Shown: positions 1 to 44,504 of the stretch, in pieces
Layout of the letters: each line of letters starts with the position of its first letter
How positions within the stretch are numbered: position 1 is the first letter of the stretch
Sequence record: PZ386946.1
Length of the DNA stretch: 44,504 nucleotides
From: a phage
Strand: one strand, 5' to 3'
Made by a program: the position numbers and the translations under genes
Notes under the pieces: generated by a model
Databases searched by the model: none
What the model saw: only the letters and a program-made list of their open reading frames with translations
Told to the model about the DNA's origin: nothing

Positions 1-1566
1 ATGTCTTTAGTATGGGAAGAAATGACCATTCAGGAAAAGATGGCCGTTAAGGCGATATCAGAACACAGCTTCGAGGGCTTTCTTCGTTGCTGGTTCCAGA
101 TCACGCAAGGCGAGCGATACATCCCTAACTGGCATCACAAGTACTTGTGCAGAATAATTGACGAGATTATCGCAGGAGAGCGCAAGGACACCATCATTAA
201 CATAGCACCAGGCAGCGGAAAGACGGAAATTGCCTCAATCCACTTCCCGGCCTATTCGATGGTTAAGCTTAGGAAGGTGCGCAACCTTAACATCTCTTTT
301 GCTGACTCCCTGGTTAAGCGTAACTCGAAGCGAGTACGCGACCTTATCAAGTCTCAAGAATTTCAGTCACTCTGGCCATGCAAGTTTGGCACTTGCAAAG
401 ACGATGAGCTTCAGGTTCTTGATGAGAGTGGCAAGGTTAGATTTGAGTCAATATCAAAGGCGGCTGGAGGCCAGATTACTGGCGCTCGCGGTGGGTACAT
501 AACCGAAACATACAGCGGAGCCGTTCTTTTGGATGACTTTGACAAACCCGCAGATATGTTATCAGCAGTGTACCGATCGAATAATCACGTAATGCTTAAA
601 AATACGATTCGCTCACGTCGAGCCAGTTCTGTAAAAGGCAAAGCGACACCAATCATTTCGATACAGCAGCGGCTTCACGTCAATGACTCAACCTATTTCA
701 TGATGGAAGGCGGCATGGGTATCGAATTCGATTTGATTAAGATACCAGCATTAGTTACTGAGGATTACATTGATTCACTTCCTGACTGGATTAAAGATCA
801 GTTTGCTGATGACGTACTAAGCAGCGAATACATTGAGCGAGATGGCGTAAAGTACTACAGCTACTTTCCTAAAAAGGAATCCGTAAACGACCTGGTGGCA
901 ATGTGGGATAGCGACCCGTACACATTCCTTAGTCAATATCAGCAGGAGCCAGTAGCACTTGGTGGCAACCTAATTAACGTGGACTGGTTCCAGCGAATCA
1001 GTGATACGTTCAGACCTCCAGCTAAGTACGACTATCGATTCATAACTTGCGATACCGCAATGACCACTAAAAGTTACAGCGACTTCTCTGTTCTTCAGTT
1101 GTGGGGCTATAAAGATGCTAAGATTTACCTTATTGATCAGCGCAGGGGTAAATGGGAGGCCCCAGAGTTGGAGGCTGAACTGCTGGACTTCGAGAAGAAA
1201 TCAAGGGCAACCAGTCAGTCAGATGGTATCCTAAGAAAGATTATTATCGAGAAGAAAGCGTCTGGTATCGGCCTGATTCAATCAGCTGGCAGGGTTATGC
1301 GAACACCGATAGAGTCATACGTACCGGATAATGACAAGCTAACCAGGGTGATGAGTGCACTACCACAGATTAAGGCTGGTAACGTAGTTCTTCCAGAGTC
1401 ATCGCCGTGGCTAAACGGATTGCTCACTGAGGTTGCGGCTTTTACGGCAGATGACTCGCATAAGCACGACGACCAAATTGACTGTCTAACAATGGCGGCA
1501 AACCTTGTACTTAACATCGCGGATGATCCTAAGGCGAGACTAATGCGCATAGCAGGAATTAAATAG
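1..1566 (+). CDS. terminase large subunit
   Basis: 521 aa; Walker A-like APGSGKT and Walker B-like VLLDDFD in N-terminal ATPase, acidic C-terminal nuclease-like region; ATG at position 1 with RBS AAGAGGG at window end (circular permutation); directly follows small terminase across the window junction. Confidence 0.85.
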   Translation: MSLVWEEMTIQEKMAVKAISEHSFEGFLRCWFQITQGERYIPNWHHKYLCRIIDEIIAGERKDTIINIAPGSGKTEIASIHFPAYSMVKLRKVRNLNISFADSLVKRNSKRVRDLIKSQEFQSLWPCKFGTCKDDELQVLDESGKVRFESISKAAGGQITGARGGYITETYSGAVLLDDFDKPADMLSAVYRSNNHVMLKNTIRSRRASSVKGKATPIISIQQRLHVNDSTYFMMEGGMGIEFDLIKIPALVTEDYIDSLPDWIKDQFADDVLSSEYIERDGVKYYSYFPKKESVNDLVAMWDSDPYTFLSQYQQEPVALGGNLINVDWFQRISDTFRPPAKYDYRFITCDTAMTTKSYSDFSVLQLWGYKDAKIYLIDQRRGKWEAPELEAELLDFEKKSRATSQSDGILRKIIIEKKASGIGLIQSAGRVMRTPIESYVPDNDKLTRVMSALPQIKAGNVVLPESSPWLNGLLTEVAAFTADDSHKHDDQIDCLTMAANLVLNIADDPKARLMRIAGIK

Positions 1567-1606
1567 CACGAATTGCTAAACTAAGTCGCCACGGATGGCG
1601 TATAGT
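1562..1606 (+). promoter_or_regulatory. bipartite intergenic motif copy (AATAGCACGAATTGCTAAA - 22 nt - TATAGT)
   Basis: motif overlaps terminase stop codon TAG; spacer contains small hairpin CGCCA/TGGCG; followed by ATCGAAACGA leader and RBS. Confidence 0.5.
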
Positions 1607-1636
1607 TACTTCATCGAAACGAGAGGAGATAAACAA

Positions 1637-2026
1637 ATGACTACAATTTATTCAAAGGCATTATATCTTGGTAACATTGATAATGAAGACTGTGGATTCA
1701 CCGTTGGTAAGAAATATAGGGTTAACCGTTTTGATACTGATGATGAAAACTATTTTTGGTGCGTAGATGATCATGATGGTTACCGTTACATAAAAAACGG
1801 AGAATTCCACAAGTTTGATATCCGCGAAGAGGGAGAGGGTTTCGTAACTGAAAGCGAATGCGCAGCCAAAGCCACTGACAATAATAAAAAACCATATCTA
1901 AGATATTACATAAACGGACATGAGGTTGACGTGATTGAGTTCGGAAATGTTGGTCGTACTGTATATGCTCTTGATCGGGATGGCGTAAAGTGCGACACAA
2001 TCAAGTTCGAAGTAAAATTCGAGTAA
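1637..2026 (+). CDS. hypothetical protein (moron-like insert between terminase and portal)
   Basis: ORF track 1595..2026; chosen start is ATG 1637 preceded by GAGAGGAG RBS; upstream bipartite motif and downstream hairpin terminator; N-terminus MTTIYSK resembles the 30187 ORF. Confidence 0.55.
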   Translation: MTTIYSKALYLGNIDNEDCGFTVGKKYRVNRFDTDDENYFWCVDDHDGYRYIKNGEFHKFDIREEGEGFVTESECAAKATDNNKKPYLRYYINGHEVDVIEFGNVGRTVYALDRDGVKCDTIKFEVKFE

Positions 2027-2047
2027 TTAAAAGCCGTGTGATAAACT

Positions 2048-2071
2048 AGCCCCTACATGGGGCTTTTTTAT
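2048..2071 (+). terminator. rho-independent terminator
   Basis: hairpin AGCCCC-TACAT-GGGGCT followed by TTTTTTA. Confidence 0.6.
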
Positions 2072-2082
2072 TGGAGAAAAAC

Positions 2083-3336
2083 ATGGTTAAGACAGACAGC
2101 TACGCCAATATCTTTCTAGGCGGTAGTGATGGTAGTGAGATTTACGGAAGTTTACAGAATCAGGATCCTACAATCCTGTCTTCTCTTTATGCGAATAATG
2201 CACTGGTGCGTAGAATTATCGATACAATCCCGGAAACAGCATTAGCGGCAGGATTCTACATTGATGGTATTGATGATGAGCCTGCATTCTGGTCGCGCTG
2301 GGATGATTTTGAGATGACTCGGAATATTAACGACGCCTGGTCGTGGGCGAGATTATTCGGTGGTTCTGCCATTGTAGCTATCGTTAAGGACAATAGGGCG
2401 CTAACGAGTCCGGTAAGAGAAGGTGCAGAACTTGAAACTGTCCGTGTTTACGACCGCACGCAAGTAAAAGTACAAACTCGCGAGGAGAACCCACGCAACG
2501 CGCGATTTGGTAAGCCGCTAACCTATCGTATCACCACAAACGAAAGCGATATGTTCTACGATGTGCACTACAGCCGCATTCACATCATTGACGGAGAGCG
2601 AATTCCTAACGTAATGCGTAGGCAGAATGATGGCTGGGGCCGCAGCGTTCTATCAAGTGACATTCTTGACTCAATTAAGGATTACACCAACTGCGAACGA
2701 CTGGCTACGCAGTTACTGAAGCGCAAGCAGCAAGCAGTGTGGAAGGCGAAAGGTCTGGCTGAGTTATGTGATGATAGCGAAGGATTTGGTGCCGCTAGAT
2801 TACGACTTGCACAGGTTGATAACAATAGCGGCGTGGGTCAGGCGATTGGTATTGACGCAGAATCTGAAGAATACAGTGTTCTTAACTCTGATATTGGTGG
2901 TATTGATGCGTTTCTGGATAAGAAGTTTGACAGAATCGTCGCACTGAGCGGTATTCATGAAATCATCCTGAAGAACAAGAACGTCGGCGGCGTATCCTCA
3001 AGCCAGAATACAGCACTAGAGACATTTCACAAGCTGGTTGACCGCAAGCGCAACTCTGAGTTGCTTCCTATTCTTGAGTTCTTAATACCGTTCATTGTTA
3101 ACGTTGACGAATGGTCAGTTGAGTTTAATCCTCTGGCACAGGAATCAAGCAAGGACAAAGCGGAGATTCTGGAGAAGAACGTAAGCAGCATTGCTACACT
3201 AATTGCATCTGGCGCTATGGATACTAACGAGGCACGTGATACACTGCGAACTATCGCACCAGAGATTAAGATTGGTGATGGTGATATTGAATCTCAACAA
3301 CAAGAACCAGTAGAGGAGGCTGTAATTAATGAGTAA
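2083..3336 (+). CDS. portal protein (putative)
   Basis: about 417 aa ORF immediately after terminase; track start 2071 is TTG, ATG 2083 has GGAG 6 nt upstream; assignment by position and size. Confidence 0.65.
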   Translation: MVKTDSYANIFLGGSDGSEIYGSLQNQDPTILSSLYANNALVRRIIDTIPETALAAGFYIDGIDDEPAFWSRWDDFEMTRNINDAWSWARLFGGSAIVAIVKDNRALTSPVREGAELETVRVYDRTQVKVQTREENPRNARFGKPLTYRITTNESDMFYDVHYSRIHIIDGERIPNVMRRQNDGWGRSVLSSDILDSIKDYTNCERLATQLLKRKQQAVWKAKGLAELCDDSEGFGAARLRLAQVDNNSGVGQAIGIDAESEEYSVLNSDIGGIDAFLDKKFDRIVALSGIHEIILKNKNVGGVSSSQNTALETFHKLVDRKRNSELLPILEFLIPFIVNVDEWSVEFNPLAQESSKDKAEILEKNVSSIATLIASGAMDTNEARDTLRTIAPEIKIGDGDIESQQQEPVEEAVINE

Positions 3337-4414
3337 AATCCGCTATGACAGCGCAAAGTTTAAGGCAACAATCGACGAGAATGGATTCTTAGTCGACACT
3401 CCAGTGGTCGCACGTCTCGGTGTGCAGGTCTACTACATGGATGACGGCCGCACTGTCCGAGAGTTTCGCCCAGCGGAGGAGGTTTTCAAGGATGAATCTC
3501 TAGCCAGCTACCAGGGTAAGCCAATGACTCTTGACCATGTTTTCGTTAACTCAGAGAACGCTAAAGAGGTAGTAGTTGGCTCAGTTGCTGGAAAGGCAGA
3601 GCCATTAGGCAGCTCCGTGGTTGCTCCAATTGTTATTTACGATAACACAGCCATTAAGGAAGCTATGGCAGGTAACGCAAAGGAGTTATCCGTTGGATAC
3701 TCATCAGTTATTGATTACACCCCAGGTTGGGGTGACCCTGTTACTGGTGAGTACTTCCTTAAGTCTGAAAGTGAGCTATTCGACGTACCAGAAGGATGGC
3801 AGGAGTTCGACGCAATTCAGCGTGACATTAAAGTGAATCATCTCGCAATGGTATATCGCGGTCGCGCAGGTATTGCCAAATTGAATATGGACGGTGAGCA
3901 GGAAAACCCGTATACTACTGACGTTGATATCAATAAAGAGGATAAACAGGAAATGATTAAGATTAAACTCGACGGCGCGCAGGAATTCGAAGTCGCCCCG
4001 GAAATCGCTTCTCACATCGAAGCACTGAACGCAAAGGCTGACACTGCAATCGCAGAGCGTGATGCACTGAAAGCAAAAGTAGATGCAATGCCTTCTGAAA
4101 TCGAAGCTGCAGTTGCTAAAGCGAAAGCTGACGCTGATGCTCTTGCTGCTCTGGTAGCTGTTGCTGCTGAAGCTGGTGTAAAGGCTGATGGCCTGGATGC
4201 TAAAGGCATTAAAGTTGCCTACGTTAAAGAAATCTCCGGCCTTGATGTTAGTGAGAAATCTGATGCGTACATCGACGCGGCGTTCGACATTGCCAAAGAA
4301 TCTGATAAAATGGCTGAAGTACGTAAAGCGACTACCGCTTCCGACAAATCTGACAGCGCCGATGAGCCTAAGAAATTAGACCCACGTGCTCGTTTAGCTA
4401 AAATTAAGAAATAA
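3329..4414 (+). CDS. head morphogenesis protein (putative prohead protease/scaffold-like)
   Basis: 361 aa; overlaps portal stop; C-terminal Ala/Lys/Glu-rich predicted coiled coil typical of scaffolding proteins; function inferred from position. Confidence 0.45.
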   Translation: MSKIRYDSAKFKATIDENGFLVDTPVVARLGVQVYYMDDGRTVREFRPAEEVFKDESLASYQGKPMTLDHVFVNSENAKEVVVGSVAGKAEPLGSSVVAPIVIYDNTAIKEAMAGNAKELSVGYSSVIDYTPGWGDPVTGEYFLKSESELFDVPEGWQEFDAIQRDIKVNHLAMVYRGRAGIAKLNMDGEQENPYTTDVDINKEDKQEMIKIKLDGAQEFEVAPEIASHIEALNAKADTAIAERDALKAKVDAMPSEIEAAVAKAKADADALAALVAVAAEAGVKADGLDAKGIKVAYVKEISGLDVSEKSDAYIDAAFDIAKESDKMAEVRKATTASDKSDSADEPKKLDPRARLAKIKK

Positions 4415-4426
4415 GGAGTTATAAAC

Positions 4427-4936
4427 ATGGCAATTCGTTCCGTAGCACTAGCTGGTATGATTTCTGATACTTCGCTATATAACATCGACGGCGCTTGTGT
4501 GGTTGGCGGCGCAGCAGCCATTCCGGTTGGCACTTTTGTTGGCGTTACATCCGCTCAGCCTGTAGATGGTCACAAGGTTGTTGGACTCCCAGTCGTAACT
4601 GGATCGGAAGTTAAACCTTATGGTGTTGTTGTTAAATCTCATTACGAGACTCCAGATGGCACAGCTCGCGTAAATGAAGCGGTTAACGTAATGACACATG
4701 GTCGAATCTGGGTTCGTACAACTCTAGCGTCTGCTCCAGCTTTTGGTGGCAAGGTTTACGTAAACGCGAGTGGCGTTGTTGTTGCTGAGGCTGCTACCAC
4801 TACTTGGGAGACTGGATTTACATTTGCTGGCGGTTACATCGCAAATACCGGCACAGACACACAAAACATGAGCGTTGATGGCGCACTAGTTGAAGTTCAG
4901 CTAATTCAATCCGCAGACTCAACTGTTGCGGCTTAA
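4427..4936 (+). CDS. putative head decoration / minor capsid protein
   Basis: 169 aa ORF between scaffold-like gene and major capsid gene, strong RBS AAGGAG; function from position only. Confidence 0.35.
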   Translation: MAIRSVALAGMISDTSLYNIDGACVVGGAAAIPVGTFVGVTSAQPVDGHKVVGLPVVTGSEVKPYGVVVKSHYETPDGTARVNEAVNVMTHGRIWVRTTLASAPAFGGKVYVNASGVVVAEAATTTWETGFTFAGGYIANTGTDTQNMSVDGALVEVQLIQSADSTVAA

Positions 4937-4952
4937 TATTTAAGATATATAA

Positions 4953-4976
4953 AGCCTCCTTCGGGAGGTTTTTTAT
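4953..4976 (+). terminator. rho-independent terminator
   Basis: hairpin GCCTCC-TTCG-GGAGGT followed by TTTTTATT. Confidence 0.65.
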
Positions 4977-5060
4977 TGCTTGCATGCCCCACCATTGCGC
5001 GGCCCAAAAACTCGTGTATAATGAATCCGTAGACACCTAACTGAAAAGGAACAATAAAGA

Positions 5061-6005
5061 ATGGCCATTAAATTTGATGCAGAACAAGCAAAAATCACCG
5101 CTCACCTCGAGCAAATGGGCGTAGAGAAAGCCGATGCCGCTGGTATCTGGACCGTTAGCCAGTTGACCGCTTCCCTGAAGCGCGCCTACGAAAAAGAATA
5201 TGCAGAAAACTCAGTTGTCAATATCTTCCCGGTAACCAATGAAATTCCTGGTCATGCGAAGTATTTCGAATACCCAGAGTTTGATGGTGTTGGCATTGCA
5301 CAGATTATCGCTGATTACTCTGATGACCTGCCGCTGGTTGACTCTTTCATGACCGAGAAACAAGGTAAAGTGTTCCGTTTCGGTAACGCGTTCCTGATTT
5401 CCACGGATGAAATCAAAGCAGGCGCAGCAACTGGTCAGTCTCTGTCAACTCGCAAGCAAGCACTGGCTTTCGAAGCGCACGACAACCTGCTGGATAAACT
5501 GGTGTGGTCTGGTTCCACTCCTCACGGTATCGTAAGCGTATTCGATCAACCTAACATCAACAACGTTGTTGCCACTCCAAACTGGAGCGTCCCGCAGAAC
5601 GCGATTGATGACGTCACTGCGATGATTGATGCGGTTGAAAGCTCAACTCAGGGCCTACATCATGTAACTGACATTCTGCTTCCGGCTTCCGCTCGTCGAG
5701 TAATGCAGGGACTGGTTCCGCAGACAAACCTGAGTTACGGCGAATTGTTCACTCGTAACAACCCTGGTCTGACTATTCGCTTTATGCAGTTCCTGGATAA
5801 CTACGATGGCGCGGATGGTAAAGCTGCTCTGGCGTTTGAAAAGAGTCCACTCAATATGTCTATCGAGATTCCGGAAGCTACCAACGTTCTTCCAGGACAA
5901 CCTAAGGACTTGCACTTTAAGTACCCTGTAACATCAAAAGCGACAGGATTGATTGTTTATCGTCCTCTGACGATGGCTGTAATCAAAGGCATCACCTTCG
6001 CGTGA
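5061..6005 (+). CDS. major capsid protein
   Basis: 314 aa ORF flanked by strong hairpin terminators (4953..4976, 6011..6033), typical high-expression capsid gene context; position after scaffold/decoration genes. Confidence 0.7.
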   Translation: MAIKFDAEQAKITAHLEQMGVEKADAAGIWTVSQLTASLKRAYEKEYAENSVVNIFPVTNEIPGHAKYFEYPEFDGVGIAQIIADYSDDLPLVDSFMTEKQGKVFRFGNAFLISTDEIKAGAATGQSLSTRKQALAFEAHDNLLDKLVWSGSTPHGIVSVFDQPNINNVVATPNWSVPQNAIDDVTAMIDAVESSTQGLHHVTDILLPASARRVMQGLVPQTNLSYGELFTRNNPGLTIRFMQFLDNYDGADGKAALAFEKSPLNMSIEIPEATNVLPGQPKDLHFKYPVTSKATGLIVYRPLTMAVIKGITFA

Positions 6006-6010
6006 TAAAT

Positions 6011-6033
6011 CGCCCTCTTCGGAGGGCTTTTTT
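6011..6033 (+). terminator. rho-independent terminator after major capsid gene
   Basis: hairpin CGCCCTC-TTCG-GAGGGC followed by TTTTTT. Confidence 0.7.
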
Positions 6034-6097
6034 ACGTCTGTACCAAATGGATTTGTTGGGTTATAATCACTCAATCAGATAAACAAAGGAGACAAAA

Positions 6098-6343
6098 ATG
6101 ATTCGTTTAGAACACACTGGCGCTTGCCTTATCGTTTACAAGGGTGAGAAATATTTGCCTGGTGACACTTTCGAGGCTGATGTAATTTGCGACGGACTCA
6201 AGCGTTTAATCGCAGAGGGTAAACTCACCATTGAGGGTGATGCCAAAGCAACCAAACAGATTGCGCAAGAAGTTGTTAGCAAGAAAAAGCGCAAAGAACC
6301 GAAAACCATCTCCGAGGCTGAGACTGGTAACGAGTACAAATAA
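6098..6343 (+). CDS. hypothetical protein
   Basis: 81 aa ORF with AAAGGAG RBS, bracketed by hairpin terminators; Lys-rich C-terminus. Confidence 0.45.
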   Translation: MIRLEHTGACLIVYKGEKYLPGDTFEADVICDGLKRLIAEGKLTIEGDAKATKQIAQEVVSKKKRKEPKTISEAETGNEYK

Positions 6344-6384
6344 CAAATGGGGCGCTTCGGCGTCCTTTATTGTATGGAGCTAAT

Positions 6385-6786
6385 ATGAATGATGCAATTT
6401 TGGCGTTTATGCGCTCGCTTGTACCTGCTCTCAAAGCGGTGGGTGACGAATCAATTAATGTATGGATTGATTTGGCACGTCTATACGTATGCGAAAGCAA
6501 GTTTGGCGCAGACAAAGATAAGGCTGTGGGCCTTTATGCATTACACCTGATGCTCGCTGATGGCGCATTTAAGGGAGAGAATGAAGGGCTGGAAACATAC
6601 AGCCGTAGGATGGCAAGTTATGCACTGAGCGGTGAATTCTCTATCACCTATGATACTCAGTCAGCAGCATCTGGCGACTTATCATCTTCTCAATTCGGCA
6701 GGATGTACAAGGCGCTTCTTCGCAAGAAAGGTGGCGGCTTCGGATTGATTACTTCCGCTGGTGGCGGTGGGTGCGGCTGCCGATGA
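6385..6786 (+). CDS. putative head-tail connector / head completion protein
   Basis: track start 6370 is TTG; ATG 6385 has GGAG 5 nt upstream; position between capsid and tail genes. Confidence 0.4.
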   Translation: MNDAILAFMRSLVPALKAVGDESINVWIDLARLYVCESKFGADKDKAVGLYALHLMLADGAFKGENEGLETYSRRMASYALSGEFSITYDTQSAASGDLSSSQFGRMYKALLRKKGGGFGLITSAGGGGCGCR

Positions 6787-7154
6787 ACTACTCAGAGATC
6801 GAATCAATTACTCGCGATGGCATTAACTTCTTCAGTGATGCTAATGGGGTTTACGAGATGAGTACTGGTGCTGGATATGTTGAAATCGTTAACGGCGTTG
6901 AAGTAGAAGTTCCAGCGCAAACATTCCAGCTAAAAGGCTTGGTGCGAGAAATCAAGACGCGCGATATCGATGGTGAGTTTATCCAGTTTGGCGATAAGCG
7001 CGGAATCTTCACGGCACAGGTGGAAATCAAGCAGGGTTATCAGATTAAAGTTGATGGTGAGACTTTTGTTGTTGTTGACCCTCGACCTGTAAAACCTACA
7101 GGTACAGTTGCTGGTTACAGGCCAATACTTCGCAGGGTGGCTACTTATGGCTAG
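6783..7154 (+). CDS. putative head-tail joining protein
   Basis: ATGA start/stop overlap with upstream gene (translational coupling); position. Confidence 0.4.
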   Translation: MNYSEIESITRDGINFFSDANGVYEMSTGAGYVEIVNGVEVEVPAQTFQLKGLVREIKTRDIDGEFIQFGDKRGIFTAQVEIKQGYQIKVDGETFVVVDPRPVKPTGTVAGYRPILRRVATYG

Positions 7155-7584
7155 AAATATTGGAAGCGTGGCTACTTTTGAGAAATCTATTGCTGACTGG
7201 ATTGACAAGGCCGATAAAGGTTTCGAGATTGTAGTGGCTAATACTGTCATTAAAACAGCTAGCGCAATTGTTGACCTTTCGCCTGTAGACACTGGTAGGT
7301 TCAAAGCTAACTGGCAAATCACCGCAAATTCACCGGCCCAGCAATCACTGAATGAGTACGATCAGACTGGTGGGCAGACGAAAACATATCTCGCCAGACA
7401 GGCTAGATCAGTCGCCAACTCAAAAGCTACTAGTGTTATTTATATAACCAACCGACTTGATTACGCAGCAGATCTTGAGTACGGAGCTTCAAATCAGGCT
7501 CCAGCTGGCGTTTTAGGTGTGGTGCAAGCAAGATTGGGTAGGTATTTCCAGGAAGCAGTAGAGGAGGCGCGTCGTGCAATATGA
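7147..7584 (+). CDS. putative tail completion / neck protein
   Basis: ATG 7147 overlaps upstream stop; track start 7108 is TTG; position. Confidence 0.4.
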   Translation: MARNIGSVATFEKSIADWIDKADKGFEIVVANTVIKTASAIVDLSPVDTGRFKANWQITANSPAQQSLNEYDQTGGQTKTYLARQARSVANSKATSVIYITNRLDYAADLEYGASNQAPAGVLGVVQARLGRYFQEAVEEARRAI

Positions 7585-7975
7585 ATTATCATTAGCGGCA
7601 AGGAAATTCGTCAATGATTTACTGGTAAATGAATTTCCGGTCAGATATCCAGTTGCGTGGGAGAATGCTGCGTTCACTCCTCCGGCAGATGGGTCAATCT
7701 GGCTTAAGTACGACTACACAGAAGTTGATACTGTAACCTACGGATTAAGCAGGAAGTGCAAATACTACGTAGGCATGGTGCAGATTTCTGTTTTCTTCAG
7801 CCCGGGCACTGGAATTGACAGGCCCAGACAAATCGCTAATAAATTGGCAGAATCTATCGTTGATGGTACAATCATTGGCAGCGGGACCATTTATGATTCT
7901 GGAGTTGTTAACCCCGTTATCAAATCCAAGTCTGGGTGGTTTATCCCGGTTCGTTTTTATGTTCGTCTAGACTAA
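7574..7975 (+). CDS. putative tail terminator protein
   Basis: GTG start with GAGGAGG RBS 6 nt upstream, overlaps upstream stop; position before major tail protein. Confidence 0.4.
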   Translation: MQYELSLAARKFVNDLLVNEFPVRYPVAWENAAFTPPADGSIWLKYDYTEVDTVTYGLSRKCKYYVGMVQISVFFSPGTGIDRPRQIANKLAESIVDGTIIGSGTIYDSGVVNPVIKSKSGWFIPVRFYVRLD

Positions 7976-7990
7976 CAAAAGGAAAAATAC

Positions 7991-8647
7991 ATGGCTCATT
8001 TATCAAACGGCACCCAGGTGTTCGTAGAAGGCTCTCGCGGAACTGCAATTGACGTAACTGCAATTTCCAACGCAGCTACCCCTGTTTTAACTGTATCTGA
8101 AGGATCCGGCCTGGCTAAGGGTGACTACCTTCTGTTTACTGCCTCCAGCTCAACTCTCCTGAGCGACAAACAGGTGCGAGTAACTGAAGTTTCTGGCACT
8201 TCGGTAACAGTTGAGGGAATTGACACAACCAATACCACAAAGTTCCCGGCTGGTTTAACTGGTGAAGTTGTTAAAATTACCTCATGGTTCGAGGTTCCGT
8301 GTGTTCAGGACGTATCTACTGACGGCGGCGAGCAGCAATTCGTTAACTTCCAATGCTTGTCAGATGACCGCGAGCAGCAGATTCCAACTTACAAGTCTGC
8401 GGTAACGAATACCTTCACCTTCGCTCATGAGTACACTAACCCGGTTTATCCTGTTCTGCGTAACTACGATGAGTCAGGCCAGGTTGTTGCTATTCGTCTG
8501 TTTGTACCTCGCGCTCAGGAAATGCGTTTGCAGTCCGGCACTATCGCTTTCAACGACACACCTACCATTGGCGTTAACGAAATCGAAACGGTATCCATCG
8601 CAGTATCAATTCGTGGTCGACTGTCCTCTGTGGCAGCAGAAGTTTAA
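7991..8647 (+). CDS. major tail protein (putative)
   Basis: 218 aa ORF followed by strong hairpin terminator 8653..8678; position upstream of chaperone and tape measure. Confidence 0.6.
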   Translation: MAHLSNGTQVFVEGSRGTAIDVTAISNAATPVLTVSEGSGLAKGDYLLFTASSSTLLSDKQVRVTEVSGTSVTVEGIDTTNTTKFPAGLTGEVVKITSWFEVPCVQDVSTDGGEQQFVNFQCLSDDREQQIPTYKSAVTNTFTFAHEYTNPVYPVLRNYDESGQVVAIRLFVPRAQEMRLQSGTIAFNDTPTIGVNEIETVSIAVSIRGRLSSVAAEV

Positions 8648-8652
8648 AACGC

Positions 8653-8678
8653 AAACCCTCTTCGGAGGGTTTTTTATT
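8653..8678 (+). terminator. rho-independent terminator after major tail gene
   Basis: hairpin AAACCCTC-TTCG-GAGGGTTT followed by TTTTATT. Confidence 0.7.
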
Positions 8679-8680
8679 GC

Positions 8681-8724
8681 ATGGCACTTTTTGCTAAAGC
8701 GTTTATCCAGCTTTACTGTATAGT
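8681..8724 (+). promoter_or_regulatory. bipartite motif copy (variant ATGGCACTTTTTGCTAAAG ... TATAGT)
   Basis: variant first half, conserved TATAGTTACTTCATAGAAACGA second half. Confidence 0.4.
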
Positions 8725-8757
8725 TACTTCATAGAAACGAAATGAGAGACTAAAGAA

Positions 8758-9006
8758 ATGAATGACGTTAAAAACATCATCAAGTTTGCTGCAGTTCTGG
8801 TTGCTTTTTATGCAGCAGTTCAGATTGTTAACCCAACTGGAGAGGCGGATGCAAATAGCAAGGCAAACAAATATACTGTTGAATTTGCCAAGGCTGAGCG
8901 AGCATGTCAGGATCTTGTGGGTGGTAAGGTTGACCAAATCATGAAATATGGCAAAGAGGTCTGCAAGGACTCAGCTGCTAAGATTGCAAAAGAAAACACT
9001 AAGTAA
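8758..9006 (+). CDS. small secreted/membrane protein (moron-like)
   Basis: 82 aa; N-terminal hydrophobic segment FAAVLVAFYAAVQIV consistent with signal peptide or anchor; own copy of the bipartite motif upstream. Confidence 0.45.
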   Translation: MNDVKNIIKFAAVLVAFYAAVQIVNPTGEADANSKANKYTVEFAKAERACQDLVGGKVDQIMKYGKEVCKDSAAKIAKENTK

Positions 9007-9044
9007 TAGAATACATACTCATAAACAATAAGGGGATCAACAAA

Positions 9045-9359
9045 ATGGCTAAATTCAAACTTTCACTGGCAGCACTTCCTGACTTTAAGCTGCCTGTAAA
9101 ATTCAAGCTGGCTAACGACAAGGATGTAGAGGTTATCTTTACAGTAAAGCACAAGAAGACCTCAGAGCTTCAGGAGTTACTACAGAAAGAAGACTTAAGT
9201 ACTAAAGAATTGATCATGGCAATCGCCTCTGATTGGGATCTGGAAGAAGAATTTAATGAAGAAAACGTCATCGAGTTTGCTGATTTATTCCCAGCATCTA
9301 CAGTTGCGCTTACTACCTCTTATATGCAGTCGCTTGCTGGTCAGCGAGTAAAAAACTAA
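9045..9359 (+). CDS. tail assembly chaperone (lambda G-like)
   Basis: 104 aa ORF immediately upstream of tape measure; ends ...VKN with slippery heptamer A_AAA_AAC at 9350..9356. Confidence 0.6.
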   Translation: MAKFKLSLAALPDFKLPVKFKLANDKDVEVIFTVKHKKTSELQELLQKEDLSTKELIMAIASDWDLEEEFNEENVIEFADLFPASTVALTTSYMQSLAGQRVKN

Positions 9360-9679
9360 AACGAGCGGTGTATCTACAGTACCAGTCAGAGCCAACAGAT
9401 GCAGAACTGGAAGCTATTGGGATGCGCCGCTCTGATTACGAAGATGAAGATCCTGAGGTTTTACACTTCGATGACAACATGATGAAGGCATGGGATATTT
9501 ATTGTTCAATGGCTACACAGTGGAGAGTCGGGGCTAACGGAGCCACAGGTCTAGATTACAACGTGCTAAATTTCCTCTTTAGAGTGTATAATGTTTCTGA
9601 AGAAGAATTGGTGCTCAGTGATTTGCGCATCCTTGAAGCTAAGGCTCTTGAGATGATGGATAACCTGAGAAAAAAATAA
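9045..9679 (+). CDS. tail assembly chaperone GT-like fusion via -1 programmed frameshift at 9350..9356
   Basis: ORF 9368..9679 lies in the -1 frame relative to 9045..9359 and is open back to the slippery site AAAAAAC at the G terminus; conserved G/GT arrangement in tailed phages. Confidence 0.5.
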
Positions 9680-9701
9680 CCCGCTTCGGCGGGTTTTCTA
9701 T
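9677..9701 (+). terminator. rho-independent terminator
   Basis: hairpin AACCCGC-TTCG-GCGGGTT followed by TTCTATT. Confidence 0.55.
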
Positions 9702-9714
9702 TATGGAGGCTTAG

Positions 9715-12699
9715 ATGGCAACAAATGAATTAGCCGGAATCACACTAGCCGTAGACGTCTCGCAAGTAGACAGGGGCACGCAATCCCTACAGAAGTTCAG
9801 GCAAGCTAACCAGCAAGCCGCTTCCGGCATTAGTGAATTCGTCAATGCTGAGCAGGTTGCTAAAAACCAGGCAAGAGACACAGCTCGCGCACTGGCTGAA
9901 CAGCAAGCATCTTTAGCTAAATTGCAAACAGCTATCGACCCAACGGCTGCAAAGTTCCGCAAGCTGCAAGAGGCTGCTGTAGGTCTGGATAAGGCATTCG
10001 CGGCTGGCGTAGTTCCTGATGAGGAGTTTTTCCGATTAGGTGAGGCTCTTGAAACGCAGAATGCAAAACTTGCTCGTTCACGTGCAGCGCTAACTGAGGA
10101 GGGGAGGGCGGCAGCCCAGGCCGCAAAGGATAAGGCAAAAGCAAAAGCTGAAGCGGATAGATTTATCGCATCACTTGAGCGACAGGCTCAAGCAGCGACA
10201 TTGACGCGAGAGGAGTACCTAAAGTTACAAGCGGCCCAGCTTGGAGTTAGTTCCCAGGCTGCACCAATCATTGACAGAATCGCCGACGCATCACAGAAGG
10301 CAAATACCCAGTTAATTGCTCAGAGTAAGGCTTTTCAGAAATCAGGATTAAGCGCCGGGCAATACAAGAATGCCATATCTCAACTACCAGCGCAGATTAC
10401 TGATATTGGCACGTCGCTTGCTGGCGGAATTCCGATTTGGCTTATTGCAATTCAGCAGGGCGGGCAGATCAAGGATGCATTTGGCGGTATTGGTAACACC
10501 TTTAGATTCGCGCTTGCAGCCTTAAACCCATTTAATGTAGCTGTTGGTGTTTTGGGTGGCGCACTTATTGCTCTTGGTGTTGGTGCAGCTCAGGCTGAAA
10601 GTGAATTCAGAGCATTAAACTCCGCAATTGCTTTCTCCAACAACTCTACAATCGCATCAATCTCGCAGGTTAGAGAGTTGGTTAGCTCTGTTTCTGATGC
10701 AACAGGTGCTACCAGAGGACTTGTGACTAGCATCGCAACAAGCCTTATTGAGCAAGGGAACCTTACGCTGACGCAGATTGACAAGATTACTAAATCGACC
10801 GCAAGATGGGCGCAGTTGACAGGTAAGGATGCGAAGGAGATTACTGGTTACTATAACCAGATTGCAAGCGACCCAATCCAGGGTTTAGTTGATTTGGATA
10901 AGCGCTTTAACTTCCTCACACAGGGGCAGTTGACGACAATCGAAAACCTGAGAAAGACAAAGGGAGAAGTTGAGGCCGTTACTGCTGCGATTGATATTTT
11001 CAGCAAGTCTCAGGAAGCCAACCTTAACGACATAGCTGCGCAGTTAACTCCGCTTGAGCTAGCCTGGAATGATTTCAGAAAGTACATCTCTGATATCTGG
11101 GATGCAATTAGTCGTAGAACGGTTGGGGCGCTAAACCTTTTTGTTGATGTAATCGCCGGAACGATTGAACAGATCAGGGTATTCATTAACCAGGGTGATG
11201 TTCTGATTGGTGAATTCGTAATTAGCGCAACTCAGGCATTGCAGAACATTCCTGGTCTTGATGGCGTTGGTGATGATGTTATCAAGGGGCAGCAGAAGAT
11301 TATCGATGCCGCCAAGAAGCAAAACCTTGAGCTAGAGAAGTCTATCAAGGAGCGAGATGCCAGAATCAGAGATGGAGAGCTTGGTTACGTTACTCGCAGA
11401 GAAAATCAGAATACCAATGAGCAGTCAGGTACTGATGAGGAATTTGCAAAAAGGAAGAAGGCTCTTCAGGATGAGCTTGATGCGATCAAGAAGAACAGGA
11501 AAGAAGAAAATAGTAGGGTTAAGGAGCAAAGAGATTTAACAATTGGTTATGAATCTGGCGTTCTGGCGCTTCAGGCTCAACTCAAGGTGCTTCAGGAAAA
11601 CAGGGATATTGGCGCAGTAATAAGCAATGAGCGCAAGCAGTATCTTCAGGAGGAGGCCAAATTCAGGATTCTTGAGCAGAGACAACTTGATGGCTCAATT
11701 ACCAAAGAGCAAGCAAGACTTCTCATTGAAAAGGATAAAGTTCTTGAGTTAGCCAGACAGAAGGCTGAGCTAGGTGATCAGATTGTTTTGCAGGAGCGAG
11801 CTAATAAGTTAGCTGAAGATAACCGCAAGAAGATTCTTCAGATTAACAATGAAGCAAGTAACATCGACTTAGGTGCTGGGTTATCATCTCGTGAGCAACA
11901 GAGGGCAAGAGAGATTCAGGCTCTTCAGTCCAATCAGGTTAATGCTGGCGGCTCTCTTGATGATGTTGATTTTCAGCAGTTGCTGGAAGCAAGAAAGGAA
12001 TACTACAAGCAGGAGGATAATCTTAGGTCAGACTGGCAATCCGGTGTAACATCCACTCTCGCCGACTTGACAGAGAAGTACACTGACTACAACCAGATTG
12101 CTAAGGACTTGACAGTTGCGGCATTCGACGGGATTACAGAGCAAATCACTAACCTTGTAACCACTGGTGAGGCCAATTTCAGGGAGTTCACAGCAAACAT
12201 CCTCAAAATGATTGCGAAGATTGCAACTCAGTTACTTTTGGTTAAGGCTATTGAATCTACAATCAAGAGTTTTGGTGGTGACACTGGTGCAGGTAGCGCT
12301 TTCGAGTCAATAAAATCAGCAATTGGTTTCGCTGGCGGCGGCTACACTGGTAATGGCGGGAAATACCAACCAGCAGGTACTGTGCACCGTGGTGAGTTTG
12401 TATTCACAAAAGAAGCGACAAGCCGAATCGGTGTAAAAAACCTTTACGCACTAATGAAGGGTTATGCAAACGGCGGCGCTGTTGGTGGTCCATCTGGTTA
12501 TGCAAATGGCGGATTGGTTTCTGGTGGTACAGATGTTAATGTTAGCGGCATCACTGTTAACGTTAATGGTGGCGTTGGTGGCGACCCAGAGCAAGCTAAG
12601 GCACTGCAAAGCGGAGTCAAGGCTATAGTAGCGGAAGAGATTGCTCAGTCCTTCCAGCAGGGTGGGCGTGCTTATGCTTACCTGCGCGGATTCAACTAA
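9715..12699 (+). CDS. tail tape measure protein
   Basis: 994 aa, extensive predicted coiled coil, Gly-rich C-terminal region, located between chaperone and M/L/K/I/J-like genes. Confidence 0.9.
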   Translation: MATNELAGITLAVDVSQVDRGTQSLQKFRQANQQAASGISEFVNAEQVAKNQARDTARALAEQQASLAKLQTAIDPTAAKFRKLQEAAVGLDKAFAAGVVPDEEFFRLGEALETQNAKLARSRAALTEEGRAAAQAAKDKAKAKAEADRFIASLERQAQAATLTREEYLKLQAAQLGVSSQAAPIIDRIADASQKANTQLIAQSKAFQKSGLSAGQYKNAISQLPAQITDIGTSLAGGIPIWLIAIQQGGQIKDAFGGIGNTFRFALAALNPFNVAVGVLGGALIALGVGAAQAESEFRALNSAIAFSNNSTIASISQVRELVSSVSDATGATRGLVTSIATSLIEQGNLTLTQIDKITKSTARWAQLTGKDAKEITGYYNQIASDPIQGLVDLDKRFNFLTQGQLTTIENLRKTKGEVEAVTAAIDIFSKSQEANLNDIAAQLTPLELAWNDFRKYISDIWDAISRRTVGALNLFVDVIAGTIEQIRVFINQGDVLIGEFVISATQALQNIPGLDGVGDDVIKGQQKIIDAAKKQNLELEKSIKERDARIRDGELGYVTRRENQNTNEQSGTDEEFAKRKKALQDELDAIKKNRKEENSRVKEQRDLTIGYESGVLALQAQLKVLQENRDIGAVISNERKQYLQEEAKFRILEQRQLDGSITKEQARLLIEKDKVLELARQKAELGDQIVLQERANKLAEDNRKKILQINNEASNIDLGAGLSSREQQRAREIQALQSNQVNAGGSLDDVDFQQLLEARKEYYKQEDNLRSDWQSGVTSTLADLTEKYTDYNQIAKDLTVAAFDGITEQITNLVTTGEANFREFTANILKMIAKIATQLLLVKAIESTIKSFGGDTGAGSAFESIKSAIGFAGGGYTGNGGKYQPAGTVHRGEFVFTKEATSRIGVKNLYALMKGYANGGAVGGPSGYANGGLVSGGTDVNVSGITVNVNGGVGGDPEQAKALQSGVKAIVAEEIAQSFQQGGRAYAYLRGFN

Positions 12700-12729
12700 T
12701 TAACGGGGCTTCGGCCCCTAAGGATTTTT

Positions 12730-13080
12730 ATGGCTATTGATACATTTACCTGGTGCACTCAGATTCAGGGAGGGTCCGCATCCTTCAGCAATACGAACAA
12801 CGTGCGAATTGTTAGCTTCGGCAATGGTTACACCCAAAGGGGTGCGGGTGGATACAGGAGCAACACCAGAAGCTACCAGATGACATACACTAACAAGGAC
12901 TGGCGAGATGTGATGGATTTCTGCCTCAACCACATCATTACCCCGTTCTTCTGGACAACTCCGCAGGGTGATACATCAATGTTTGTGATTCAACAGGATA
13001 GTATTAGCGTGACACCAGTCAGTAAGGAAGTTCAGACTGTAAACATGCAATTCGTGGAAGTATTTAGCTCAATGCGTTAA
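12730..13080 (+). CDS. minor tail protein (lambda M-like)
   Basis: 116 aa, first gene after tape measure; size and order as lambda M. Confidence 0.65.
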   Translation: MAIDTFTWCTQIQGGSASFSNTNNVRIVSFGNGYTQRGAGGYRSNTRSYQMTYTNKDWRDVMDFCLNHIITPFFWTTPQGDTSMFVIQQDSISVTPVSKEVQTVNMQFVEVFSSMR

Positions 13081-13082
13081 AC

Positions 13083-13106
13083 TAGGCCCCATTAGGGGCT
13101 TTTTTA
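13083..13106 (+). terminator. rho-independent terminator
   Basis: hairpin AGGCCCC-ATTA-GGGGCT followed by TTTTTATT. Confidence 0.6.
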
Positions 13107-13118
13107 TTGGAGAAAATC

Positions 13119-13874
13119 ATGTTAAGTCCAAAGTTTGAAAATCAGTTGCAAAGTCTTTTCCCAGGCGAGATTGTGACTCTAATCCAGGTTGACGGAACCT
13201 CCTTTGGCTCTCTCGTTTATTCGTTCCATAATGAGAACATTTCATACACGCCAGAGGAAATCATGCTAGCCCAGATGAATGGGGATCCGCTACCAGAGAA
13301 GACTATTACATTTCGAGGTGAAGAGTATGGCCCTAGACCTTTCGGTATCTCTGGCATCAATATGACCTCTGACGGCAAGGCCAACAAAGTTACACTAACA
13401 GTATCAAACGTAGACCAGCGCATTAGCGCCTTGATTCGAACATACAACGGACTTGTTAAAGCTAAGGTTACCATCTGGATTACTACGCGAGATAACATCA
13501 ATGAAGACGGGAGTATTGCTGATGGAGATTATCGCAAATTCGTTTACTTCATTGAGCGACCTAAGCAGGTTGATTACAAAACTGCGTCATTTGAGCTTAG
13601 TAGCCCGATGGATATGGATGGCATTTATATCCCAGCGAGACTTGTTCAGTCTGTTTGCTACTGGGCTTCTAGGGGTTGGTATCGTAGCGGGAATGGGTGT
13701 GCTTATGCTGGAAATAGATACTTTAATAAGGATGATGAGCCAGTGGCAGATCCTTCATTAGATTTCTGTGCAGGAACTGTTAACAGTTGCAAGCTTAGAT
13801 TTGGCGAGAATAATCAATTGGATTTCGGCGGATGTGCTGCGGCAAGCCTTCAGGCTAAAGCTAATCAGAGTTAA
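13119..13874 (+). CDS. minor tail protein (lambda L-like)
   Basis: ATG 13119 (track start 13107 is TTG); C-terminal Cys cluster (C..C..C..C) as in Fe-S-binding gpL; gene order. Confidence 0.7.
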   Translation: MLSPKFENQLQSLFPGEIVTLIQVDGTSFGSLVYSFHNENISYTPEEIMLAQMNGDPLPEKTITFRGEEYGPRPFGISGINMTSDGKANKVTLTVSNVDQRISALIRTYNGLVKAKVTIWITTRDNINEDGSIADGDYRKFVYFIERPKQVDYKTASFELSSPMDMDGIYIPARLVQSVCYWASRGWYRSGNGCAYAGNRYFNKDDEPVADPSLDFCAGTVNSCKLRFGENNQLDFGGCAAASLQAKANQS

Positions 13875-13885
13875 GTGGAGGTAAA

Positions 13886-14644
13886 ATGTTAACACCAAAA
13901 GTTAAACTGGAAATATTCCAGCACGCAAAAGAGGTTTACCCGCACGAATGCTGCGGGGTTGTTACTCAGAAGGGTAGAGCACAGAAATACCACAGAATCA
14001 CCAATGCCAGCAAGGACCCTGAAAATGAGTTCATCCTTGATTCAAATGAGTATGCAGATGTTCTCTTTGAGTTGGCACACAATGAATCTATTGTTTACGT
14101 CGTTCACTCTCACACAGGTGACGGAGCAACAACAAGACCTAGCCCTGCTGATATCTGTAGCTGCAATGAGTGCGAGATTCCCTATGTAATTGTCAGCATC
14201 CCGGAAGGGGATTTGAGGATCCTTGAGCCATCAACCATGTCACTGATTGGTCGCCCCTGGGGCTTGGGCAGCTTTGACTGCTGGGAGTTGGTTATGGCAT
14301 TCCACAAGAAATACGGCGTCAAACTGAATGACTACCGCGTTAATTACCCGTGGTGGGAGAAGCGGTACAATGAGAATATCTATGATGACAACTGGATTAA
14401 GGAAGGATTTGAGCTAGTAAAAACTTCGGATATTCCAACTGGCTCAATGATCATGATGCAGGTGCAAAGTGAGGTGACAAACCACGCCGGAATCTACATT
14501 GGCAACAACAGATTCATTCACCACCTTTATGGTAAAATGAGTTCCGTCGATATCTACTCCGATTACTGGAGAGAACGCACAGTGCGAATCGTTCGCCATA
14601 AGGATTTACCAGAGGATGTAAGATATGACCCAGAAATTGATTGA
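13886..14644 (+). CDS. tail assembly protein (lambda K-like, MPN/JAB + NlpC/P60)
   Basis: JAMM-like HSHTGDGATTRPSPAD motif in N-terminal half, Cys (FDCWELV) and His (HAGIYIG) of NlpC/P60-like domain in C-terminal half. Confidence 0.8.
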   Translation: MLTPKVKLEIFQHAKEVYPHECCGVVTQKGRAQKYHRITNASKDPENEFILDSNEYADVLFELAHNESIVYVVHSHTGDGATTRPSPADICSCNECEIPYVIVSIPEGDLRILEPSTMSLIGRPWGLGSFDCWELVMAFHKKYGVKLNDYRVNYPWWEKRYNENIYDDNWIKEGFELVKTSDIPTGSMIMMQVQSEVTNHAGIYIGNNRFIHHLYGKMSSVDIYSDYWRERTVRIVRHKDLPEDVRYDPEID

Positions 14645-15197
14645 CATTAAGTTAGGCTTGTCTCTAGGCCGTAAGTTTGGAAAGATTCACCAGATGGCGG
14701 TGAATAGCGTTCCCGAAGCTATGCGAGCACTATGCTCTCAGATTCCTGCCTTTAAGGAGTTTATGAATAGCCACGTAGGGCAGAACGCAAGGTACGCAAT
14801 TTTCGTTGATGGAAAAAATGTGAACGAGCATCGAATCTCTGATTTTAGTGCCGTTCAGGAGATACGCATCTTGCCAATCCCCCAGGGTCGCAAGTCCGGC
14901 GGCTTGTTTCAGACAATTTTAGGTGCCGCTCTTATCACGGTTGGCATCTTTACTGGTCAGATTTACCTTGTTGGAGCTGGTATCTCGCTGGCAGCTGGCG
15001 GCGTAGCTCAGTTGCTTTCACCTCAAGCTACTGGGTTGAAAGACCAGAGTAACCAGACAAGCAATAGAGCCTCTTACGCATTTGGCTCAGCCGTGAACAC
15101 GGTAGCAGCTGGCTATCCAGTATGCCTTCCATATGGTTACAGGACGGTTGGCGGCTCGGTATTTTCTGCCGGCAGCTACGCCGAAGACAATGCTTAA
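14625..15197 (+). CDS. tail assembly protein (lambda I-like)
   Basis: 190 aa, overlaps K-like gene end, hydrophobic C-terminal region; gene order. Confidence 0.65.
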   Translation: MTQKLIDIKLGLSLGRKFGKIHQMAVNSVPEAMRALCSQIPAFKEFMNSHVGQNARYAIFVDGKNVNEHRISDFSAVQEIRILPIPQGRKSGGLFQTILGAALITVGIFTGQIYLVGAGISLAAGGVAQLLSPQATGLKDQSNQTSNRASYAFGSAVNTVAAGYPVCLPYGYRTVGGSVFSAGSYAEDNA

Positions 15198-15204
15198 ATA
15201 TCAT

Positions 15205-15230
15205 ACCCGCCTAGTGCGGGTTTTTTATTT
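15205..15230 (+). terminator. rho-independent terminator
   Basis: hairpin ACCCGC-CTAGT-GCGGGT followed by TTTTTTATTT. Confidence 0.65.
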
Positions 15231-15277
15231 AGTGTAGAATGGCACAAATGATCAAAACAAACATGAGGCTTTGTGAT

Positions 15278-18200
15278 ATGGCTGAAGATATTAAGATTTA
15301 TGGTGCTAAAGGCGGCAGCCAGAAGCAGCACCAACCAGTGGAACAGGAAGATAACCTCATTTCACTAAACAAGGTCAAGGTATTGCTTGCTGTCGCTGAC
15401 GGAGAGGTGGAACCAAACTTCTCAATGAAGGATTTATACCTTGCTGACGTTCCGGTACAAAATCAGGATGGTAGCTACAACTATGAGGGCGTTCGCGCTG
15501 AGTTTCGAGCTGGTACTCAGTATCAGGACTATATCGCTGGCCTTGATGGTGCAAATTCAGAGATTCAGGCATCCAGAGAGATCACGAACGATACCCCGTA
15601 TATCATCGCGGTTAACAATACCCAGCTATCAGCAATTCGAGTTAAGCTATTTTGGCCTCGACTTGTTAAGCAAGAAAGCAACGGCGACCTGAACGGAACA
15701 ACATGCGAGTATGCAATTGACCTTTCTGTTAATGGTGGCGCTTACCAGGAATACACTCGCGGAGTTGCTAACGGCAAGACCACTACAGGTTACGACCGCA
15801 GCATTCGCGTGAACCTTCCGGCAGAATTTGATAGCGCTCTTGTTCGCATCCGTAAGATCACCACAGACTCAACAAGTAGCACGCTAGTTAATGGAATGCA
15901 GATTACAACCTATCAGGAAGTAATCGACGCTAAATTCCGCTATCCGCTTACGGCACTTGTTTATGTTGAGTTTGGCTCAGACTTGTTCCCTAACGGAATC
16001 CCGACAATCTCAATCAAGAAGAGATGGAAGCTGATTCAGGTCCCGACAAACTACGACCCTGAGACAAGAACTTACAGCGGCACATGGAATGGTCTGTTCA
16101 AAATGGCATGGTCAAATAACCCTGCATGGGTTCTTTATGACTTAGTGACAAACCGACGCTATGGTCTTGACCAGAGAGAGTTGGGTGTAGAGATTGATAA
16201 GTGGGGTCTATATGAAGCCGCACAATTCTGTGACCAGATGGTTCCAGATGGAAAAGGTGGAGTGGAGCCACGTTATCTTTGCGACATGGTTGTGCAGAAT
16301 AAAGTTGAGGCCTACACGCTAATTCGTGATATCTGTTCAATCTTCCGTGGCCTGACTTTCTATGACGGCGAAAAGATTGGCATCGTGGTTGATAAGCCTC
16401 GCAACCCATCTTACATCTTCACCAATGATAACGTTGTAAACGGATTGTTCAGTCGAACCTTTGCCAGTGATAAAAGCCTTTACACCACGGCAAACGTTCA
16501 GTTTGATGATGTAGAGAACAACTATCAACAAGATGTAGAGCCGGTATTTGAATTAGAGGCAACTCGTCGTTTTGGATTTAACCCCGTTGACCTTACAGCA
16601 ATTGGCTGTACTCGCAGAAGTGAAGCAAACAGACGTGGCAGATGGCTACTGAAAACCAACCTGAGAAGCGAAACTATCAGCTTCACTACCGGGTTGGAAG
16701 GTATGATTCCGATGATTGGTGAGGTTATTGCGGTTAATGACGCAGCATGGTCGAGTAACTATCAGCTAAACCTTTCCGGTCGTATTGAATCAGTTCAGGG
16801 ATTGCAGGTTTTTACCCCGTTTAAAGTTGACGCAGCGCCGGGTGACAGAATTCTTCTGAACAAGCCAGACGGCAGCCCAGAGGCAAGAACTATTGCCAGC
16901 GTTTCGGAGGATGGTAGAACAATCAACCTTAACACTGCTTTCAGCTTTGTAGCTCAGCCTGATACTGTATTCGCAATCGACAAGGATAATCTGGCGCTTC
17001 AGCAGTATGTTGTGACCGGGATTCAAAAAGCAGATACTGACGGCTCAGATTCATTCCAGTATACGATTACCGCGGTGGAGTATGACCCTAACAAGTATGA
17101 CGAGATTGACTACGGCGTTAACATCGTTGATCGTCCGACTTCAATCGTAGAGCCTGACAGATTGTCGCCGCCTGAGAATTTAACAGTGTCAAGCTACAGT
17201 AAGATTGTTCAGGGCTTGTCAGTTGAGACAATGGTAATTGGCTGGGATAAAGCGCCATATGCTAAAACCTACAATGTTCAATGGAGGAAGGAAAATGGTA
17301 ACTGGATTAACGTACCAAGAACAGCAAGCACAGAAGTTGATATCGAAGGTATTTACGCAGGAATCTATGACGTTAGGGTTCGCAGCGTATCAGATACTGA
17401 AAACGTGTCTGCCTGGTCTGACATTGTAACGGTATCGCTAACCGGCAAGATTGGCCGCCCATCTGCGCCTACTGTTATCACGGCATCAACAGATGAGGTA
17501 TTCGGCATCCGTGTTAAGTGGGGTTTCCCTGAAGGCTCTGGTGACACTGCTTACACTGAACTTCAGCAAGCACCTGATAATGGTGACGGCACTTACAATC
17601 CTGATAACGCAAGCCTGCTGACGTTGCTACCTTATCCAGCCTATGAGTACTGGCATACGCCAATTCAGCCAGGAAAGGTTATCTGGTATCGCGCAAGATT
17701 GATTGACAGAATCGGAAATACCTCTGATTGGTCTGATTTCGCTAGAGGAATGAGTACTGACGATGCCAACATCATCAACGATTATATCAAGGTTGATATT
17801 GAAGGCTCGGAAGGATTCAAGTATCTAGAGCAGAATGCAATTGAGAAAAACCAGGACATTCAGAATCAAGCCGAGGCAATCATCGAGAACGCACTGGCTA
17901 ATGATGGTGATGTTAGAAGAATGACAAAGGAGAACGGCAAACGTAAGGCTGAATATGTTCAGGCTGTGAATCTCATAGCCGATGAAACTCAGGCTCGCGT
18001 AGAGGCTCTAACGGCCCTTAAGGCGCAGATAGATGATGAAGTTGTAGCATCGATTACAGAAGTTCAGACTGCATTAGCCACAGAGACAGAAGCAAGGACT
18101 ACTGCAGACACGGCTCTATCAGCGAGACTTGGTGAAAACGAGGCGGCTCTAAACCAGAAGTTAGACGCATTCTCTAACGCCACATCAACTGGTGTGCAAT

Positions 18201-18634
18201 ACGGAATTAGCCTTGGTCTGAAATACAACGGTCAAACTTATTCATCAGGTATGAGTATGGAGCTTGTTGGCAATGGTGATAATGTTCGCAGTCAGTTTAT
18301 TTTTGACGCAAACAGATTCGCAATCAGTAACGGCATTGGTTCTGGCTCCGGTCAGTGGCAACTCCCCTTCGTTGTCGAGAACGGAAACGTAATCATCCAA
18401 AGTGCGGTAATTGGCGATGGCTCAATCAGCAACGCGAAGATTGGTAACTTTATTCAGTCGAATAACTACGTGGCTAACACTACTGGCTGGAGGCTTGATA
18501 AAGGTGGCACATTCGAGAATAACGGGTTTACGCCTGGTGAAGGTAGAATGAAGCAGACTAACCAAACAATCTCTGTAGCTGATGCCAACGGAAGGCTTCG
18601 TGTTCAGATTGGTCGTTTAACTGGAGTGTACTAA
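15278..18634 (+). CDS. tail tip / host specificity protein (lambda J-like)
   Basis: 1119-1131 aa ORF after K/I-like genes; candidate starts ATG 15239/15248/15278, 15278 has GAGG RBS; size and order as central tail fibre J. Confidence 0.85.
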   Translation: MAEDIKIYGAKGGSQKQHQPVEQEDNLISLNKVKVLLAVADGEVEPNFSMKDLYLADVPVQNQDGSYNYEGVRAEFRAGTQYQDYIAGLDGANSEIQASREITNDTPYIIAVNNTQLSAIRVKLFWPRLVKQESNGDLNGTTCEYAIDLSVNGGAYQEYTRGVANGKTTTGYDRSIRVNLPAEFDSALVRIRKITTDSTSSTLVNGMQITTYQEVIDAKFRYPLTALVYVEFGSDLFPNGIPTISIKKRWKLIQVPTNYDPETRTYSGTWNGLFKMAWSNNPAWVLYDLVTNRRYGLDQRELGVEIDKWGLYEAAQFCDQMVPDGKGGVEPRYLCDMVVQNKVEAYTLIRDICSIFRGLTFYDGEKIGIVVDKPRNPSYIFTNDNVVNGLFSRTFASDKSLYTTANVQFDDVENNYQQDVEPVFELEATRRFGFNPVDLTAIGCTRRSEANRRGRWLLKTNLRSETISFTTGLEGMIPMIGEVIAVNDAAWSSNYQLNLSGRIESVQGLQVFTPFKVDAAPGDRILLNKPDGSPEARTIASVSEDGRTINLNTAFSFVAQPDTVFAIDKDNLALQQYVVTGIQKADTDGSDSFQYTITAVEYDPNKYDEIDYGVNIVDRPTSIVEPDRLSPPENLTVSSYSKIVQGLSVETMVIGWDKAPYAKTYNVQWRKENGNWINVPRTASTEVDIEGIYAGIYDVRVRSVSDTENVSAWSDIVTVSLTGKIGRPSAPTVITASTDEVFGIRVKWGFPEGSGDTAYTELQQAPDNGDGTYNPDNASLLTLLPYPAYEYWHTPIQPGKVIWYRARLIDRIGNTSDWSDFARGMSTDDANIINDYIKVDIEGSEGFKYLEQNAIEKNQDIQNQAEAIIENALANDGDVRRMTKENGKRKAEYVQAVNLIADETQARVEALTALKAQIDDEVVASITEVQTALATETEARTTADTALSARLGENEAALNQKLDAFSNATSTGVQYGISLGLKYNGQTYSSGMSMELVGNGDNVRSQFIFDANRFAISNGIGSGSGQWQLPFVVENGNVIIQSAVIGDGSISNAKIGNFIQSNNYVANTTGWRLDKGGTFENNGFTPGEGRMKQTNQTISVADANGRLRVQIGRLTGVY

Positions 18635-18644
18635 GTGATAGAAT

Positions 18645-18669
18645 TGGCAAATGGATTTGCCTTTTTTAA
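18645..18669 (+). terminator. rho-independent terminator after J-like gene
   Basis: hairpin GGCAAA-TGGAT-TTGCC followed by TTTTTT. Confidence 0.6.
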
Positions 18670-18681
18670 TTGGAGATAATT

Positions 18682-18990
18682 ATGGCTGAGTATGGAATTG
18701 CAACATATGATGCAAATGGTAATTACAATAACTATGGGATTAAGCCTGTTAGTGTTGTTGGTTTTGATTTTCTTTCAGCTGGCAACAATAGCTACTCATT
18801 TAGCTATAATATCCCAGTTGGTACAAAGGTTGGATTCACCATAAGTCTTGATGATGGGGCGATATCTGGACCAGCAAGGAGAATAGTGGCAAGTGGGAAC
18901 ACAATAACGATAACACCAACATCAACACCAGGACCTGGTGTTTACCCATCATCAAATTGCTACCTCATAGCTTATCTGGAGAATCAATAA
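18682..18990 (+). CDS. hypothetical tail-associated protein
   Basis: ATG 18682 with GGAG RBS (track start TTG 18670); N-terminus MAEYGIATYDANGN shared with next ORF. Confidence 0.5.
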   Translation: MAEYGIATYDANGNYNNYGIKPVSVVGFDFLSAGNNSYSFSYNIPVGTKVGFTISLDDGAISGPARRIVASGNTITITPTSTPGPGVYPSSNCYLIAYLENQ

Positions 18991-19682
18991 TGGCTGATTA
19001 CGGAGCTTTTATAGATGTAAATGGAAATCCATTCATAACGCCACTATCAACACCATTCGCACTTTACTCAAAAGGAACAATCGCATCAGGTAATGTTAAC
19101 AACACCCAGTATGCTGATAGATATGTTGACATTCCTCTTAATGTTCCAGTGATAGCTTTTTGCAAAACGACAAACACAAACAATGGTACAGCTTTGTCAG
19201 CATTCACATTTAGGGAGGGATCCAACATTGGAAAGATCTACTTTCAGGGTGTTAATCCAGCAAATCAGGCGTTTGTTATGACGTACTACATATTTGCGAT
19301 ATTCCCACAGACTCTACCTGATTGGGGTATGGCTATATGGGATGCGCAGGGTAGATTGATACTTACAAATGAAACAAAGGTTCTTAGCGACCTAGCAACA
19401 ATTGGCACGCCAGGTTATCAATCTGGTGGTTTAAATATAGACGTAACATTGCAAGGAAGTTGGGCTGTGGTTCCAACAACCCTGGGGAATAGTCAGATAC
19501 AAATAGGAACGCTACCAACTGGTCAGCCAGTTATAACAAATGCGACAGCTGGAACATCCTGCAGGTACAACGGAGTGCAGACAAGAATAAACGCGCAGTC
19601 AACCCTTGGCTCTGGAAATGTGTTAAGCACAACAAATAACGGAAATGTAATAACAGCAATTAACACATCAGCATACGACTAA
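18990..19682 (+). CDS. hypothetical tail fibre-like protein
   Basis: ATG 18990 overlaps upstream stop; N-terminus MADYGAFIDVNGN paralogous to previous ORF; Thr/Asn/Gly-rich. Confidence 0.5.
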   Translation: MADYGAFIDVNGNPFITPLSTPFALYSKGTIASGNVNNTQYADRYVDIPLNVPVIAFCKTTNTNNGTALSAFTFREGSNIGKIYFQGVNPANQAFVMTYYIFAIFPQTLPDWGMAIWDAQGRLILTNETKVLSDLATIGTPGYQSGGLNIDVTLQGSWAVVPTTLGNSQIQIGTLPTGQPVITNATAGTSCRYNGVQTRINAQSTLGSGNVLSTTNNGNVITAINTSAYD

Positions 19683-19683
19683 G

Positions 19684-19707
19684 CCCCTTTCGGGGCTTTT
19701 CTTTTAC
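19684..19707. terminator. bidirectional hairpin terminator between convergent tail and cor-like genes
   Basis: hairpin GCCCC-TTTCG-GGGC flanked by A-rich upstream and T-rich downstream sequence. Confidence 0.55.
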
Positions 19708-19925
19708 ATCGAGCAATCGTGAGACTTAAAGTTATTCTCTGACACGTAGTGGAATGAGAAGGGGTATCCAGCACGTAATAGCATCTCCTCACCGCGCATC
19801 TGGGAGCCAAAAACGTAAACCGAGTACTCTGAGCCACCTGATTCATAAATCGCCGTACAAGTGCGCTCTGGCATCGTAGAGCAACCACTCAGGAGTAATG
19901 CTGCAATTGCGAAAGTCTTTTTCAT
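19704..19925 (-). CDS. cor: Cor-like superinfection exclusion lipoprotein (putative)
   Basis: 73 aa; signal peptide plus lipobox LLSGC; small lipoprotein encoded convergent to the tail-tip genes as Cor in T1/phi80-like phages; RBS AAGGTGG before MKKTF start. Confidence 0.55.
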   Translation of the reverse strand: MKKTFAIAALLLSGCSTMPERTCTAIYESGGSEYSVYVFGSQMRGEEMLLRAGYPFSFHYVSENNFKSHDCSM

Positions 19926-19935
19926 CTTACCCACC

Positions 19936-20040
19936 TTAGAAACCGTTAAAATTCGAAGCCAGCAGCAGAACCCACACGAAGAAACCAGTTACAGCAGCGC
20001 CAGCGACCAGAGCGATTGAGTTGTTGATTAAGTTAGTCAT
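19936..20040 (-). CDS. small hydrophobic peptide (34 aa)
   Basis: not in ORF track (<60 aa); MTNLINNSIALVAGAAVTGFFVWVLLLASNFNGF, single predicted TM helix; downstream of minus-strand bipartite motif, stop abuts Cor-like start. Confidence 0.3.
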   Translation of the reverse strand: MTNLINNSIALVAGAAVTGFFVWVLLLASNFNGF

Positions 20041-20080
20041 TTTGTATCCCTTATTAAGTATGTTTCGTTTCGATGGAGTA

Positions 20081-20127
20081 ACTATAGCAAAGGCCGCTGC
20101 GGGAGTCTTTAGCAATTCGTGCTATTT
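20081..20127 (-). promoter_or_regulatory. bipartite motif copy, minus orientation
   Basis: reverse complement of AATAGCACGAATTGCTAAAG...TATAGTTACTCCATCGAAACGAAAC; precedes 34-aa ORF and Cor-like gene. Confidence 0.5.
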
Positions 20128-20203
20128 GATATACGCGTAACTGATGTAACTCGATGTATACAATCTCATCAGCGGAAAATGATATACGCACTGTTACGCC
20201 AGT

Positions 20204-20291
20204 TTACGCATTGGTTACATTAAAATATCTATATATATCAACCTTTTACTCTTATTATTATTATTATATATATTGCTGTGTATATCATGTA
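20204..20291. repeat. AT-rich repeat element, copy A (contains (TTA)5 microsatellite)
   Basis: about 88 bp closely matching 39031..39117 (TTACGCA.TGGTTACA...ATATCTATATATA...(TTA)n...TATAT...GTGTATAT.ATGTA). Confidence 0.7.
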
Positions 20292-20410
20292 ACTACTTCT
20301 ATAGAGTGTTCCGGTTATAATTTTAATATCATGTGGATTTATACAGTATTGCGCGGCAGCTACACCAATGCACCCTCCGCAATAAATGATATACACGATA
20401 TACACACTAT

Positions 20411-20425
20411 TTACATTGAGCTATA
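20411..20425. repeat. short direct repeat TTACATTGAGCTATA, copy A
   Basis: identical 15-mer at 39256..39270, at similar distance downstream of the AT-rich element in both hubs. Confidence 0.6.
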
Positions 20426-20589
20426 GCTGGTATGAGATGCTAAAAAACGTAACAAGTGCCAATGTCCACACGTAATTACAATGATTCACGCGTAAACTTG
20501 AATCAACGATTGGCAAAACCAATTGGACTGGCTACGGTACCGAATATATAGTTAACCCATCGAAAGCAAACAACCAGAGAGATACAGAA

Positions 20590-20784
20590 ATGACCTACTA
20601 CATTATCAAAGAGAAAAACAACGCACTGTTCGGAGACTGCTACTTTGGTGGCCCCGCTGGGTACACCACGAATAAGAGCGAGGCAGACAGATTTGAGACT
20701 AAAGAGGAAGCCAGGGATGTACTGAACGGATACTTCACTGAAGAAGATTTGAAGTCTGTTAAAGTAGTTAAGGTTAAGGAGTAA
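20590..20784 (+). CDS. hypothetical protein
   Basis: 64 aa ORF, first plus-strand gene after AT-rich hub A. Confidence 0.45.
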   Translation: MTYYIIKEKNNALFGDCYFGGPAGYTTNKSEADRFETKEEARDVLNGYFTEEDLKSVKVVKVKE

Positions 20785-20788
20785 AAAT

Positions 20789-20986
20789 ATGAAGGCTTTT
20801 ATAGACATAAATAAGTCACCATACAACGACGAATCAGATCCAGAGGTAAGAATAAGGATAAAATTTGAAACTGGAAGAGAGATAAACATAACAACAACAT
20901 GCTCTGGTATATCAAAAGCTATTATGGGATGCAGTGAAATCCCTGTAGATGTATCACTTAGAAACGTAGAGGTTAAGATAAAATGA
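20789..20986 (+). CDS. hypothetical protein
   Basis: 65 aa ORF, RBS AAGGAG, overlaps next gene start. Confidence 0.45.
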   Translation: MKAFIDINKSPYNDESDPEVRIRIKFETGREINITTTCSGISKAIMGCSEIPVDVSLRNVEVKIK

Positions 20987-21948
20987 CTTTCAGAGTTTAC
21001 ACACGAGAGGAACTAAGCAATGAGGCTTACCACTCCGAGACTGAACACATCTCCGGTAGCTCACTTGTTGAGATTATCCAGGGTTCTCCTGCGAAGTGGA
21101 AATTTAAGCAGCGCAACAGCAATAGCAAAGCGCTAAAATTTGGCACCTTGTCACATACTTACATCCTGGAAGGTGACACGTTTGATAAAGAATACCTTCG
21201 AGCTACAGACCTTGATGCCATTGAAGGCTTAATTACAAGCCAAACAGGTTTAGCTTCAGCACTTAAAAAAGTTGGTGTAGCTGGGACGTCAGGGAAGGGC
21301 TATAGCGAGCTAGTAGAGATGATGTATCGCTCGGGTGAGGATTGGGATGTTAAATGGCTAATTGAGCAGCAGGAGAGCGCACAGGCGCTTGTGGGGGGTA
21401 AGGAGCTAGTTAGCGCAGCAGACTATGACAAAGTGGTGGCGATGCGTGAGGTTCTTTGCAACATTCCGGCATATAATGCAATTGTTAACAGCGAGACGGC
21501 GCAGAAAGAGCTATCAATCTTCGGTGAGATTCTAGGTGTTGGCGTTAAGATTCGAATCGACCACGTTGATGTTGTTGATGGGGTGGTTCGGATAACAGAT
21601 TTTAAAACGACAGCAGATGCAAGCCCGGAAGGATTCGGTAAGTCGGCATTCTCGCACGGATACCTTGCAAAAATGGCGCTTCAGCGCGATCTGTTTGTGA
21701 AGGCATTCAACGAGAAGCGAAAGGTTGTTGTAGGATTGCTGGCACAGGAGAAGGTAGAACCATATCTACCAATGCTTTATACCTTGACTGACGAACAGCT
21801 ACGAATCGGCCGCTTGCAGTATCTGGAGGCGCTAGCAACTTACAAGAAGTGCAAGGAGTTGGATATCTGGCCTGGATACTCGAATGGCATTACAGAGCAA
21901 GAATTGATGATTCCTGAGTGGGCGTTAAAACAATATAAAGAAATCTAA
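20983..21948 (+). CDS. PD-(D/E)XK family recombination exonuclease (putative)
   Basis: 321 aa; catalytic-like block IRIDHVDVVDGVVRITDFKTT (D...D-x-K); sits upstream of ERF and SSB as in phage recombination modules. Confidence 0.6.
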   Translation: MTFRVYTREELSNEAYHSETEHISGSSLVEIIQGSPAKWKFKQRNSNSKALKFGTLSHTYILEGDTFDKEYLRATDLDAIEGLITSQTGLASALKKVGVAGTSGKGYSELVEMMYRSGEDWDVKWLIEQQESAQALVGGKELVSAADYDKVVAMREVLCNIPAYNAIVNSETAQKELSIFGEILGVGVKIRIDHVDVVDGVVRITDFKTTADASPEGFGKSAFSHGYLAKMALQRDLFVKAFNEKRKVVVGLLAQEKVEPYLPMLYTLTDEQLRIGRLQYLEALATYKKCKELDIWPGYSNGITEQELMIPEWALKQYKEI

Positions 21949-21992
21949 ATAGCACGAATTGCCAAAACAAAGCTGGATGACTTAGGTATAGT
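21948..21992 (+). promoter_or_regulatory. bipartite motif copy
   Basis: AATAGCACGAATTGCCAAAA, 22-nt spacer, TATAGTTATCCCATCAACAACGAACGAGG; precedes ERF gene. Confidence 0.5.
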
Positions 21993-22021
21993 TATCCCAT
22001 CAACAACGAACGAGGTTAAAG

Positions 22022-22672
22022 ATGCAAATTTCAGAATCATGCAAATCAATTTTAAACGCGCTTCACACCGCTAAATCGCTATTTGCTAAGGCTGAGAAGT
22101 CTAAGCAGAACTCACACTTAAAGAACAAGTACGCTACCTTAGAAGACGTGCTAGCGGCCGTTGAGCCAGGCTTAGATGAGTGTGGATTGGTTATGTTCCA
22201 GAGCGTGCTTGATGATGAACAAACCAACCGTATGAAGGTTGAGACAAAACTGTTTCATGCTGAATCTGGAGAGTGGGTTAGCTTCTTGATGATAGTCCCA
22301 ATCAGTAAGAATGATGCTCAAGGTTACGGATCTGCGCTTACATACGCTCGTCGATACGGAATCACAGCAGCCTTAGGTCTTAGCCAGGCAGATGATGATG
22401 GCAATCTGGCAGCCAAGGGTGTTAAAGACTTTAAGCGAGAACTTGAGAAGTGCAATACGCTCGATGAGCTTCGTAACGTTTGGAAGGATGCTAAGCAATC
22501 ACTAGATGCGGCTGGATGGAAGGTGTTTGAGCCTCACATTATCGAGCGAAAGGCAGAGATCGAAGCAAACGCAGCAACTGGCTTCAACCCAGCAACACCA
22601 AAGAGAGTCGCAGAAAAAAGTAGTCCTGAAGAAAAGATTGAAGTAGAATCACAACAAATCGACACATTCTGA
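22022..22672 (+). CDS. ERF-family single-strand annealing protein
   Basis: 216 aa; conserved ERF blocks KNKYATLEDVL and LTYARRYG. Confidence 0.75.
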   Translation: MQISESCKSILNALHTAKSLFAKAEKSKQNSHLKNKYATLEDVLAAVEPGLDECGLVMFQSVLDDEQTNRMKVETKLFHAESGEWVSFLMIVPISKNDAQGYGSALTYARRYGITAALGLSQADDDGNLAAKGVKDFKRELEKCNTLDELRNVWKDAKQSLDAAGWKVFEPHIIERKAEIEANAATGFNPATPKRVAEKSSPEEKIEVESQQIDTF

Positions 22673-22711
22673 ATTTAACGGGGCTTCGGCCCCATCAAAA
22701 AGGAAAATAAA

Positions 22712-23134
22712 ATGCCACACGTAATTACTGGTCAGATCCGCAAGGCACCATTCACTAAGGAAGGCAGCAACAATAACGGGCGATGGAAAATGTACGCAGT
22801 AGAACTATCTGAACGCATGAAGATTAGAAATCAGAATGGCGAGGATGAGACGGTTTACAGTAACTACCGATCCACTTTCTTCGCAAAGGAAAATGTCATG
22901 GCATGGTATGACGATGCGTTCCAGGAAGGTAAGGTTGTTTCAATTTCTGCTGACACACTTCACTTGTCGTCACGCCAGGGTAATGACGGGAATGTTTACG
23001 TCACCGCTGAAATGATACGACCTCAGTTGCAATTCAGCCAGCGTGAACCAGCGCAGCAGCATCAGAAGCAACCGCAACCGCAGCAGCAGCAACCGCAGAA
23101 GCAAAGTCAATTCAACGATGACATCCCATTCTGA
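22712..23134 (+). CDS. ssb: single-stranded DNA-binding protein
   Basis: 140 aa; OB-fold-like N-terminal region, Gln/Pro-rich linker and acidic C-terminal tail ending DDIPF as in bacterial/phage SSB. Confidence 0.8.
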   Translation: MPHVITGQIRKAPFTKEGSNNNGRWKMYAVELSERMKIRNQNGEDETVYSNYRSTFFAKENVMAWYDDAFQEGKVVSISADTLHLSSRQGNDGNVYVTAEMIRPQLQFSQREPAQQHQKQPQPQQQQPQKQSQFNDDIPF

Positions 23135-23139
23135 TAAAA

Positions 23140-23166
23140 GATAAAGCCCCTTTCGGGGCTTTTTTG
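23140..23166. terminator. bidirectional hairpin terminator between SSB and tail fibre genes
   Basis: AAAGCCCC-TTTC-GGGGCTTTTTTGTT, A-run and T-run on either side. Confidence 0.65.
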
Positions 23167-25764
23167 TTACGGCCTCATGAATCTAATTACAGCCTGACCA
23201 GACACACTAACTTTAGATGTGTTGTGATTAACTAAGAATACGTTAACACTACCAGTCCCGCCACCAGCCCTGGATGCAAATATATCAATACCACTAAGTC
23301 CAGAACTAACATCCACGTTTATGAAATCACCATACTTAACGCCAGGGACGCTAACTGTTCCTAGAAATGACATTCCACCATTAGCTGCAAGTGTAACAGT
23401 GTAGTCAATATATGAAGGCTTTGAGAATCCATTAATGAAAACAGATCCATTAACAAGCCCGCCAACATCACAGTTACTTGTGTAATCTATTCTGCTATCA
23501 GCGGATGCAGAGAGCGAGTAAGAGTACTGCGATCCAGAGACTACAGGTAGGTTGCTTGCGCTAACCCTTACATTTGACCCTGAATTTGCAAGCACTACAT
23601 AAGAGTTTGCTCCATCACTAATAACATCAGAACTTCCACCAGAAACAAAACCAGATAAGTTGACTCCTGAAATATCAACGTCTGAGTTTGTGAATCTAAA
23701 AAGATAAGCCTCCTGTCCTTGCGGGTTTTGGTTTCTCCATGACGGTATCGAAAACCCTGAAATCTTTGCTGAATTGCAGTCAACAAGAACAAAGTCTGAT
23801 CCGCCATTAATATTAACCTTTGATGATTCATGCTGCATTCCAGTTATCGTCAACCCAGGGCACTGAGTTGCAATAAACGGCGTTAAGTTTCCAAAATTAG
23901 AGCTGCCATCGTACGCGCAGTTCACCAAAGTAGCTACGTGACAGTACTTTAGCGCCCAGGACGCATAACAATCAAGTGAGTAGCACGATGAGTACTTAAC
24001 GGTTGTCCCGTAGTCTTTCCTAAAGCCCTGAATGCAATCCCACGCCCAGCAATTAACATACTCCATCAAATAAGCTGACGTCACATCGTAGAATCCATAG
24101 TAGGCACCTCTTACTATTACATTCTCAACCTTAAAGTTTGTAACTCCACCTGTAAGAGGGTCAATTAAAGAATCTCTGGTTCCAAAATCAATGCCGCGAC
24201 TAAAACCACTATTTACCGTTGGCTTACCAGTCTGATAGTTAATCCAAAAATTAGCTATTGACCCACCTGGTTGATACCCCGTCGGGAAGTGCTCAAATCC
24301 AGAGTGATCACCAGTACATTGTATAATTGTTCCGTATTTTGAATTTGGGTAGGTTGATGCCCCTCTTATGTTTTGAGTTCCGAAAAGTATTGGCCCACTA
24401 GTCAAAATTACACCTGGAGGAAAAGTCACATCCTGAAGCGTCGATGTTGCTCTGTTTGCTGCCGCGGTGTCATCACTTACACCGTCAGCTTTCACTCCAA
24501 ACCATCTAGCATCAACTGGACCCGTGTAGCTTCTCTTCCATCTTCTATCCAATGCGTCAACAAGAATAGTACCATCATTGTCCTCGCTAGATGTGTCTGA
24601 ATCATCTCTCTGGAATATACCGAAAGCATTATCTGCGATCGTCTCTCTTCCGTAACAACTAATGGAATAATCAGAACCCGAATAACCCCTTATGTCGCTA
24701 TAGTTTGCCGAACCTATTTTTGATAGTGAAGACACTCCTCCAAGATCGGCTTTTGAGTAAACGTCAAGATTAATTCTCGCAGCTTCTTTATTTGGGATGT
24801 CGCTAAGGTTGGAAGACCTCAGAAAGGTTTCACCCTTCGAGTAAACATCAAGCAACCCCCTAACCCTCAAGGCGCTAGAACCACCAGTAGCACCATCTCC
24901 ACCAGGAACGCTTAGAAGTTCCCTTACATAAAAATTCCTAGAACCAGTAGCTCCAGTAAAGGTAATTTCCGCAACCCTAAAAACTGCGTTTGAGGTTGTA
25001 GAAGGAGAAATTCTTACTACGTTACTTCCATTAATACCACGCGTTGCAAGAACATCAATACAAATAGTGGTGTTTGTCGCCGGGAACATTGAACTCAAGT
25101 CTGCCGGAATGTTAACCATGTTGTCAATTCTGCACTGGTAACTACCACCTGAATAAAATTGCATTGTCTGCCAATCAAGAGATGTTAAAAGTGGAGTTGT
25201 TGTGCTTCCTATACCGTGTTCTGCAAAGTAAGCCACTGCGGCGGTATTCCCGGCTGCATTTATTGCGGCAACGGTTCTGTTGTATGAGTTCTGTGCATTA
25301 TTGCTAGCACCAACGGCAGTTGATGCGCTTTCTGCGGCAGCAACCTGACTAGCAAGCGCCTCCGCAGCTCCAGTGGTGGATTGATTTGCAAGTTGCTCGA
25401 ATCTAGGCCAGTCGAAAGTGTCTTGACTAATAAATTGCAGCAATCCTTCGATGGATGTCTCCTTAGACTGGTAGTAACGCAAAGTCTCTGCTACATTCTG
25501 AGCTAAACCCTGAACGGTAATCCCATCGTGAGCAAGGATCGCATAACCAGTTCCTGCAGGAACAGTTTCAGAATTAGGGTTATAAACATTAATCTGCGTA
25601 TCGCTGATGATTTCTGAGATGGTGTAAATCTTCAGGGGGCTTGTTTTAAAAATAATGGTTGCACCTACACGAATCAGTGTAAGCGGTGCTTTCCATGTTG
25701 TTCCGACCCCAGTCACCTCGCCATTTGCGGCTAGCGACGCTGTTCCTAAGTCATAAATTGCCAT
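23167..25764 (-). CDS. tail fibre / tailspike-like protein with pectate-lyase-like beta-helix domain
   Basis: 865 aa from ATG 25764 (track start 25794 is GTG inside motif); Gly/Ser/Thr/Asn-rich; motif ARWFGVKADGVSDDTAAAN typical of start of right-handed beta-helix domains. Confidence 0.7.
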   Translation of the reverse strand: MAIYDLGTASLAANGEVTGVGTTWKAPLTLIRVGATIIFKTSPLKIYTISEIISDTQINVYNPNSETVPAGTGYAILAHDGITVQGLAQNVAETLRYYQSKETSIEGLLQFISQDTFDWPRFEQLANQSTTGAAEALASQVAAAESASTAVGASNNAQNSYNRTVAAINAAGNTAAVAYFAEHGIGSTTTPLLTSLDWQTMQFYSGGSYQCRIDNMVNIPADLSSMFPATNTTICIDVLATRGINGSNVVRISPSTTSNAVFRVAEITFTGATGSRNFYVRELLSVPGGDGATGGSSALRVRGLLDVYSKGETFLRSSNLSDIPNKEAARINLDVYSKADLGGVSSLSKIGSANYSDIRGYSGSDYSISCYGRETIADNAFGIFQRDDSDTSSEDNDGTILVDALDRRWKRSYTGPVDARWFGVKADGVSDDTAAANRATSTLQDVTFPPGVILTSGPILFGTQNIRGASTYPNSKYGTIIQCTGDHSGFEHFPTGYQPGGSIANFWINYQTGKPTVNSGFSRGIDFGTRDSLIDPLTGGVTNFKVENVIVRGAYYGFYDVTSAYLMEYVNCWAWDCIQGFRKDYGTTVKYSSCYSLDCYASWALKYCHVATLVNCAYDGSSNFGNLTPFIATQCPGLTITGMQHESSKVNINGGSDFVLVDCNSAKISGFSIPSWRNQNPQGQEAYLFRFTNSDVDISGVNLSGFVSGGSSDVISDGANSYVVLANSGSNVRVSASNLPVVSGSQYSYSLSASADSRIDYTSNCDVGGLVNGSVFINGFSKPSYIDYTVTLAANGGMSFLGTVSVPGVKYGDFINVDVSSGLSGIDIFASRAGGGTGSVNVFLVNHNTSKVSVSGQAVIRFMRP

Positions 25765-25786
25765 TGCGTAAAGTCTCCATTTGTAA

Positions 25787-25805
25787 AATAGCACGAATTG
25801 CTAAG
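25787..25805 (+). promoter_or_regulatory. bipartite motif first half, orphan copy in plus orientation between two minus-strand genes
   Basis: AATAGCACGAATTGCTAAG then 24 nt then TATAAA; no plus-strand gene downstream. Confidence 0.3.
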
Positions 25806-25823
25806 TTTGATTGTAGCATCTTT

Positions 25824-25854
25824 CAGGTATAAAAAAACCTCCCGAAGGAGGTTA
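25824..25854 (-). terminator. rho-independent terminator after primase gene (minus strand)
   Basis: hairpin CCTCC-CGAA-GGAGG followed on minus strand by TTTTTTTATAC. Confidence 0.55.
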
Positions 25855-26775
25855 GTCTAGTAATTCACTTGCTTTGTATATTCGTTTTCTTATTCCTGAC
25901 TTAAAAAAATTATCATCATTTGGCATTACCACATCAAGATCGCGATCGTCAGCAACGGCGAGTAAATCAAAAGCGTGGCGAGTACAAGCGACGCGTAACT
26001 TGTAGTTTCTAAGCGCGTAAGCAACCATTTCCATGTTGTAACTGGAGTGGCAAACAAGCACACAGCGGTTACCTGTAGCAATGTGAACGCGATAGCCGTC
26101 AATGAAATTATCGACCAGATAAGCGTACTCATCATCTTTAAAGGAACCAATAACAGCAATAGACTGGCGAGTATAATCTTTTGCAGCATAACTAACATCT
26201 CCCTCTTCATTGATAAACATTACATTGCACATTTCTTCTGATATACCATCACTATAGGCCATAAAACAAGGCACTGCGTGTATTAGTTCGCCTGATTTTG
26301 CCCTGCCAACATCAAAACCAAACTCACTATAGATACCCTCGTATATACTGAGTGGAGTTGATGCTACTCTTTCCGTCCTTTCCATTATCTCTAAGCATCT
26401 TTCGTGGTCAATCTGTGCTCCCATTTTATAGAGCTGGGTTCTTGATGCTTTCTTGTTTGCCTTATTAACCACTTCTACAGGGATAAGGTTTAACCACTCA
26501 CCGAGAATATCAATGCATTCACTGAATGACTCCCCTCTCATCTTTTGAACCCAGACAATTCCATCTCCCGAGCCGCACTGGTTGCAGATAATGCCACCGT
26601 CACCCTCCTCGCTAACCTTATTGGTCCATCTTGCGCGATCGTTGCCGCCGCAATAAATGCACGGCTGATGCTTCTTAGTCTGGAAGAACTTTGGGTCAGC
26701 GCCGCAGATATTGATAAGCGCCTTGTCCCACAGGCCCCGCATTCTTGGTAAAACCTCTTTCTTATCGTAGTGCAT
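25852..26775 (-). CDS. DNA primase (zinc finger + TOPRIM-like)
   Basis: 307 aa; N-terminal CIYCGG...CNQCGSG zinc-binding motif; acidic DxD block AVADDRDLDVV consistent with TOPRIM. Confidence 0.7.
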   Translation of the reverse strand: MHYDKKEVLPRMRGLWDKALINICGADPKFFQTKKHQPCIYCGGNDRARWTNKVSEEGDGGIICNQCGSGDGIVWVQKMRGESFSECIDILGEWLNLIPVEVVNKANKKASRTQLYKMGAQIDHERCLEIMERTERVASTPLSIYEGIYSEFGFDVGRAKSGELIHAVPCFMAYSDGISEEMCNVMFINEEGDVSYAAKDYTRQSIAVIGSFKDDEYAYLVDNFIDGYRVHIATGNRCVLVCHSSYNMEMVAYALRNYKLRVACTRHAFDLLAVADDRDLDVVMPNDDNFFKSGIRKRIYKASELLD

Positions 26776-26832
26776 ATCAATCTATCTCTTAACAAATAAA
26801 AAGGATGTACCGATTATGGCACATCCAATTAT

Positions 26833-27306
26833 TTACTCTTTAGCTTTTCGTGCTGCCTCATTGGCGGCTTTAATTTTGCGCCAGGATCGGCACTCAGGCT
26901 TAGTAGCCAGCTCAGCTTCTGTTACCACGCGCAGCATATGACGCTTTTTGCATCGCAGCGTAAGCGGCTTTCCGTTGCCATCGAATTGCAGATCCGGTCG
27001 GCAGAATGTGGCTCGAAAACCTTCTCCATTTCTTTTGTAGTAGTTGTGTGACAGCTGAGCTCCACGTGCAGAAATCATACCACGCTTAAACCATTCTTCT
27101 ACAGCCTGAGGAGTTACCTTTAACTGCTTCGCAATGTTTGCCTTTGTGCCGAAGAAATCAAGAACCATCTCTAGCCGTGCGCGTAGCCCGGCTCTTACTT
27201 CATCTTTTAAAACGTAGTAACCTGAAGGTCGTTTTCGTTGTTTTTTGTCTTCAGTGCGGACGGTTCCGTTATTGCCGTTAATGGTGCGCTTGTCAACTGC
27301 ATTCAT
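26833..27306 (-). CDS. HTH DNA-binding protein (putative transcriptional regulator)
   Basis: start ATG 27306 with GAGGT RBS (track start 27342); helix-turn-helix-like IAKQLKVTPQAVEEWFKRG; basic termini. Confidence 0.5.
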   Translation of the reverse strand: MNAVDKRTINGNNGTVRTEDKKQRKRPSGYYVLKDEVRAGLRARLEMVLDFFGTKANIAKQLKVTPQAVEEWFKRGMISARGAQLSHNYYKRNGEGFRATFCRPDLQFDGNGKPLTLRCKKRHMLRVVTEAELATKPECRSWRKIKAANEAARKAKE

Positions 27307-27407
27307 TTCATTACCTCGATAGCATTTTTTGTTAAAAGTCATTCTGATTTGATGGTAGTATTGTACTCAATTAAACGCTACAAGACAATTTTTATAGGAA
27401 TTTAGAT

Positions 27408-29402
27408 ATGTTGCCTATCGAGAAGCTGATTGCCAACTTCGATAAAGAAAGAATCAAACAGATCCAGAAGGATTACCAGTTTGGCGAGATAACCCCTTAC
27501 GAGTTCCAGTGCGTTACATTTGATGCAATTGGGAAGGCTATTGGCAAGTATGAGGCTCCATTTATCGCGGACCTCTCCGTGTCTGCTGGTAAGACAATCA
27601 TTCTTGCTATGATTGGTAAGCGCATGGAGCAGCTTGGGCTTCCTTATATGGTTCTTTCTCGACAGTCAGAGATAATCAGCCAGAACTCAGAAGAGCTTCG
27701 TAATTTCGGCATCCGTAACAGCGTGTATTGCGCTGGTCTTAACGTTAAATCAGTTTACTACCCAACTATAGTGGCCAGTGAGGGTACAGCGGCTAATGGC
27801 TTGTTTAAGGGGCTTGGTGACTATGTCCCTGCCGTTATCGCTATCGATGAGTGCCACATGCTTGATGCTATGGATATCGTGGAAGCCGAGGAGAACGAAG
27901 AAACATTTGAGCAAATGAGCACAAAGAAAGGAGAGATGGTTTTTAAGGATGGCGTAAATACAGGGTTGCTTGGCACTGGTCGTGCACAGTACACGCTGAT
28001 TATCACCGAGATGAAACGTCGATGCCGCGAGAAGTACGGTCGCGAGCTTCGTATCTTTGGCCTAACTGGTAGCCCGTATCGCAACAACGATCATATCGTC
28101 GTTAGTAACCCAAACATCCGTGGATTCTGGCGAAAGACGGTAATTCAGGTTCCAACCAATTACCTGGTTGATTTGGGATTTGTTGTGCCAACAGTTTACG
28201 GAGAGGTTGGTGATTTGGGTTACGACCTTTCAGAGTTTGCGCCTGACGGAAGCGATGGTGTGAAAGATTTCAGCAAGAAAGAAATGGATGCGATGCAGGA
28301 AAAAATTCATCAAAACCAGTCCATGACTCAAAAGATTATGCAGTTCGCAGCCAAGTTTATGGAAACTCGTAACGCAGCACTAGTAACTTGCTCAGGCAAG
28401 CGGCATTGCGAGGAAGCAGCCGCGTCGCTTCCTGAGGGTGTAACCTGGGCTATAGTAACTGACTCTACCGGTGAGAAAAAGCGTCGTGAGATTCTTTCTG
28501 ACGCAGCTGAAGGTAAGTATAAATTCATCTTTCAGATTGGTTGCCTCACAACCGGCGTGAACGTTCCGCCATGGGACACGTCAATAATTCTTCGCAAGGT
28601 TGGTAGCATCACGTTACTGATTCAGCTTTTGGGGCGAGGTATGCGAATTCTTAAGAAGAGGCATAAGGAAATGGGAATGGTTAAGGATGATCACGTGGTG
28701 CTGGACTTCGCTGGTACTCTTGATGACATGGCGGAATTGTACTTTGACCCAATCATAGAGGAAGTGCAGGACCAGAAATTTAAGTCTTCACGCAAAGGCG
28801 GCGATGAGCCAAGAATATGTCCGGCCTGTAGTTACGAGAACTCTCCTTTTGCTCGTCGTTGCAATAACGTAATTGACGGGAAGCGTTGTGAGCATTTTTT
28901 TACATTTCGCTTATGTGAAGATATAGAGGACCCGCAGACAAAAGTTACTATTAAGAAGGGTTGTGGTGAAAAGAATGATATCGCCGCTAAAAACTGCCGC
29001 TGCTGCGGAGAGATGCTTATTGACCCCAACGCAAAATTGTCTGGAAAGATGTATCGACAAGGTGATTGGTTGAGAGTTTACGGATTCAGCATTGGATTAA
29101 CTAAAAACCAAACTGGAATCGTTGCTCGCTATGAAATCATGTCGCATAGTGGGGATAGGTTTGTTGCTTACGAAACTTTCTTCCCAGAGAGTGACCATCG
29201 AGTTTGCTCTGTTAAGTGGAAGGCATTTTGCCAGGCGCACATCCAGAACAAAACGGAGGCATTTCGCATAGGAAGACTTCGAAACGCCAAAATGATTATG
29301 AATAACGCAAGTCAATTTCGTGAGCCAATGCGCGTGACTCATAGAAAGAACCAGAAGGGGCAGGACATTATTGCAAACAAATCTTTTACTATGGAGGATT
29401 GA
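27408..29402 (+). CDS. SF2 ATP-dependent helicase (DExH) with C-terminal Cys-rich zinc-finger-like region
   Basis: 664 aa; Walker A SAGKT, DExH box IDECHML, C-terminal CPAC...C...CxxC cluster. Confidence 0.8.
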   Translation: MLPIEKLIANFDKERIKQIQKDYQFGEITPYEFQCVTFDAIGKAIGKYEAPFIADLSVSAGKTIILAMIGKRMEQLGLPYMVLSRQSEIISQNSEELRNFGIRNSVYCAGLNVKSVYYPTIVASEGTAANGLFKGLGDYVPAVIAIDECHMLDAMDIVEAEENEETFEQMSTKKGEMVFKDGVNTGLLGTGRAQYTLIITEMKRRCREKYGRELRIFGLTGSPYRNNDHIVVSNPNIRGFWRKTVIQVPTNYLVDLGFVVPTVYGEVGDLGYDLSEFAPDGSDGVKDFSKKEMDAMQEKIHQNQSMTQKIMQFAAKFMETRNAALVTCSGKRHCEEAAASLPEGVTWAIVTDSTGEKKRREILSDAAEGKYKFIFQIGCLTTGVNVPPWDTSIILRKVGSITLLIQLLGRGMRILKKRHKEMGMVKDDHVVLDFAGTLDDMAELYFDPIIEEVQDQKFKSSRKGGDEPRICPACSYENSPFARRCNNVIDGKRCEHFFTFRLCEDIEDPQTKVTIKKGCGEKNDIAAKNCRCCGEMLIDPNAKLSGKMYRQGDWLRVYGFSIGLTKNQTGIVARYEIMSHSGDRFVAYETFFPESDHRVCSVKWKAFCQAHIQNKTEAFRIGRLRNAKMIMNNASQFREPMRVTHRKNQKGQDIIANKSFTMED

Positions 29403-29824
29403 TTTTGAATATCACAGACAAAGAAGATTACATTGAGTTTTACCCTGGTCCAGTTAAGTCATGCCCTAAAGAGGATGACGAACAAATCTTTTGCTCTGAC
29501 TGGGTTAAGTACAACTATCCGAAGATTGTTTATTGGCACACTGTTAATGAATCGATGAAGAGCATTGGTCAAGCAAGAAAAGACCAGGCTAAGGGGCTTC
29601 TCAAAGGCGTATCAGACTGCATGTTTTTGATACCTGAATCCGTGCGAGGAAGGTATCAATTTGGCGCAATAGAGATAAAGAGAGCAGGAAAAACTCAAGC
29701 AAGCCCAGTCAGCAGTGAACAGAAGTCCTTCCTGAAAAGCGTAAGAGAATCAGGAGGCTTCGCGGCTGTTGCCTACGGTCGCGAGGGTTTTCTGGCAGCA
29801 TTTAAAGAAATGATTTCAAAATAG
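29399..29824 (+). CDS. VRR-NUC domain nuclease (putative)
   Basis: PD-(D/E)XK-like D...EIK (SDCMFLIPE...AIEIKRAG); non-ATG start (TTG 29399 or 29405, GGAGG RBS); overlaps helicase stop. Confidence 0.55.
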   Translation: MILNITDKEDYIEFYPGPVKSCPKEDDEQIFCSDWVKYNYPKIVYWHTVNESMKSIGQARKDQAKGLLKGVSDCMFLIPESVRGRYQFGAIEIKRAGKTQASPVSSEQKSFLKSVRESGGFAAVAYGREGFLAAFKEMISK

Positions 29825-29864
29825 CACGAATTGCTAAATATTAATCGGTGAGGTGGTGTATTAT
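29820..29864 (+). promoter_or_regulatory. bipartite motif copy
   Basis: overlaps stop TAG of VRR-NUC gene; TATTATCACTTCATCGAAACGA downstream. Confidence 0.5.
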
Positions 29865-29896
29865 CACTTCATCGAAACGAATAAGGAGATAAAGAA

Positions 29897-30103
29897 ATGA
29901 AATTAATGAAATTGAAACCTATCGATATCAGAGTTGGTGATTATATCTATACTGGATATACAGGAAAAAAGAAATGGCGAAGAGTATCTGAAATAATTGT
30001 CCAATCAGCATATAGGTATACATTCACCATGCCATCGTGGAACTTATCATCTGGTAGTGGTTGTGAATTTTTAGTAAAGGGTGTTCGTAACAATACTTTT
30101 TAA
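29897..30103 (+). CDS. hypothetical protein
   Basis: 68 aa ORF after bipartite motif, RBS AAGGAG. Confidence 0.45.
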   Translation: MKLMKLKPIDIRVGDYIYTGYTGKKKWRRVSEIIVQSAYRYTFTMPSWNLSSGSGCEFLVKGVRNNTF

Positions 30104-30105
30104 TT

Positions 30106-30150
30106 AATAGCACGAATTGCTAAAGACGATTTTAAAAGATGGGGTATAGT
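30106..30150 (+). promoter_or_regulatory. bipartite motif copy
   Basis: AATAGCACGAATTGCTAAAG, 22 nt, TATAGTTACTCTATCGAAACGAAACG. Confidence 0.5.
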
Positions 30151-30186
30151 TACTCTATCGAAACGAAACGCAGAGAGAGAAACAAA

Positions 30187-30381
30187 ATGGCTACTATCTA
30201 CACTGGTAAATTATACGAATCACGCAAAACTGGTTACGAGTATGAATTAGTAATCACCGCTGATGGTTATGTTCTTGACGATGGTGAAGGTTATGCTTTC
30301 GAAGTTATCCCAACCTACAAGGATGATTTAGAGACTGTTAAAAACGTATTTGGCGAAAAATTTGACGAGGTATCAGAATGA
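30187..30381 (+). CDS. hypothetical acidic protein
   Basis: ATG 30187 (track start 30139 lies in motif); N-terminus MATIYTGKLYE similar to 1637 ORF. Confidence 0.45.
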   Translation: MATIYTGKLYESRKTGYEYELVITADGYVLDDGEGYAFEVIPTYKDDLETVKNVFGEKFDEVSE

Positions 30382-30536
30382 GAGAGGCAATCGTAAACTG
30401 GAAAACCGGAGAAGATTCAAAGTTCTTCTTCAATACATTCCAACAATATATTGACAAGTTTGTTTTCGTGATTGATGGTGGATGTGAGGTTGTTGTTCCA
30501 ATTAAGCTGGTTGATGGATTGGAGGTATCAGAATAA
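30378..30536 (+). CDS. hypothetical small protein (52 aa)
   Basis: not in track; ATGA overlap with upstream stop and stop overlapping next start; fills otherwise uncovered coupled array. Confidence 0.35.
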   Translation: MREAIVNWKTGEDSKFFFNTFQQYIDKFVFVIDGGCEVVVPIKLVDGLEVSE

Positions 30537-30757
30537 TGGCTATCTTTACTTTTGATAAGCAATGGGAGCTATTTCAGGCAATGGCAGCTCAGGAGTTGAC
30601 TAAGGCTGGATATAAACATGATGTTTGGGATTTGGCGTGGTGCCTTGATTATAGTTTTGAAGAAGACTACCTGAACACTGATATTGAAACATGGCGCGAC
30701 CGCATGGTTGCTGATATCGAAGAGATGAAAAAAGATTGCCCGGAGGATTTTGAATAA
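30536..30757 (+). CDS. hypothetical acidic protein
   Basis: 73 aa ORF in coupled array. Confidence 0.45.
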   Translation: MAIFTFDKQWELFQAMAAQELTKAGYKHDVWDLAWCLDYSFEEDYLNTDIETWRDRMVADIEEMKKDCPEDFE

Positions 30758-30882
30758 TGAAAATTGTAGATAAAGAGATGTTTAGGGTTGCCCAGAATTT
30801 TGCTGAATTTGCAGTTGAGTTTCAATCAGAAGAGCATTGGATGTGCGCTAGAGAATATCTAAAAATGGCTTACGGATTATGA
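30757..30882 (+). CDS. hypothetical small protein (41 aa)
   Basis: not in track; start overlaps upstream stop (TAATG), stop overlaps next start. Confidence 0.3.
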   Translation: MKIVDKEMFRVAQNFAEFAVEFQSEEHWMCAREYLKMAYGL

Positions 30883-31127
30883 TAGTTGAAACCGGACGCG
30901 CCGCCGTATGGGCGCATTGTGGAGAGGCAGGATTGCAGGATGACATTAAGAAAATATCACGATTCTTTGACATAAAAGATATCAGTGTTGTTTTTAATGG
31001 TAAATTCTCTTACATGGATGAGCGACCAAGAAAATATGTAAGAGTTAAGCCAGGTGTGAGAATTGATGTTAATGAGTTCCTCAAATCTGATGGATACAAG
31101 TTTAAGATAACGAAGCCTAAGGATTAA
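30879..31127 (+). CDS. hypothetical protein
   Basis: 82 aa ORF in coupled array. Confidence 0.45.
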   Translation: MIVETGRAAVWAHCGEAGLQDDIKKISRFFDIKDISVVFNGKFSYMDERPRKYVRVKPGVRIDVNEFLKSDGYKFKITKPKD

Positions 31128-31129
31128 GT

Positions 31130-31381
31130 ATGTTGGGTTTAGATTTCCAGCCAGAGCATTACGATTTAGTGCATGGGAAAAGTGGAGCGAAGTTTAGGGC
31201 AATACCTATTGCTGATTGGTTCCCTCCCGATTATGTGGATGTGAACGCAAAAACTAAAGAAGGTAAGTGGGTGCAGATTTATCACTCTCCAGCATGCGGA
31301 AACCTTTGCATGACTGACCTTGACCAGAAGTTAACAATTAGTGCTGATTTAATCGACTACTGGTTGAAAGAAGTTGAATGA
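31130..31381 (+). CDS. hypothetical protein
   Basis: 83 aa ORF in coupled array. Confidence 0.45.
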   Translation: MLGLDFQPEHYDLVHGKSGAKFRAIPIADWFPPDYVDVNAKTKEGKWVQIYHSPACGNLCMTDLDQKLTISADLIDYWLKEVE

Positions 31382-31464
31382 AAAGCCTAATACTAGTAGC
31401 ATCGTTACCACTGTTTAGCTTTACTATCTTATACTTTATCGTAATGAATTAAGGAACTTATATA

Positions 31465-32595
31465 ATGGCAACTGCAAAGATTACAAACGAAGAGCTTCGC
31501 GAAGAACTAGCTAATGGCATGACCAACAAGGCAATCGCAGAGAAGTACGGAATGAACATTCGCAACGTTGAATTGCGTCGTAGTAAATTGGCCAAGCAAG
31601 GTGAAGGACATGGTCGTGATGTTAGCAACCTAATTCCCCAAGGTTATGCAGTTAAGGGCGTATCTAGCTTAATTGGTGCTGATGGTGAGATTAAGCAGCA
31701 ATGGGTTAAATCCGATATCGACAAGGAGAAGCAAGAAGAGATGATGCTTCAGGCAATTCAGGCACTAAATGATGATTTGCCTCGCGAGAAACCAAAGCCG
31801 CTCAGCGTATCATCATTTGAGGACACCCTTAGCCTTTACCCTGTATTTGACCTTCACATTGGCGCAATGGCTCACCATGCTGAGTGCGGCGAGAACTATA
31901 GCACTGAAATCGCCGAGCGAGTTCTTAATAGTTATTTTGATTACGCCGTTGCAAAGGCACCAAACTCCAAGAAAGCTGTATTGCTGATTGGCGGTGACTT
32001 CCTTCACTCTGACGGAATGGAGGCGGTAACCCCAACCAGTCGTCATATTCTTGATCAGGATAGCCGTTATCACAAACTAGTTTACGTAGCAGTGAGAGCT
32101 ACCCGACGAGCAATTAGTCGTATGCTTGATAAGCACGCCGAGGTTGAGGTGCAGATTATCCCAGGAAACCACGATCTTTCAGGAATGATTTGGTTGCGTG
32201 CAGCAATGGCAGCTTTCTATATGGATGAGCCTCGGGTTAATGTTGATGCGTCCCCCGCCGCACTTCACGTAACGCAGTTCGGAAAGACGCTGCTTGGTTA
32301 CTGTCATGGACATGAACTCAAAAAGCCTGACACCAGACTATCAACACTAGCGCGAGATCATCGCAAGGCTTTTGGTGAATCGGAGTATGTTTACACACAT
32401 TCTGGCCATTACCACCATCAAACGATTACAGAGGGCAACCTAGGTATTGATGAGTCTCATGGTCAGCTTGGGGCGAAAGATGCGTACAGTGCTAACGGAG
32501 GATATCGATCTTACCGACAGGCTTCAGTAATTATCTACAGCCCGAAGTTTGGTGAGATTGGTCGATTCACTTGCCGACCTGAAATGTTTAGCTAA
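31465..32595 (+). CDS. calcineurin-like metallophosphoesterase with N-terminal HTH-like domain
   Basis: 376 aa; phosphoesterase motifs DLHIG, GGDFLHSDG, PGNHD, CHGHE, HSGHYHH; N-terminal about 50 aa HTH-like (MTNKAIAEKYGMNIRNVELRRSKL). Confidence 0.7.
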   Translation: MATAKITNEELREELANGMTNKAIAEKYGMNIRNVELRRSKLAKQGEGHGRDVSNLIPQGYAVKGVSSLIGADGEIKQQWVKSDIDKEKQEEMMLQAIQALNDDLPREKPKPLSVSSFEDTLSLYPVFDLHIGAMAHHAECGENYSTEIAERVLNSYFDYAVAKAPNSKKAVLLIGGDFLHSDGMEAVTPTSRHILDQDSRYHKLVYVAVRATRRAISRMLDKHAEVEVQIIPGNHDLSGMIWLRAAMAAFYMDEPRVNVDASPAALHVTQFGKTLLGYCHGHELKKPDTRLSTLARDHRKAFGESEYVYTHSGHYHHQTITEGNLGIDESHGQLGAKDAYSANGGYRSYRQASVIIYSPKFGEIGRFTCRPEMFS

Positions 32596-32668
32596 TAGCA
32601 CCTTTTGTTAATAAAGCCTCAAAGGATTGAGGCAAAATGAATAAACGATAAAGAGATGAGGAATTGTA

Positions 32669-33142
32669 ATGATTTACGTATTTGATATCGATGGAACTAT
32701 AGCTAATAATGAGCATAGAAGTCACCTCTTGCCATTAAGCGACCTTCACTTGACTTCAAGTTGGAAGGATTACAATAAAGCCTGTTCTGGAGACTCACCA
32801 ATAATTCCAATGATAAAAATGATGAATGCTTTAGCTGAGTCATCTCAAGTTTACATAATGACCTCAAGAAGTGATGAAGTTGAATGGAGAACCCTTGAGT
32901 GGCTTCAGGATAATGATGTTGAATATGATTCAATACGCATGAGAAGCAGACATGACAACCGAAAGGATTACTTAATTAAAGAGGAGTGGCTAAATAATCT
33001 TTGCGACGGAAAAAAGGAAGAGATAGTTATATTTGAAGATAACCCTCAGGTTATAAAACACTTAAGAAATTGTGGATATGCAGTTATGGCCGTATGTGAA
33101 TATGAAGAGCTACCTAAAGATTGCGAATCTCACGGAGAATGA
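32669..33142 (+). CDS. HAD-family phosphatase (T4 Pnk 3'-phosphatase-like / nucleotidase-like)
   Basis: 157 aa; N-terminal DxDGT motif (FDIDGTIA), further blocks (IMTSRSDE, RHDNRKDYLIKEE, IFEDNPQVI) recalled as similar to the T4 polynucleotide kinase phosphatase domain. Confidence 0.65.
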   Translation: MIYVFDIDGTIANNEHRSHLLPLSDLHLTSSWKDYNKACSGDSPIIPMIKMMNALAESSQVYIMTSRSDEVEWRTLEWLQDNDVEYDSIRMRSRHDNRKDYLIKEEWLNNLCDGKKEEIVIFEDNPQVIKHLRNCGYAVMAVCEYEELPKDCESHGE

Positions 33143-33144
33143 AA

Positions 33145-33699
33145 ATGACTAAATTATTTATCCTTAACGGCCCCGCTGGAGTTGGCAAGGACACTATAGC
33201 GGATATCATGGTTGAGACTGGTGTTGTTGATGGGAAAGTTTCATTCAAGTCACCAATGTTCGATGTAGCCAAGGGGATGCTATCAAAGGATGAATTTGAT
33301 TGGTTTATTGAGAACTACAACAACCGAGACGAGAAAGAAAAGAATCAAGAGATACTTGGCGGTAAAAGCATTCGAGAATTCATGATTTGGATTAGCGAGT
33401 CTGTAATGAAGCCAGTCTTTGGTGATTATGTTTTCGGTAAAAGGCTCGCCCAGTCACTTGGTGATGGTTGCTACATTTGCGCTGACGGTGGGTTTGCTAG
33501 CGAGATTAAGCCACTGATCGACACTGGTGTTGAGGTCACGTTAATCAGGTTGCATAGGGAAGGGTACACATTTTATGGCGATAGTCGCTCATACATTCAC
33601 GGGGTGTGTGCAAGAGAGATTGATGTTCATGTTGTTGATTGTGATATTAATGGAACATCATCATTGGTAAGGCACGTAATAAATAGCACGAATTGCTAA
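33145..33699 (+). CDS. P-loop nucleotide kinase (dNMP kinase-like), paralog 1
   Basis: ATG 33145 (track 33121 is TTG); Walker A LNGPAGVGKDT; overall block pattern recalled as resembling T4/T5 dNMP kinases; C-terminus reads through the motif (ends INSTNC). Confidence 0.65.
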   Translation: MTKLFILNGPAGVGKDTIADIMVETGVVDGKVSFKSPMFDVAKGMLSKDEFDWFIENYNNRDEKEKNQEILGGKSIREFMIWISESVMKPVFGDYVFGKRLAQSLGDGCYICADGGFASEIKPLIDTGVEVTLIRLHREGYTFYGDSRSYIHGVCAREIDVHVVDCDINGTSSLVRHVINSTNC

Positions 33700-33726
33700 A
33701 GATAATAGTAAAAACTGGGTTATCAT
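33682..33726 (+). promoter_or_regulatory. bipartite motif copy
   Basis: motif lies inside the 3' end of kinase paralog 1 coding frame; TATCATTAACACATCGAAACGA downstream. Confidence 0.45.
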
Positions 33727-33767
33727 TAACACATCGAAACGAGATGAACCAAACGAGGAAAAACAAA

Positions 33768-33944
33768 ATGACTAAAATGATTTACTGCACAAAGAACAAC
33801 TCCAAGACGCTTCCATTTACAGTTAACCAGCCGTACAATGCAGAGTATCAGGGTGACGGATATTACAAGATTTACGGAGACGATATGACGTGGATTTTAG
33901 CACCGATTGATGGTTCGCTGGTTGAATTTATTATCGCAGACTAG
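33768..33944 (+). CDS. hypothetical small protein
   Basis: ATG 33768 (track start 33693 lies in motif); followed by strong terminator 33971..33998. Confidence 0.4.
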   Translation: MTKMIYCTKNNSKTLPFTVNQPYNAEYQGDGYYKIYGDDMTWILAPIDGSLVEFIIAD

Positions 33945-33970
33945 CGCATCTAAAACATAGCTTTACAAGT

Positions 33971-33998
33971 GGGGGGCCTTTTGGCTCCCCTTTTTTTT
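33971..33998 (+). terminator. rho-independent terminator
   Basis: hairpin GGGGGGCC-TTTT-GGCTCCCC followed by TTTTTTTT. Confidence 0.7.
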
Positions 33999-34075
33999 GC
34001 TTCTTTTCCGAACAGGGCTACTGTATCATGTTTACACTAACTTAAACATTGACAAATAGACAAATGGAGGATCAC

Positions 34076-34291
34076 ATGAGGGAAGTAATCAACGCCGCTA
34101 CGGCGTCAACTGGAGGGGCAGCGGTAACTGGCGCGGCAACTGGTCAAATGACTATAGCAATAATCAGCCTTATCGCTCTAATCATTTTTGGTGCGTGGGG
34201 AGCTTACTGGAAGTTTAAAGATAGCCAGGCTATTCGGCGAGCGCTTGAGTCTGGCGACCTAAAAACAGCAATCAATATAAGGAGCAAATAA
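34076..34291 (+). CDS. holin (pinholin-like, putative)
   Basis: 72 aa from ATG 34076 (GGAGG RBS); weakly hydrophobic Gly/Ala-rich segment followed by strong TM helix IAIISLIALIIFGAWGAYW and charged C-terminus; immediately upstream of SAR endolysin. Confidence 0.55.
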   Translation: MREVINAATASTGGAAVTGAATGQMTIAIISLIALIIFGAWGAYWKFKDSQAIRRALESGDLKTAINIRSK

Positions 34292-34777
34292 ATGAAGCAA
34301 AAGCTGCTAATTAGCGCGGCTACGGCTGCGGCAATATACATCGCAGCGCCGCTTATTGAGCTCGTTGAGGGTGTGGAGAACAAGCCTTACATGGACATTG
34401 CCGGAATCCCTACAGTTTGTTCTGGTATTACTGGTCCTGACGTTGTTTGGGGTAAGACTTACAGCAATAGTGAGTGCCGTAACCTGCTGGAGAAACACAT
34501 CCAGATTCATGCTAAGTATGTTCAGGATGCAGTTACCTACCCAATCGCACCGCAGACAAGGGCAGCGTTAATCAGCTTTAGCTATAATGTTGGCGGCTCA
34601 GCGATGAGGAAGTCTACGGCTGTAAGGCTAATCAACCAGGGTAAAGTGGAGCAAGGTTGTAAGGCTTTGAGTCTTTGGAATAAAGCTACCGTTAATGGCA
34701 AGAAGGTTGTGGTTAAGGGCTTGGTAAACCGCAGGAATGAGGAGATTAAGTTATGCTTAAGCGGATTGCAGCGTTAG
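34292..34777 (+). CDS. SAR endolysin (lysozyme, GH24-like)
   Basis: 161 aa; N-terminal signal-anchor-release-like hydrophobic Ala/Gly-rich segment; lysozyme catalytic region ELVEGVENKPYMDIAGIPTVCSG. Confidence 0.8.
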   Translation: MKQKLLISAATAAAIYIAAPLIELVEGVENKPYMDIAGIPTVCSGITGPDVVWGKTYSNSECRNLLEKHIQIHAKYVQDAVTYPIAPQTRAALISFSYNVGGSAMRKSTAVRLINQGKVEQGCKALSLWNKATVNGKKVVVKGLVNRRNEEIKLCLSGLQR

Positions 34778-35142
34778 TAATGTGCGTAGCTTTATATGGA
34801 TGTTCAGCAACATCTGCTCTGACTGGTTTGATTGGCAGTAAGCCAGAGATTAGCGCTCAAGCAGGTGCCGAGAACAATAAGGTTGGTGTTGGGTTAACGA
34901 ACAAGGTTGACTCCAGCAACTCCAGTGAAACCACGGTTAAGGATTCTAAGGTTGGGTCACTTGATAGCTCTAGCGGGAAAAAGACTGCTGACAACTCTAT
35001 TAAGGCCTCAACAATTACCGCCGAAAAGATTGAAATTACCAATAACGAATCATCAGCGCTTCCGTGGGTTGGAACAGGAGCTATGGGGTTGCTTGTTCTG
35101 ATTCTCCCGGCCTTAATCTTAAGACGTAAAAAAGCCTCCTAA
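34753..35142 (+). CDS. unimolecular spanin (T1 gp11-like)
   Basis: 129 aa; N-terminal lipoprotein signal with lipobox LYGCS, Ser/Thr-rich periplasmic region, C-terminal TM helix plus RRKK; embedded in endolysin 3' end. Confidence 0.7.
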   Translation: MLKRIAALVMCVALYGCSATSALTGLIGSKPEISAQAGAENNKVGVGLTNKVDSSNSSETTVKDSKVGSLDSSSGKKTADNSIKASTITAEKIEITNNESSALPWVGTGAMGLLVLILPALILRRKKAS

Positions 35143-35150
35143 TGGAGGCT
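35125..35150. terminator. bidirectional hairpin terminator between lysis cassette and minus-strand operon
   Basis: AAAAAGCCTCC-TAAT-GGAGGCTATATTTTT. Confidence 0.6.
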
Positions 35151-35156
35151 ATATTT

Positions 35157-35492
35157 TTAGCTAAATAACTCGTCGTCAGTCATTGTTCCTATGTTCATCA
35201 TCTCTTTTATGTACTTGCTCTCATACCCGCTAAGCGCCTCGAAATTGAAATCAAACGGCCTCTTCAAGCTACCCTTGCTAACAAACTCACCACACTTACC
35301 ATCAATGTATCCCGCACTAAGCATCTTCGCGCAAAACTCTTTTGAAGCCGCGCTGCAAAACTCTCGATGTGATAAACCCGCCGCCTTGCTGAATCTCTGA
35401 GAGTCCTTATGTTGGTATATGAATCGCGCCAAATGCTGGCGCGTGAAAAAGCTGTAAGATTCGCAAAAACGGTATATATCCAGAATAAACAT
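35157..35492 (-). CDS. hypothetical protein
   Basis: 111 aa, GAGG RBS; last gene of minus-strand accessory operon before bidirectional terminator. Confidence 0.45.
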   Translation of the reverse strand: MFILDIYRFCESYSFFTRQHLARFIYQHKDSQRFSKAAGLSHREFCSAASKEFCAKMLSAGYIDGKCGEFVSKGSLKRPFDFNFEALSGYESKYIKEMMNIGTMTDDELFS

Positions 35493-35580
35493 TTCAACCT
35501 CAATGTAGCATAATTGCTAAAATATATGGCCCAACCAAGCAAAGAGCAACAATAACCAACCAGTATTTATTTAGCATAGA

Positions 35581-37164
35581 TCACCCCAATAGTCTTGGAT
35601 TAATGTAAACTTTATCACCAATCAGGCAAGTATAGTTTTTCTCATCAAGCATTGGCAGCAAGTGATCTTTAATCTTCGTCATTACTCCCGCTTGAGCCTC
35701 GAACGGCTTAACCTTTCGAGCCGCTTCATACAACGAACGAATGCCTACTACTCCTTTCCCGTTTTTGCCTTGCTTAATCAGAATGTCAATCAGCTTGTTC
35801 ATCTCGGCATTGTCTCCAGCGTGACCAGCCGCGTTGGCAGATGACAAATAAGTCTTGCTAAGTTCCTGGAACATAATTACAGCTTCCTGCATTGTATCAA
35901 GCTCAATTTCTCTCGACTTCTGAGGGCTACCGCCATTTGGGTTGAACCAGTTGCGCACAGTGTGAAGAACGGCCGCAATCCTGATTGCCTGCTTATCGAA
36001 CTTACCAAGCGCGCCGCGCAACATTGTGTGGGAATACTTACCGCCGTCCGCAAGGTGAGGTTCCATTTCCTGACGCGCGCGGTTGAGATATTTCATTGCT
36101 GAATTACTAACTGTCAACTTAACTTCTTGCTCATTCATTATCTCGTGAACTAAACGGAAGTAATCAGCCTTCAACCCGCCATCAATTGGTTCATAAGTCG
36201 ATTCGCCATTTTCATCAACGAATACACGCTCGCCCAGGAATGACTTTTCACGTACAAGCAGGAAACGCTCAGATACACCGATACCACGCGCGCCAGCGTT
36301 CATGATAGCGTTGATTGTCTCATCCTGTGCAATTACAGAGATGCAACCCATAGCAACGAAACTCATGTTGTTTTCTGCGTTCGCACGCGCGATAGATACG
36401 TTACCCGCATCCCATGCTTTAAGCACAAGCTCACTGTTCGTTTTCTTTGATCCGTCACCATAGGTCATGCCTAATAGTGAGTTAACGCTAGTTGCTTCGT
36501 CAGAAATTACCGCGAAGCTTCCCTGGCGGTTGTTTATTCGCGCAAGACCTTCAGGTGTGGTATCGGACACGGGGAAAACGATATCGCACAGCTTTTCCAG
36601 TTTTTCCTCTAGCTCTTCTTTTTCCTCGAAAAGAGAAGCCATCTCTGACGGAGATTTTTCCTGCTTCATCTCTTTGGATAACGCAGATAGTTTAGCCATG
36701 ATTTTCTTGCGCTCACGCTTTCGCACTTCATTCAGTCTCTCAGTCTCGGCAATCATTGGTGCAATTGAAAGTGAGTTAATGGCTGACTTACCAGTCGATG
36801 GAGGCTGACTTGTAACTACGTACAGAGACGTAGGCTGCTGAGTTCCATGATACTCAACTGTAAAGCGTCCCAGCATGGCAGCGGAAATACACCCCAGGAA
36901 GTGCATATAAGCTGAAGACTCAGGGAACTGAACCGAGCGAGCGATGTTAGATGAGAGTTTTCCGACAATATCAACATCATTGCCTAGTGAGATTACGGGA
37001 TACTTGTCATTAGCCGCATCAATCTCGACTGGCGCTTTCCAGAATGATTGAGACTGGCGATAGCCATTAGCATTGATAGCGACGCGCAGTGGTGGGAGGT
37101 TGTCTGCGGCAGCGATTGCCATAACCTGTTCAACAGATAGTTTATCTTCGTTGAAATCAAACAT
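35581..37164 (-). CDS. DUF3987-like P-loop NTPase with C-terminal wHTH-like domain (putative replication/recombination ATPase)
   Basis: 527 aa; Walker A-like VTSQPPSTGKSA, Walker B-like FAVISDEATS, central coiled-coil, C-terminal GKNGKGVVGIRSLYEAARKV; N- and C-terminal ends shared with ORF 39916..40461. Confidence 0.55.
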   Translation of the reverse strand: MFDFNEDKLSVEQVMAIAAADNLPPLRVAINANGYRQSQSFWKAPVEIDAANDKYPVISLGNDVDIVGKLSSNIARSVQFPESSAYMHFLGCISAAMLGRFTVEYHGTQQPTSLYVVTSQPPSTGKSAINSLSIAPMIAETERLNEVRKRERKKIMAKLSALSKEMKQEKSPSEMASLFEEKEELEEKLEKLCDIVFPVSDTTPEGLARINNRQGSFAVISDEATSVNSLLGMTYGDGSKKTNSELVLKAWDAGNVSIARANAENNMSFVAMGCISVIAQDETINAIMNAGARGIGVSERFLLVREKSFLGERVFVDENGESTYEPIDGGLKADYFRLVHEIMNEQEVKLTVSNSAMKYLNRARQEMEPHLADGGKYSHTMLRGALGKFDKQAIRIAAVLHTVRNWFNPNGGSPQKSREIELDTMQEAVIMFQELSKTYLSSANAAGHAGDNAEMNKLIDILIKQGKNGKGVVGIRSLYEAARKVKPFEAQAGVMTKIKDHLLPMLDEKNYTCLIGDKVYINPRLLG

Positions 37165-37238
37165 TACTTCTCTCCGTATTGTTTCTGAGCGGCCATTATA
37201 TCAACGACCGCTTATAATTCATTATAAATTTGTGCTAT

Positions 37239-37592
37239 TTACAGGTACTGTGCTTCAAATCTGTAGTCGCCGCAGATTGTAATAAAGCCAACCTCATCAT
37301 CCCTGAAAAGTTGCCATGCATTTCCATCTTTATCGTAAATGTATCCAGCGCGCTGACCAAGTCCAGCATGTAGAGCAACTTGATATCGCTTTCCTTGAGT
37401 GAAGTATTTGCGAATAGATGAACGATGATTAACCTTTGTGCAGTAAATTGTCTTTGTCTTTATGTACTTACCACGCTCTTCAAGGTTAATCCATTTCCCA
37501 TCTTTCTTGATTTGCTCAACTCCATCTTTAACTCGAGCCTTGTATAAATTATTACTAGCGTCAACAAAGTTTTTGGTCAGTGTGGTATTCAT
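37239..37592 (-). CDS. hypothetical protein
   Basis: 117 aa; preceded on minus strand by motif, TATATT and ATCGAAACGAAACG leader plus AAAGGA RBS. Confidence 0.5.
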   Translation of the reverse strand: MNTTLTKNFVDASNNLYKARVKDGVEQIKKDGKWINLEERGKYIKTKTIYCTKVNHRSSIRKYFTQGKRYQVALHAGLGQRAGYIYDKDGNAWQLFRDDEVGFITICGDYRFEAQYL

Positions 37593-37629
37593 GATTATTT
37601 TCCTTTCGTCGTTTCGTTTCGATGAGATG

Positions 37630-37676
37630 AATATACAGGAAAAGCCCAGAAGGGCTTTAGCAATTTGTGCTATTTA
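37630..37676 (-). promoter_or_regulatory. bipartite motif copy, minus orientation (variant AATAGCACAAATTGCTAAAG)
   Basis: spacer contains hairpin AGCCC-TTCT-GGGCT plus T-run; followed by ATCGAAACGAAACG leader of 37239..37592. Confidence 0.45.
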
Positions 37677-44487: not shown

Positions 44488-44504
44488 CAATAAGAGGGTA
44501 TAAC

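What the first reader, a model, noticed from the sequence alone, without database searches (positions are those of the whole stretch)
31465..33699. Three-gene phospho-transfer cluster: HTH-metallophosphoesterase, PNK-type HAD phosphatase and P-loop kinase
Three consecutive genes encode a calcineurin-like metallophosphoesterase with an N-terminal HTH-like domain, a HAD phosphatase resembling the T4 polynucleotide kinase 3'-phosphatase domain (DxDGT), and a P-loop kinase (GVGKDT). Hypothesis A: a nucleic-acid end-healing set (5' kinase, 3' phosphatase, 2',3'-cyclic phosphodiesterase) that repairs tRNA or RNA cut by host anticodon nucleases. T4 Pnk with Rnl1 does this against PrrC. No ligase was recognised here, so a host ligase would be required. 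Hypothesis B: dNMP metabolism (dNMP kinase plus 5'-nucleotidase) for nucleotide salvage or a modified nucleotide. The fused HTH on a phosphoesterase is unusual in either case.
Basis: partly seen in the sequence, partly recalled or inferred. Interest (0 to 1): 0.7.

Follow-up and report, generated by a model that had tools for sequence, protein, structure and literature searches.

The report
Phage dNMP kinase, nucleotidase and nuclease cluster
Three neighbouring genes of a T1-like coliphage encode a DNA-binding Mre11-like phosphoesterase, a phosphatase of the phage T5 deoxynucleotidase family and a deoxynucleotide kinase; this looks like an ordinary, already noticed nucleotide-salvage module, not an RNA-repair kit.

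Summary
The window is a near-complete Drexlerviridae (Braunvirinae, Rtp-like) genome. At 31465-33699 it carries, in order, an HTH-fused calcineurin-type metallophosphoesterase (MPE), a DxDGT HAD phosphatase and a P-loop kinase.

The RNA end-healing reading (A) is not supported.
- It is 53% identical to the only phrog_139-type kinase found in phage KarlJaspers, whose DNK is reported to trigger the Kongming defence.
- The HAD belongs to phrog_415, the family of the characterised T5 5'-deoxynucleotidase Dmp. It is also clearly related to the T4 Pnk phosphatase domain.
- The genome has no ligase-sized unassigned ORF.

Reading B (dNMP metabolism) is therefore favoured.

The MPE has all five catalytic motifs with an Mre11-type GDxxH, and a LuxR/resolvase-type HTH. 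It is a widespread phage gene that often occurs alone. The trio is nevertheless contiguous in the same order in Kagunavirus and in Era103, and occurs with a different MPE family in ZPAH7. This parallels T5's A1 (metallophosphatase that degrades host DNA), A2, Dmp and Dnk.

No activity was tested here. The cluster is a new member of known kinds and of modest interest.

The parts
31465..32595 (+). HTH-fused calcineurin-type metallophosphoesterase (376 aa). Residues ~1-45 form a LuxR/resolvase-type HTH. Residues ~60-102 form a beta-hairpin plus helix linker. Residues ~119-376 form the MPE core with Mre11-like motifs.
32592..32611 (+). Degenerate copy (TAATAGCACCTTTTGTTAAT) of the 20-nt Drexlerviridae intergenic motif, at the MPE/HAD boundary.
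   Evidence: Read directly and compared with the motif. By my count there are 6 mismatches, with the core AATAGCAC..TTG.TAA kept.
32669..33142 (+). Standalone HAD phosphatase (157 aa) of the T5 Dmp / Pnk-phosphatase clade. Motif I D6xD8GT, R17, T65-S-R67, D96-N-R-K-D100, K104, E123-D124.
   Evidence: Pfam HAD_PNKP 1e-17. phrog_415 1.4e-49 against phrog_505 5.5e-24. T5 Dmp is in phrog_415 at 3.6e-57. PDB profile hits: Pnkp1 1.4e-15, T4 Pnk phosphatase 4e-10. hhalign: T4 Pnk 1.4e-12, T5 Dmp 8e-6.
33145..33699 (+). dNMP kinase (DNK) homologue, 184 aa, P-loop GPAGVGKDT with Lys15. The start is corrected from TTG 33121 to ATG 33145.
33681..33700 (+). Perfect copy of the 20-nt motif AAATAGCACGAATTGCTAAA. 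It forms the last codons and the stop of the kinase gene and marks the 3' boundary of the HAD-kinase cassette.
   Evidence: In JulesPiccard the HAD-kinase cassette lies between two motif copies.
33768..33944 (+). Small DUF7244 gene. In relatives without the cassette it directly follows the MPE gene.
   Evidence: Pfam DUF7244 3.8e-29. Synteny with SU57 and JulesPiccard.
33971..33990 (+). Intrinsic-terminator-like hairpin followed by a T-run. Probable end of the transcription unit, upstream of the lysis cassette.
40656..41270 (+). Second DNK paralogue (204 aa, 46% identical to the cluster kinase), at the position where relatives keep their HAD-kinase pair. No HAD precedes it here.
   Evidence: phrog_139 6.7e-40. 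BLASTP 3e-48. tblastn finds no second HAD in the window.

Best explanation
The cluster is a deoxynucleotide-metabolism module, not a nucleic-acid end-healing set.

- Kinase (inferred from close homologues). It is a broad dNMP kinase (DNK) that converts dNMPs to dNDPs. Host Ndk then makes dNTPs for phage DNA synthesis. This matters for a phage that has no polymerase or de novo nucleotide genes of its own.
- HAD (inferred from family membership). It is a Dmp-family Mg-dependent phosphomonoesterase with Asp6 as nucleophile. It acts on deoxynucleotides and trims or rebalances the dNMP pool that the kinase draws on.
- HAD and kinase together. They form a two-gene cassette that sits at different positions in different Drexlerviridae.
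- HTH-MPE (inferred from fold and motifs only). It is a Mn/Mg-dependent Mre11/SbcD-like DNA phosphodiesterase tethered to DNA by its HTH. The most economical role is breaking down DNA, probably host DNA, into the 5'-dNMPs that feed the other two enzymes.

The set would then be the T1-like counterpart of T5's A1 (metallophosphatase DNase), A2 (DNA binding), Dmp and Dnk.
For: Kinase
- Same PHROG as T4 gp1.
- hhalign against T4 Pnk aligns only the 24-residue P-loop segment.
- 53% identity to the only phrog_139-type kinase found in the KarlJaspers right arm. KarlJaspers DNK triggers Kongming. R1DNK phosphorylates dAMP, dGMP, dCMP and dTMP and needs Lys15 (10.1101/2024.12.20.629578).

HAD
- Best PHROG is 415, which holds T5 Dmp over its full length. 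T4 Pnk's own family is phrog_505.
- It shares the cap motif HR..P..D...N.A..D with T5 Dmp. T5 D22, the residue whose mutation abolishes activity, aligns to Asp6.
- A 44%-identical standalone copy follows nrdA-nrdB in a Krischvirus that already has pseT and RNA ligase 1.

Linkage
- 68 of 80 IMG/VR kinase loci have the HAD upstream on the same strand. 25 of 80 have MPE-HAD-kinase contiguous.
- The trio is contiguous in Era103 and in Kagunavirus K1ind2. In K1ind2 the start and stop codons overlap and the three genes form an island inside the tail module.
- ZPAH7 has a different MPE family in the same position, next to its exonuclease and endonuclease VII.
- The Kongming paper reports that Dmps occur mainly in DNK-carrying phages.

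MPE
- All catalytic motifs are invariant, including the Mre11-type GDxxH.

Other
- No ligase-sized unassigned ORF in the window.
Against: - No enzyme activity was measured here.
- A co-transcribed dNMP phosphatase and dNMP kinase with the same substrates would form a futile cycle. T5 avoids this by separating them in time.
- By hhalign the HAD profile matches the T4 Pnk phosphatase domain more strongly (Prob 97.7, E 1.4e-12) than T5 Dmp (Prob 83.7, E 8e-6). A 3'-phosphatase activity therefore cannot be excluded.
- The MPE occurs without the HAD or the kinase in many phages. Examples are Bas71 and RcSalem, and by the counts most Salmonella phages: 373 MPE records against 43 kinase records.
- In JulesPiccard and KarlJaspers the HAD-kinase pair lies about 8 to 10 kb from the MPE. 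The MPE may therefore have an unrelated job.
- The MPE profile shows no significant sequence similarity to T5 A1. T5 A1 could not be identified among the named viral fold matches, and many of those entries carry no name.
- Deleting dnk from phage Rao1 caused no measurable fitness cost.
Confidence: 0.62

Rival explanations
1. Nucleic-acid end healing. The HAD removes 3'-phosphate or 2',3'-cyclic phosphate, the kinase phosphorylates 5'-OH ends, and the MPE acts as a cyclic phosphodiesterase or nuclease. Together they repair RNA or DNA cut by host nucleases, and sealing is left to a host ligase.
For: - The HAD is a clear relative of the T4 Pnk and Pnkp1 phosphatase domains. It keeps the counterparts of T4 D165, D167, R176, R213, D254, K258 and D278. 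The residue list is from my memory of Shuman-lab mutagenesis; the alignment is.
- Era103 has a DNA ligase immediately downstream of the trio.
Against: - The kinase is gp1/DNK-like, not Pnk-like.
- Phage Aci05 has a separate Pnk-type kinase next to its RNA ligase as well as a DNK-type kinase. This shows the two kinase types are distinct.
- A Krischvirus has pseT and rnlA in addition to this standalone HAD.
- The window has no ligase-sized unassigned ORF.
- From my own knowledge: E. coli RtcB joins 3'-P or >P ends to 5'-OH ends, so healing the ends would remove its substrate.
- The Era103 ligase is annotated as similar to SP6 gp24, so it is probably part of the SP6-like backbone.
- The MPE has GDxxH and GNHD motifs, not the lambda-phosphatase/CthPnkp-type GDxxDRG and GNHE (motif definitions from my own knowledge).
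Confidence: 0.1
2. Counter-defence by pool editing. The HAD is kept next to the kinase to stop the kinase's products from being turned into immune signals. For example, it could remove dAMP or dIMP so that Kongming cannot make dITP, as T5 Dmp does. The MPE would be an unrelated neighbour.
For: - T5, VPG01 and Bas26 Dmps suppress DNK-triggered Kongming toxicity. Dmps occur mainly in DNK-carrying phages.
- The HAD is in the same PHROG as T5 Dmp.
- The HAD lies upstream of the kinase in 68 of 80 loci.
Against: - The paper states that DNK presence correlates with Kongming sensitivity, with T5-like phages the main exception. By implication, DNK-carrying Drexlerviridae, which usually also have this HAD, are not protected. 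I could not see the per-phage data (fig. S3).
- Co-expression lacks T5's temporal separation.
- The standalone HAD also sits after nrdAB in a Krischvirus, which is a metabolic context.
Confidence: 0.13
3. No functional unit. The three genes are independent and adjacent only because the HAD-kinase cassette was inserted next to a core gene at a recombination-prone intergenic motif. The MPE would work in phage replication or recombination, processing ends alongside the RecE-like exonuclease, Erf and SSB. It would not act in nucleotide supply.
For: - The cassette sits elsewhere in JulesPiccard and KarlJaspers.
- It is flanked by copies of the 20-nt motif in both arrangements.
- The MPE occurs alone in many phages.
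- The genome encodes RecE-like, Erf-like and SSB proteins.
Against: The same gene order recurs in three unrelated phage groups. In K1ind2 the coding regions overlap. In ZPAH7 a non-orthologous MPE takes the same place.
Confidence: 0.15

Closest known systems
Phage dNMP kinases (DNK): T4 gp1 (PDB 1DEK), T5 Dnk, Rao1 R1DNK, KarlJaspers DNK
   Same: - Same PHROG (139).
- Best structural match is 1DEK.
- GKD(T/S) P-loop with Lys15.
- 53% identity to the KarlJaspers kinase.
- Size about 180-240 aa.
   Different: - Only 18% identity to T4 gp1, and hhalign is significant only over the N-terminal 73 columns.
- The T4 motif PDTRQ is DGGF here, so base specificity may differ.
- This genome carries two paralogues that are 46% identical.
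T5 Dmp, deoxynucleoside-5'-monophosphatase
   Same: - Same PHROG (415).
- DxDGT with the nucleophile Asp equivalent to T5 D22.
- Shared cap motif.
- Co-occurs with a DNK.
   Different: - 157 aa against 244 aa, with 22% identity in the hhalign alignment.
- T5 Dmp is a pre-early gene expressed before Dnk. Here the two genes are adjacent and apparently co-transcribed.
- Motif IV is ED instead of DD in this lineage.
T4 polynucleotide kinase/phosphatase (PseT) and Pnkp1 phosphatase domains
   Same: HAD core and the signature motifs SGR/TSR, D-x-RKD-x-x-K and DD are conserved. Profile matches are 1e-8 to 1e-15.
   Different: - No fused Pnk-type kinase.
- The cap insert is about 10 residues longer.
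- No partner RNA ligase.
- PHROGs place T4 Pnk in family 505, not 415.
T5 pre-early set: A1 (predicted metallophosphatase, host DNA degradation), A2 (DNA-binding) and Dmp
   Same: The combination is the same: a metallophosphoesterase with Mre11- or polymerase-B-subunit-like structural relatives, a DNA-binding function, a Dmp-family HAD, and a DNK in the same genome.
   Different: - No significant sequence similarity between this MPE and A1.
- The HTH is fused here, not a separate protein.
- This phage has no two-step DNA injection.
Mre11/SbcD nucleases
   Different: - No Rad50/SbcC-like partner ORF.
- An N-terminal HTH is added.
- Residues 316-351 are modelled with pLDDT below 50.

Membership tests
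Phage dNMP kinase (DNK; T4 gp1 family) | P-loop GxxGxGKD(T/S) with catalytic Lys | tested here: met
   GPAGVGKDT with Lys15. G14, K15, D16 and T17 are invariant in 36 homologues. R1DNK K15A is inactive.
Phage dNMP kinase (DNK; T4 gp1 family) | gp1-type fold, not a generic NMP-kinase or Pnk fold | tested here: met
Phage dNMP kinase (DNK; T4 gp1 family) | Profile membership together with characterised members | tested here: met
   phrog_139 4.4e-42; T4 gp1 1.8e-65 in the same PHROG. 53% identity to the KarlJaspers kinase.
Phage dNMP kinase (DNK; T4 gp1 family) | ATP-dependent phosphorylation of dNMPs | not testable with these tools
   Requires an enzyme assay.
T5 Dmp-type 5'-deoxynucleotidase (phrog_415 HAD) | HAD motifs I-IV, with a nucleophile Asp equivalent to T5 D22 | tested here: met
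   D6xD8GT, T65, K104 and D124 are conserved. T5 D22 aligns to D6.
T5 Dmp-type 5'-deoxynucleotidase (phrog_415 HAD) | Profile membership together with T5 Dmp | tested here: met
   Window HAD scores 1.4e-49 and T5 Dmp 3.6e-57 against phrog_415. Direct hhalign: Prob 83.7, E 8e-6.
T5 Dmp-type 5'-deoxynucleotidase (phrog_415 HAD) | Hydrolysis of 5'-dNMPs to deoxynucleosides | not testable with these tools
   Requires an enzyme assay. A 3'-phosphatase activity is an open alternative.
T4 Pnk-type end-healing enzyme or system | PNKP-type HAD 3'-phosphatase domain | tested here: met
   Pfam HAD_PNKP 1e-17. hhalign to T4 Pnk residues 156-298: Prob 97.7, E 1.4e-12.
T4 Pnk-type end-healing enzyme or system | Pnk-type 5'-kinase domain | tested here: not met
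   Only the 24-residue P-loop segment aligns to T4 Pnk. The kinase matches phrog_139 and has no match to phrog_505 or phrog_2071.
T4 Pnk-type end-healing enzyme or system | Partner RNA ligase in the genome | tested here: not met
   Every ORF of 250 aa or more is assigned by PHROG or by synteny to structural, replication or MPE functions. This rests partly on synteny with annotated relatives.
Mre11/SbcD nuclease | Five calcineurin-type motifs with the motif II His (GDxxH) | tested here: met
   All are invariant in 27 sequences.
Mre11/SbcD nuclease | Rad50/SbcC ATPase partner | tested here: not met
   No SbcC-like ORF. The only large ATPases match DNA helicase PHROGs (phrog_16, phrog_2373).
Mre11/SbcD nuclease | DNA exo- or endonuclease activity | not testable with these tools
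   Requires an assay.
Lambda-phosphatase / CthPnkp-type end-healing phosphoesterase | Motifs GDxxDRG and GNHE (definition from my own knowledge) | tested here: not met

The most novel reading that the evidence does not exclude
The HTH-metallophosphoesterase, the Dmp-family HAD and the DNK form one portable unit for demolishing host DNA and channelling the nucleotides. The unit moves as a block between unrelated phage families (Drexlerviridae, Guernseyvirinae, Autographiviridae). The MPE is the long-unidentified host-DNA-degrading nuclease of T1-like phages. The HAD has a specialised substrate, such as 3'-phosphorylated or non-canonical dNMPs like dIMP or dUMP. That specialisation would avoid a futile cycle with the kinase and blunt nucleotide-based immune signalling.
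Probability: 0.2. Interest if true: 0.55.

Novelty: new member of a known kind. Interest (0 to 1): 0.3.

Why it matters
The main value is corrective. The standalone HAD is widely annotated as "polynucleotide kinase" in phage records and in PHROGs (phrog_415). That label invites an RNA-repair reading. In fact the HAD has no kinase domain and shares its family with the characterised T5 deoxynucleotidase.

Recognising the pair as Dmp plus DNK links T1-like phages to the current picture in which phage dNMP kinases both feed replication and trigger the Kongming defence.

The open question is the role of the HTH-fused Mre11-like phosphoesterase. It is present in about 2000 sequenced phages, and its recurrent association with the pair gives a testable hypothesis: that it degrades host DNA.

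Tried and rejected
- Sequence searches of the PDB. With the kinase alone or as a profile they found only P-loop matches. The MPE found nothing. Structure prediction was needed.
- hhalign of the MPE profile against T5 A1 and A2 was not significant. T5 A1 could not be identified in the BFVD fold search, where many entries lack names. The T5 parallel is an analogy, not shown homology.
- ORFs lying between the HAD and the kinase in loci where the two are separated are small hypothetical proteins. No enzyme signature was seen, but they were not run against any family library.
- I considered whether the 20-nt palindromic intergenic motif is the target of the MPE's HTH. The motif is absent from the Era103, Kagunavirus-type and Bas71 loci, which all carry the HTH-MPE, so I rejected this.
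- A literature search for T1 host-DNA-degradation genes found nothing. The NCBIfam hits were all far below their cut-offs.
Full report
**What the window is.** The region is 78-92% identical to Rtp-like coliphages of Drexlerviridae/Braunvirinae such as SU57, ACG-M12, vB_EcoS_FP and OzMSK. The left 25 kb is 86% covered at 87% identity by JulesPiccard (Bas03). The 44.5-kb window is therefore an almost complete T1-like genome. It encodes helicases, a primase, a RecE-like exonuclease, Erf and SSB, but no polymerase or ligase.

**Observation.** They appear to form one + strand transcription unit with the small DUF7244 gene. The unit ends at a strong terminator-like hairpin at 33971-33990, ahead of the holin. 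The kinase most likely starts at ATG 33145 and not at TTG 33121, judging from annotated homologues.

**The kinase.**
- Pfam and NCBIfam see only the P-loop. PHROGs place the protein in phrog_139, "deoxynucleoside monophosphate kinase" (4.4e-42).
- I confirmed that T4 gp1, whose sequence matches PDB 1DEK at every aligned position over 241 residues, is in the same PHROG (1.8e-65).
- Against T4 Pnk only the 24-residue P-loop segment aligns.
- The protein is 53% identical to bas06_0076 of phage KarlJaspers, a member of Drexlerviridae. Zeng et al. report that the KarlJaspers, T5 and Klebsiella VAC2 DNKs trigger the Kongming system. They also report that Rao1 R1DNK phosphorylates all four dNMPs and requires Lys15 (10.1101/2024.12.20.629578). 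The window protein has Lys15 in the same P-loop.
- That bas06_0076 is the DNK they tested is my inference. It is the only phrog_139-type gene I found in the annotated right arm.

**The HAD.**
- It passes Pfam HAD_PNKP (1e-17). A profile of 18 homologues hits only Pnkp1 and the T4 Pnk phosphatase among solved structures (1.4e-15 to 4.5e-8). hhalign against T4 Pnk gives Prob 97.7, E 1.4e-12.
- However, its best PHROG is 415 (1.4e-49), ahead of 505 (5.5e-24). T4 Pnk belongs to 505 (1.1e-125) and scores only 3e-24 against 415.
- T5 Dmp, the experimentally characterised 5'-dNMP phosphatase, matches 415 alone, over its full length (3.6e-57).
- Direct hhalign of the HAD profile to T5 Dmp gives Prob 83.7, E 8e-6 over 134 columns. 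T5 D22, whose mutation abolishes activity, aligns to Asp6. The cap-region motif HR..P..D...N.A..D is shared.
- The label "polynucleotide kinase" on phrog_415 is thus a misnomer: the members examined here have no kinase domain.
- Context points the same way. A Krischvirus that has its own pseT and RNA ligase 1 carries a 44%-identical standalone HAD overlapping the end of nrdB. Acinetobacter phage Aci05 has a Pnk-type kinase next to its RNA ligase as well as a separate DNK-type kinase.

**The metallophosphoesterase.**
- All five calcineurin-type motifs are invariant, with the Mre11-like GDxxH and GNHD.
- The model is moderate (pLDDT 70; residues 316-351 are poorly modelled).
- The protein is common. 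tblastn finds it in 2049 phage records across Drexlerviridae, Guernseyvirinae, Casjensviridae, Vibrio phages and others. It often occurs without the other two genes.

**Are the three genes linked?**
- Among 80 IMG/VR loci found with the kinase profile, 68 have the HAD upstream on the same strand. 25 have MPE-HAD-kinase contiguous, and 12 have the kinase alone.
- The contiguous trio also occurs in the podovirus Era103, where the MPE is 41% identical over its full length including the HTH.
- It occurs in Kagunavirus K1ind2 as a three-gene island with overlapping start and stop codons, on the opposite strand inside the tail module.
- Aeromonas phage ZPAH7 has a different MPE family (phrog_221) in the same position, next to its exonuclease and endonuclease VII.
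- In contrast, JulesPiccard and KarlJaspers keep the HAD-kinase pair in the right arm, about 8 to 10 kb from the MPE.
- In this window the pair lies between a degenerate and a perfect copy of a 20-nt Drexlerviridae intergenic motif. In JulesPiccard the pair is likewise flanked by motif copies. The HAD-kinase pair therefore behaves as a relocatable cassette.
- This genome also retains a second kinase paralogue at the ancestral right-arm site.
- A 2026 paper had already noted that "polynucleotide kinase" and dNMP kinase genes commonly follow the "DNA repair exonuclease" in Drexlerviridae. It suggested a nucleotide-supply role (PMC13164509).

**Mechanism.** The best-supported reading is nucleotide metabolism. 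The DNK recycles dNMPs into dNDPs. The Dmp-family HAD acts on the same pool. The MPE, if it is a DNase, would generate that pool.

This parallels T5. There A1 is a predicted metallophosphatase with structural relatives among double-strand-break-repair nucleases and polymerase proofreading subunits, and it is necessary and sufficient for host DNA degradation. It is encoded beside the DNA-binding protein A2 and Dmp (10.64898/2026.04.02.716235).

What is shown: family and fold assignments, and synteny. What is inferred: all substrate assignments, the DNase role of the MPE, and the functional coupling.

The main difficulties are three. A co-expressed phosphatase and kinase would form a futile cycle. 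The HAD is strongly similar to the Pnk phosphatase domain. And the MPE is frequently independent of the other two genes.

**RNA repair.** This reading is disfavoured by the kinase type, by the absence of any ligase, and by the coexistence of this HAD type with a genuine Pnk-ligase set in a Krischvirus, and of this kinase type with one in Aci05.

**Verdict.** Interpretation B is supported and A is not. The components belong to known, partly characterised families, and the cluster has been noticed before. Novelty is low to moderate, and the untested role of the HTH-MPE is the one open question.

Noticed in passing
window 1561, 20108(-), 21947, 25786, 29819, 30105, 33681, 37656(-), 40456, 41269, 42093; degenerate copy at 32592: A 20-nt motif AAATAGCACGAATTGCTAAA (inverted repeat TAGCA-N5-TGCTA) occurs 11 times, where none is expected by chance. 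The copies I checked against the ORF list sit at or next to gene ends, and most point in the direction of transcription. It is also abundant in other Drexlerviridae loci, often just after the kinase gene, and it flanks the HAD-kinase cassette in JulesPiccard. It is absent from the Era103, Kagunavirus-type and Bas71 loci. It could be an operator, an RNA-processing site or a module-boundary element.
   Followed up: partly
window 40656-41270 (+): A second dNMP-kinase paralogue (204 aa, 46% identical to the cluster kinase, phrog_139 6.7e-40) with no HAD upstream. Two DNK copies in one 44.5-kb genome suggests that the cassette by the MPE was a secondary acquisition, or that the two copies differ in substrate specificity.
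   Followed up: partly
window 33121-33147: The mechanical ORF for the kinase starts at TTG 33121 and overlaps the HAD gene. Annotated homologues start at the ATG equivalent to 33145, two bases after the HAD stop codon (TGA, 33140-33142).
   Followed up: yes
phrog_415; L091 124-858 (T5 dmp): PHROG 415, labelled 'polynucleotide kinase' and copied into many GenBank phage records, contains T5 Dmp and standalone HAD phosphatases with no kinase domain. The label is misleading.
   Followed up: yes
L088 4001-4477 (Krischvirus GoldenSnicker): A standalone HAD 44% identical to the window's overlaps the end of nrdB by 4 nt. The same genome also has pseT and RNA ligase 1 a few kb away.
   Followed up: partly
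L005 4001-5131 (Bas71); L094 1865-4031 (K1ind2): In Guernseyvirinae-type genomes the MPE lies on the opposite strand as an island inside the tail-gene module. In Bas71 it is the MPE alone. In Kagunavirus K1ind2 it is the MPE-HAD-kinase trio.
   Followed up: partly
window 39916-40461 (+) and 35581-37164 (-): The 181-aa ORF (phrog_7327) shares a segment with the C-terminal part of the 527-aa T1 gp09-like ATPase/helicase. Each protein hits the other's PHROG. This looks like a partial duplication.
   Followed up: no
window 43593-43670 (+): A single tRNA-Arg(UCU) gene, as in JulesPiccard.
   Followed up: no
window 33674-33699; alignment A2 C-termini: Several kinase homologues end in (N/D)STNC. In the window this tail is encoded by the 20-nt intergenic motif, which has been read into the ORF. 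In the second paralogue the motif lies just after the stop codon.
   Followed up: partly

What the first reader, a model, noticed from the sequence alone, without database searches (positions are those of the whole stretch)
34076..35142. Lysis cassette resembling pinholin, SAR endolysin and unimolecular spanin
The endolysin has an N-terminal hydrophobic Ala/Gly-rich segment in front of the lysozyme catalytic region, which fits a signal-anchor-release enzyme. The upstream 72-aa protein has a weak Gly/Ala-rich first hydrophobic segment and a strong second helix, which is pinholin-like. The downstream 129-aa protein has a lipobox (LYGCS) and a C-terminal TM helix, the hallmark of the unimolecular spanin described for T1 gp11. 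This supports T1-like ancestry.
Basis: partly seen in the sequence, partly recalled or inferred. Interest (0 to 1): 0.4.

Follow-up and report, generated by a model that had tools for sequence, protein, structure and literature searches.

The report
Ordinary T1-type phage lysis cassette
These three genes are the standard host-bursting module of a T1/Rtp-like coliphage: a small membrane holin, a membrane-tethered lysozyme and a single-chain spanin. The same module is already described in its close relatives, so the finding is correct but ordinary.

Summary
Window 34076-35142 (+) carries three tightly coupled genes. They encode a 71-aa holin (not 72), a 161-aa GH24 lysozyme and a 129-aa lipoprotein with a C-terminal membrane helix.

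- **Source.** The window is a Braunvirinae (Drexlerviridae) phage. This region is 95% identical in DNA to phage CEB_EC3a and 90% to Rtp.
- **Relation to T1.** The proteins are 56%, 45% and 37% identical to T1 gp13, gp12 and gp11, with conserved gene order on both sides.
- **Endolysin.** It matches the phage 21 SAR endolysin R21 (E 1.9e-27) and has the E26-x8-D35-x5-T41 triad. It also has an 18-residue Ala-rich anchor without Cys. A relative with the same first 20 residues lyses E. coli when expressed alone, and azide blocks this.
- **Spanin.** It meets every sequence criterion of the T1 gp11 family, in which Rtp is already listed.
- **Holin.** "Pinholin" is the weakest part. The first segment is as weakly hydrophobic as phage 21 TMD1. 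However, there is no sequence similarity to S21, only a two-residue turn, and AlphaFold2 draws one long helix.

Novelty: already known. Interest is low.

The parts
33971..33998 (+). Intrinsic terminator (8-bp G+C stem, then a T run) between the upstream DUF7244 gene and the holin gene. It marks the 5' boundary of the cassette.
   Evidence: Terminator scan. A stem-loop plus T run sits at the same position in Rtp, GaoY1-9D, T1, BIFF, Punny and Sushi. Terminators are annotated there in CEB_EC3a and Sushi.
34066..34070 (+). Shine-Dalgarno GGAGG for the holin, 5 nt before the ATG.
   Evidence: Read directly from the sequence. Conserved in the alignment.
34076..34291 (+). Holin gene, 71 aa, T1 gp13 family (putative pinholin).
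   Evidence: PHROG 2877 holin, E 5.3e-37 over the full length. 56% identical to T1 gp13, E 5e-31. The exact protein equals the annotated holin of CEB_EC3a and 2725-N35.
34085..34141 (+). Holin residues 4-22, VINAATASTGGAAVTGAAT. A weakly hydrophobic, Gly/Ala/Ser/Thr-rich segment that is a candidate releasable TMD1.
   Evidence: Hessa sum +6.7 kcal/mol, Kyte-Doolittle mean 0.91 and 79% G/A/S/T. EssD (phage 21 S-type) TMD1 scores +6.5, 0.59 and 63%. A8, S11, G13, G14, G19, T22 and G23 are invariant in 7 Drexlerviridae holins.
34148..34210 (+). Holin residues 25-45, MTIAIISLIALIIFGAWGAYW. The strongly hydrophobic TMD2, followed by a charged C-terminal tail.
   Evidence: Hessa sum -1.5 and Kyte-Doolittle mean 2.28 for residues 25-43. 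F38, G39 and G42 are conserved family-wide.
34292..34777 (+). SAR-type endolysin gene, 161 aa, GH24 phage lysozyme of the R21 class.
   Evidence: Pfam PF00959, E 2.3e-35. PDB 3HDE R21 E 1.9e-27 and 4ZPU RrrD E 4e-28. 45% identical to T1 gp12. Relatives are annotated as SAR endolysin.
34304..34357 (+). Endolysin residues 5-22, LLISAATAAAIYIAAPLI. The signal-anchor-release domain, with no Cys.
   Evidence: 18 uncharged residues between K4 and E23. Hessa sum +1.5 (17-residue window), against +0.15 for RrrD. The first 20 residues are identical to those of 57_3Lys, which was studied experimentally.
34367..34414 (+). Catalytic triad motif E26-x8-D35-x5-T41.
   Evidence: Regex match. It aligns with E35/D44/T50 of R21/RrrD.
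34739..34744 (+). Shine-Dalgarno GAGGAG for the spanin, inside the 3' end of the endolysin gene and 8 nt before the ATG.
   Evidence: Read directly from the sequence.
34753..35142 (+). Unimolecular spanin gene, 129 aa, T1 gp11 family.
   Evidence: PHROG 1804 Rz-like spanin, E 5.6e-49. 37% identical to T1 gp11, E 1e-23. 96% identical to Rtp when read from the same upstream start. 1131 homologues found.
34753..34803 (+). Lipoprotein signal peptide MLKRIAALVMCVALYG plus the lipidated Cys17. The lipobox is L14-Y15-G16-C17 and the +2 residue is Ser.
   Evidence: It matches the PROSITE PS00013-type lipobox pattern, which I recalled from memory. Cys17 and Ser18 are invariant in 11 diverse homologues. 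LYGC also occurs in 3 of 114 relatives scored and in the isolated phage CEB_EC3a.
35065..35121 (+). Spanin C-terminal transmembrane helix W105-L123, followed by RRKKAS as the cytoplasmic tail.
   Evidence: Hessa sum +0.27 and Kyte-Doolittle mean 2.17. AlphaFold2 predicts a helix at 105-127, the best-scoring block of the model.
35133..35150 (.). Bidirectional terminator hairpin shared with the convergent gp10-like gene (35157-35492, minus strand). It marks the 3' boundary of the cassette.
   Evidence: Terminator scan found it on both strands. Terminators are annotated at the same place in T1, CEB_EC3a and Sushi.

Best explanation
This is the late lysis cassette of a T1/Rtp-like siphophage (Drexlerviridae, Braunvirinae). 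It works by the holin / SAR-endolysin / unimolecular-spanin route.

**Shown by sequence and homology**
- The three genes are translationally coupled and bracketed by terminators.
- The middle gene is a GH24 lysozyme of the phage 21 R21 class with an N-terminal signal-anchor.

**Inferred mechanism**
1. The Sec system exports the endolysin. The enzyme stays tethered to the inner membrane by its Ala-rich anchor, with catalytic Glu26 only 3 residues from the bilayer, and is therefore inactive.
2. The 71-aa holin accumulates in the inner membrane. At a set time it forms small lesions that collapse the membrane potential.
3. The anchor then leaves the bilayer, the enzyme refolds and the cell wall is degraded.
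4. The spanin is lipid-anchored in the outer membrane through Cys17 and held in the inner membrane by residues 105-123. Its 87-residue periplasmic stretch is about 29-30 nm if fully extended.
5. Once the wall meshwork is gone, the spanin is free to collapse and fuse or disrupt the two membranes, releasing the progeny.

**Sub-confidences:** u-spanin 0.95, SAR endolysin 0.85, holin acting as a small-hole pinholin 0.6.
For: **Family assignments.** PHROG holin, endolysin and Rz-like spanin with E 5e-37 to 6e-49. Pfam Phage_lysozyme E 2.3e-35.

**Relatives.** 95% DNA identity to CEB_EC3a and 90% to Rtp, whose genes are annotated holin / endolysin (SAR endolysin in some records) / Rz-like spanin.

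**Relation to T1.** 56%, 45% and 37% identity to gp13, gp12 and gp11. Flanking gene order is conserved: exonuclease 62%, gp14-like 44%, helicase 57%.

**Endolysin.** R21 and RrrD are the best solved relatives. The triad is present and the 18-residue uncharged anchor has no Cys. For a relative with the identical N-terminus, lysis on expression alone and inhibition by azide have been published.

**Spanin.** The lipobox pattern, +2 Ser, absence of periplasmic Cys, and a C-terminal TMD with a basic tail are all present.

**Literature.** Rtp is listed in the T1 gp11 family, whose members sit in pinholin plus SAR-endolysin cassettes. gp11 complements lambda RzRz1 (PMC6139136).

**Holin.** Its two-segment hydrophobicity profile parallels that of EssD/S21.
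Against: - There is no experimental evidence on the T1/Rtp-type holin.
- The holin shows no sequence similarity to the S21-type EssD (E 0.76).
- Only G23-Q24 separate its two segments.
- AlphaFold2 predicts one continuous helix over residues 2-58. The model is weak, with pLDDT about 60 at the N-terminus and only 7 sequences in the alignment.
- The T1 GenBank record describes gp13 as having a single transmembrane domain.
- A SAR endolysin does not by itself require a pinholin.
- In the preprint, SignalP 6.0 and DeepTMHMM call the first 20 residues of the related endolysin a signal. Non-cleavage has not been shown directly.
- AlphaFold2 gave no confident fold for the spanin periplasmic domain (pLDDT below 50), so the published beta-rich architecture could not be checked.
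- No sigma-70-type promoter was found upstream beyond chance.
Confidence: 0.85

Rival explanations
1. The holin is not a phage 21-type two-helix pinholin. Instead it is a single-pass protein (N-terminus out, C-terminus in). Its Gly/Ala/Ser/Thr-rich first 24 residues never enter the membrane, and it may form holes of unknown size. The rest of the cassette works as described.
For: - The turn between the two segments is only two residues long.
- AlphaFold2 predicts one helix over residues 2-58.
- The T1 record notes a single transmembrane domain.
- There is no similarity to EssD/S21.
- The first segment scores +6.7 kcal/mol on the Hessa scale, so spontaneous insertion is not expected.
Against: - The experimentally established S21-type TMD1 is equally unfavourable, at +6.5.
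- The N-terminal segment contains invariant Gly, Ala and Thr positions.
- A +/- residue pair at positions 2-3 (MRE, MKE, MRD) resembles the MDK of S21-68.
- Curated annotations by the group that defined pinholins call the homologues pinholins (PMC6139136; the Sushi record).
Confidence: 0.3
2. The endolysin is a conventionally secreted enzyme. Signal peptidase I removes its N-terminal peptide, and activity is restrained in some other way. It would then not be a signal-anchor-release enzyme.
For: - The n-region MKQK followed by a hydrophobic stretch looks like a Sec signal.
- AXA-type sites exist at residues 12-14.
- SignalP 6.0 reportedly recognises a 20-residue signal in the near-identical 57_3Lys.
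- Azide sensitivity shows export, not tethering.
Against: - All sites that fit the -3/-1 rule lie in the first half of the hydrophobic stretch. There is no polar c-region.
- A19|P20 is blocked by Pro at +1, and this Pro is conserved in T1, Punny and Sushi.
- RrrD, the near-identical homologue of R21 (uncleaved, from my own knowledge), carries even more such sites, so they do not discriminate.
- Catalytic Glu26 lies 3 residues after the stretch, the same spacing as in RrrD/R21.
- From my own knowledge of the R21 structures (Sun et al. 2009), the released anchor becomes part of the active fold.
Confidence: 0.1
3. The third gene is an unrelated membrane lipoprotein, for example a superinfection-exclusion factor, and not a spanin.
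For: Many phages encode small lipoproteins. Some records call the homologue only 'putative membrane protein' or 'hypothetical protein'.
Against: - It is homologous to T1 gp11, which complements lambda RzRz1 (PMC6139136).
- It is the last gene of the cassette and overlaps the endolysin gene.
- It has anchors for both membranes.
- No other spanin candidate exists in the cassette.
Confidence: 0.03

Closest known systems
Lysis cassettes of Escherichia phages vB_EcoS_CEB_EC3a (gp27-gp25) and Rtp (rtp63-rtp65), Drexlerviridae, Braunvirinae
   Same: Same three genes in the same order, with the same overlaps and flanking terminators. DNA identity is 95% (CEB_EC3a) and 90% (Rtp). The holin protein is identical to that of CEB_EC3a. 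CEB_EC3a also has the LYGC lipobox.
   Different: The window's exact spanin sequence is not in the public collection. It carries Pro119 in the membrane helix, seen in none of 120 relatives. Rtp has LSGC in place of LYGC. The RefSeq Rtp record starts rtp65 at internal Met10 and so omits the signal peptide.
Phage T1 gp13 (holin), gp12 (endolysin) and gp11 (prototype unimolecular spanin)
   Same: The genes are homologous and in the same order: 56%, 45% and 37% identity. Topological features are the same. gp11 has been shown to replace lambda Rz/Rz1 (PMC6139136).
   Different: The sequences have diverged. The window's endolysin and spanin genes overlap by 25 nt. The T1 lipobox is LSGC. T1 has an HNH endonuclease gene between the exonuclease and gp14, whereas the window has a phosphatase gene and a kinase gene there.
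Phage 21 / DLP12 pinholin plus SAR-endolysin system (S21/EssD, R21/RrrD, Rz/Rz1)
   Same: The endolysin belongs to the same family (E 1.9e-27 to 3HDE). It has the same E-x8-D-x5-T triad, a Cys-free anchor, and 3 residues between the uncharged stretch and the catalytic Glu. The holin has the same size (71 aa) and the same weak-then-strong hydrophobicity pattern.
   Different: The holin has no detectable sequence similarity to EssD, and it lacks the 8-residue loop between the helices. Outer-membrane disruption uses one chain, not the nested two-component Rz/Rz1. The uncharged N-terminal stretch is 18 residues here against 24 in RrrD, and the N-terminus before catalytic Glu is 9 residues shorter overall.
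Endolysin 57_3Lys of phage vB-EcoS_57-3 (Veterinaerplatzvirus; preprint 10.64898/2026.09.09.750462)
   Same: The first 20 residues are identical (MKQKLLISAATAAAIYIAAP). It is also 161 aa with the same E26/D35/T41 positions. That phage also carries a single Arg tRNA gene.
   Different: It is a different genome: 45,774 bp against the 44,504-bp window. I could not compare the full protein sequence because that record is not in the collections available here.

Membership tests
T1 gp11 unimolecular spanin family | N-terminal lipoprotein signal peptide with a lipobox Cys | tested here: met
   MLKRIAALVMCVALYG-C17 matches the PS00013-type pattern (recalled from memory), with K/R in the n-region and the Cys within residues 15-35. 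The Cys is invariant in 11 diverse homologues. Tyr at -2 is rare (3 of 114 scored) but also occurs in the viable phage CEB_EC3a.
T1 gp11 unimolecular spanin family | Outer-membrane sorting signal (no Asp at +2) | tested here: met
   Ser18 is at +2. Ser occupies +2 in 112 of 114 relatives.
T1 gp11 unimolecular spanin family | C-terminal transmembrane helix with a basic cytoplasmic tail | tested here: met
   W105-L123 has a Hessa sum of +0.27 and a Kyte-Doolittle mean of 2.17, and is followed by RRKK. AlphaFold2 predicts a helix at 105-127.
T1 gp11 unimolecular spanin family | Sequence homology to gp11 (published family rule: 40% identity over 40% of the length, with linkage through members) | tested here: met
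   37% identity to gp11 itself over 126 aa, E 1e-23. 96% to Rtp and 53% to a TLS-like phage. Rtp and TLS are both listed family members.
T1 gp11 unimolecular spanin family | No Cys in the periplasmic domain | tested here: met
   No Cys after Cys17.
T1 gp11 unimolecular spanin family | Periplasmic domain made of a short helix followed by several beta strands | tested here: inconclusive
   AlphaFold2 gives a helix at residues 20-27. Residues 28-104 have low confidence and no secondary structure.
T1 gp11 unimolecular spanin family | Disrupts the outer membrane (complements lambda RzRz1) | not testable with these tools
   Shown only for T1 gp11 (PMC6139136).
SAR endolysin, R21 type (class II) | GH24 lysozyme fold with the E-x8-D-x5-T catalytic triad | tested here: met
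   Pfam PF00959, E 2.3e-35. 3HDE E 1.9e-27. Triad at E26/D35/T41.
SAR endolysin, R21 type (class II) | N-terminal weakly hydrophobic transmembrane domain rich in Gly/Ala/Ser/Thr | tested here: met
   Residues 5-22. About 50% G/A/S/T and a Hessa sum of +1.5 (17-residue window), against 59% and +0.15 in RrrD.
SAR endolysin, R21 type (class II) | No Cys in the anchor and Asp (not Cys) in the triad, which separates it from the P1 Lyz type | tested here: met
   No Cys in residues 1-42, and D35 is in the triad.
SAR endolysin, R21 type (class II) | Sec-dependent export without a holin | not testable with these tools
   Reported for 57_3Lys, which has the identical N-terminus: lysis on induction alone, abolished by 10 mM azide.
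SAR endolysin, R21 type (class II) | Anchor not cleaved, and released when the membrane potential collapses | not testable with these tools
   Heuristics only: no usable -3/-1 site at the C-terminal end of the stretch, and Pro at +1 of A19.
Pinholin (phage 21 S21-68 type) | Sequence homology to S21 | tested here: not met
   BLASTP against EssD gave E 0.76. The window holin is therefore not a member of the S21 family. At most it is a functional analogue.
Pinholin (phage 21 S21-68 type) | Two transmembrane helices, the first weakly hydrophobic and releasable | tested here: inconclusive
   The hydrophobicity of residues 4-22 equals that of EssD TMD1. However, the turn is only two residues and AlphaFold2 draws one continuous helix.
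Pinholin (phage 21 S21-68 type) | Paired with a SAR endolysin | tested here: met
   The adjacent, translationally coupled gene is a SAR-type endolysin.
Pinholin (phage 21 S21-68 type) | Forms nanometre-scale holes that depolarise the membrane but do not pass a folded endolysin | not testable with these tools
   I found no experiment on any gp13-family holin.
T1 gp13 holin family (PHROG 2877; Pfam PF27028 on the homologues) | Full-length sequence homology | tested here: met
   PHROG 2877, E 5.3e-37, positions 1-71 of 71. 56% identical to gp13. Homologues carry PF27028.1.

The most novel reading that the evidence does not exclude
The T1/Rtp-type holin may be its own topological class and not an analogue of the phage 21 pinholin. 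In this reading it is a single-pass protein. Its conserved Gly/Ala/Ser/Thr-rich N-terminal 24 residues would lie in the periplasm or at the membrane surface and would time hole formation or interact with the endolysin's anchor. The family is small: only about 7 genuine representatives at 50% identity among 1.8 billion proteins. It has never been tested, and published annotations disagree on whether it has one or two transmembrane domains.
Probability: 0.25. Interest if true: 0.35.

Novelty: already known. Interest (0 to 1): 0.08.

Why it matters
It matters little beyond correct annotation. The cassette confirms that the window is a Drexlerviridae (Braunvirinae) phage with the standard T1-type lysis strategy.

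Practical points:
- The spanin must be called from the upstream ATG at 34753. Some RefSeq relatives (Rtp, DTL) start at the internal Met and lose the lipoprotein signal.
- Endolysins of this type are being explored as antibacterials.
- The gp13-type holin remains experimentally uncharacterised.

Tried and rejected
1. **Embedded second spanin gene, like Rz1.** Alternative-frame ORFs inside the cassette (34356-34571 and 34907-35101) have no lipobox. They are open only in the closest relatives and not in T1, BIFF, Punny, Sushi or GaoY1-9D. I rejected them as chance.
2. **Regulatory RNA structure or promoter upstream of the holin.** The RNA fold had z = 0.66. The sigma-70 scan found 4 sites against 4.4 expected, none placed to drive the cassette. 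A conserved CATTGACA lies too close to the ATG to serve as a -35 element.
3. **Dual-start holin/antiholin motif, as reported for TLS.** The window has a single Met at the start, MREV....
4. **AlphaFold2 model of the spanin.** The periplasmic domain was not modelled (pLDDT below 50), so I ran no fold search.
5. **AlphaFold2 model of the holin.** It gave one long helix from a shallow alignment, which does not decide the topology.
6. **Word-indexed search for holin homologues.** It returned only 8 close relatives. The exhaustive search returned 11, of which about 7 are genuine.
7. **J Virol 2018 paper on T1 gp11 localisation (PMC6206483).** It is not held in the library.
8. **NCBIfam.** It gave no informative names.
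9. **Rfam.** It found only the tRNA.
Full report
**What is there**

Window 34076-35142 holds three consecutive + strand genes.

- **Holin, 34076-34291.** It encodes 71 aa, and a GGAGG lies 5 nt upstream of the ATG.
- **Endolysin, 34292-34777.** It encodes 161 aa, and its ATG directly follows the holin stop codon TAA.
- **Spanin, 34753-35142.** It encodes 129 aa. It overlaps the endolysin gene by 25 nt and has its own GAGGAG.

An intrinsic terminator precedes the unit at 33971-33998. A bidirectional terminator hairpin follows it at 35133-35150. Both are at conserved positions in relatives.

**Where the window comes from**

This region is 95% identical in DNA to Escherichia phage vB_EcoS_CEB_EC3a and 90% to Rtp. 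The structural half of the window is 87-88% identical to other Braunvirinae.

Relatives annotate the three genes as holin, endolysin or SAR endolysin, and Rz-like spanin or u-spanin.

Against T1, the proteins are 56% (gp13), 45% (gp12) and 37% (gp11) identical. The flanking genes keep the T1 order:

| Window gene | T1 counterpart | Identity |
|---|---|---|
| exonuclease | gp16 | 62% |
| DUF7244 protein | gp14 | 44% |
| helicase | gp09 | 57% |

T1-like ancestry is therefore confirmed.

**Endolysin**

- Pfam Phage_lysozyme matches with E 2.3e-35.
- The closest solved structures are RrrD (4ZPU, E 4e-28) and the phage 21 SAR endolysin R21 (3HDE, E 1.9e-27).
- The motif E26-x8-D35-x5-T41 is present and aligns with the R21 triad.
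- Residues 5-22 (LLISAATAAAIYIAAPLI) are 18 uncharged residues, about half of them Gly/Ala/Ser/Thr. The Hessa-scale sum is +1.5 kcal/mol, against +0.15 for the RrrD anchor, so this anchor is if anything easier to release.
- The anchor has no Cys, which places the enzyme in the R21 class and not the P1 Lyz class.
- All sites fitting the -3/-1 signal-peptidase rule lie in the first half of the stretch. A19|P20 is blocked by a conserved Pro at +1. RrrD, the near-identical homologue of R21 (known to be uncleaved, from my own knowledge), has more such sites, so they do not discriminate.

A September 2026 preprint (10.64898/2026.09.09.750462) studied the endolysin 57_3Lys of a related phage. It has the identical first 20 residues, the same length and the same triad positions. 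Induction alone lysed E. coli, and 10 mM azide abolished that lysis. This shows export. It does not show directly that the anchor is retained, and the same paper reports that SignalP calls the segment a signal.

**Spanin**

- The n-region carries K3 and R4, and the h-region runs from I5 to L14.
- The lipobox is L-Y-G-C17 and the +2 residue is Ser.
- The sequence fits the PS00013-type pattern, which I recalled from memory.
- Cys17 and Ser18 are invariant across 11 diverse homologues, including KP34-like and Pectobacterium podophages.
- Tyr at -2 is rare: LSGC 91, LTGC 14 and LYGC 3 of 114 scored. LYGC also occurs in the isolated phage CEB_EC3a, so it is not a sequencing artefact.
- W105-L123 followed by RRKK forms the inner-membrane helix.
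- The mature protein has no other Cys.
- Kongari et al. 2018 (PMC6139136) list RTP in the T1 gp11 family. They state that nearly all members sit in pinholin plus SAR-endolysin cassettes, and that gp11 complements lambda RzRz1.
- The 87-residue periplasmic stretch would measure about 29-30 nm if fully extended. This fits the published model of a chain that spans the envelope and then collapses. That step is inference.
- AlphaFold2 did not model this domain.

**Holin**

- PHROG 2877 matches over the full length with E 5.3e-37.
- The protein is identical to the annotated holin of CEB_EC3a.
- Residues 4-22 score +6.7 kcal/mol and are 79% Gly/Ala/Ser/Thr. This is almost the same as TMD1 of EssD, the phage 21 S-type protein, at +6.5 and 63%.
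- Residues 25-43 are strongly hydrophobic, at -1.5.
- The N-terminal segment has invariant Gly, Ala and Thr positions, and it stays Gly/Ala/Ser/Thr-rich across the whole small family.

Evidence against a phage 21-like hairpin:
- There is no sequence similarity to EssD.
- The turn is only two residues long.
- A low-confidence AlphaFold2 model shows one helix over residues 2-58.
- The T1 record notes a single transmembrane domain.

The literature calls these proteins class II pinholins by prediction only. "Pinholin-like" is therefore reasonable but unproven.

**Comparison and verdict**

The cassette is the published T1-type module: holin or pinholin, then SAR endolysin, then u-spanin (PMC6139136; PMC13164509).

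Only three small details are particular to this window:
- the LYGC lipobox;
- Pro119 in the spanin helix, absent from 120 relatives;
- an exact spanin sequence not yet present in public collections.

Novelty is "already known" and interest is low.

Noticed in passing
window 33768-33944 (+): A 58-aa gene just upstream of the holin matches Pfam DUF7244 (E 3.8e-29) and is 44% identical to T1 gp14. A 2026 paper (PMC13164509) describes this standalone SH3-like protein as a possible accessory of the Drexlerviridae lysis module. In the window, an intrinsic terminator separates it from the holin gene.
   Followed up: partly
window 32669-33142 and 33121-33699 (+): A HAD/PNKP-type phosphatase gene (Pfam E 1e-17) and a P-loop kinase-like gene lie between the exonuclease gene and the DUF7244 gene. 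CEB_EC3a lacks both. PMC13164509 reports only seven Drexlerviridae genomes in which such kinases occur together with the SH3-like gene.
   Followed up: partly
L001 3380-3742 (Rtp rtp65); protein P0053 (phage DTL): The RefSeq records for Rtp and DTL start the spanin at the internal Met10, giving 120 aa. That removes the lipoprotein signal, so the lipobox pattern no longer matches. The upstream ATG, which overlaps the endolysin gene, restores it.
   Followed up: yes
window 35107-35109 (spanin codon 119) and 34795-34797 (codon 15): Two unusual residues in the spanin. Pro119 sits in the middle of the membrane helix (LILPALIL) and is seen in none of the 120 closest relatives. Tyr15 sits at lipobox position -2, as in 3 of 114 relatives and in CEB_EC3a.
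   Followed up: partly
window 43593-43670 (+): A single tRNA-Arg (anticodon TCT) gene was found by ARAGORN and by Rfam (58.5 bits). The preprint on the related phage vB-EcoS_57-3 also reports one Arg tRNA.
   Followed up: no
window 1-1566 (+): The window begins exactly at the ATG of the large terminase gene and is about the length of a whole Braunvirinae genome (44.5 kb). It is probably a complete phage genome re-oriented to start at terL.
   Followed up: no
window 1-25000 versus 33900-35300: The lysis region is closest to Guelphvirus CEB_EC3a (95%). The structural half is closest to Veterinaerplatzvirus, JulesPiccard and IME253 (87-88%). This suggests a mosaic genome or a new species within Braunvirinae.
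   Followed up: no
L010 1049-1438 (Vibrio phage Vc1): The annotated endolysin of this Drexlerviridae phage lacks both the N-terminal anchor and the region around the catalytic Glu in my alignment. The cause may be a misannotated start or a degenerate gene.
   Followed up: no

What the first reader, a model, noticed from the sequence alone, without database searches (positions are those of the whole stretch)
35581..37164. DUF3987-like P-loop NTPase (527 aa) in a minus-strand accessory operon
The protein has a Walker A-like PPSTGKS and Walker B-like VISDEA, a central charged coiled coil and a C-terminal wHTH-like tail. The N-terminal segment and P-loop arrangement resemble DUF3987-type proteins that accompany primases in satellites and mobile elements; this is recalled from memory and not verified. 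The phage already has a separate primase and an SF2 helicase, so this is an additional ATPase of unclear role. It could be a replication initiator, a helicase loader, or a defence/anti-defence NTPase.
Basis: partly seen in the sequence, partly recalled or inferred. Interest (0 to 1): 0.7.

Follow-up and report, generated by a model that had tools for sequence, protein, structure and literature searches.

The report
Phage MCM-like replicative helicase (DUF3987)
This 527-residue gene is the conserved MCM-like (DUF3987) DNA helicase of T1-like coliphages, already annotated and described in the literature, so it is an ordinary replication gene and not a mysterious extra ATPase.

The parts
35581..37164 (-). 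Complete CDS of the DUF3987 / SF6 MCM-like helicase (527 aa plus stop)
   Evidence: ORF list; Pfam PF13148 E 6.2e-42 over residues 81-430; PHROG 2373 'DNA helicase' E 1.1e-258 over the full length; AF2 model pLDDT 89.4, pTM 0.87
37033..37164 (-). N-terminal three-helix module (residues 1-44), shared with the 181-aa paralogue
   Evidence: Helices 11-21, 25-33 and 36-41; 74% identical to residues 3-44 of ORF 39916..40461
36784..36807 (-). Walker A / P-loop, QPPSTGKS (residues 120-127)
   Evidence: Q120, P121, P122, S123, G125 and K126 are invariant in 22 homologues; it sits between strand 115-119 and helix 126-166
36592..36789 (-). Long charged helical hairpin inserted directly after the P-loop (residues 126-191)
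   Evidence: Model helices 126-166 and 172-191; 14 K/R and 15 D/E in residues 135-200; I did not identify an equivalent in MCM (inference)
36496..36516 (-). Walker B strand, FAVISDE (residues 217-223)
   Evidence: Strand 217-221 followed by D222 and E223; S221 and E223 are invariant; D222 is Ala in 4 of 22 homologues
36355..36402 (-). Predicted pre-sensor-1 beta-hairpin (residues 255-270) with invariant R260
   Evidence: Strands 255-258 and 267-270 lie between Walker B and the sensor-1 strand; R260 is invariant; its role as the DNA-contacting hairpin is inferred from MCM
36265..36348 (-). Sensor-1 strand with IAQDE (residues 273-282) and the SER motif (298-300) carrying the putative arginine finger R300
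   Evidence: I278, A279, E282, E299 and R300 are invariant; strand 273-279, helix 281-292 and strand 301-305; the equivalence of 'SERF' to the MCM 'SRF' arginine-finger motif is inferred from position, not from a residue-level superposition
35815..36204 (-). Helical lid region (residues about 321-450) with invariant R383, G384, G387, K388, D390 and K391 (candidate sensor 2)
   Evidence: Helices 329-446; invariant columns
35584..35814 (-). C-terminal winged-helix domain (residues about 451-527), shared with the 181-aa paralogue
35133..35150 (.). Bidirectional terminator-like hairpin that closes the minus-strand operon and the plus-strand lysis cassette
   Evidence: Pattern scan: 7-bp stem with 5 GC pairs and T-runs on both strands
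35157..35492 (-). Conserved 111-aa gene immediately downstream of the helicase in the same operon (PHROG 2794; T1 ST10 homologue)
   Evidence: PHROG E 1.9e-56; 51% identical to T1 44177..44509; function unknown
25852..26775 (-). Phage DNA primase with an N-terminal zinc ribbon, the likely partner of the helicase
   Evidence: Pfam Zn_Ribbon_Prim E 2.3e-9; PHROG 510 'DNA primase' E 1.9e-95; the partnership is inferred
22712..23134 (+). Single-strand DNA-binding protein
   Evidence: PHROG 44 E 1.5e-24
39916..40461 (+). Motor-less paralogue (181 aa): helicase N-module plus winged helix plus a unique C-terminal tail

Best explanation
The gene encodes the phage's replicative-type ring helicase, a member of the DUF3987 family (superfamily 6, AAA+, MCM-related). 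The proposed mechanism is as follows. Subunits assemble into a ring through the AAA+ domain. ATP binds at the P-loop (K126) and Walker B (D222/E223) of one subunit and is completed in trans by R300 of the neighbouring subunit. Hydrolysis moves a central beta-hairpin (residues 255-270, R260) along single-stranded DNA and unwinds the phage duplex. The N-terminal helices and the C-terminal winged helix form a DNA-binding or partner-binding module that positions the motor. The helicase works with the separately encoded TOPRIM primase (25852..26775) and SSB (22712..23134), and with the host DNA polymerase III, because no phage polymerase was found among the ORFs scanned. What is shown here: family membership, intact and invariant ATPase motifs, an MCM-like AAA+ fold, a winged helix, strong purifying selection, near-universal presence in the T1-like phage records that match, and the absence of any other ring helicase among the ORFs scanned. 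What is inferred: hexamer formation, the roles assigned to R260, R300 and R383, the partnership with primase and host polymerase, and the polarity of unwinding. On polarity, AgaPH moves 5'->3' and, to my knowledge, MCM moves 3'->5', so polarity cannot be predicted.
Against: There is no biochemical or genetic evidence for this protein or for any T1-like orthologue. I found none in the searchable literature. Unlike most DUF3987 genes, it is neither fused to nor adjacent to a primase: the primase lies about 9 kb away. D222 of Walker B is Ala in 4 of 22 homologues, which is unusual for an active AAA+ site. No sequence-level link to MCM was obtained here; Pfam and PDB sequence searches found nothing beyond DUF3987. 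The canonical MCM N-terminal OB/Zn tier is absent and no helix-2 insert is evident. From memory and unverified, a 1980 study reported that T1 DNA synthesis needs host 'elongation' dna genes. If those include dnaB, the phage protein might not be the fork helicase.
Confidence: 0.8

Rival explanations
1. It is an initiator-helicase. The same protein first recognises the phage origin through its winged-helix/N-terminal module, melts it and loads itself, as SV40 large T antigen, papillomavirus E1, P4 alpha and the SaPI Rep proteins do, and then acts as the fork helicase. This extends the best explanation and does not exclude it.
Against: No iteron array or other origin-like repeat cluster was found next to the gene or elsewhere in the window. 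The winged helix is a generic fold that also mediates protein-protein contacts. A predicted transcriptional regulator (26833..27342) next to the primase could supply origin recognition instead.
Confidence: 0.3
2. It is an AAA+ remodeller or loader and not a translocating helicase. In this model it recruits or loads the host DnaB, or remodels the host replisome, onto phage DNA, and the host enzyme does the unwinding.
Confidence: 0.1
3. It is a defence or anti-defence NTPase, an accessory gene that counters or mimics host immunity and is not needed for replication.
Against: There are no PADLOC matches. The gene is full-length in 906 phage records. dN/dS of 0.004-0.035 is the opposite of an arms-race gene. 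MCM matches score about twice as high as the defence ATPases.
Confidence: 0.03

Closest known systems
DUF3987 (PF13148) phage and mobile-element helicases, classed as superfamily 6 by Kazlauskas, Krupovic and Venclovas 2016 (PMC4889955); T1 ST9 and JeanPiccard 'putative helicase' are orthologues
   Same: Full-length Pfam match, the same Walker A and B motifs and a C-terminal winged helix. It is 98.9% identical to the JeanPiccard protein and 57% to T1 ST9, in the same genomic position after the lysis cassette.
   Different: Nothing of substance. It is an ordinary member. Unlike many DUF3987 genes, it is not fused to or adjacent to its primase.
AgaPH, the PriCT-DUF3987 helicase of a Seonamhaeicola mobile element (PMC11724360)
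   Same: Same Pfam family, conserved Walker A/B motifs and a small C-terminal domain. AgaPH is oligomeric, dependent on ATP or dATP, and binds its primase-polymerase.
   Different: AgaPH has an N-terminal PriCT domain and partners an AEP primase-polymerase encoded next door. The phage protein has a short helical N-terminus with no Pfam match and a distant TOPRIM-type primase.
Archaeal and eukaryotic MCM helicases
   Different: There is no N-terminal OB-fold/zinc tier and no evident helix-2 insert. There is a 66-residue charged helical hairpin after the P-loop. Structure-aligned sequence identity is 11-18%. No sequence-level match was obtained here.
Rep/Cch helicases (DUF927) of staphylococcal pathogenicity islands and SCCmec
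   Different: They belong to a different Pfam family and are clearly more distant than MCM. The SaPI origin iterons, which as I recall lie next to rep, have no counterpart found here.
N4 gp43, the 715-aa protein I took to be the 'dns' replication protein described in PMC4889955 (that identification is my assumption)
   Same: Kazlauskas et al. describe N4 dns as essential for replication and list it among the phage SF6 helicases. Walker A, the TPE-like motif and Walker B align in register with this protein.
   Different: The relationship is very distant. Pfam DUF3987 scores 24.2 bits, below the 27-bit cutoff, and hhalign probability is 4.8%. The N4 protein carries a C-terminal primase-associated region (PriCT_1).

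Membership tests
DUF3987 (PF13148) | Match to the Pfam model above its gathering score | tested here: met
   144.5 bits against a cutoff of 27, residues 81-430 on model positions 3-349 of 364; 22 of 22 homologues also match
DUF3987 (PF13148) | Conserved Walker A (GxxxxGK[ST], with variation) and Walker B (DExx), as described for the family in PMC11724360 | tested here: met
   QPPSTGKS at 120-127 and SDEA at 221-224; G125, K126 and E223 are invariant; D222 is Ala in 4 of 22 homologues
DUF3987 (PF13148) | [quoted passage not shown] | tested here: met
DUF3987 (PF13148) | Fusion to, or a position immediately downstream of, an AEP or DnaG-type primase (frequent but not obligatory, PMC4889955) | tested here: not met
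   The primase gene is at 25852..26775, about 9 kb away with the lysis cassette and other genes between. A primase is nevertheless present in the genome.
DUF3987 (PF13148) | ATP-dependent DNA unwinding | not testable with these tools
   Shown only for AgaPH (PMC11724360)
Superfamily 6 / MCM-like AAA+ helicases | AAA+ fold whose closest structural relatives are MCM proteins | tested here: met
Superfamily 6 / MCM-like AAA+ helicases | Pre-sensor-1 beta-hairpin carrying a conserved basic residue | tested here: met
   Strands 255-258 and 267-270 lie between Walker B and sensor 1; R260 is invariant. DNA contact is inferred.
Superfamily 6 / MCM-like AAA+ helicases | Trans-acting arginine finger in an SRF-type motif before strand 5 | tested here: inconclusive
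   S298-E299-R300-F301, with E299 and R300 invariant, directly precedes strand 301-305. The equivalence was judged by position only, because no residue-level superposition or oligomer model was available.
Superfamily 6 / MCM-like AAA+ helicases | Helix-2 insert | tested here: not met
   The helix between strand 2 and the Walker B strand (204-214) is short and uninterrupted in the model. Instead, a long hairpin (126-191) extends the helix after the P-loop.
Canonical MCM (PF00493 with the N-terminal tier) | N-terminal OB-fold/zinc domain, and a sequence match to the MCM model | tested here: not met
   The N-terminus (1-100) is all-helical. No MCM Pfam hit appears even at E <= 1. It is therefore MCM-like, not an MCM.
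Superfamily 6 / MCM-like AAA+ helicases | Ring (hexamer) formation | not testable with these tools
   Only single-chain prediction was available
SF4 DnaB / T7 gp4-type (RecA-fold) replicative helicases | RecA-type core with DnaB-family motifs | tested here: not met
   No DnaB-family Pfam, PHROG or NCBIfam match. The fold is AAA+ with a lid domain.
Known anti-phage defence NTPases (PADLOC-DB) | Match to any defence-system protein model | tested here: not met
   No family at E <= 0.01

The most novel reading that the evidence does not exclude
The helicase's composite terminal module (N-terminal helices plus the ORC/Cdc6-like winged helix) has been copied into a stand-alone, motor-less 181-aa protein (39916..40461). 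This protein is translationally coupled to a DUF7174 gene at the head of the opposite early operon, next to the probable genome end. It could be a dedicated regulator of the helicase: an origin-binding or partner-binding competitor or adaptor that times or limits helicase loading, comparable to the truncated E2 repressors of papillomaviruses. Alternatively it could be a decoy that shields the helicase's recognition surface from a host sensor. Either role would be a previously undescribed control layer for SF6-type phage replication.
Probability: 0.2. Interest if true: 0.55.

Novelty: already known. Interest (0 to 1): 0.15.

Why it matters
For the finding itself the consequences are small. It corrects the reading 'extra ATPase of unclear role' to 'the phage's replicative-type helicase'. 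It also shows that the T1-like replication set found here is a DUF3987 helicase, a TOPRIM primase and SSB, presumably with the host polymerase. One published re-annotation (TLS, PMC11447400) still overlooks this by naming the SF2 helicase as the replication helicase. T1-like phages are common laboratory contaminants and therapy candidates, and their replication has had almost no biochemical study, so the helicase is a reasonable target for such work. The motor-less paralogue is the only element here that could lead to something new.

Tried and rejected
1. Sequence searches of the PDB with the protein and with a 22-sequence profile found nothing meaningful. No DUF3987 structure appears to be solved, and the MCM link is visible only at the fold level.

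2. Pfam at E <= 1 on all 22 homologues gave DUF3987 only, with no MCM or other AAA family.

3. NCBIfam and PADLOC gave no hits for the helicase.

4. A comparison with N4 gp43 (presumed dns) was too weak to use (hhalign probability 4.8%).

5. A search for origin iterons found only two-copy chance-level repeats, a (TTA)9 run and 3.6 copies of GATATTG.

6. A test for concerted evolution or gene conversion between the helicase and its mini-paralogue in 7 genomes was negative. Same-genome identity equals cross-genome identity.

7. Literature searches for genetics, host dna-gene dependence or defence-escape mutations of the T1-like helicase found nothing relevant.

8. The supplement of Kazlauskas 2016 is not held.

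10. My first guess that the window is a Dhillonvirus was wrong. The closest records are Drexlerviridae, subfamily Braunvirinae.

11. The 113-aa plus-strand ORF inside the gene (36467..36808) was dismissed without a separate test. It is a serine-rich ORF on the antisense strand of a gene under strong purifying selection.

Full report
**Observation.** The minus-strand ORF 35581..37164 encodes 527 aa from an ATG preceded by a GGAG ribosome-binding site. PPSTGKS is at residues 121-127 and VISDEA at 219-224. The segment 135-200 has 14 K/R and 15 D/E in 66 residues.

**Context.** The window is a T1-like siphovirus, not a Dhillonvirus as I first guessed. The closest records are JulesPiccard, JeanPiccard, BEK1-1 and the Veterinaerplatzvirus phages, all Drexlerviridae, subfamily Braunvirinae. 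Gene order is collinear with T1. The lysis cassette is followed on the opposite strand by a small conserved gene, the helicase (T1 ST9, annotated 'DNA helicase') and several small genes. Next comes a non-coding stretch of about 700 bp that in T1 corresponds to the physical genome ends, and then a plus-strand early operon.

**Family.**
- Pfam gives DUF3987 at E 6.2e-42 (144.5 bits, cutoff 27), and PHROG 2373 'DNA helicase' covers the full length at E 1.1e-258.
- A protein search scored 160 homologues, named 'DNA helicase', 'putative helicase' or 'DUF3987 domain-containing protein' where they are named at all.
- tblastn finds the protein full-length in 906 of 922 matching phage records. The best match is 98.9% identical (JeanPiccard, 'putative helicase').
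- A published genome paper on a related Pantoea phage lists the same gene set: SF2 helicase, zinc-ribbon primase, DUF3987 putative helicase, VRR-NUC, ERF and a DUF3799 exonuclease (PMC8004638).

**What the family is.** Kazlauskas et al. 2016 placed the bacteriophage DUF3987 proteins in helicase superfamily 6. They linked one member to MCM at 98% HHsearch probability, noted the C-terminal winged helix and the frequent association with AEP or DnaG primases, and concluded that these proteins act as replicative helicases (PMC4889955). A 2025 study purified a PriCT-DUF3987 protein (AgaPH). [quoted passage not shown]

**Structure.** An AlphaFold2 model built on 22 homologues has mean pLDDT 89.4 and pTM 0.87.
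- The top 50 Foldseek hits are all MCM subunits.
- No PDB entry matches by sequence, so no structure of this family appears to be solved.

**Motifs.** Reading the model's secondary structure against the invariant columns of the alignment gives the following layout:
- strand 115-119, then the P-loop Q120-S127;
- a helix extended into a 66-residue charged hairpin (126-191);
- a short strand 2, and the invariant T203-P204-E205 at the start of helix 204-214;
- strand 217-221 ending in D222-E223 (Walker B);
- a beta-hairpin 255-270 with invariant R260, in the position of the pre-sensor-1 hairpin;
- strand 273-279 ending in IAQDE (sensor-1 position);
- S298-E299-R300-F301 directly before strand 301-305, which I read as the counterpart of the MCM 'SRF' arginine finger;
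- a helical lid with invariant R383, G384, G387, K388, D390 and K391, followed by the winged helix.

The functional assignments for R260, R300 and R383 are inferences from position. Three features differ from MCM proper: there is no OB/zinc N-terminal tier, no evident helix-2 insert, and an extra helical hairpin. D222 is Ala in 4 of 22 homologues, which I cannot explain.

**Is it an 'additional' ATPase?** No.
- The 664-aa SF2 helicase (27408..29402) resembles RadD/YejH (NCBIfam E 1.8e-54, below the equivalog cutoff) and is followed by a VRR-NUC nuclease gene. This is a repair or recombination arrangement.
- The ORFs scanned also include a zinc-ribbon primase, an SSB, an ERF recombinase, a PDDEXK exonuclease, a repair exonuclease, a polynucleotide kinase and two dNMP-kinase-like proteins. 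None is a DnaB-type helicase or a DNA polymerase. T1 and TLS are reported to lack a polymerase (PMC11447400).
- The DUF3987 protein is therefore the only ring-helicase candidate found.
- Nei-Gojobori dN/dS between six genomes is 0.004-0.035. It is 0.011-0.017 for the two window pairs with unsaturated dS and 0.004 for BUCT-XGG-1 against 50EP. This fits a core enzyme, not an arms-race gene.
- PADLOC finds nothing.

**Best explanation and rivals.** The best explanation is a replicative-type SF6 ring helicase working with the phage primase, the SSB and host Pol III (confidence 0.8). It may additionally recognise the origin through its winged helix (0.3, not exclusive), although I found no iterons. 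A loader or remodeller role (0.1) and a defence role (0.03) are poorly supported. The main caveat is the lack of any experiment on a T1-like orthologue. I also recall, unverified, that T1 DNA synthesis depends on some host elongation genes.

**Beyond the finding: a motor-less paralogue.** ORF 39916..40461 (+, 181 aa, PHROG 7327) is a paralogue that keeps residues 1-42 (74% identity) and 465-527 (54%) of the helicase and lacks everything between them.
- The compact fold suggests that the helicase's N-terminal helices and winged helix form one module, with the motor inserted between them. This is an inference, because I had no coordinates.
- Its start codon overlaps the stop codon of a DUF7174 gene (39395..39916). 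The pair keeps this order in Braunvirinae, Rogunavirinae and Nouzillyvirus and is absent from T1.
- Many deposited genomes begin 400-900 bp upstream of the DUF7174 gene, as T1's physical end does. These are therefore probably the first two genes at one genome end.
- Across 7 genomes, helicase-to-mini identity is the same within a genome as between genomes (N module 70.7% against 70.5%; C module 50.0% against 50.0%). This indicates no gene conversion. The helicases are 91-98% identical to the window's, while the minis are 52-78% identical.
- Its function is unknown. A regulator or competitor of helicase loading, or a decoy, are speculative options.

**Verdict.** The gene is already known and annotated. 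Interest is low (0.15).

Noticed in passing
window 39916..40461 (+): A 181-aa paralogue of the helicase keeps only its N-terminal helices (74% identity) and its winged helix (54% identity), and adds a unique tail of about 50 aa. The whole AAA+ motor is missing. It is conserved (310 clusters, 106 phage records) and under purifying selection, but it evolves about ten times faster than the helicase. There is no gene conversion with the helicase, and it is absent from T1. Its best fold matches are ORC/Cdc6 winged-helix domains.
   Followed up: yes
window 39395..39916 (+): A DUF7174 gene (Pfam E 4.8e-51) whose stop codon overlaps the start codon of the mini-paralogue (TAATG). The two genes co-occur and keep this order in Braunvirinae, Rogunavirinae and Nouzillyvirus. 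The gene diverges quickly (32-93% identity across 139 full-length records). Its function is unknown.
   Followed up: partly
window 38695..39394: The largest non-coding stretch seen in the region examined, lying between two divergent early operons. It contains a (TTA)9 run (39073-39100), 3.6 copies of GATATTG (39119-39144) and several short inverted repeats. Promoter-like sites face both ways (minus strand 38829->38802, plus strand 39326->39354). By synteny with T1, and because many related records start just upstream of the DUF7174 gene, it probably holds the physical genome end or pac region. No iterons were seen.
   Followed up: partly
window 37189..37211 (-): Just upstream of the helicase start lies a perfect extended -10 element (TGATATAAT, 37195..37203). 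It sits in the loop of a GCGGTC/GGCCGC inverted repeat. The arrangement is conserved in Braunvirinae relatives. Other genera have a GC-rich hairpin at the same place, which suggests separate transcriptional control of the helicase within the operon.
   Followed up: partly
window 35500..35577 (-): An unlisted 25-codon ORF (MLNKYWLVIVALCLVGPYILAIMLH) starts 3 nt after the helicase stop codon. It is strongly hydrophobic and could encode a small membrane peptide. Its conservation was not checked.
   Followed up: no
alignment A1, column of window residue D222: The Walker B aspartate is alanine (ISAEA) in 4 of 22 homologues (P0095, P0100, P0117, P0119), while the following glutamate is invariant. 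This is unusual for an active AAA+ site and is unexplained.
   Followed up: no
window 33121..33699 (+) and 40656..41270 (+): Two dNMP-kinase-like P-loop genes both match PHROG 139 and PHROG 31701. One sits before the lysis cassette and the other in the plus-strand early operon.
   Followed up: no
window 43593..43670 (+): A tRNA-Arg (anticodon TCT) lies just upstream of the small terminase gene, as in the related phage vB_EcoS-2004IV.
   Followed up: partly
window 29820..29881 and 30106..30167: A 62-nt direct repeat (74% identity) with conserved ends (AATAGCACGAATTGCTAAA ... ATCGAAACGAA) lies in the region after the VRR-NUC gene. It may be a repeated regulatory element.
   Followed up: no
PMC11447400 (TLS re-annotation): This published re-annotation of a T1-like phage discusses the primase and the neighbouring SF2 helicase as the replication initiators. 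The passages retrieved do not mention the DUF3987 helicase, so its role is not uniformly recognised in the phage-genome literature.
   Followed up: partly
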